From Cuniculiplasma divulgatum (GTDB taxonomy: Archaea; Thermoplasmatota; Thermoplasmata; Thermoplasmatales; Thermoplasmataceae): a stretch of DNA of 32,000 bases. The position numbers were made by a program, and so were the translations under genes. Shown here one piece after another: positions 1 through 32,000 of the stretch. The notes under the pieces are model-generated. The model was given only the letters and a program-made list of their open reading frames with translations. It did no database searches and was not told the DNA's origin. Every line of letters begins with the position of its first letter. Position 1 is the first letter of the stretch. Location of the stretch: NCBI RefSeq assembly GCF_900083515.1, contig NZ_LT671858.1, positions 1,410,001 through 1,442,000 on the forward strand, in the 5' to 3' direction.

Positions 1-48
1 CATTTCTAGGCTAGAATTTATTATCTCCACGGATATTTAGACAAACCT

Positions 49-56
49 TTTATATA
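49..56 (+). promoter_or_regulatory. Archaeal TATA-box-like element (TTTATATA) upstream of pdxS
   Basis: TTTATATA is centred about 30 nt upstream of the ATG at 83. This fits an archaeal promoter giving a leaderless or very short-leader transcript. Confidence 0.35.
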
Positions 57-82
57 TTTTTTAAATGGAGCTATGATAAAAG

Positions 83-1093
83 ATGGCACTCAATATTCAA
101 GACTTAAGGTTCGGTGAAGAACTCCTTAAAACCGGATTCGCAAAAATGACTAAGGGAGGAGTGATCATGGATGTTACTAACGCCGAACAGGCCAGAATTG
201 CTGAAACTGCCGGAGCAGTTGCGGTTATGGCTCTGGAAAAAGTACCTGCTGATATAAGGGCAGAGGGTGGAGTAGCAAGGATGGCAGATCCAGCAAAGAT
301 AAGAGAAATAATTGATGCAGTTTCAATTCCAGTTATGGCAAAAGTAAGAATAGGGCATATAACAGAAGCACTGACCCTTGAAGCCCTTGGGGCAGATATG
401 CTTGATGAAAGTGAAGTCTTAACTCCATCTGATCCATTCTTTCACCTGAATAAAAAGCAACTTAAGATCCCAACAGTCTGCGGTGCCAGAAACATTTCTG
501 AGGCAATAAGGAGAATATTTGAAGGTGCGGCAATGGTGAGAACTAAAGGAGAAGCCGGTACAGGGAATGTAGTGGAAGCTGTAAGACATATTAGGATGGT
601 AAATGAAGGGGTTTCTCTAATTAAGGGAATGAACAACAATGATATGATAAAGGTAGCTGAAACAGCTGCAGATAGCTACCTGAGATTGAGGAAAGATGTT
701 ATGCCAAACCTGTTCCTAAAAGAGACAAAGATTGATACAGAAGACATATTTTACGGTATGAGCATGAAACAAATTCAGGAAGAAATCCTTGGTGTTGTGA
801 AAGATATCAAGAAGCTTGGTAGGTTACCTGTCGTAAATTTTGCAGCTGGAGGTGTTGCCACACCAGCGGATGGGGCACTTATGATGAAACTAGGGGTGGA
901 TGGAGTGTTTGTTGGTAGTGGTATATTCAAATCTCCTGATCCAATAAGAATGGCCAGGGCTATCGTTGAAGCGGTTGAGAACTATGATGATTACAGGATG
1001 ATAAGTAATGTTTCAACTGGTTTATCCTCTATGGAAGGAAAAGACATAAATGATATTCCTAAGGAACAGAGGTTGGCTGAAAGGGGAATCTAG
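83..1093 (+). CDS. pdxS: Pyridoxal 5'-phosphate synthase, lyase subunit PdxS
   Basis: 336 aa. It carries the hallmark N-terminal string [46 protein letters not shown], and its length is typical of PdxS/SNZ. Confidence 0.95.
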
Positions 1094-1096
1094 TTA

Positions 1097-1822
1097 ATGC
1101 TAGAAGCCTTTAATTTTTACTATGTTCTAGAAGTATTAATCGTACTGGTTATTTTATTTTTTCTTTCACAGATTTTCAAACTATTTGATGTCAAAGGAGC
1201 CATAGGGGCAGTCATTATTGGAGCAATTGTTTCCTTTGCAGGAAACCTGAACTGGCTGATTCTATTAATCCTGTTTGCATTCTTTTCTCATTTGGCCACT
1301 AAATATAAATTTGAAGAAAAAATGAAGTTGAAACAGCAGGAGGGTACTCGCGGTGAGAGAAAAATTTCCAATGTTGCCTATGGAGGGGCAATCGGAGTGA
1401 TGATTGCTCTCTCAAACCTCTTTATACCGTTTAATTTTCCATTTTTTATAATGTTTGCCGCAGCATTTGCTGCCATTACATCCGATACATTTGGATCAGA
1501 AATTGGGGTTCTTGATGATAGAACATATTTAATAACAACATTCAGGAGATGTGAGACTGGAATAAATGGTGGCATTTCTATTATAGGAACTTTTGCAGCC
1601 TTTCTGGGTTCATTTTTAATTGCCCTATCCTACGTAATTCTAACCCGAAGTCTGAACTGGGAGGAGCCATTTTTCCTTATACTTGTTGCAGGATTTCTTG
1701 GAAGCAATATAGATTCACTTCTGGGAGCAATATTTGAAAATAAAAATAAGATGTCCAAGGGTCAGGTTAATCTGGTAGCTTCCATAGTGGCTGTTCTCTT
1801 TGTAGTACCGTTTCTACTGTGA
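1097..1822 (+). CDS. DUF92/TMEM19-family integral membrane protein (VTE6-like polyprenyl-phosphate kinase superfamily)
   Basis: 241 aa with multiple hydrophobic helices. The motif ITSDTFGSEIGVL resembles the DT.aSE.G signature of DUF92. It starts 3 nt after the pdxS stop. Confidence 0.55.
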   Translation: MLEAFNFYYVLEVLIVLVILFFLSQIFKLFDVKGAIGAVIIGAIVSFAGNLNWLILLILFAFFSHLATKYKFEEKMKLKQQEGTRGERKISNVAYGGAIGVMIALSNLFIPFNFPFFIMFAAAFAAITSDTFGSEIGVLDDRTYLITTFRRCETGINGGISIIGTFAAFLGSFLIALSYVILTRSLNWEEPFFLILVAGFLGSNIDSLLGAIFENKNKMSKGQVNLVASIVAVLFVVPFLL

Positions 1823-1866
1823 ATTAATAGTAAAAAATTTGCTGATTTCTAGAATATCTAAATTTA

Positions 1867-2544
1867 CTAAGCATTTTCATTTTGACTGTTGTTTTTCATA
1901 AAATAGTTAGTAAGATATATGGATCTCTCTTTTGAAAGTATCCCATTTACATCACCCAATCTCTCTCTCCTTGCAATAGACATGTATTCCTTAATATTTG
2001 AAAGAATGAAGTCGTTCGCCTTATCAAGAAATATCTCTTCAGGAAAAATTACATCACAATTTTTTCCTTCCCTTGAGGCACCATTAACAAATACAGGATA
2101 CTTCATAACAGTATGGCTTAGACCCATTACAGGTATGTAACTCTCAGATATTTCAAACTTTGCACCATCGCGGGCAATACAAACATCAGATAATAAAGTA
2201 AGTTCAACGCCCAGATCTATACAGGTACCATTTACAAGTGTGAATACAGGTTTATTTATCATTGCGATAAATGAAGCTACTGTGCTTACCATATCCAGAT
2301 ACTTTACTGATTGATTTGATTCAAATTTTCTTAATCCCGTTAGGAAATTATCATTGGAGCCTGTTATTGCAACAGCCTTTACCTTATCGTCTGTAATTGC
2401 GAGAGATATCGCCTTTAGAAATTCTTCAAAAAATAACAGGGAAACTCTCCCCTGGTCGTCTGATAGGATAGTGATCACACCTATCCCATCTTCCTGCCAG
2501 AAGCTTATTTCCTTGAATCCGGCTACTCTGGGTGCGTTACTCAT
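1867..2544 (-). CDS. Divergent crotonase-fold (enoyl-CoA hydratase/isomerase-like) protein
   Basis: 225 aa. The pattern GIGVITILS...FEEFLKAISLAITDDKVKAVAITGSNDNFLTGL...INKPVFTLVNGTCIDLGVELTLLSDVCIA follows the crotonase layout, but the oxyanion-hole region is degenerate. Its start overlaps the cytochrome b stop (ATGAGTAA). Confidence 0.5.
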   Translation of the reverse strand: MSNAPRVAGFKEISFWQEDGIGVITILSDDQGRVSLLFFEEFLKAISLAITDDKVKAVAITGSNDNFLTGLRKFESNQSVKYLDMVSTVASFIAMINKPVFTLVNGTCIDLGVELTLLSDVCIARDGAKFEISESYIPVMGLSHTVMKYPVFVNGASREGKNCDVIFPEEIFLDKANDFILSNIKEYMSIARRERLGDVNGILSKERSIYLTNYFMKNNSQNENA

Positions 2545-4216
2545 TATAGTATGCCAACCTGTAAAGCCTTATGCCTATTCCTACTATGAACAGCAGTCCA
2601 CCTAGTCCCATACCGAATCCAGCTTCCTGAACAAGGTTCGTTGGATCGACCTGAATCATCAGCCACAGTATCTCAGCTGCAATAATAAATAGAATTGCAA
2701 CAAGTACGTTTACTGTTTTCTGACTTATCTGAATACCTTTTACTGGCTTTGGCTGTTCCATTGAAAGGTGAGCGAAGTTTGATGATTTCATAGTTCCAAA
2801 TGCTGCAAATGCAGTAGCGGCTCCATATGCACCAACATTTAAAGTGTTTGAAAGAGTAACTCCGTGCATCATGTTGCCCAGTTCAAGTGAAAGCTCAAAT
2901 ATGCCCAGAGACAATAGAATTACGAATATGATGAAGGAACCAGTTAGCTTGGCTAAGGATGGTTTGAAGGCTCCCTTCTTATATAGGTGACCAAACGCGA
3001 GGAAAAATCCCATTACTATAATGAACGGTGGCAGTAAGACTAACGCCACTATATCATTGCTTATTGGGATGCCTGGAGCCAGTACTCCCCAGAGAGAGAG
3101 GATGATCAGATATATGATTGCAAGAACCCCAAATGCTGTAAATACAGGCCTTGATAGTGGATGCAAATTATTAGAACGGTCTAAAAATGGTACTATAAGG
3201 AAATAAATTAATGGAATTCCACCAAAGACTGCTGAAGCCATCAGAGGTGAGTACGCACCGAATAGATTGAAGAACTTAAAATCTATTGCTTTATATACGA
3301 ACAATAGGAACCATGGTGGATATGGCGGAACATAAGGTGCTAGAGGCGAAGTAGAGGCTACCTGGGGGAAAGGATCGAACAGAGCAGGAACTCCCATGTG
3401 TATTGCCCTTAAAGCATCAATTGCTGATGGTAGAAATAGTAGAATTCCAAATGTAAATGCCCCCAGTTGCATCATGAACATAAGATTATAAGGGTACCAT
3501 TTTTTATACTCTGGTTTATCCTTATCCACCGCGGGAGCCTTATAATTTGCGAGTCTCTGAGATGGCATCATTCCGTTTGCCTCAGCCAAATAGAAATGGA
3601 AACCAAATAGAGCACCAATTAGTGCTGCAAGGATTATATGCAATCCAAGCATTCTAATAAACAGAGAAGTGTTAGTTCCATTTCCAAATACTATTTCTTC
3701 AGATATTTTTCCCAAAACTGGTACTGAGAGTGCTATTCCCCTACCAACGTCAGTTGCATCAGCTGATAATACATCTCCTGTCATTGAATAACCAAAATAT
3801 CCCACTCCAATTGTTAAAGCAAGTAATATAACTCCTGTTACCCACTGAAGTTCTCTCGGTCTCTTGTATGCACCGTTAAAGTAATTCCTGAACATGTGTA
3901 GATATACAAGAACTACCATAGCATATGCGCCGTAAAGATGCGTTGTTAAGAAAAGTTCACCATAAGGAACATCTCTCAAAACATATTCCGTACATGCATA
4001 AGCGTTAGCAGGATTATAATACAACAGCAAAATAAGCCCAGTTACTACCTGATAAATGAATGCCATAGATATTAGAGCACCAGTCCAGTACCAAAACCCG
4101 CCTTTTTTTCGCATGTAATCAGGTACTGTTGCAAGCGGAAGTTCTTCAATTTTTAATGGGTCTTCTCCCAGTACATTCTTTATACTAAAATTCTTTCTTA
4201 TATCATTCATACTCAT
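2537..4216 (-). CDS. Cytochrome b (long form with a multi-helix C-terminal extension) of a Rieske/cyt b complex
   Basis: 559 aa polytopic protein with two H-x13-H bis-heme ligand pairs (HLYGAYAMVVLVYLH and HIILAALIGALFGFH). It lies 10 nt downstream of the Rieske gene, and the spacer contains AGGTGA (SD-like). Confidence 0.85.
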   Translation of the reverse strand: MSMNDIRKNFSIKNVLGEDPLKIEELPLATVPDYMRKKGGFWYWTGALISMAFIYQVVTGLILLLYYNPANAYACTEYVLRDVPYGELFLTTHLYGAYAMVVLVYLHMFRNYFNGAYKRPRELQWVTGVILLALTIGVGYFGYSMTGDVLSADATDVGRGIALSVPVLGKISEEIVFGNGTNTSLFIRMLGLHIILAALIGALFGFHFYLAEANGMMPSQRLANYKAPAVDKDKPEYKKWYPYNLMFMMQLGAFTFGILLFLPSAIDALRAIHMGVPALFDPFPQVASTSPLAPYVPPYPPWFLLFVYKAIDFKFFNLFGAYSPLMASAVFGGIPLIYFLIVPFLDRSNNLHPLSRPVFTAFGVLAIIYLIILSLWGVLAPGIPISNDIVALVLLPPFIIVMGFFLAFGHLYKKGAFKPSLAKLTGSFIIFVILLSLGIFELSLELGNMMHGVTLSNTLNVGAYGAATAFAAFGTMKSSNFAHLSMEQPKPVKGIQISQKTVNVLVAILFIIAAEILWLMIQVDPTNLVQEAGFGMGLGGLLFIVGIGIRLYRLAYYNE

Positions 4217-4226
4217 TGATTCACCT

Positions 4227-4982
4227 TTAGCTAGATGCGAGTTTGTTTACAGTTGTCTTACTTAAATTGCTTATTGCATGTCCTCCTGTGAGATCCGACG
4301 GATGCCCGAAAACTACTGGTCCAGTTAATTTTTTAGCGTATAGAGTGTCAGTGAGATCGTCGTACTTCAAAGTCACAAAGGGTAGTGGCCTTTGAGTTGG
4401 ATGTGTTATTATTCCAGCTCCACGGAATGGATCGTATGTACTTCCGTGACAGTTACAATGAATAACACCATAAGTTGGTTTTGTTACATTATAGGTCTTT
4501 AATGAACTAATAACATTTGCTGGTAAAGTCCCTTCCTGTCCAGGTGGATAATAATGTATAATTGGCGGTATACATCCCAAATGCTGACAAATTGCACTGT
4601 ATGAAACAATAGAATTGTCTGGTCCTACACCTCCTGTGAATGTATAAACTTCGCCTGTAGCATCTATGGTAACAGATGTAGGTGGAACCTCTCTATCAAA
4701 ACGGATCACAAAATTAGGCTCATCCGATAGTGGATAATAATAAATCCAAACGCTAGGTGATTCTACCTCAAATTGACTTGCTTTAAGTGGGACTGGTGCA
4801 CTGTTCGGTGTACTCGGATCGTTCCAGTATAGCAACGTTTCTGGAAAATTAGTCAAACCTACGGCAGGTGTAATCAGGTTTTGAACCACTCCTTTGCCAA
4901 GTCCTCCTACTGCAGCAACGGCAGAAAGACCAACCATGGCTTTAAGAAATCCCCTTCGTGATGGATCAACTTCTCCTGTCAT
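4227..4982 (-). CDS. Rieske [2Fe-2S] iron-sulfur protein with Tat signal
   Basis: Twin-arginine motif SRRGFLKAMVG at the N-terminus. Rieske box I is CQHLGC and box II is CNCHGS. Confidence 0.9.
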   Translation of the reverse strand: MTGEVDPSRRGFLKAMVGLSAVAAVGGLGKGVVQNLITPAVGLTNFPETLLYWNDPSTPNSAPVPLKASQFEVESPSVWIYYYPLSDEPNFVIRFDREVPPTSVTIDATGEVYTFTGGVGPDNSIVSYSAICQHLGCIPPIIHYYPPGQEGTLPANVISSLKTYNVTKPTYGVIHCNCHGSTYDPFRGAGIITHPTQRPLPFVTLKYDDLTDTLYAKKLTGPVVFGHPSDLTGGHAISNLSKTTVNKLASS

Positions 4983-5134
4983 GAGTGGTTATTGAATTAA
5001 TGGTTAAAATGGTTTTCCCTCGTGTTATAAGTAGTATTTATATTGAAATGGGGTTTACAAAACTCTTGAATTTAAAACAAATAGACCAAATAATATTTTA
5101 AAAAAAGTATTATAGCTTATCACAATTTGACGCA

Positions 5135-5458
5135 ATGGATTTTGATGAGTACGCGAAAATGCAGAAAAGGACATCACCCAACGGAACAAATATAGTGATG
5201 GTCGCTCTGGGTCTCACAGGCGAATCTGGAGAATTTGCTGACCTGGTTAAAAAACACATGTTTCAGGGACATGAACTTGATAAGGATAAAATGATCGAGG
5301 AGCTAGGAGATGTTTTATGGTATATTTTTGAGGGTGCAAGGGTATTAGGTATAGACGCCTCTGAGATAGCAGAGAGAAATGTAATAAAACTAAGTAAACG
5401 TTATCCAGATGGATTTGACCCAGAAAGAAGTAAAAATAGAAACGATGATGGCAATTAA
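5135..5458 (+). CDS. MazG-like nucleoside triphosphate pyrophosphohydrolase (small all-alpha NTP-PPase)
   Basis: 107 aa. GLTGESGEFADLVKKHMF...EELGDVLWYI matches the E-x-x-E...E-x-x-D metal-binding helices of the MazG family. Confidence 0.85.
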   Translation: MDFDEYAKMQKRTSPNGTNIVMVALGLTGESGEFADLVKKHMFQGHELDKDKMIEELGDVLWYIFEGARVLGIDASEIAERNVIKLSKRYPDGFDPERSKNRNDDGN

Positions 5459-5521
5459 ATAATTGCTTAATTTACTACTTAATTACACTTTTATATAAGT
5501 TGATAATTCCAATTATTAAAA

Positions 5522-7105
5522 ATGAAGATTACTGCTGATATTCTAAAATCAATTAGGTCAAAATTAACAGTTAAGTCTATTATTATTTTATCAGTTATTA
5601 GCATTCTAATATTTCCAGCCATTCTTATAGAGAACGCATCAATTCCAACAAGCGACAGCCACCTTTACTTTCTCAGCAATGGATATGATATTCATACAGT
5701 GAGTGTTAATCATAACTCAAAAAATGCTAGCAATATTGGTGCAATGTATCAGAGTACTTACTCTCTAATAAACAATAAGCTTGAACCCGTTTCTAATACA
5801 AGTGTAAGATTAAATGTTTCTGTAGTAGACTCAAATTTATTGGATCATTTTTTCCTTCAACTTAATATATATTTTAATGTAATTACCAAAAAGAACGGAA
5901 GTTTTACATTAAATAATACTGATTTATTATTCCTACTACCAGTTGATTATAATAGAACTCAGAATTCTATTAGAAGCTATCACATAGAAAATTACACAGT
6001 ACTGGAGGGTGAAAACAGATTAGTTACCAACCAAAAGGATGATAAATTTGGATTTAATAGTTTTGATGTAGTTGTTAATAATAGAACAGGAGAGCGTGGA
6101 GTTATAAATATGGCTTTTTTGCCCTTTTATAATTTGGGCTATTATGGCATCGCTCCCATCTTCCTCATGAGTGGAAACTCAAGTGGAAGCTATAATCTTT
6201 CATATCATCTCTATAATCCTCAAGATCAAAATTCTGTTGGTCCACTCGTTTATTTGGGTAACTATTCATTTAATAAGATTTACACAATAAATTCAAATGA
6301 GGGCAGAATTCTTTCCATGAATGAAGCGTTTAACGTAACTTTTTTTGTAAATGGAATTGCTCTTGGTACCGTTTACCATAATACCGTTTTGCCAATTTCT
6401 ATTACCTCTGGTATTTCTATTTTAGGATTACTAGGAAATACTGGCGCAGAAATTATGTTACTTGTCACTGTTTTTATGGTATTAACATTGTTTGTGCCCA
6501 TGTTTAATCTTCCTGTTTACATGTATTATCTATCATTGCCAAGAAAGAGATGGTATACAATAACAAATGAATTTATCTCTTCTATCTTGACCATGTCCAT
6601 CTTTGAGGGTTTTGCTTTTACTGCCACATACCTGATTTCAGAATTAATGTTACACTATTCACTATCTATTCTTGCATTTATTTATATTTACCTTTTCAGT
6701 GTGGCTGCATTTACTGTTTTTTCCTCTCTATATCTTCTGATTGGCGTTTTTTTCATTGGTAAAACAATGCCCCGCATTTCATTAACAATATTTTTGATTT
6801 TAGGATATCCTTTAATAGATTCCTTATCACAATCCATACTCGAAATTCAGGCAATTTTCTCAGATAATGTCCTATTCAAACCTCTGCTTGATAACATAAG
6901 GACATATAACCTAATAAGTGGCATATTACCCGTTCTAAATGTAGAGGAACTCAACAGTTATTTTCTGAGAAGTCCGGTTAGCGGAGTTATAATGCTAAAC
7001 CATCTTTCAATATTCGATCTTTCCCCTTTAATATTCCTCTCTTCTATTATAGGTATTTCTTTGACTCTGTTCTACCTTTCAATAAAAAGATATTACAAAT
7101 ATTGA
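5522..7105 (+). CDS. Hypothetical polytopic membrane protein with a large sequon-rich extracellular domain
   Basis: 527 aa. It has an N-terminal TM helix, then a ~270 aa hydrophilic domain with at least 12 N-x-S/T sequons, then about 6 C-terminal TM helices. The topology resembles ABC-2-type permeases, but there is no adjacent ATPase. Confidence 0.5.
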   Translation: MKITADILKSIRSKLTVKSIIILSVISILIFPAILIENASIPTSDSHLYFLSNGYDIHTVSVNHNSKNASNIGAMYQSTYSLINNKLEPVSNTSVRLNVSVVDSNLLDHFFLQLNIYFNVITKKNGSFTLNNTDLLFLLPVDYNRTQNSIRSYHIENYTVLEGENRLVTNQKDDKFGFNSFDVVVNNRTGERGVINMAFLPFYNLGYYGIAPIFLMSGNSSGSYNLSYHLYNPQDQNSVGPLVYLGNYSFNKIYTINSNEGRILSMNEAFNVTFFVNGIALGTVYHNTVLPISITSGISILGLLGNTGAEIMLLVTVFMVLTLFVPMFNLPVYMYYLSLPRKRWYTITNEFISSILTMSIFEGFAFTATYLISELMLHYSLSILAFIYIYLFSVAAFTVFSSLYLLIGVFFIGKTMPRISLTIFLILGYPLIDSLSQSILEIQAIFSDNVLFKPLLDNIRTYNLISGILPVLNVEELNSYFLRSPVSGVIMLNHLSIFDLSPLIFLSSIIGISLTLFYLSIKRYYKY

Positions 7106-7177
7106 AATGAAACGGAATTTCTTTACGGGAAGTAATGGCTAACTGTCCTTTTATAGAGCGATTGAGAATAAGTGTGA

Positions 7178-7528
7178 TTATAGAGTTAGAACCATATATC
7201 CAATCAAAAGCACCGCGATTAAGAGAATAAGAATTCCAGAAGTGATTATTGCAGTTGATGATGGCTCAAAATCTCCTGATTCTATACTTTTTTTGTTCTT
7301 TATGAAACTCCTTAGAGCCATTACCTGCATAAAACCGCCAGATATGACAAGAATTATACCAATAGATGCAGAAAATGGGGCTGAAACATTCGATGAATTT
7401 GGAACCAGCTCCTTAATAATTATACCAAACTTCGCTACCACGAAGCCCAGTGCCATAACTGCTATTCCAGTTCTTACCCATGCTAAATATGTTCTTTCAT
7501 TCGCCATATGATCTGTTACTGTGGACAT
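7178..7528 (-). CDS. DUF202 (YidH-like) small membrane protein
   Basis: 116 aa. The N-terminal NERTYLAWVRTGIAV signature is followed by three hydrophobic helices. Confidence 0.8.
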   Translation of the reverse strand: MSTVTDHMANERTYLAWVRTGIAVMALGFVVAKFGIIIKELVPNSSNVSAPFSASIGIILVISGGFMQVMALRSFIKNKKSIESGDFEPSSTAIITSGILILLIAVLLIGYMVLTL

Positions 7529-7569
7529 GTTATATTTCTGATTGTTCTTCGTAAATTAATATGCTTTTA

Positions 7570-7586
7570 ACCTATTTAAAATAGGT
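7570..7586. promoter_or_regulatory. Perfect 17-nt palindrome ACCTATTTAAAATAGGT in a divergent intergenic region
   Basis: 8-bp arms around a central A. It contains a TTTAAAATA TATA-like core and sits between the divergent DUF202 (-) and aminotransferase (+) genes. Confidence 0.3.
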
Positions 7587-7737
7587 ATTTTTCAAAACCA
7601 GATGTTTGCTAATTTGTGCTACCTTATAGAGTGTTGTAGAGAGTATTACACTAAAAGCTTTGATTCTCCAGGTTTCATTTATAGAATTGAACTTTTAACT
7701 TGATGGTATACCATTCCTCAACAATACGGTTATAATA

Positions 7738-8901
7738 ATGGTTATTTTATCTAGCCATGTGAAAAATGAAGTGTTAGAGTGGAGAAGGTCGTTCGTAAAT
7801 ATAAATGACTCTATAAATCTGGCTGCATGCAGTCAGGGTGCCCTTCTTAAATCAGTAAAAAAAGCATTCAGTAAATATCAAGCAGATCAGATTGAATTTG
7901 GGAATCCGTGGGACATATGGCAACAGAAAGTTGAAGAATTAAGATCTTTAATCGGAAAACTAATTAATGCATCAAAAAATGAAATTGCAATTTTACCATC
8001 TGTGTCGGCCTCATTTTCTTCTCTTCTTAGTTCCATAGATTTTTGTAAAAATGACCAGATAATTACTACTGACCTTGAGTATCCAACTACCAACTTTATC
8101 TCTCTAGCCCAAAAGTATAGAGGTGTTGAAACTGTAACGGTTAGAAACAAAAACGGGATTGTTTCTTCCAGTGATTATGAAAGTAACATCACTGATAAAA
8201 CTCGCCTGGGCACTGTTATTCACGTTTCATCTCGCAATGGGACAAAATTCGATCTAAAAGAATTTACTGATATACTTCATCAACATGGATCATATGCCTA
8301 TGTTGATGCCTATCAATCTCTAGGAGTTCTGCCTGTTAACGTTAAGAATTTGAATATTGACTTTCTTTCTTCGGGAACATTAAAATGGCTTCTAGGGGCT
8401 TCAGGAACAGCATTTCTATATGCAAGAGAAGAGGTTGCAGAAAAACTTCACCCTACTGATATAGGATGGTTTTCACAACAAGATCCTTTTCAATTTGGAA
8501 CTGAAAAACTTCAATATGCAGATGGAGCTCTCAGATTTCAATCCGGAACCTGGTCTGTTCCTTCAATATACGCATCAATTGAGGGGATTAAAAAAATACT
8601 TGAAATAGGTCAAAATAAAATCACCAGAAGAATTGAGACTCTTACATCAATAGTATTTGATGAATTAACAAAGAATGGATTCACTGTTAATACACCAGAA
8701 TCTCCTGAGAATAGAGGTGGGATTATTGCCTTTGAGGTTTCAAATCCTATGAAAATTGAGAAACTTTTGAGAGATAAATATAAAATATTCACTTCTGCAA
8801 GAGGTATAAATTTACGAATCTCACCACATTTCTATAACACTGAGGAAGAAGTGCTTAAGACCATGGATGCTCTGGTTGAAATTAGAAATAAATCTCTATG
8901 A
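7738..8901 (+). CDS. Class V PLP-dependent aminotransferase / cysteine desulfurase-like enzyme
   Basis: 387 aa. The layout is class V, with HVSSRNGT, DAYQSLG and a candidate PLP-lysine segment SSGTLKWLLGASGTAFLY. Confidence 0.7.
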   Translation: MVILSSHVKNEVLEWRRSFVNINDSINLAACSQGALLKSVKKAFSKYQADQIEFGNPWDIWQQKVEELRSLIGKLINASKNEIAILPSVSASFSSLLSSIDFCKNDQIITTDLEYPTTNFISLAQKYRGVETVTVRNKNGIVSSSDYESNITDKTRLGTVIHVSSRNGTKFDLKEFTDILHQHGSYAYVDAYQSLGVLPVNVKNLNIDFLSSGTLKWLLGASGTAFLYAREEVAEKLHPTDIGWFSQQDPFQFGTEKLQYADGALRFQSGTWSVPSIYASIEGIKKILEIGQNKITRRIETLTSIVFDELTKNGFTVNTPESPENRGGIIAFEVSNPMKIEKLLRDKYKIFTSARGINLRISPHFYNTEEEVLKTMDALVEIRNKSL

Positions 8902-8967
8902 AATTACGCTTAATATTATAATTATTGTTTAATAATCTTTATAAATAGTGTATAATAGGGATGATTA

Positions 8968-9747
8968 ATGAATCTTATTCCCATCCGCGATTATGTTAAC
9001 GGTTGTTCATCTTATATAATAGGTGATGAAATCTCGGGTAAAGCTATGGTTATAGATCCTTTACGGTCTATTGGCCATAAGAATTATGTAATATCAGCTG
9101 CAAAAGAAAGGTTATATATTGAAGTGGTTGTTGATACTCATGTTCATGCAGATCATTATTCTGCAGCAAGAGAACTGGCAGAGGAAATAGGAATTCATGT
9201 ATCTATGAGTGAAAATGCACCCAATGATTTCCAATTTAACAAACTATGGGATGGACAGGTTATCTCACTTGGAAACCTGGAGATTGTGGTAATGCATGCT
9301 CTGGGGCATACACCTGATAATCTTGCCCTGAAGATTATTGATCGGTCTCGATCCAGCGAAGTTGTATCTGTTTTTACTGGAGATTCACTGTTTGTTGGGG
9401 ATGTGGGCAGACCTGATCTTGTATATGAAAGCGAGGAGATGATAAAAAATGCCATAAATGATCAGTATAATACCATATTTAAGAAATTACTAGTTCTACC
9501 TGACTATGTGGAAATATTCCCAGCTCACTCAGGTTCCTCTTCATGTGGCGGTCTATTCTTAAGCCCAAAGTTCAATTCAACAATTGGATATGAAAGGAGA
9601 TTTAACCAGTTTTTAAGAGTTAAGTCATTTGAAGAATTTTCTGATATGGTTATAAAAACACTGAAACCTCCTCCAGTCAATGCAAAGAGTATTAGAGAAT
9701 GGAATCTGGGAAGAAGCATAGAACTCTATAGAGGTAATTCACAATGA
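8968..9747 (+). CDS. MBL-fold metallohydrolase, persulfide dioxygenase (ETHE1/Blh)-like
   Basis: 259 aa with the motifs THVHADH, HALGHTPD, GDSLFVGDVGRPDL and FPAHSG. A TATA-like TTTATAAATA lies about 25 nt upstream of the ATG. Confidence 0.8.
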   Translation: MNLIPIRDYVNGCSSYIIGDEISGKAMVIDPLRSIGHKNYVISAAKERLYIEVVVDTHVHADHYSAARELAEEIGIHVSMSENAPNDFQFNKLWDGQVISLGNLEIVVMHALGHTPDNLALKIIDRSRSSEVVSVFTGDSLFVGDVGRPDLVYESEEMIKNAINDQYNTIFKKLLVLPDYVEIFPAHSGSSSCGGLFLSPKFNSTIGYERRFNQFLRVKSFEEFSDMVIKTLKPPPVNAKSIREWNLGRSIELYRGNSQ

Positions 9748-10355
9748 TTGATGCTGAAACAATAAAAAATGAGCTCATGAATCCTGGGACTGTACTTGTT
9801 GATGTAGACCCTATGCCATATCTTGAAATAGGCTATCCAGAAGGGGCTATAAGTCATCCCATATCACTGGAACCATGGGAGGAAAATCTAGCGCGATTAA
9901 TGGGAAAAAATCATAATGCAATTGCGGTATACTCTTCATTTAAAGCAATAGGAGAGTACGCAAGCCGACTTGCCTCAGAATATGGGATTCCAGTTAAATT
10001 TACGTTTTGCGATGGACTGGAGAAGTGGTCATCACTGGGACTCCCAACCTCTAGAATTAAATCTATAGATGTAGGTACCCTTAAGAAAGAAATAGCTCAA
10101 TTTACAGTTATAGATGTAAGAGAGAAGGAGGAACTGAAATCAGGTTTTATAGATGGTTCCATTAACATTCCACTAAGTGAAGTTGATACAGCTTTATTCA
10201 AGCTTAATCTAAATAATAAATACGCAGTTATCTGTGCTCACGGAAACAGGAGCAGGGAGGCTTCAAAAATACTATCAGAATATGGTTTTGATACCTGCAC
10301 TGTAAGTGGAGGCATGTCCCAGTGGATTCTTAAGCGGTTTTCAACGAAGTATTAA
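9744..10355 (+). CDS. Tandem rhodanese-domain sulfurtransferase
   Basis: 203 aa with two rhodanese-like halves. The second half carries the active-site loop CAHGNRS, while the first lacks a Cys. Its start overlaps the MBL gene stop (ATGA). Confidence 0.8.
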   Translation: MIDAETIKNELMNPGTVLVDVDPMPYLEIGYPEGAISHPISLEPWEENLARLMGKNHNAIAVYSSFKAIGEYASRLASEYGIPVKFTFCDGLEKWSSLGLPTSRIKSIDVGTLKKEIAQFTVIDVREKEELKSGFIDGSINIPLSEVDTALFKLNLNNKYAVICAHGNRSREASKILSEYGFDTCTVSGGMSQWILKRFSTKY

Positions 10356-10420
10356 CACATATGAGTGTACTAAACAGGCATACCAAAAGTCAAATATAGT
10401 TTTACTACCTAAAGATAAAC

Positions 10421-11038
10421 ATGACAGAGATAGTTGGAGGAATAATACTAGAAAAAAAATTACCGGAAACATTACCAAAAGTAACTGTTAGCTGGATCTG
10501 GTTTGACCAGATAAACGGGACAGTTGAATGGACTTTTAAAAATAATACAAATTCTAACCAATCATTTTTACTGTTCAGAAATTCCTACTATTTTGGAAAT
10601 GCATTCTGGCCAGTTTATATTAATAACGATGGCTTTAATGAAAAATTTGCAACCATTGCAATCCCACTTTCAGATTCAGGTGCGAGTAACAACTCTGCTC
10701 CCCTATGTGTTGCAGAGTTTCAGGATAAAAAAAGAATAGTGTGTTTTCTTTTCACCCTTGCCCCGAATCAACAGTGGTCAATGATAGAGGGTGGATTCTC
10801 AGAAGCATTTTCTCCCTCAGGTTACTCAGCTATAATTGCAAATGTCTCAGGGGCTAAGGATTACTGTATTAAATATGACGAAAAACAGGTTAAGGACTGG
10901 GACTCACAGACAGGAACCAACTATACTGGATATTCTCCAAATCCAAGCACATTTAACACTGTAACTGCGAAAGTTCAATCAAATTATGTATCACTATTTA
11001 ATGATATAATAACTCCGGGTGAATGTCCGACTAAATAA
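10421..11038 (+). CDS. Hypothetical soluble protein (orphan)
   Basis: 205 aa ORF. I recognise no motifs, TM segments or signal peptide. Its composition looks beta-rich, and it is co-directional with the sulfur cluster. Confidence 0.45.
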   Translation: MTEIVGGIILEKKLPETLPKVTVSWIWFDQINGTVEWTFKNNTNSNQSFLLFRNSYYFGNAFWPVYINNDGFNEKFATIAIPLSDSGASNNSAPLCVAEFQDKKRIVCFLFTLAPNQQWSMIEGGFSEAFSPSGYSAIIANVSGAKDYCIKYDEKQVKDWDSQTGTNYTGYSPNPSTFNTVTAKVQSNYVSLFNDIITPGECPTK

Positions 11039-11065
11039 TCAGAATAAAAGGATTTTTATAGAGCT

Positions 11066-11371
11066 TTAATTTCGATCCTCAAAAGTCATCATTCTGCCGT
11101 CACCATAGGTCCTGAAATAATATTTGTAAACGCTTTTATCTGATCTTGCCTCGCATTCTCTACCTTTACTGTAGTTCCCAACCAGTTGAATATAATCAAT
11201 ATGACTCCAACCGGTTCTTTTCTTTACCTCATTAACCATGTTTTCAAATATATCTGCGCATATATTGCAACAGAAGAACATATTCTCTCCCTCGATTTCC
11301 CTGTAGTATTCTCCCCATGTAGCATCACATAATGCGCATCCTTTTTCATTGTTTGTTTTTATACATCTCAC
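11066..11371 (-). CDS. Small Cys-rich metal-binding protein (possibly Ta0938-like)
   Basis: 101 aa. C-x2-C (CALC) plus CC-x2-C (CCNIC) suggests a Cys4 Zn/Fe site. Its start overlaps the 3' end of the upstream gene by 26 nt. Confidence 0.55.
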   Translation of the reverse strand: MRCIKTNNEKGCALCDATWGEYYREIEGENMFFCCNICADIFENMVNEVKKRTGWSHIDYIQLVGNYSKGRECEARSDKSVYKYYFRTYGDGRMMTFEDRN

Positions 11372-12254
11372 CTCTTTCTATTCTGGCCTCCATATATTCT
11401 CCAAAAACTCTTGCTGAATTCAGGTAGGCCGACTGTATATCCTCGAGATTTTCTTTCTCCGCATATTTTTCTATAATGTCCAGTGCAACGTAGGAATGAG
11501 AAACATCTGCCTCATATCCTTCCCTTAGAAAATTTTTAACTTCCTGCTTTACTCCCATATCTTTTAAAATCTCTGGATTGAAATATGGGTATTTTGCTCC
11601 GTATCTGTTAAGATCCCTGTTTGCAACCAGTTCAAGTGAGTGCATTGCTGCCATGATTTCGATCCATGTTTTTTTCTCTGCTATTTTTTCCCATGTTCTA
11701 ATGGCTCTCATTGTGGTTTCTAGTGGTGTGGAATTTAAAATTTCCTCTCTTCTAAGACCCAAAGAAATTCCCATCCTTATCAGGAGTTCATGGTGTGAGG
11801 GTTCCCTGTTCCCGAAACCCTGCATTTCTGTCATAATGTTTTCCATTTCATAGTCATGTATATCATCAAAATCACTTTTAGCGATTACATATGCACAGGA
11901 TTTGATCCACTGTTTTAGAAAGTGATGATGCTCAACAGCATAACCCTTCAGTAGATTCTCATCATATTTCTGCATGCCCAGGATAAATGGATGTGGATTT
12001 TCCCCTCTAAAATTTAAAACAAAGTTATCTATAATCCATCTTTTTATCCCCTTACTCTCCAGGGAATAGAATCTTGAAATCTTCTTTTCAAGTTCATCAC
12101 CACCTAACCTATCTTTTGAAATGTTTCTATTTAACCATGACACGTGCTCATAATTGCTTTCTGATGCCTCTGAGATCATGTGTTCAGAAAGTCCCTTATA
12201 GTCCCCCTTATCAAATGAATTGTAGCATACTGGACAGTTTACCATGAATATCAC
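11346..12254 (-). CDS. Heme-oxygenase-like iron-containing redox enzyme (PqqC/CADD/TenA superfamily) with an N-terminal CxxC zinc-ribbon-like segment
   Basis: 302 aa. It begins with an N-terminal CPVC...H...H segment. It then shows HPF, VEHHHF (E-x-x-H), EMENIMTE, SHHELLIRMGISLGL, AAMHSLE and EADVSH, a carboxylate/His pattern typical of di-iron HO-like proteins. Confidence 0.55.
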   Translation of the reverse strand: MIFMVNCPVCYNSFDKGDYKGLSEHMISEASESNYEHVSWLNRNISKDRLGGDELEKKISRFYSLESKGIKRWIIDNFVLNFRGENPHPFILGMQKYDENLLKGYAVEHHHFLKQWIKSCAYVIAKSDFDDIHDYEMENIMTEMQGFGNREPSHHELLIRMGISLGLRREEILNSTPLETTMRAIRTWEKIAEKKTWIEIMAAMHSLELVANRDLNRYGAKYPYFNPEILKDMGVKQEVKNFLREGYEADVSHSYVALDIIEKYAEKENLEDIQSAYLNSARVFGEYMEARIERGEMYKNKQ

Positions 12255-12462
12255 AGTCTATTTTATTATTAATTAGTTTTGCTCGTATTAAATACTTATT
12301 ATAAATTAGTTTCATCGATTGTAATATTACATATTCTCAATTAAAAAGATTACTTTAGCTTATACATCCATGGTTCATCGCTACGCTATGGGTAGAACAG
12401 AGGATGTTTAAATTCATAGAATATCCTTATATAGACTGCTAAAATAGATAAATGGTGCTGTT

Positions 12463-13461
12463 ATGAAAATACGGAATCTTGGAAAAACTGGATTGAGGGT
12501 AACTGAACTCTGTCTTGGAACGATGACCTTTGGAAATCAGAGCGACAGGAAAACTTCTTTTCAGATTCTCGATAAGGCCTATGAAGCTGGGATTAATTTT
12601 ATTGATACAGCGGACGCTTATCCTCTGGGAAAGGACTTTAAAGACGCAGGTAAGACCGAATCAATTATTGGTGAGTGGATAAAGGGAAAAAGAGATGAAC
12701 TTGTAATAGCCTCTAAATGCTTCATGCCAACAGGTCCAGGACCTAATGACATGGGAATGAGCAGAAAGCATATAATCAGTGCGATTGACAAAACTCTTGA
12801 GCGACTGGGCACAGATTATCTTGACCTGTATCAGATTCATAATTTTGATCCCATGACTCCCATCGAAGAGATGATGGGAGCCTTTGATGATCTTGTTCAT
12901 CAGGGAAAAATTAGATATGTGGGTGTCTCAAACTGGAGATCCTGGCAGGTTGCAAAGGCAAACGGTATTGCCGAAAAAAGGAATTTCGCAAAGGTGGTTA
13001 GTATTCAGCCGAGATATAATCTGTTATTCAGAATGATTGAAGACGATATAGTTCCAATGGCTCTTGATGAGGGGGCAGGGATAATAAGTTTCAACCCACT
13101 GGCTGGCGGAATGCTCACAGGACGTTACAGGAAAGGATCTAAGCCAGAGAGTGGCACAAGGTTTGCCCTTGGAAACAATGCTGGTGATTTATATCAGGAA
13201 CGGTACTGGCAAAACGCTACATTTGATGCTGTGGAAGAGTACCTTAAATGGTGCAGAGAACAGGATCTGGATCCGGTTAGCACCGCTGTGCACTGGGTAA
13301 CCCAACAACCCGGTATTACCTCAGCAATTATAGGGGCTAGCAAGGCTGAACAGCTGGATGGTAGCCTGAAATCTACTCAGGCGGAAGACCTAACTCAGGA
13401 GCAGTTAAAATGGCTGGATCATCTGTGGTACATGCTCCCCAGAAGGAAGGAAATCAGGTAA
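12463..13461 (+). CDS. Aldo/keto reductase family oxidoreductase
   Basis: 332 aa. The N-terminus MKIRNLGKTGLRVTELCLGTMTFG, together with DTADAY, GVSNW and LAGG, is a classic AKR signature. Confidence 0.9.
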   Translation: MKIRNLGKTGLRVTELCLGTMTFGNQSDRKTSFQILDKAYEAGINFIDTADAYPLGKDFKDAGKTESIIGEWIKGKRDELVIASKCFMPTGPGPNDMGMSRKHIISAIDKTLERLGTDYLDLYQIHNFDPMTPIEEMMGAFDDLVHQGKIRYVGVSNWRSWQVAKANGIAEKRNFAKVVSIQPRYNLLFRMIEDDIVPMALDEGAGIISFNPLAGGMLTGRYRKGSKPESGTRFALGNNAGDLYQERYWQNATFDAVEEYLKWCREQDLDPVSTAVHWVTQQPGITSAIIGASKAEQLDGSLKSTQAEDLTQEQLKWLDHLWYMLPRRKEIR

Positions 13462-13586
13462 AAAGATATTGCATAGCGCATTTTCCTCTTTTACCCATTG
13501 GCAGAAAATATAAAAATGGAGTTTATACTCTCTGTAACTACATATTTCAGAACTCACATTTTTTAATTTAAATTATACTCATCACT

Positions 13587-14333
13587 TTATTTGAGGATAG
13601 CACTCTGCTTTTCTCTTCTCAAAGTGCCTCTCTGCATGTAGATTATTACAAAGGATAGAACAGAAAAAATGTCAAGATAAACAAAGTAAATATTGTCTAA
13701 TGGGGAGAATAGGGAAGTAAGAATCCTGAAACTACCATATCCTATGTAAATAAGAAATATGAATCTGATTAGATATCCACTGGTTATGGAAATTGTGAAG
13801 TTGGAAAATTTCATTTTTAATATTCCTGCTCCAAGGGCAAAAAGAACCTTTCCATAAGGGATAAATGTTGAAATAAAAATTGAAAATGTTCCATGTGTCG
13901 CTATCCAGTCATCTGCCTTGTTGATGTCTTTTTCCCTAATCTTGATCTTTGATAGCGCTTTCAGTAGAAGTTCCCTTCCTGCAAATCTCCCACTGAGATA
14001 TTCAATCAGGGAGACAAAGAGCATTGCCAGAACAGAAACAAAAAGCGTAGCATAAACATTGAAAAGGCCAACAAATGCAAGATATCCATAGAATGGTACA
14101 AGAATATCATCTGGTAGTGGACCAAAGGCTATTATAATAAACATACCGAGATAACCAAGTTTATAGATAGGCTCAAATGCACCGAAACTCACATTCTTTA
14201 AGTTTATATCAATGCTGATATAATGGAAATATCCATTTGCAATATCCAGAGAGCTAAGAATTATGAAAACAATTAGCAAAGTTTCAGCATAGAGGTAATA
14301 CCTGTTCAGATTTGATCTCAGAAACCTGTACAA
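13587..14333 (-). CDS. DedA/VTT (SNARE-associated) family membrane protein
   Basis: 248 aa polytopic protein. GPLPDDILVPFYGYLAFVG and SGRFAGRELL resemble the DedA core motifs. Confidence 0.5.
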   Translation of the reverse strand: MYRFLRSNLNRYYLYAETLLIVFIILSSLDIANGYFHYISIDINLKNVSFGAFEPIYKLGYLGMFIIIAFGPLPDDILVPFYGYLAFVGLFNVYATLFVSVLAMLFVSLIEYLSGRFAGRELLLKALSKIKIREKDINKADDWIATHGTFSIFISTFIPYGKVLFALGAGILKMKFSNFTISITSGYLIRFIFLIYIGYGSFRILTSLFSPLDNIYFVYLDIFSVLSFVIIYMQRGTLRREKQSAILK

Positions 14334-14457
14334 ATTGAGGAATGTTTCACTGACCGTATTTACCCACGCAACGGATTATATCATGTTTATATTTAAAGAA
14401 AATAGATGATATATGTGTCTCAAATGTAATTTAGTTATCCCAATTCCCTCCTCCTTT

Positions 14458-15189
14458 TCAGCTGGAAATAGGCTGATCCGGACTGTAGTGAATTTTACCC
14501 CTTTCTTTATACATGAACTTGTATGAAAGAGCCCCCAGTATTCCTCCCAGAACTGGTGCTATCCAGTATATCCACTGATAATACTGGCCCTTTAACAATA
14601 TCCCTGAAAGTACTGCAGGTCCAAATGATCTTGCGGGGTTGATAGAACCTCCACTGATGGTTGCCAGCATGAATATCATGATTGAAACATATATTCCAAT
14701 TACAATTGCTATAATTGCCGTATTATTAGTTCTGGATGTTACTCCCATTATGGTCCACAGGAAAAAGAATGTCATTATGAATTCCCCTGCAAAGGCGACC
14801 CATGGTCCTCTGATACCCGGTATTGTTGCTCCAAACTGAACGCTGTTTGCAACGTTATAGCCGAATAATAATCCGACTGTTGCAGATGCCATTACAGCCC
14901 CTATCAACTGAGCAATTATATACTGAAATACATATTTTCCTGGAAAGCGTCCAGCAAAGAACATGGCTATGGTGACTGCAGGATTTACATGGCCTCCTGA
15001 AATATTTGCAACTGCCATAATACCTACTGAAATCCCTAATCCAAATGTGATTGCAAGATAGAACAGCGTAGATGGATTTAGTGTTTGATTGAAAGCCGCA
15101 ATGAAAGCCACGACACTACCTGGCCCAAAAAGCACGAAGATGTATGTACCAACCAGTTCAGCTAACGATTTCCTTATGATGTCTGCCAT
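14458..15189 (-). CDS. Aquaporin / MIP-family channel
   Basis: 243 aa with two NPA boxes (GGHVNPAVT and GGSINPARS) and six hydrophobic helices. Confidence 0.9.
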   Translation of the reverse strand: MADIIRKSLAELVGTYIFVLFGPGSVVAFIAAFNQTLNPSTLFYLAITFGLGISVGIMAVANISGGHVNPAVTIAMFFAGRFPGKYVFQYIIAQLIGAVMASATVGLLFGYNVANSVQFGATIPGIRGPWVAFAGEFIMTFFFLWTIMGVTSRTNNTAIIAIVIGIYVSIMIFMLATISGGSINPARSFGPAVLSGILLKGQYYQWIYWIAPVLGGILGALSYKFMYKERGKIHYSPDQPISS

Positions 15190-15390
15190 GTTTAGGAACT
15201 CATATATAAGTAATATAATAATACATTTAATTTAATTTTTGATTAATATACTTAGAGTGAAAGGACTCTATTCTGAGAGTAGTTTTATGGAAATCACAGT
15301 CTTTTTTCCAAGACGTTTATTAGTATAAGATAAAGTTAAAGCTGAATGCAGGCTCAACACTAATCGCTATATATAAATTCGCATTGCGCA

Positions 15391-15645
15391 ATGAAATATC
15401 ACATTGCAGAATCGAAGGACCTTATTCTTATGGATTGCCGGCGGTTTTTCATGTGGCATGTTGGGGATATAGAACGCAGGTACACACTGAATAAGGAAAG
15501 GTTGCCCGATGACATGATAGAAGATATGAGGCATTCCTATGCTAAGGCGTTAAAGTTTATCAAGACTGAAAAAAACGACATGAAAGAAGAAGTTTCCGTC
15601 AGTCTTCTGGCAAACATAGCGAGTGATATGAAAAGGATGGCCTAA
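15391..15645 (+). CDS. Hypothetical small protein (orphan)
   Basis: 84 aa ORF with no recognisable motifs. Its start codon is embedded in the perfect 12-nt palindrome CATTGCGCAATG (15382-15393), and TATATATAAA lies just upstream. Confidence 0.4.
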   Translation: MKYHIAESKDLILMDCRRFFMWHVGDIERRYTLNKERLPDDMIEDMRHSYAKALKFIKTEKNDMKEEVSVSLLANIASDMKRMA

Positions 15646-15701
15646 TGTTATTCGAGATGTTTTATAAGGTCAAGCTGTAAGACAAAGAGAAGAATGAACT
15701 C

Positions 15702-15896
15702 GTGGTTCTCGAGATGAACCACCTTCAGGAAAGGCTGAAAAAGATATTCAGTGATAAGAAAGCGGATATCCTTAATAACGGCAATAAGCATAAGACTATA
15801 CCTGAGGGGAAACTGGAGACGTATCTCAATAAGAGATGGAAGCTCGTGCAGAGATGTCCCAGTGGAGACGAGGCAGTTATAAAGCTCCCGTCTTAA
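15702..15896 (+). CDS. Hypothetical small protein (orphan)
   Basis: 64 aa from the GTG at 15702, or 60 aa from the ATG at 15714. It is basic and helical-looking, and I cannot name a family. Confidence 0.35.
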   Translation: MVLEMNHLQERLKKIFSDKKADILNNGNKHKTIPEGKLETYLNKRWKLVQRCPSGDEAVIKLPS

Positions 15897-15940
15897 ATAT
15901 GAATTGATATGTGTTCAGTAGTAATTAGAACCTTTAACCA

Positions 15941-16438
15941 CTACAACTCTTCTATTTTCTTTTTTACGGCATTTAAAGTTATATAACTAATGACTTTAGT
16001 GCTCTTTAATACTTTTGTATCACGAGAGTAAAAAATTTTAGAATCACTGTCTTCGCAGAAGGCCGCAAGTGCCATCTTATCTCCTGTTCCTATGAATCCG
16101 TCAAGTTCATAAATTTTCTGGTAATGGGCAAAAAAATTTTTTGAAACATCCTCCATCCTTATAATTGATATAAAACCCTTGCTAATGAAGCCCTGTACTT
16201 CTTCAATACGCTTCTGTATCCTTTTATCATCCAGTTGGACATGGTTCCCATCTCTCTCTACTAAGAGTCTTTTGAAAACTTCTCCAAGGGTATAAACAAA
16301 AATCTTTATCTTCACATCTCCTAAGTTTGAAGGGTGAAATAATTTCCTTACTCCTTCTTTTTGGTCTTTGTCAATGTTATCTAACAGAAAATAATCAATG
16401 AGTATGTTAGCATCTATAGATTTTATTTGATTCGCCAT
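15941..16438 (-). CDS. PIN-domain ribonuclease-like protein (putative toxin)
   Basis: 165 aa. Four acidic residues sit in canonical PIN contexts: D9 (SIDANILIDY), E53 (YTLGEVF), D120 (GTGDKMALAAF) and D140 (IFYSRDTKVL). It begins 15 nt downstream of the DUF4065-like gene. Confidence 0.65.
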   Translation of the reverse strand: MANQIKSIDANILIDYFLLDNIDKDQKEGVRKLFHPSNLGDVKIKIFVYTLGEVFKRLLVERDGNHVQLDDKRIQKRIEEVQGFISKGFISIIRMEDVSKNFFAHYQKIYELDGFIGTGDKMALAAFCEDSDSKIFYSRDTKVLKSTKVISYITLNAVKKKIEEL

Positions 16439-16453
16439 AATAAGCGCTGCGCT

Positions 16454-16930
16454 TCAGATTAATCTCAGATTTTTTATTTCATTGAATGTGTTTTTGACAT
16501 AATCAATCGAAGCCTTTTTCTCCATAAGTCTTTCGGATTTAATGTTAGATACTGCGTTAATAACATCCTCCTCAGAGGCATCTGGATTAGAAGTTCTTAT
16601 AGAATGTAATGTTGCTGCAATCTCCAAAAAAAAGTCGTCTTTTTCTTTGAGAGCAATAAGGATAGCAGAAATTCCTTCAGGGATCACGATTTCCCCCCTT
16701 GCCCACTCTCTTTCTCCCATTTCAAAATAGTCATGAGACAGCGCTGAAGAATAGGGTCCATAAACGTATAGGTCAAAATCATAATCCAATGGTATTCCAA
16801 GGACTCTGCCAAAATATACGAGTTTTTGTGCTTTTATGCGGTTAGATATATCCCCCTTAGTTATCTCTTTTCGGCTTAAGCCATTCCATTTTAGAAAGCC
16901 GGCTAAAGTCTTTACTTTACTCTCATCCAC
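16454..16930 (-). CDS. DUF4065/Panacea (SocA/GepA-like) domain protein (putative antitoxin)
   Basis: 158 aa with a GTG start. KAQKLVYFGRVLGIPLDYDFDLYVYGPYSSALSHDYFEM matches the KLQKLLY...W.YGP....ly core of DUF4065. Confidence 0.65.
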   Translation of the reverse strand: MDESKVKTLAGFLKWNGLSRKEITKGDISNRIKAQKLVYFGRVLGIPLDYDFDLYVYGPYSSALSHDYFEMGEREWARGEIVIPEGISAILIALKEKDDFFLEIAATLHSIRTSNPDASEEDVINAVSNIKSERLMEKKASIDYVKNTFNEIKNLRLI

Positions 16931-16987
16931 TGTCTTCCCTTAATGAGTAAATAATGGAATATAAGGTTTTCATTGGGTGCCCTTCTA

Positions 16988-17006
16988 GGTTAGTGATTAA
17001 CTAACC
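16988..17006. promoter_or_regulatory. Near-perfect 19-nt palindrome GGTTAGTGATTAACTAACC upstream of the Panacea-PIN module
   Basis: GGTTAGT and ACTAACC form 7-bp arms, with one further pair in the spacer. It lies about 60-75 nt upstream of the GTG start at 16930 and is a candidate operator. Confidence 0.3.
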
Positions 17007-17255
17007 ACTCACGCAACCATATATATTATAGTCACCTAGATGTTGCTGCTTCCTCAAGCAAAAATAAAATGAAGAGGATATACTCCTTCATTGCGTACTC
17101 GGGTAGACCTTATATGTTTCCTGAGTGGGGTTGATTCGAATAAGTGGCAATGAAATATTATTCAAATATCGGTATATCCGGGAATGACTCACATTAGTAT
17201 ATAAACTCTAATCATGAAAATGCCAATGAAAATAGAATCTAAACTGTATTGGTAA

Positions 17256-17328
17256 TGGGACCGTTGAGATTTGAACTCAAGTCACTAACACCCCAAGCTA
17301 GTAGGATACCAAGCTACCCCACGGTCCC
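17256..17328 (-). tRNA. tRNA-Pro (anticodon GGG)
   Basis: I folded the reverse complement by hand: GGGACCGTGGGGTAGCTTGGTATCCTACTAGCTTGGGGTGTTAGTGACTTGAGTTCAAATCTCAACGGTCCCA. The acceptor stem GGGACCG/CGGTCCC is perfect. The anticodon stem is CTAGC/GTTAG with loop TTGGGGT (U33, GGG, G37). The T arm is TTGAG-TTCAAAT-CTCAA. CCA is not encoded. Confidence 0.85.
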
Positions 17329-17343
17329 AAAAAAGTACATGCC

Positions 17344-17562
17344 TTATGAAAAAGGCATTATTTCGTCTATAAGTTCAATGTGCGATAGAACCATTCTTCT
17401 GCAACAGTATCTTTCAAGCCCTAGTTTGTCCATTATTGCAGAAATTTCATCTGGAGTTGGTTCTCTGTTCCTTGCCCTTATCTGGTTTAATTCAGCCTCG
17501 AACCTTCTGTAATCGGAACCTATAACTCTTCCACAGCTGAAACATCTTACAGGTATTATCAT
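17344..17562 (-). CDS. rpoN: DNA-directed RNA polymerase subunit N (Rpo10)
   Basis: 72 aa. MIIPVRCFSCG...YCCRRM is the zinc-binding signature of RpoN/RPB10. Confidence 0.95.
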   Translation of the reverse strand: MIIPVRCFSCGRVIGSDYRRFEAELNQIRARNREPTPDEISAIMDKLGLERYCCRRMVLSHIELIDEIMPFS

Positions 17563-17567
17563 TCAGA

Positions 17568-17972
17568 TCACCTGTAAGACTTCTGTCTTTTGGCTCTGGC
17601 CCCTCTTCCCATGGGCTTCTTTGGCAGTTTTCTTCTAATATCATTAACCATTATTGTTCTGTCATATTGTCTGTATATTTCCTCAACTGTGTTGTCCTTC
17701 AGGAACTTTACAATTCCTTTAGCCATAGCTGTTCTTGCAGCATCTACCTGTCCTGTTAAGCCTCCTCCACTTACTGAAATATCGACATCGATTGAACCAG
17801 ACCTTTCACCTATAAGAGCTATTGGTTCCATCAGTTTTTCTCTAAGCAGCGCCACTGGGTATAGTTCTACTGGATAGTCATTTATCCTGAATTTTCCAGT
17901 TCCACTCTTTGTATATGCCCTCGCCGTAGCTGTTTTTCTTTTTCCAGTTGTTATAACTATTTCTTCACTCAA
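17568..17972 (-). CDS. rps9: 30S ribosomal protein uS9
   Basis: 134 aa with GKRKTATARA near the N-terminus, GGGLTGQ, and the C-terminal RQKSYR. Confidence 0.95.
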   Translation of the reverse strand: MSEEIVITTGKRKTATARAYTKSGTGKFRINDYPVELYPVALLREKLMEPIALIGERSGSIDVDISVSGGGLTGQVDAARTAMAKGIVKFLKDNTVEEIYRQYDRTIMVNDIRRKLPKKPMGRGARAKRQKSYR

Positions 17973-18390
17973 TTACCTTTACCTCCTTTCCCATTATTTT
18001 TGCTACTTCTGTAAGGGTCACAAAACCGCTTACCCTGTTGTTCTGAGCCTTTTCGAATTTCTCGAATTGCTTATCCTTCAGTTCGGGTGGTACTCCATCG
18101 TATACAATGCATCTTTTCAGTGCCTCTTTTCCCTTAGCCTTATCTTTTGGAAGCATATCACCAATGGACCTCTTGAGAATAGCCTTTGGATTTCTTGGAT
18201 AATAAGGTCCCTTCCTGACACTTCCTATATCCCTTCTGCTCCTGAACTTCCCCAGTACTGCATCTCTTCCCCCCGTCACAGCTACCTTTGCTGCATTCAC
18301 TATTGTAACTGATTCTCCTTCCAGCAGCTTTTTTGCCAGAATGGTTGAAAGCCTGCCATAAACTGCGTTATCCGCATCTACGTATATCAT
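17965..18390 (-). CDS. rpl13: 50S ribosomal protein uL13
   Basis: 141 aa. VDADNAVYGRLSTILAKKLLEGESVTIVNAAKVAVTG is typical of archaeal L13. It overlaps the rps9 start by 8 nt. Confidence 0.95.
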   Translation of the reverse strand: MIYVDADNAVYGRLSTILAKKLLEGESVTIVNAAKVAVTGGRDAVLGKFRSRRDIGSVRKGPYYPRNPKAILKRSIGDMLPKDKAKGKEALKRCIVYDGVPPELKDKQFEKFEKAQNNRVSGFVTLTEVAKIMGKEVKVIE

Positions 18391-18394
18391 TATC

Positions 18395-18796
18395 TTACCT
18401 CATTATTTTTAAATTCTTGGGTTCAGGATTTTCCTTTGCCAGATCAGCCAGGAAAACAAATTCAGACCCAGAGTCCTTGATCTTCTTCATTGCTTTCTCA
18501 CTGACATCAAGAGCTGAGATCTTTAATTTCTTCTCCATATACCCGCTTCCAAGAACCTTGCCTGGCACAACGACTATGTCTCCATCCTTGCACATTTTAG
18601 ATATCTTGCCCACGTTTAGATCTGCATAATTTTGCCTTGTCTCAGAGAGCCTCTTTGCAATGTCTCTCCATAAAGGTGACTGGTTTTCCCTTGACAATTT
18701 AAGAAGGGTTTCAACCGTTTCCATAATTTTAGGACTTGTTTTTCTTTCTGCTTGTATACTCATTTTGACCATCGGAATATAAACCTGAATGCCCAA
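18395..18796 (-). CDS. rpl18e: 50S ribosomal protein eL18 (L18e)
   Basis: 133 aa. SPLWRDIAKRLSETRQNYADLNVGKISK matches the L18e core, and its position upstream of rpl13 is the conserved archaeal order. The start may be one of the internal Met codons. Confidence 0.85.
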   Translation of the reverse strand: MGIQVYIPMVKMSIQAERKTSPKIMETVETLLKLSRENQSPLWRDIAKRLSETRQNYADLNVGKISKMCKDGDIVVVPGKVLGSGYMEKKLKISALDVSEKAMKKIKDSGSEFVFLADLAKENPEPKNLKIMR

Positions 18797-18812
18797 GAAT
18801 TAATAAAGATTT

Positions 18813-19553
18813 TCACGAAGAACCATCTTTTTCGTTTCTCATATCTCTTGATGCGATTTCTATTTTTCTCATTATACCCATTATTCTATAGAATTCACTC
18901 CTTGCCATATCTGATCTAGATATGAGACGCCTGAACATCACCATTGTATTAGGTATCTTGTGAGCGGGGAAATTAACCTTGCCCATTATTTTATTGATAT
19001 TTTCCAGCAAAATTTCAATCTCCTCCCTTGATGCTCTGTCTTTCTCAGGGTAGTCAACTTCCTCGTTTAACATTGACTCATAAAGGATAAGCGTAAGTGC
19101 GTGGGATAGATTATAAACTGGATAATCGGGATTTCCAGGTATGGTAATGAAAAAGTCACAAAGCTCCAGTTCAGAATTTTTCAGGCCGTCCCCCTCCCTT
19201 CCAATTACAATTCCTGTCTTCTTCTCGTTCCTGTAATGATCTGACCAGAATACAGATGGTTTCATTGGTATTCTTCTGTAATCTCTCATATTCTCGGATG
19301 AAACTGCAGATGTCCCAACAAGAACATCAAAGTTTTCCCTTACTTCCTTTAAATCAGAATAATATTCCGCGCTTCCAAGAATGTCGGATGCTTCTTTTGC
19401 CCTTGCAAAGGCATCGTCGTCAAAAAATGATGTTCCAACAACTATAAGATTTTTGAAAAAAGTGTTTTTCATAGATCTGGCAGCAGCGCCAATATTACCC
19501 TGAACCTCTGGTTCCACCAGTACGATGGAAACCTGATCCCTGTTCAGTATCAT
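18813..19553 (-). CDS. SpoU/TrmJ-family RNA 2'-O-methyltransferase (SPOUT)
   Basis: 246 aa. VLVEPEVQGNIGAAARSMKN and LNLSHA-type motifs (YNLSHALTLILYE) are characteristic of TrmJ-like enzymes. It shares an ATGA overlap with the upstream FKBP gene. Confidence 0.8.
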   Translation of the reverse strand: MILNRDQVSIVLVEPEVQGNIGAAARSMKNTFFKNLIVVGTSFFDDDAFARAKEASDILGSAEYYSDLKEVRENFDVLVGTSAVSSENMRDYRRIPMKPSVFWSDHYRNEKKTGIVIGREGDGLKNSELELCDFFITIPGNPDYPVYNLSHALTLILYESMLNEEVDYPEKDRASREEIEILLENINKIMGKVNFPAHKIPNTMVMFRRLISRSDMARSEFYRIMGIMRKIEIASRDMRNEKDGSS

Positions 19554-20314
19554 TGTGCACTGACGTTTTTCTCGTTTTCTTTGTCTGCTGTTTCTTCCTT
19601 AGCTGGTATTTCCTGTTTATCGTCTTCCTTTACTTCTTCCTTCACTGGTTCATACTTTTCCGTTATGTAAAGAACCAGATCCTTAAGATATTTTCTTGTG
19701 GCTTCTACTACCCTGTACTTTGCATCAAACCACTCTATGTTGAATTTCATGTCTTCTGGAACTGTGATTTCCAGATCGTTTTCTCTTTCTTCGATCACAA
19801 ACTTATCTGATCCTCTTGAGAAGTTGAGATCTATTATTCCTTTAAGTATGTCCTTCTTCCCATCCAGTTTCTCAACCAGTGAATATTTGTAGAAAACATC
19901 CTTTCCTGCCCATGGGTGATTGTAATCAACAACAACTCTTCCGGGGCTTACTGAAAGTATCCTACCTCTCTTGTTATTTATTCTTACTTCTGCTCCCGGC
20001 ACAGGATCTATATTATTTCTCTTGAATTCTGACATGGTATGCACTTTTAGATTCTTTGAATCCCTCATGCCATAGGCGTTCTCTGCCTTTATCTCCACTT
20101 CATGCTCTTCTCCTATCTTTGAACTTAGAAGACTGTCATTTATTTCCTTAAACAAATCTTCAGATCCAACTACAAGAACTCCCTCTCCATACTTTTGATC
20201 CGGATCATAAATATTATTTTCTTTTGCTAGTGCTTCATCGCTCGTTGCAACAAGTTGTTTATCTGACCCGACTCTCATTTCAAATTTAATTTTTACAAAG
20301 TCTCCATTTTCCAT
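19550..20314 (-). CDS. Long-type archaeal FKBP peptidyl-prolyl cis-trans isomerase / chaperone
   Basis: 254 aa. It has an FKBP/SlyD-like segment (GDFVKIKFEMRV...GEEHEVEIKAENAYGMRDSKNLKVHTMSEF), an insert-in-flap-like region, and an acidic Lys/Glu-rich tail. Confidence 0.75.
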   Translation of the reverse strand: MENGDFVKIKFEMRVGSDKQLVATSDEALAKENNIYDPDQKYGEGVLVVGSEDLFKEINDSLLSSKIGEEHEVEIKAENAYGMRDSKNLKVHTMSEFKRNNIDPVPGAEVRINNKRGRILSVSPGRVVVDYNHPWAGKDVFYKYSLVEKLDGKKDILKGIIDLNFSRGSDKFVIEERENDLEITVPEDMKFNIEWFDAKYRVVEATRKYLKDLVLYITEKYEPVKEEVKEDDKQEIPAKEETADKENEKNVSAQ

Positions 20315-20393
20315 GGTATCACCGGAATAAGTTATACGTAATTTCAGATATTATTTAAAGGTATTCTGTAAAAATTAAGCTTTTGAAATAATT

Positions 20394-22094
20394 TCATGCA
20401 TAGACAAAACCAATATCGGAATCAATGAACACATCATCTCCGTCTTTGACGTCATTCAATACTATTGTACTGTATATGCATGTTTTTCCTGCTTTTTCAA
20501 TTTTTTGAATTACTGATCTTATTGGATTGCCTGTTATTATGAAGGCTTCATAAAAGCTGTAATCAAATTTATCATCAGAAATTTTTTCACAGTTTCCCAT
20601 GTAAATACTTCCTTTCCCGCTGTTAATTTTTCCGGATATGTTCTTTCCCAGTGCATATCCCCTGGCAACAAGTGTTCCTGCTGTGAGAACGCTGACCTGT
20701 GCAGTGCCTGCAAATAGGTGATCAGGGTGACCAGATGTTACAACTATTCTTTCTCCTTTAAGGATCATTCCATCCCCTACCAGTGCATTTAGAACATCCT
20801 TTACAGAGATATCCTCCTTGAAGTTTTCAATGACATATGGAAACACACCCCGATAGAGATTGGTTCTGGATGCCACTAATCTTGACGGTGTTACTGATAA
20901 TATTCTAGAGGATGGTCTCATTGATGATACCATTCTGGCCGTGTTTCCACCCCTTGTGCATGCCACAATGTGATGTGCATTTATCTGATCAGAAAGAATC
21001 TTCGTGGACTTTGCTACTGAAAAGGTAACCCTGCTTCCAGTGAATTCACTTGGTTCTTCAAAATTATGGTAGAATGATTCCACATAAAGTGAAGTGTCAC
21101 TCAACACTTTCACAGCTTCAAGTGGGAAAGAACCTATTGCGGTCTCCTCGGAAAGCATGAGAGCGTCAGTATTATCAAGTATGGCATTTGTTACATCTGA
21201 TATTTCTGCCCTGGTTGGTGATTCACTGGAAACCATGCTTTCGAGCATCTGTGTTGCCACTATTATGGGAATACCGTTTGAATGGGCTTTTTGCATTATG
21301 TACTTCTGGCTTACTGTTACCTCATGGACAGGCATCTCTACACCAAGGTCACCCCTTGCCACCATTATGGCATCTGTTGCCTTTACTATACCTTCAATAT
21401 TATCCATGGCCTGTTTTGTTTCAATTTTTGCCACAAGGTGGATATTTCCGCCCATCTTCCCAATCATGTCGTGAACCATGTCTATTTCATTGCGATTCTG
21501 GACGAATGAAAGCGCAATGTATTCAACGTTTTTCTCCACTGACATTTTCAGATATTCTCTGTCCCTTTCCTGTAAAATACCCATGGGAATGTACCTTCCA
21601 GGAATGTTCATCCTTCCATTATTTTTCAATATGCCGTCAACAGATGAACTCAATTTACATATTCTATTACCCTCCTGAATGACAGTCGTTCGTATCTTTC
21701 CGTCCATGAACAGAACTTCATCACCTTTCTTCAGTGATTTAACAACATCGTCAACAGCTATGTGGATATCAGCTTTTTCCTCCTGCTGCCCCAGAGTGTA
21801 TTCCTTCCCTGACAAAATTGCTAATGTGTCACCGTTCAGCAGAGCCCTCAATTCAGGGCCCTTTAGATCAACCATTATACTCACATACATTTTTCTTTCT
21901 CTGGCCATTTTATCCCTGAAATTTACCAGATTCTGAAGTTCCTCCTTAGTACTGTGAGCTGTGTTGAGTCTGAAACATGTCACCCCGTATTCTATCATAC
22001 GTTCCATAATATTTTCTTCAGAACATGCAGGACCATATGTAGCAACAATCTTGGTCTTTGGTCTCTTTAAAATGTCCATCTTTTGAGAGTTCAT
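20394..22094 (-). CDS. pyk: Pyruvate kinase with a ~95 aa C-terminal extra domain
   Basis: 566 aa with KTKIVATYGPACS, MVARGDLGVEMP and LSEETAIGSFP. The C-terminal extension ends in DGDDVFIDSDIGFVYA, which resembles the tail of a PEP-utiliser mobile domain. Confidence 0.9.
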   Translation of the reverse strand: MNSQKMDILKRPKTKIVATYGPACSEENIMERMIEYGVTCFRLNTAHSTKEELQNLVNFRDKMARERKMYVSIMVDLKGPELRALLNGDTLAILSGKEYTLGQQEEKADIHIAVDDVVKSLKKGDEVLFMDGKIRTTVIQEGNRICKLSSSVDGILKNNGRMNIPGRYIPMGILQERDREYLKMSVEKNVEYIALSFVQNRNEIDMVHDMIGKMGGNIHLVAKIETKQAMDNIEGIVKATDAIMVARGDLGVEMPVHEVTVSQKYIMQKAHSNGIPIIVATQMLESMVSSESPTRAEISDVTNAILDNTDALMLSEETAIGSFPLEAVKVLSDTSLYVESFYHNFEEPSEFTGSRVTFSVAKSTKILSDQINAHHIVACTRGGNTARMVSSMRPSSRILSVTPSRLVASRTNLYRGVFPYVIENFKEDISVKDVLNALVGDGMILKGERIVVTSGHPDHLFAGTAQVSVLTAGTLVARGYALGKNISGKINSGKGSIYMGNCEKISDDKFDYSFYEAFIITGNPIRSVIQKIEKAGKTCIYSTIVLNDVKDGDDVFIDSDIGFVYA

Positions 22095-22213
22095 GGATTT
22101 AAAAGTGTATTATGGTATAATAAGAAAACTAATGATTCATTATGAAAAACTATTTAGAAATACACGAATAAACATTGATAAGAATAAATAACCTTAGTTT
22201 TATTATGATCTGA

Positions 22214-22831
22214 ATGACGGAAAAATATCCAATCGAAGCAGTTATCGAGCTTGAACGGGATGACTGCAAGATTACTCAGGCAATAATGAAAATGAAGGGG
22301 GTTAAATCGGTAACAAGACTCAAGATAGAAGTCGATGAAACCCTGCATCTTGTTGAGAAGGATACATTCACCGATGAAGATATGAAAATAATCAACTCTC
22401 TTTCCAAAAAGGTTGCAAAAACTGGCCCCGGAAAGTTGTGGATATATGGAAAAAGCTGTTCTGCATGCAGGGCACTCGCCCTGAGTGAGGCGGTAATGGT
22501 TTCAAGCAAATCTGTGGATTCAAGAAAAATACTCTTCAGAATCCTAGTTGAGAACAGGGTTTCATTAAAAAAGTTAATGAAACAGCTTGAAGCAGATCAG
22601 TTAAACCCAAAAATAGTTGAAGAACCTGACGAGCAGAGAAATGAGATGTCTGAAAGAGAATTGAGTGTGCTTAAGATGTGCTATGATCTTGGCTATTTTG
22701 AGAATGACAGGGCCTCATCACTAACGGAGATTGCTAAGGTGCTGGGTGTTTCTACATCATCCCTATCAGAAACCTTGAGAAGAGCCATGAAAAAAACAGT
22801 GAGAGATTACCTCACGAGAAAAAATCCATGA
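22214..22831 (+). CDS. HTH_10 (bacterio-opsin activator-type HTH) transcriptional regulator
   Basis: 205 aa. The C-terminal ELSVLKMCYDLGYFENDRASSLTEIAKVLGVSTSSLSETLRRAMKK matches the HTH_10 consensus (GYF..PR...l.eiA..lgis.st..e.LR.A..K). The N-terminal domain is uncharacterised. Confidence 0.7.
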   Translation: MTEKYPIEAVIELERDDCKITQAIMKMKGVKSVTRLKIEVDETLHLVEKDTFTDEDMKIINSLSKKVAKTGPGKLWIYGKSCSACRALALSEAVMVSSKSVDSRKILFRILVENRVSLKKLMKQLEADQLNPKIVEEPDEQRNEMSERELSVLKMCYDLGYFENDRASSLTEIAKVLGVSTSSLSETLRRAMKKTVRDYLTRKNP

Positions 22832-22947
22832 TGATTTTCTAATAGTTTACAGGTACATATCAGTAGTTAACTGTATTTTTAAAGTAATGATATTTCTAGT
22901 ATGAAAAAAATTTGCCAATGCTCTGTCATACGTTCTAATGAAGAAGT

Positions 22948-23727
22948 TCATAGATTCAGAGCCTTAATTTTCATTGCCTTTTCATACAGTGTGGAAAATT
23001 CCCTGAAGTTGAGTTGCTGCTCCTTATCACTCATTGCCTCTTCTGGTCTTGGATGAGTTTCAACCATCAGTCCATCTGCTCCGGCTGCTACTGCTGCCAG
23101 GGCAAGTGGCTCAACGTATTCTCTTCTTCCTGCTGGATGGCTTGGATCAACCACTATGGGGAATTTCACCTTTTTCCTGAGTACTGGAATAGCTGAAATA
23201 TCCAGGGTGAATCTTGTAGAATTCTCGAATGTCCTGATTCCCCTCTCAACGAGAATTATATCTTCATTTCCACCAGCACTTAGATATCTTGAAGCCTGAT
23301 AAAATTCTTCAACTGTGTTTCCAAATCCTCTTTTCAGAAGCACTGGTTTTGGCTGTTTTGCCACATCCTTCAAAAGAGAAAAATTCTGACAGTTTCTGCT
23401 CCCTATCTGGAGTATATCTGCATAATCACTGACAAGTTCCAGTTCATCGTTTCCCATTACCTCAGTGACCACAAGCATATTGTATTTATCTGCTGCATCC
23501 CTCATGAGTTTCAATCCTGTTTCAGCAAGTCCCTGGAATGAATCTGGAGAAGTTCTGGGCTTGAACGCCCCTCCTCGCAGTATCTTAACACCAAGTGTGG
23601 ACAGGAATTTAGCCGTTTCCATCATCTGGTCTCTACTTTCCACGGCACATGGACCTGCAATAAATCTCAGGCTTCCCTTTGGAAAGAGTTCTCTAACATT
23701 ATTCATTTCTTTCATCATCGTAATCAC
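22948..23727 (-). CDS. aroA: 3-deoxy-7-phosphoheptulonate (DAHP) synthase, type I-beta
   Basis: 259 aa with [10 protein letters not shown] and [15 protein letters not shown]. The true start is probably an internal Met (e.g. M8 at 23706), giving a short ATGAATAA-type overlap with the trpC stop. Confidence 0.88.
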
Positions 23728-24451
23728 TTCCTTCTTTTTTAATTTCTATAACAAATTTTGGTTCTTTTAAAACTGATGAACCTATAAGATATCCATCGAA
23801 TGGCATTTTGAGCAATCTCCTATAGTTACTCCTATCAAGTCCGCTTTCAAGAACCTTCACTTCGTGCCCTGCCATTAGTTCAACTACCTGATCTTCGTTT
23901 CCTTCCATCTTCAGTGTTCTAAGATTTCTTCTGTTATAACCACATATTACATTTTTCCCCTGAGGTATCCTATCAAAAATCTCTCTGTCATGGAATTCAG
24001 CAAGTACATCCATGTGCATGCTTTCCGCATATCCTGTCAGTTCCTCCATCCTTGAAGCAGGAAGAAAGTCGGCAATTAGTAATATGGCATCGAAACCACA
24101 ATTGTATGAGGTTTCTATCATTTCTTCTCTATCTATGAAATCCTTCATCAGAATAGGCTTTTCGAATTTCTGAAGGCTTAACCCATCAGTAAAGTTGCCT
24201 GCGAAATGATCAGGCTCGGTAAGAACGCTGAACGCATCGGCGTAATCCTTAACGTAATCCCCGAATTTTTCAGGACTGGAGAATGACGGGCCGTAAAAAC
24301 CTGAAGGTGATTCTCTCTTATATTCGATTATCAGTTTTTTTCCCTTTGCCCCAAGCACATTCTTCATCGAGATCGGCTTCCTTGATCTCATATCCTCACT
24401 TACGTGATTACGCTTTTCGTTTTTTCTATAAATCTGTTCAACTACATTCAA
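23699..24451 (-). CDS. trpC: Indole-3-glycerol phosphate synthase
   Basis: 250 aa. The [11 protein letters not shown] motif and (beta/alpha)8-like length fit, and it sits within the trp operon. Confidence 0.88.
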
Positions 24452-24452
24452 T

Positions 24453-25013
24453 TCAATCCCTCAAGAAATTCTCAAATAGTTTCCTTCCATACTCAGAATA
24501 GAAACTTTCAGGATGGAACTGTACCCCAAATCTTTTCATATCTGGAGTATGAAATCCCATGATACTACCATCCGATTGAGAGATGCAGTCAGGTATTATT
24601 TCTGGAGATTGACGCACTGTGAGTGAATGATACCTGATTGCCTTGAATTTCTCAGGTATGCCACTGTATAGAGGGGAATCACCGTGAATCATTGTGTCAA
24701 CCTCTCCGTGAAATTGGCGATTCATTCTTTCAATGACTGAACCTTTATTATATGCTATAACCTGATGCCCAAAGCAAATACCAAGAACCTTTGAATTCTT
24801 TAACCCTGTGAGGAATGTGTCAAGATCTCCTCTGTCTTCATGAATCGAAGGGCTTCCGGGTCCCGGAGAAATAACAATACGATCATATTCATCTGCTCTT
24901 ATTTTACGAAGTTCATCATTCTTCACCACCTTCACACTGGTACCAAGTTCCCCTAAAAGCTGTTCTATATTATACACAAATGAATCGTAGTTATCAATTA
25001 ACAATATCTTCAT
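24453..25013 (-). CDS. trpG: Anthranilate synthase component II (glutamine amidotransferase)
   Basis: 186 aa with MKILLIDNYDSFVYN, the catalytic GICFGHQ, and VQFHPES. Confidence 0.92.
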   Translation of the reverse strand: MKILLIDNYDSFVYNIEQLLGELGTSVKVVKNDELRKIRADEYDRIVISPGPGSPSIHEDRGDLDTFLTGLKNSKVLGICFGHQVIAYNKGSVIERMNRQFHGEVDTMIHGDSPLYSGIPEKFKAIRYHSLTVRQSPEIIPDCISQSDGSIMGFHTPDMKRFGVQFHPESFYSEYGRKLFENFLRD

Positions 25014-26205
25014 TTAACTTACCCCCAACTGCTGAATATGATTTCATTCTTATCTCATCTACTTCTCTTTCCGGATCTGAATCCTTTACTATTCCTGCCC
25101 CTGATCTGACGAAATATCCATTTCCATTCCCATATATTGTTCGTATTGTCAATGCCATGTCCATTTTTTCTGGCTCAATCAAGCCTACACAACCTGCATA
25201 TGGACCCCTTGGTGATGTTTCAAGATCATTGATGATCCTTATGGCCCTGTCCTTTGGCGCTCCACTAACTGTGCCTGCTGGAAAAACTGCATTTATTATT
25301 TCGCTATTTTCAATATCCCTTCTCAGCTTAGATCTAACCTGGCTAACTATATGCATTACTGATGAAAATTGCCTTATTTCCATTGATCTTTCCACGTGAA
25401 CTGTACCGTAATCTGAAATTTTCCCAAGATCATTTCTGGCAAGGTCCACAAGCATTCTGTGTTCCAGAAGTTCTTTTTGGTCTGATAGTAGATCCTTTGC
25501 AATCTCCTCATTTTCTGATTCATCGATGGAAATCCTTCGGGTACCAGCAATAGGTTCTATCATGAGATCTGTCCTATCTCTGGTTATAAGATTTTCCGGA
25601 GAACTTCCAAATATTTCATATTCATTGAATTTGAAATAATATACATATAATGATCTATCAGTTCTCAGGAATGTTCTAACCATATCCAAAGGATCAAGTG
25701 AAAATGGCCCGAAATCCCTTGATACGACAACCTGAAGTGCTTCGCCATTTCTTATCCTTTCTCTTGCTGCTATTATTTTTTCTTCCATTTCATGATCCTT
25801 CACATTTTCCTTCATAGGTGAGTGGACTGCTGTTGCAGACCTTGTGTACCTGCCTTTTAACGTTCCCTCAGGATTCAGCATTAATACTGGCGGGAACAGA
25901 CCTTCCTTTGCCTTCGATTTAAATATACTGTTTACAAGAGAGAACGAAAGAATGATGGGTGTTTCTGTTTGTATTTTACTAAAAATTGATGTGTCACTGG
26001 CTTCAATCACATCTGTACCGGTGATCAGGGTTTCCTCTCCTGTTATTCTCTGATCATCAGTGAACTTACAGAAATACGCGAAGTTTCTGTTATTCTTTTT
26101 AAGATCCTCCACTATTTCTAAGATTTCACTTTCCATATCCAGCCTCCCTGAAAAAGTTCCTGATCTTAGAAGCATCTTTTTTGCCAGGATATGCTTCGAG
26201 CCCAC
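24994..26205 (-). CDS. trpE: Anthranilate synthase component I
   Basis: 403 aa ORF with the chorismate-binding signatures PKDRAIRIINDLE, RGPYAGCVG and SGAGIVKDSDPEREVDE. The longest ORF overlaps trpF by 80 nt. A start at M24 (26136) would cut the overlap to 11 nt and is more likely. Confidence 0.88.
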   Translation of the reverse strand: MGSKHILAKKMLLRSGTFSGRLDMESEILEIVEDLKKNNRNFAYFCKFTDDQRITGEETLITGTDVIEASDTSIFSKIQTETPIILSFSLVNSIFKSKAKEGLFPPVLMLNPEGTLKGRYTRSATAVHSPMKENVKDHEMEEKIIAARERIRNGEALQVVVSRDFGPFSLDPLDMVRTFLRTDRSLYVYYFKFNEYEIFGSSPENLITRDRTDLMIEPIAGTRRISIDESENEEIAKDLLSDQKELLEHRMLVDLARNDLGKISDYGTVHVERSMEIRQFSSVMHIVSQVRSKLRRDIENSEIINAVFPAGTVSGAPKDRAIRIINDLETSPRGPYAGCVGLIEPEKMDMALTIRTIYGNGNGYFVRSGAGIVKDSDPEREVDEIRMKSYSAVGGKLNEDIVN

Positions 26206-26707
26206 TGCTTGCGTCTATAAATCCTGGATGGTAATCCATAATTTTTCTTAAGTTTTCTATATTTATTTTTCCCGCAACACCGACCTTCTTATTTAAGAAG
26301 GATTCTATATCACTCATCTTATCTACTATGCCACTCCTGCTTTCAAGAAGTACAAGATCTGCATTATGTGATCTTTCCCTCATTGTGTCTGATTCTATTA
26401 CCTCTCGATCGACATCAATAACTGAGATTATCTTTCTTCCATCCTCTCTTACTTTTTCCATATCCTGAGCGGAGTTTGGAAAGTGCAGTTGAGCATAATC
26501 TTCTCCTGAGTCATATTTCAATGATGCTTCCAGATCTGTATAAACTGAGGCAACGTTCATTCCATATTCCTTTAGTTCCTTCACCAGTTCCATTGATCCC
26601 TTTCTGGGTGATAGATCCGAAAGAACAACTCCTATTATGGTAGCCCCGGAGTCACTGGCAATTTTTGCGTCTTCAATGTTTGTGACCCCACATATTTTAA
26701 AAAACAG
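26126..26707 (-). CDS. trpF: Phosphoribosylanthranilate isomerase (5' end extended beyond the first ATG; start uncertain)
   Basis: The ATG-delimited ORF (26126-26593) lacks the catalytic N-terminus. The same frame stays open upstream and encodes LFFKICGVTNIEDAKIASDSGATIIGVVLSDLSPRKGS, matching the KICGIT.xEDA beta1 motif. The C-terminal DASSGLEAYPGKKD also matches TrpF. The only plausible initiator is CTG at 26705-26707, 9 nt after AGGAGG. Confidence 0.8.
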   Translation of the reverse strand: MFFKICGVTNIEDAKIASDSGATIIGVVLSDLSPRKGSMELVKELKEYGMNVASVYTDLEASLKYDSGEDYAQLHFPNSAQDMEKVREDGRKIISVIDVDREVIESDTMRERSHNADLVLLESRSGIVDKMSDIESFLNKKVGVAGKINIENLRKIMDYHPGFIDASSGLEAYPGKKDASKIRNFFREAGYGK

Positions 26708-27716
26708 ATGATATCGCCTCCTTTACCTTCCCACCTGTTATCTCATTGAGCTTTTCTATGGCATAACCATTCTTTATGCTCCTGTATGCCATTCTATATC
26801 CTTCATTCATGTCCCTTGAAATGCCATTCAGTATTAGACACGGGGCTGCATTGAGAGCTATGAATTTTGCTGCTGACTCGTTTTTGCCGTTCAGACCAGC
26901 AAGTGTTTTCACAAAAATCTCATTTTTGTTCTCACCTGTGACCTCGTCTTCATCTATTTTTCCCTCTGTTATTTCACTGGCTTCTATCTCCTTCCTCTTT
27001 ATGTTATTATCAACAAATGATAGAGTTGACTTTCCCTTGAATGAAATTTCATCCATTCCGTCGTTACCCATTACTATTATGCCCTTCCTGTTTTGCATTT
27101 TGATGACGTTTGAAAAAATATCAATTATCTGTGGTTCCGTGCAGCCTATTACTATTCTTCCAGGATTCAGGGGATTGGTCAGTGGCCCCATGAGATTAAA
27201 AATTGTTCTGTGACCTAACTTTTTTCGAACTGGAGAGAATTTTTTGAATGCATCATTATAAAATGAGGCGAGAAGAAACACGAAATTTTTTGATGCTAAA
27301 TCTGCCCTTATTTCATTTTCATTTCTTGTAAAATTATACCCTGCCCTTTCCATGAAATCTGCTCCTCCAGACTTTCCAGTTATGCTTCTGTTTCCATGTT
27401 TTCCCATGACTATTCCAAGTGAACTGCATACTATGGATGCTGCAGTGCTTACATTTATGGTTCCCTTCATGTCTCCCCCAGTTCCAACAATATCAGTGCA
27501 ACCTGAATATTCACCAACGGATGCAAGTTTTCTAAGTCCCTTAGAGAATCCAGATATCTCATTCAAATTTTCACCCCTAACATGGATTGCAGAAAGAAAT
27601 GCAGCCCTTTCTGAATCATTTATTTCTTCTCTGCAGAGATAGGCAGGTAACTCTTCCATCTCGCTTTCATCTATTTGACTTCCTTCTATTATCTTCATTA
27701 CGGTTTCAGATACCAT
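26697..27716 (-). CDS. trpD: Anthranilate phosphoribosyltransferase
   Basis: 339 aa with the DIVGTGGD motif, NVSTAA and HGNRS, typical of TrpD. Confidence 0.93.
   Translation of the reverse strand: MVSETVMKIIEGSQIDESEMEELPAYLCREEINDSERAAFLSAIHVRGENLNEISGFSKGLRKLASVGEYSGCTDIVGTGGDMKGTINVSTAASIVCSSLGIVMGKHGNRSITGKSGGADFMERAGYNFTRNENEIRADLASKNFVFLLASFYNDAFKKFSPVRKKLGHRTIFNLMGPLTNPLNPGRIVIGCTEPQIIDIFSNVIKMQNRKGIIVMGNDGMDEISFKGKSTLSFVDNNIKRKEIEASEITEGKIDEDEVTGENKNEIFVKTLAGLNGKNESAAKFIALNAAPCLILNGISRDMNEGYRMAYRSIKNGYAIEKLNEITGGKVKEAISSVF
26717..26722 (-). promoter_or_regulatory. Shine-Dalgarno-like AGGAGG inside the 3' end of trpD
   Basis: The minus-strand mRNA reads TAAAGGAGGCGATATCATCTGTTTTTTAAAATATGT. 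AGGAGG lies 9 nt upstream of the in-frame CTG of the extended trpF frame. A similar AGGTGA precedes cytochrome b in this window. Confidence 0.35.
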
Positions 27717-28440
27717 TGAGACCCTCCTCCAGCATATTTACTTTTGAGTCAAAACCAGCCATGTCCCCTGTTTCCATAAATGGAACAAGACTTGAACCAA
27801 CTGCTATACCGTCTGCACCAGATTTGCCAAGTTCACTGATCTCCTCTAAGCTGTTAATTCCGAATCCAAATATCAGCTCACGTCCAGGGCACAGTTCTTT
27901 AATTCTTTTTACCATAAGATCAATACTAACAGGAACTCTTATTCCAGTTGACGGCTGTAAACCGTGATAGATCCAGTCATTTGTCCTGGATGCAATGTCC
28001 CTGATTACCATATCAGGAGTGGAAGAGGTAAAAAATGGAATAAGTGAAAGACCAGAATAGTCCATTTTTTCGATTAGACTGTTCCTTTCCGGAAAGTAAT
28101 CAGTCAGCAGATCAGGGATTATGGCTCCACTGAATCCCATTGATTTCAGATTTCCAAGAAATTCCCTTTCCTTCCCTATGAAGTGATTGTAGTAAACAAG
28201 AGTGTAAACTTTTATTCCCTTTGATGTGGCAGTTTCTACTGTTTTTCTTAACATATCCTCAGAATAGTTTGCCTTAGCCCTGCTATGGGTCTTTCTGATC
28301 ACTGGGCCGTCATAATAAGGGTGGTCTGTTGGTATCCCCAGTTCCAGATAGTCATATCTGTGCTTGAGGGAACGGTCGAAGAATTTCTGAAATGTTTCCC
28401 TATCGGGATATGGAAATGTAAAATACAGTGCCAGTTTCAT
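27706..28440 (-). CDS. trpA: Tryptophan synthase alpha chain
   Basis: 244 aa. LELGIPTDHPYYDGPVIRKTH corresponds to the ELG.PfSDP.aDGP.Iq motif. It starts 1 nt after the trpB stop. Confidence 0.9.
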   Translation of the reverse strand: MKLALYFTFPYPDRETFQKFFDRSLKHRYDYLELGIPTDHPYYDGPVIRKTHSRAKANYSEDMLRKTVETATSKGIKVYTLVYYNHFIGKEREFLGNLKSMGFSGAIIPDLLTDYFPERNSLIEKMDYSGLSLIPFFTSSTPDMVIRDIASRTNDWIYHGLQPSTGIRVPVSIDLMVKRIKELCPGRELIFGFGINSLEEISELGKSGADGIAVGSSLVPFMETGDMAGFDSKVNMLEEGLNGI

Positions 28441-28441
28441 C

Positions 28442-29683
28442 CTAATCCCTTATTATGGAAAGATCGAGCAACCCATGTCCGCTGAGATTAAATACCACAG
28501 TTTTTCCTTGATTTTCAGGGTTCCTGCAGTAATCAATAACAGTTGCAATTGCGTGCGATGATTCTGGTGCTGGTACTATACCCTGGGTTCTTGCAAACAA
28601 TTCCATTGCCTGCATGCTTCTCTCTTCTGTAACCTCATCTGTCTTGATTCTCCCATTTTTTATCAGAAGTGATAAAGCAGGAGCTGCGCCGTGATATCTC
28701 AACCCTCCTGCATAGATGGATGGTGGAACAAAATCAGCTCCAAGTGACAGCATTTTTAATTCTGGCATTATACCTGCTGTGTCTATGAGATCATATTTGT
28801 AATCACCCTTACTGAACTTCGGAACCTCACTTGCAGCAGTTGCAATCATTTCTGTATCGCTTCCAACAAATGGAAATGTGAAGCCTGAAAAGTTACTTCC
28901 TCCACCAACACAGCCAATGAGTGTATCAACCTTTTCTCCTATTGCCTCCAGCTGCTTTTTTGTTTCCTGCCCGATCACACTCTGATGTGTTATTACGGAA
29001 TTTTCCACACTCCCCATCATATATTTCAGATCATGATCCAGAGCATACTGCACAGCCTCACTGATTGCAATACCCAGAGTTCCGGGATGTTCTGGATTTT
29101 CAGAAAGAACCTTCCTTCCGTATTCTGTCAGATTACTTGGACTTGCATATGTATTTCCACCATAGAGTTTTATGATCTTCTTTCTCAACGGTTTCTGATC
29201 ATAACTCACCCTTACCATGAAGATAGTAGATCTGATTCTGTTCAGGGTGGCTGCAAGGGCAGTGGCTGTTCCCCACTGACCTGCACCTGTTTCTGTCACA
29301 ACTTCCTCCACACCCTCCTTTCCTGCATAATAGGCCTGTGGGAGTGCGGTATTTATCTTGTGAGAACCTGTGGCAGTAGCTCCTTCATTTTTGAAGAATA
29401 TTTTCCCCCTGAAATTAAGCAACTTTTCCATGTTTAATGCCCTAACAAGAGGTGTGGGTCTTCCAATCTGTAAATACTGCTCTATAACCTCATCCGGTAT
29501 ATTCTCATATCTGCTTGACGTGAATTCCTGCCTGAGTATCTCCTTTGGCAGTATCCTGTTTAGAAGGTCTATTGATGATTTCTCAGTATCGTGATCTCTT
29601 GGCGGTGAAAGTGGTTCTGGAAGATCAGGGGCTATATTATACCATTTTCTTGGTATTATTTCCTCCTTTGCTATTTCGTACAT
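28442..29683 (-). CDS. trpB: Tryptophan synthase beta chain, TrpB2-type (long form)
   Basis: 413 aa. It has the TrpB2-type N-terminus ([19 protein letters not shown]), the PLP-lysine motif [25 protein letters not shown], and NLSGHG. Confidence 0.92.
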
Positions 29684-29705
29684 AATACAGTAATGTAATG
29701 TTCAT

Positions 29706-29713
29706 ATTTATAC
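29706..29713 (-). promoter_or_regulatory. TATA-box-like element (TATAAATA) for the trp operon
   Basis: The minus-strand TGTATAAATATGAA is centred about 26-27 nt upstream of the trpB ATG (29683). This implies a leaderless or near-leaderless trp mRNA with no room for a leader peptide or attenuator. Confidence 0.35.
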
Positions 29714-29791
29714 ATTAATGCTTATAATTCGATATAATTAATATTATTCTGTGATATAAAATTTAAAAACCTTACTAATTTCTAATTCCGA

Positions 29792-30445
29792 TTAATCCTT
29801 TATACCTCTGTGTATGTACACAGAACCAGCTCCTAATCTGAAAGTCTCCACATTCCTGTATCCAGATTTCTTCATCATCTGTGAGAACTGAATTGGTGTG
29901 ACAAAATTTTTAACTGAATTTGCAAGGTATGTATATGCCTCTGTGTGGGACACCCTGTTCATTACTGGTGGCACTAACCTGTAAAAATATATTCTAAAAG
30001 CAGGTGCGATAAAGCTTTTTCCAGGATCGAATATATCCATGTTGCAGAATATACCTCCAGGCTTCAGTGTTCTGTAGGATTCGTCCAGATAATTCTGCAG
30101 GGTTGGAATATTTCTTGTAAGAAAACATGAAACACACCTATCAAACTTTTCATCCTCAAATGGTAATTTCTCTGCTGATGCAACAGTGAAATTTACATTT
30201 CTTTTTGGACCTGGAAACATTTCCTTTGTTAGGTCTACTGCATCTATCATAAGATCAGGTATTCTGCTCAGCATCTCCTCCGTGACCTTCCCCGATCCTG
30301 CACCGATATCCTCCACATGCATTCCAGGCCTGATGTCCAGAAGATCTATCACGAATTTTCTCCATCGCCTGTCCATACCAAAACTCATCAAAGAGTCGAT
30401 AAAATCATATTTCGTACTGATCGATTTGAATATCTCCCTGACCAT
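29792..30445 (-). CDS. UbiE/MenG-family class I SAM-dependent methyltransferase (demethylmenaquinone methyltransferase-like)
   Basis: 217 aa with YDFIDSLMSFGMDRRWRK (UbiE/COQ5 signature) and the SAM motif I VEDIGAGSGK. Confidence 0.78.
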   Translation of the reverse strand: MVREIFKSISTKYDFIDSLMSFGMDRRWRKFVIDLLDIRPGMHVEDIGAGSGKVTEEMLSRIPDLMIDAVDLTKEMFPGPKRNVNFTVASAEKLPFEDEKFDRCVSCFLTRNIPTLQNYLDESYRTLKPGGIFCNMDIFDPGKSFIAPAFRIYFYRLVPPVMNRVSHTEAYTYLANSVKNFVTPIQFSQMMKKSGYRNVETFRLGAGSVYIHRGIKD

Positions 30446-30464
30446 GACCTCCTTTTCCAGATCA

Positions 30465-30770
30465 TCACCTTATCATTTTAGCGAACTGTGCATGTGGTAC
30501 TCCTGAAATTGTGATTATGTTTCCCCTTTCAACAATCCTGCATTTTATTGCAAGTTCCACCGTGTTTTTACCCACAAAGTTTCCTATTGTGCACATGTTC
30601 ATGCTTTCGGCCAGAAATTTTTCTGTTACCTTTGTAGAACCGTAGAATGATTCCTTCACGTCAATGTGAAGAATGCCTTCCCTTAGCTCCTTTCCTATGA
30701 GATCCTCATCCGCTGCACTTAAAAGTATTTCATCCCTTATCTGTGTTAGTTTCGCCCTGTAAGCCTTCAA
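30465..30770 (-). CDS. DUF424-family archaeal protein
   Basis: 101 aa. LLSAADEDLIGKEL...FYGS...NFVGKNTVELAI...ISGVPHAQ matches my recollection of the DUF424 pattern. It starts 4 nt after the MCM stop. Confidence 0.55.
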   Translation of the reverse strand: MKAYRAKLTQIRDEILLSAADEDLIGKELREGILHIDVKESFYGSTKVTEKFLAESMNMCTIGNFVGKNTVELAIKCRIVERGNIITISGVPHAQFAKMIR

Positions 30771-30774
30771 TTTA

Positions 30775-32000
30775 TCACACCCTGTCTATATATCCAGGTC
30801 CTGGGCTGTAGAGATAGCCTGTTTCTCTTGCCCTCTCCAGTGATTTTGCAAACTTTTCCCTTGGGATACCTCTTTCCATTGCTGATCTCAGAATATCCTG
30901 TTCCTTTACAAGGCTTCCATCAGAACCCTTCAAATCAGCTATTATCTCATAAATTATTTCAAGATCTGATCTCTGCCTTGCACTGGTACCAGTCATCAGA
31001 AGATCTATGTCTACTCCTTCATCATCGCTTGCCACATCCTTGAGGTATGAATCCACTATTCTCTTCGCAAGCATAGCATCGTCGATTGAAACAAATTCGG
31101 ATAATCTTGCCTTTGCTGCCGCCTCAGCGAGCCTTATGGTTGACTCCAGCTGTCTTGCAGTTATAGGAACGGACTTGTATTTACCTATCTGGTGACCTGT
31201 GTTTCTTGTAAGAACATACTCCTGACTCAGATATTCCATTGCCTCGTCTGTAAGTCTTGGGATTATATGTCCCTTTGCGTAAGCGACATATTTTCTCAGC
31301 ATCTCCCTTGGAATTGGTGGTTCATATTTTCTTTCGTTATCACCAATGCTACCGTCCTCAACATTATTCATTTCCATACTCTTGAAAATTTCTCCAAGTC
31401 TGTGAACCTCCAGAACGTGATCTGCAAGGTTCTTGTCCCTTTCCTGATCAGGATTGTCTATAAGCTTGAAGATAACATCGAACCTTGAAATGAGTGGGAG
31501 TGGGAAATCTAACTGCTTCATGAAATCCTCCTCAGCATCAAATCTTCCATTTTTTGGATTTGCTGCTGCCAGAACAGAACACCTTGATTTAAGTGTTGCC
31601 ATGATTCCTGCTTTTGAGATAGTTACAGTTTGCTGTTCCATTGCTTCATGCATGGCGGAAGTATCTCTTTCATCCATCTTATCAAGTTCATCTATGGACA
31701 CGAATCCGTTATCAGCCAGAACAAGTGCTCCTGCCTCCAGTGTCCATCTACCTTCGCCAAATTCATCCCTCACTGCGGCGGCAGTCAGTCCGGCTGCACT
31801 GGAACCCTTTCCAATTGCCATAACACCTCTTGGTGATATTTCAGACATATACCTTAAAAGCTGTGATTTTGCAGTTCCTGGATCACCGACCATCAGTATG
31901 TGTATATCACCTCTTATTATTGTGCCGTCCTTCATGAATTTCCTGACCCCCCCAAACATCTGCAGAACTAGAGTTTTCTTAATATTATCAAGACCATAGA
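30775..32000 (-). CDS. mcm: MCM replicative helicase (C-terminal ~408 aa; N-terminus lies beyond the window edge)
   Basis: Walker A ILMVGDPGTAKSQ, Walker B SIDELDKM, and arginine finger SRFDVIF. The frame stays open upstream of the first Met to position 32000 (YGLDNIKKTLVLQMFGGV). Confidence 0.93.
   Translation of the reverse strand, partial: YGLDNIKKTLVLQMFGGVRKFMKDGTIIRGDIHILMVGDPGTAKSQLLRYMSEISPRGVMAIGKGSSAAGLTAAAVRDEFGEGRWTLEAGALVLADNGFVSIDELDKMDERDTSAMHEAMEQQTVTISKAGIMATLKSRCSVLAAANPKNGRFDAEEDFMKQLDFPLPLISRFDVIFKLIDNPDQERDKNLADHVLEVHRLGEIFKSMEMNNVEDGSIGDNERKYEPPIPREMLRKYVAYAKGHIIPRLTDEAMEYLSQEYVLTRNTGHQIGKYKSVPITARQLESTIRLAEAAAKARLSEFVSIDDAMLAKRIVDSYLKDVASDDEGVDIDLLMTGTSARQRSDLEIIYEIIADLKGSDGSLVKEQDILRSAMERGIPREKFAKSLERARETGYLYSPGPGYIDRV

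Follow-up and report, generated by a model that had tools for sequence, protein, structure and literature searches.

The stretch of Cuniculiplasma divulgatum DNA that was analysed (the window) is 32,000 nucleotides long and contains two adjacent genes on its minus strand, designated A and B. Gene A (16454-16930) begins with GTG and encodes a 158-aa protein of the 'YwgA family', a putative stand-alone antitoxin that resembles DarG's C-terminal domain. Gene B (15941-16438) begins with ATG and encodes a 165-aa putative toxin, predicted to be a divergent PIN-like nuclease. Between them on the same strand lies a 15-nt spacer, AGCGCAGCGCTTATT (16439-16453), which runs from the TGA of A to the ATG of B and indicates a putative bicistronic unit. 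The preliminary description of this DNA had reported two minus-strand reading frames 15 nt apart, with a GTG start for A, and its coordinates, lengths and spacer all agreed with ours. The motifs KAQKLVYFGRVLG and YVYGPYSSALSHDY that it had noted in A were also present, and conservation within the A family is highest there. Residues F12, L13, K14, G17 and R20 of A are nearly invariant in the homologue alignment and precede every in-frame ATG, and the homologues begin at the same aligned position as the GTG; the GTG is therefore the sole possible start. Both A and B are conserved across many genomes and metagenomes, and they are real genes.

The intergenic region upstream of A (16931-17254, minus strand, 324 nt), which was identical in three Cuniculiplasma assemblies, is the presumed promoter region. 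Inspection of its sequence revealed a purine-rich element, AAGGGAAG (16934-16941), and a TATA-like TTATAT (16959-16964) at -34 from the GTG of A. A palindrome, GGTTAGT-TAATC-ACTAACC (16988-17006), was considered as a possible operator but is a weak lead. Other loci also have palindromes of similar size upstream of A, about as often as chance would give and without conservation of sequence, and by our estimate about one inverted repeat of 6-7 bp is expected by chance in 160 nt of AT-rich DNA. The palindrome was therefore rejected as evidence for an operator. An Rfam search of positions 14000-18000 detected a tRNA only, with no family in the upstream region.

That tRNA, tRNA-Pro(GGG) (17255-17329, minus strand; ARAGORN and Rfam), is a flanking landmark outside the module, and the Cuniculiplasma copy of the pair lies just downstream of it and of a ribosomal-protein/RpoN cluster. 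The tRNA-Pro is an integration hot spot: in L044, a related assembly, its position is directly adjoined by an integrase-family gene, and identity to the window starts at the 3' end of the tRNA. Insertion sequence (IS) activity was also evident near the pair. No att-type direct repeats derived from tRNA-Pro were found bracketing the pair as an integrated element, and the base composition of the region was not distinctive.

Protein B had been described initially as a PIN protein on the basis of four acidic residues, with the prediction that it would match PF01850 or the PIN clan. That prediction did not hold, as the Pfam PIN models (PF01850 and its clan) gave no match to B. When 19 members of the B family were searched with the Pfam PIN models, the best values, 0.0071 for PIN_12 and 0.017 for PIN_3, were all below threshold. 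Scans of B with Pfam, NCBIfam and PADLOC yielded nothing meaningful, including no match to DarT and no significant PADLOC match, and HMM profiles of the B family returned only noise when compared with PDB sequences. The family is very small, comprising 39 representative clusters among 1.84 billion.

The AlphaFold model of B (pLDDT 86.9) has a PIN-type three-layer alpha/beta/alpha fold built on a parallel sheet, with its elements in the PIN order (b1-a1-a2-b2-a3-a4-b3-a5-a6-b4-a7-b5). The top six Foldseek matches were all VapC toxins (7vwo_A at E=3.5e-5, then 5ecw, 3tnd, 6a7v, 6nkl and 4chg), and HARP RNase P and AF1683 came next, although the structural matches of B were moderate, with a TMq of about 0.53 and a single match at E<=1e-3. 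Comparison by hhalign of B with the PF01850-positive PIN partners of related loci gave 92.3% probability (E=5.7e-7) and placed D9, E53, D120 and D140 in register with the D/E/D/D of those PINs. In the model these residues are located at the end of b1, the start of a3, the start of a6 and after b4, respectively, and together with D113 they are the candidate catalytic acidic residues. D9, E53 and D120 were invariant and D140 nearly invariant in 10 close homologues; among 19 family members down to approximately 25% identity, E53, D113 and D120 were invariant and D9 nearly so. The four acidic residues first proposed are thus conserved and aligned with verified PINs, and the predicted fold and the profile-profile comparison support B as a divergent PIN-like putative nuclease. 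An insert of about 35 aa between E53 and D120, also proposed initially, was not borne out. The spacing is 67 in B compared with 61 in Pfam-recognised PINs (E49-D110 in L009), the model has a plain PIN order with no extra element between these residues, and the additional length is scattered over loops and the C-terminus.

Protein A is homologous to the toxin-sequestering C-terminal domain of DarG, in freestanding form. The NCBIfam DarG model (NF048014) matched A over model positions 183-303 of 338 (E=1.7e-7) and the PADLOC DarG model matched with E=3.6e-9, both matches being confined to the C-terminal part of DarG; the NCBIfam match stayed under the model cut-off, and Pfam recognised neither A nor B. 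A profile built from close homologues of A was too narrow (E=0.48 to the DarG fragment), but after distant members were added the resulting broad family profile (A5) aligned with PDB 7yk3_B, a C-terminal fragment of DarG, at E=1.5e-6 over profile positions 35-152. The same structure (7yk3_D/B; probability 1.00, TMq 0.56) was the only real Foldseek match of the AlphaFold model of A (pLDDT 93.8). In this model the N-terminal part is winged-helix-like, with helices at 3-15, 20-25 and 28-43 and a beta hairpin at 53-60 carrying QKLVYF...YGPYS, and a bundle of helices makes up the C-terminal part. Homologues of A carry the name YwgA at NCBI and JGI. Pfam detected no macrodomain in A, which is only 158 aa in length, and neither a VapB-type antitoxin domain (AbrB, RHH, PHD or HTH) nor a recognised DNA-binding domain. 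A PADLOC candidate model, PDC-M19A, matched A weakly (E=0.024).

A different family had been named for A in the preliminary description, which stated that the protein matches the DUF4065 core and predicted a PF13274 match. We considered whether A belongs to the DUF4065/SocA/GepA 'Panacea' family and the pair is a PanA-PanT system. A short motif region of about 48 residues, QKLxYF...(Y/F)GP, is indeed common to A and Panacea, and hhalign of profile A5 with a profile of 11 phage DUF4065 proteins (A4) gave 61.9% probability (E=7.6e-5) for a local match of 48 columns. The antitoxin-first order and tight spacing also resemble those of the predicted PanA and PIN-like pairs, and PMC13621843 states that DUF4065 proteins share homology with the DarG C-terminal domain. 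However, PF13274 gave no match at E<=10 to A or to 10 other members of its family, whereas PanA from phage phi52237, which served as positive control, scored 65.8 bits (E=8.4e-18) in the same library. Similarly, SocA_antitoxin of NCBIfam (NF047745) matched none of five A-like proteins, and PanA showed the reverse of A, with E=6.3e-30 for SocA_antitoxin and 0.065 for DarG. Profile A1 compared with the single PanA protein gave 3% probability, and a BFVD fold search with A that was aimed at phage DUF4065 proteins returned none, with nothing significant and no viral relative. As the alignment to 7yk3_B is nearly full length and the Panacea match only local, the DarG C-terminal domain is favoured over Panacea. 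Membership of A in Panacea, having failed on PF13274 and SocA_antitoxin, was rejected, and we regard it as very improbable. The shared motif stands, and a distant superfamily link as described in PMC13621843, with which the local match is compatible, is possible.

Each locus that contains B (the window, L001, L002, L006, L026-L030 and the divergent L048-L052) has gene A directly upstream of it, including 5/5 B-seeded loci and 3/3 divergent relatives of B, in a small sample of about 15 loci. B was never seen without A among the B-containing loci examined. The gap was 4-8 nt between called genes in L048-L052 and <=14 nt between stop-to-stop reading frames elsewhere. Distance matrices of A and B were correlated (r=0.96, Mantel p=2e-4). 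None of the genes flanking the pair within 6 kb on either side in the window was common to any of 12 related loci, and the pair behaves as a mobile, accessory unit that is patchy within Thermoplasmata. In Cuniculiplasma, it sits at one chromosomal place, identical in many samples.

Loss of the two genes was asymmetric. By locus, A was present without an intact B in L003, L004 and L032, the first two of which had no B at all, and the pair was decayed in L007. In Thermoplasma acidophilum an intact A lies next to a frameshifted B, and in Oxyplasma the whole pair has decayed, with B frameshifted and A split by an IS. Loss of B first, with retention of A, is the asymmetry expected of a toxin and its antitoxin. 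Acidic and basic charges of the two proteins were also compared across both families; isoelectric points varied widely and no consistent complementarity was found. The idea that an acidic A might mimic nucleic acid towards a basic B was rejected, as neither family showed a consistent split in isoelectric point.

More distant A-like genes adjoin PF01850 PIN genes in Nitrososphaerota and Patescibacteria, and in the Nitrosopumilaceae-like loci the two genes converge and do not form an operon. In six bacterial loci the A-like gene follows a gene for an HD phosphohydrolase of 430-490 aa (PF01966 and PF19276). The bacterial A-like proteins matched the DarG C-terminal domain more strongly than did A, and they align with A over their full length. 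To our knowledge, the arrangement of an HD phosphohydrolase with an A-like protein is not known as a toxin-antitoxin pair.

Taken together, A and B probably constitute a type II-like chromosomal toxin-antitoxin module of C. divulgatum, with a PIN-type toxin and an antitoxin similar to the DarG C-terminal domain. This reading is favoured by the PIN fold and active site of B and by the homology of A to a toxin-neutralising domain, as well as by strict linkage, co-divergence, mobility and asymmetric loss. It also draws on the pairing of A-like proteins with PF01850 PINs, which recurs in Nitrososphaerota and Patescibacteria, and on a published, predicted precedent, the DUF4065 and PIN-like pairs of Actinobacteria (PMC8832971, supplementary file 2). 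The suggestion of an antitoxin-first PIN toxin-antitoxin or defence pair, made from the first inspection of the sequence, is thus supported, though on other grounds than the Pfam matches predicted there. In such a module B would be a metal-dependent PIN ribonuclease whose acidic site is under selection, and its activity would cut RNA and lead to growth arrest; by analogy with VapC, tRNA or rRNA would be the likeliest targets. A would bind B directly and block its substrate groove or active site, and the two genes would be co-transcribed with the antitoxin gene first. We infer that B is a nuclease and toxic and that A neutralises it physically. A trigger that releases B may likewise be supposed, as may autoregulation via the winged-helix-like N-terminal part of A, although autoregulation is unsupported because A carries no recognised DNA-binding or VapB-type domain.

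Several observations were counted against the toxin-antitoxin reading. For B, these were its absence from the Pfam PIN models and its moderate structural matches, together with the absence of charge complementarity to A. For A and its surroundings, they were the lack of a DNA-binding domain, the chance-level frequency of the upstream palindrome, the convergent layout in the Nitrosopumilaceae-like loci, the HD partners in bacteria and the one fixed site in Cuniculiplasma.

Among known systems, DarTG contains A's nearest characterised relative, in sequence as in fold. The DarG C-terminal domain is helical, sequesters its cognate toxin and alone is sufficient to neutralise DarT in vivo (PMC7003065); as reported in PMC13621843, which cites Deep et al. 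2023, it binds DarT by a mechanism of 'ssDNA mimicry'. In contrast to DarG, A is freestanding and lacks a macrodomain, and with it the type IV enzymatic activity. It is partnered by the PIN-like B rather than by the ADP-ribosyltransferase DarT, and the pair is antitoxin-first and has an archaeal host. The PanAT systems are similar in that a small helical antitoxin domain swaps among unrelated toxins and the QKLxYF...GP motif region is found in A as well, but the similarity is local, and genuine PanA passes the two models that A fails. VapBC resembles the pair in its PIN-fold toxin with conserved acidic residues, its VapC proteins being the best structural matches of B, and in being an antitoxin-first bicistron that is chromosomal, mobile and patchy. 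VapB antitoxins are of AbrB, RHH, PHD or HTH type with a disordered tail, whereas A is a fully folded 158-aa protein, and B falls outside all Pfam PIN models in a very small family. The bacterial YwgA proteins encoded with HD phosphohydrolases belong to the same family as A, but there the partner has HD and HD_assoc_2 domains and is encoded upstream, in place of a PIN protein encoded downstream.

The same genes may be viewed as an anti-virus or abortive-infection module, in which A would be mainly a sensor that holds B inactive until a viral cue is received. This explanation partly coincides with the toxin-antitoxin reading, the difference being one of biological role and trigger; a like role has been proposed for the Panacea domain of multidomain PanA antitoxins, for which the authors of NetFlax favour a sensor function (PMC10440598). 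DarTG, the home of the closest characterised relative of A, is a phage-defence system modelled in PADLOC, where A matches DarG and, weakly, PDC-M19A. The pair is also mobile and patchy, with an integration hot spot and IS activity nearby. However, no other defence genes were present beside the pair in the window or in related loci, B had no significant PADLOC match and BFVD contained no viral relative of A, and we consider a dedicated defence role unlikely.

We rate lower still, as quite improbable, a non-toxic housekeeping or regulatory unit, in which B would be an RNA-processing or turnover nuclease and A its adaptor, specificity or regulatory subunit. In a generalised form, YwgA-like proteins would serve enzymes of nucleic acids and nucleotides, such as PIN and HD proteins, as accessory subunits. 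The coupling to HD phosphohydrolases in six bacterial loci and the convergent PINs of Nitrosopumilaceae fit this explanation, neither being a classic toxin-antitoxin layout, as do the location of the Cuniculiplasma copy, with the ribosomal-protein/RpoN cluster and tRNA-Pro just upstream, and its identity across many samples. Housekeeping genes, however, keep their synteny and do not undergo repeated pseudogenisation. The pair has no flanking gene common to its loci, B is frameshifted in both T. acidophilum and Oxyplasma, A of Oxyplasma is interrupted by an IS, and the B family is tiny and patchy within Thermoplasmata.

PIN toxins are the largest toxin group in archaea. If the toxin-antitoxin reading is confirmed, the pair would add a class of antitoxin to these toxins and give the unstudied 'YwgA family' a function; our search of literature text for YwgA found no work on its function. 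The toxin-sequestering domain of DarG would then also be an independent, partner-swapping module in archaea, and DarTG, Panacea systems and VapC-like toxins would be joined in one evolutionary network. Current toxin-antitoxin and defence finders miss such loci because the proteins are not recognised by Pfam, at the NCBIfam cut-off or, in the case of B, by PADLOC. The loci listed in the genome paper on Cuniculiplasma (PMC5155288) include vapBC, mazEF and relE but not the A/B pair. The practical stakes are modest, as the pair would be one more toxin-antitoxin variant and would introduce no new principle.

A broader proposal, which we put forward tentatively and are inclined to doubt, is that archaea and bacteria possess in the YwgA/DarG-C-terminal domain a second neutraliser or sensor that, like Panacea, switches partners. 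Its freestanding form would guard PINs in Thermoplasmata, Nitrososphaerota and Patescibacteria, HD phosphohydrolases in bacteria including Bacillota and, in Cenarchaeum, small membrane proteins, and the form fused to a macrodomain would guard DarT. If this were true, the Cuniculiplasma pair would belong, as one spoke, to a combinatorial toxin-antitoxin or defence network so far unrecognised, and the HD-YwgA pairs that are widespread in bacteria would likewise be conflict systems. The HD-then-YwgA arrangement is also that of ywfO-ywgA in Bacillus subtilis.

Two minus-strand open reading frames lie in the window exactly where the preliminary description had placed them: A, the upstream gene for the putative antitoxin (16454-16930, 158 aa, GTG start), and B, the gene for the putative PIN-like toxin (15941-16438, 165 aa, ATG start), with the 15-nt gap between them (AGCGCAGCGCTTATT). 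The GTG start of A is forced because the near-invariant residues F12, L13, K14, G17 and R20 precede any in-frame ATG, and because all homologues share the same aligned start position. A tRNA-Pro(GGG) gene (17255-17329) is located 324 nt upstream of A, with RpoN, S9, L13 and L18e further upstream. Downstream of B are two small convergent ORFs and genes for a MIP channel, a VTT-domain protein and an aldo-keto reductase. An identical B protein was present in the same gene context on the chromosome of Cuniculiplasma divulgatum PM4 (LT719092.1).

A had been expected to match PF13274, the Panacea (DUF4065/SocA/GepA) family. This expectation failed: A matched no Pfam family, even at E<=10, and PF13274 was likewise not matched by ten more A-like proteins, relatives of A from archaea and bacteria. 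The Pfam library itself is sound, as the positive control, a validated PanA antitoxin of Burkholderia prophage phi52237 (PMC8832971, Table 1; L033:8355-8828), reached 65.8 bits on PF13274. A matched the DarG models of both NCBIfam (NF048014, E=1.7e-7, profile positions 183-303 of 338) and PADLOC (E=3.6e-9), which are independent libraries, and each match lay in the C-terminal portion of DarG. The 17 close homologues of A lack Pfam annotations and are named 'YwgA family protein' at NCBI and JGI. The AlphaFold model of A was confident (pLDDT 93.8), and a PDB search returned one meaningful match, to the C-terminal piece of DarG in the DarTG complex of M. tuberculosis (7yk3_D/B, prob 1.00, TMq 0.56). 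A profile built from 21 diverse A-like proteins (A5) matched the 7yk3_B sequence at E=1.5e-6 over nearly the full profile length. When compared to NCBIfam, five A-like proteins matched only the DarG model, in each case its C-terminal portion (E=5.4e-14 to 1.5e-3), and none matched SocA_antitoxin, whereas PanA matched SocA_antitoxin at 6.3e-30 and DarG only at 0.065. As judged from these sequence profiles, NCBIfam splits the A-like/DarG branch cleanly from the PanA/SocA branch.

We therefore read A as a stand-alone member of the YwgA/DarG-C-terminal-domain family and not of PF13274. Panacea may be distantly related to this family; DUF4065 proteins have been stated to be homologous to the DarG C-terminal helical domain, at a marginal E of ~1e-3 (PMC13621843). 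The choice of label weighs more on naming than on function. The DarG C-terminal domain alone binds DarT and neutralises it in vivo (PMC7003065), and is thus a proven toxin-sequestering domain. Residues 30-78 of A, over the QKLxYF...YGPYS motif region, also weakly matched the PADLOC candidate defence protein PDC-M19A (E=0.024).

For B, a match to PF01850 or its clan had been anticipated. This did not bear out: B matched no Pfam family, even at E<=10, and 19 members of its family gave sub-threshold matches only (PIN_3, 0.017; PIN_12, 0.0071). The predicted fold of B was nevertheless PIN-like, and the PIN claim is supported by structure and profile-profile comparison but not by curated profiles. 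In the AlphaFold model (pLDDT 86.9), strands and helices follow the canonical PIN order, with D9 ending strand 1, E53 starting helix 3, D120 starting helix 6 and D140 just past strand 4. The six best PDB matches were all VapC toxins (7vwo_A, E=3.5e-5; 5ecw, 3tnd, 6a7v, 6nkl and 4chg; TMq 0.50-0.54), followed by HARP RNase P and AF1683. PIN neighbours of distant A-like genes scored 36.3, 32.8, 26.1 and 22.7 bits on PF01850, passing or nearly passing the cut-off of 23.6 bits, and the B family aligned to them by hhalign (92.3% probability, E=5.7e-7), and the four acidic positions all lined up. Among B and ten close homologues, the candidate catalytic residues D9, E53 and D120 are invariant and D140 nearly so; across the 19 members, down to ~25% identity, E53, D113 and D120 are invariant and D9 nearly so, which argues from sequence that B is probably an active enzyme. 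The proposed insert of ~35 aa between E53 and D120 is absent, as this spacing is 67 residues compared to 61 in Pfam-positive relatives and the model has no extra element. The B family is tiny: at E<=1e-3 it comprises 39 of 1.84 billion representative clusters.

To collect related loci, the A profile was run on genomes, one for each species, and the B profile on metagenomes. B comes directly after A, and on its strand, in the window and in L001, L002, L006 and L026-L030, and three far more divergent B relatives have an A-like gene (E=1e-24 to 1e-35) 4-8 nt upstream. A was directly upstream of B in every B-containing locus examined. Within +-6 kb, A and B were the only window genes common to any of 12 related loci, and pairwise distances of A and B were correlated over ten loci (r=0.96, Mantel p=2e-4). 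Therefore, the pair moves and diverges as a unit.

Decay of the pair was asymmetric. A is intact in Thermoplasma acidophilum, whereas a frameshift near residue 60 divides B; the halves are the 68- and 110-aa genes that follow a 'YwgA family' gene (L032:4494-5002; AL139299.1, ~69024-69532). They are a pseudogene of the toxin next to an intact antitoxin-like gene, unless the frameshift is a sequencing error. L003 has A without B, and L004 has no B and an N-terminally truncated A. The pair is fully decayed in Oxyplasma meridianum (L007:3749-6833; NZ_CP133772.1), since A is split in two by an insertion and the B homologue is frameshifted. The insertion carries 120- and 419-aa ORFs, which resemble an IS200/IS605-type resolvase/TnpB pair in size and arrangement. 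No intact B lacking A turned up in ~15 loci, a small sample in which single-assembly frameshifts could be sequencing errors. Such asymmetry is what one would predict for a B that is harmful alone and an A that is harmless.

More distant A-like genes also have PIN genes as neighbours in several lineages. Both genes run in the same direction in Candidatus Terraquivivens (L008) and in a Patescibacteria genome (L025), and they are convergent in Nitrosopumilaceae-type loci (L009, L010, L011, L015). At six bacterial loci (L016, L017 and L019-L022; Bacillota, Acidobacteriaceae and other bacterial MAGs; at ~position 6000, or ~2000 in L021), the A-like ('YwgA') gene directly follows, and often overlaps, a gene for a 430-490-aa HD plus HD_assoc_2 phosphohydrolase. 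We take this order to be the ywfO-ywgA arrangement of Bacillus subtilis, and the conserved bacterial pairing might represent a further conflict system. Cenarchaeum MAGs (L012:4882-6976, L013:5770-7869) carry two A-like paralogues in tandem, both with long N-terminal extensions, and the next gene, in place of PIN, encodes a predicted membrane protein of ~200 aa. As its neighbours vary among PIN, HD phosphohydrolase and membrane proteins, the A-like domain swaps partners, much as Panacea does (PMC8832971, PMC10440598). A more novel reading, though less likely than not, would make the YwgA/DarG-C-terminal domain another Panacea-like hub that connects PIN nucleases, HD phosphohydrolases, DarT and membrane proteins.

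We favour, as the probable reading, a type II-like toxin-antitoxin module. B, as a PIN ribonuclease, would arrest growth through RNA cleavage; A, made from the same transcript ahead of B, would bind B directly and block it, by analogy with the homologous DarG domain and DarT. A trigger that releases B, and any autoregulation, are likewise inferred. Against this reading, B fails every curated PIN profile and its structural scores are moderate, A and B show no consistent charge complementarity, and the palindrome GGTTAGT-N5-ACTAACC upstream of A (16988-17006) is not above chance expectation. The convergent PIN and upstream HD layouts elsewhere are also not classic for toxin-antitoxin loci.

A defence module with A as sensor, which overlaps the toxin-antitoxin reading, is unlikely. 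Still less probable is a non-toxic nuclease B with A as adaptor subunit. That A is a true Panacea member is very improbable. The 'DUF4065 core' of the preliminary description survives as a local hhalign match to 11 phage DUF4065 proteins (A4; 48 columns, 61.9% probability), exactly the QKLxYF...(Y/F)GP motif, but membership of PF13274 and SocA_antitoxin failed; hhalign against a single PanA gave 3% probability, and a BFVD fold search with A returned no DUF4065 protein.

PIN toxins with swapped antitoxins are already well known, and the Panacea survey predicts, as prediction only, that DUF4065 and PIN-like proteins form pairs in Actinobacteria (cluster pT43/T38; PMC8832971). Our literature search, which was not exhaustive, found no description, for archaea or any other organisms, of a PIN nuclease paired with a DarG-C-terminal-domain/YwgA-type protein, and no paper on YwgA function. 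NetFlax does not mention DarG or YwgA (PMC10440598), and in the Cuniculiplasma genome paper the loci listed are vapBC, mazEF and relE alone (PMC5155288).

A DUF4065/PanA-like gene of Cylindrospermopsis phage Cr-LKS4 (OQ625504.1 88205-88663; L036:359-817) lies between two annotated CRISPR arrays, which is an odd position for an antitoxin-like gene. The small ORFs downstream of B (15451-15645 and 15702-15896, plus strand, 64 aa each) are gene calls in all four Cuniculiplasma assemblies, one being 60 aa in two of these, have no Pfam or NCBIfam match, and could be another small accessory pair. In a related Cuniculiplasma assembly (L044:1-2180; GCA_027316415.1, DAHVGN010000010.1), other genes stand upstream of A in place of the ribosomal-protein genes, RpoN and tRNA-Pro: an integrase-family gene (429 aa; PF00589, E=1e-4), a gene for a winged-helix-like protein (159 aa), an ORF of 74 aa and an AAA_14 gene. 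Identity to the window sets in precisely where the tRNA-Pro has its 3' end (window 17255-17329), and no tRNA was detected in L044. The arrangement resembles an element integrated at tRNA-Pro, and the A-B pair lies immediately beyond it. Another Cuniculiplasma sample carries an IS with a 494-aa DDE_Tnp_1 transposase (L047:4267-5751), inserted between the small ORFs and the MIP gene, a stretch that is a variable spot.
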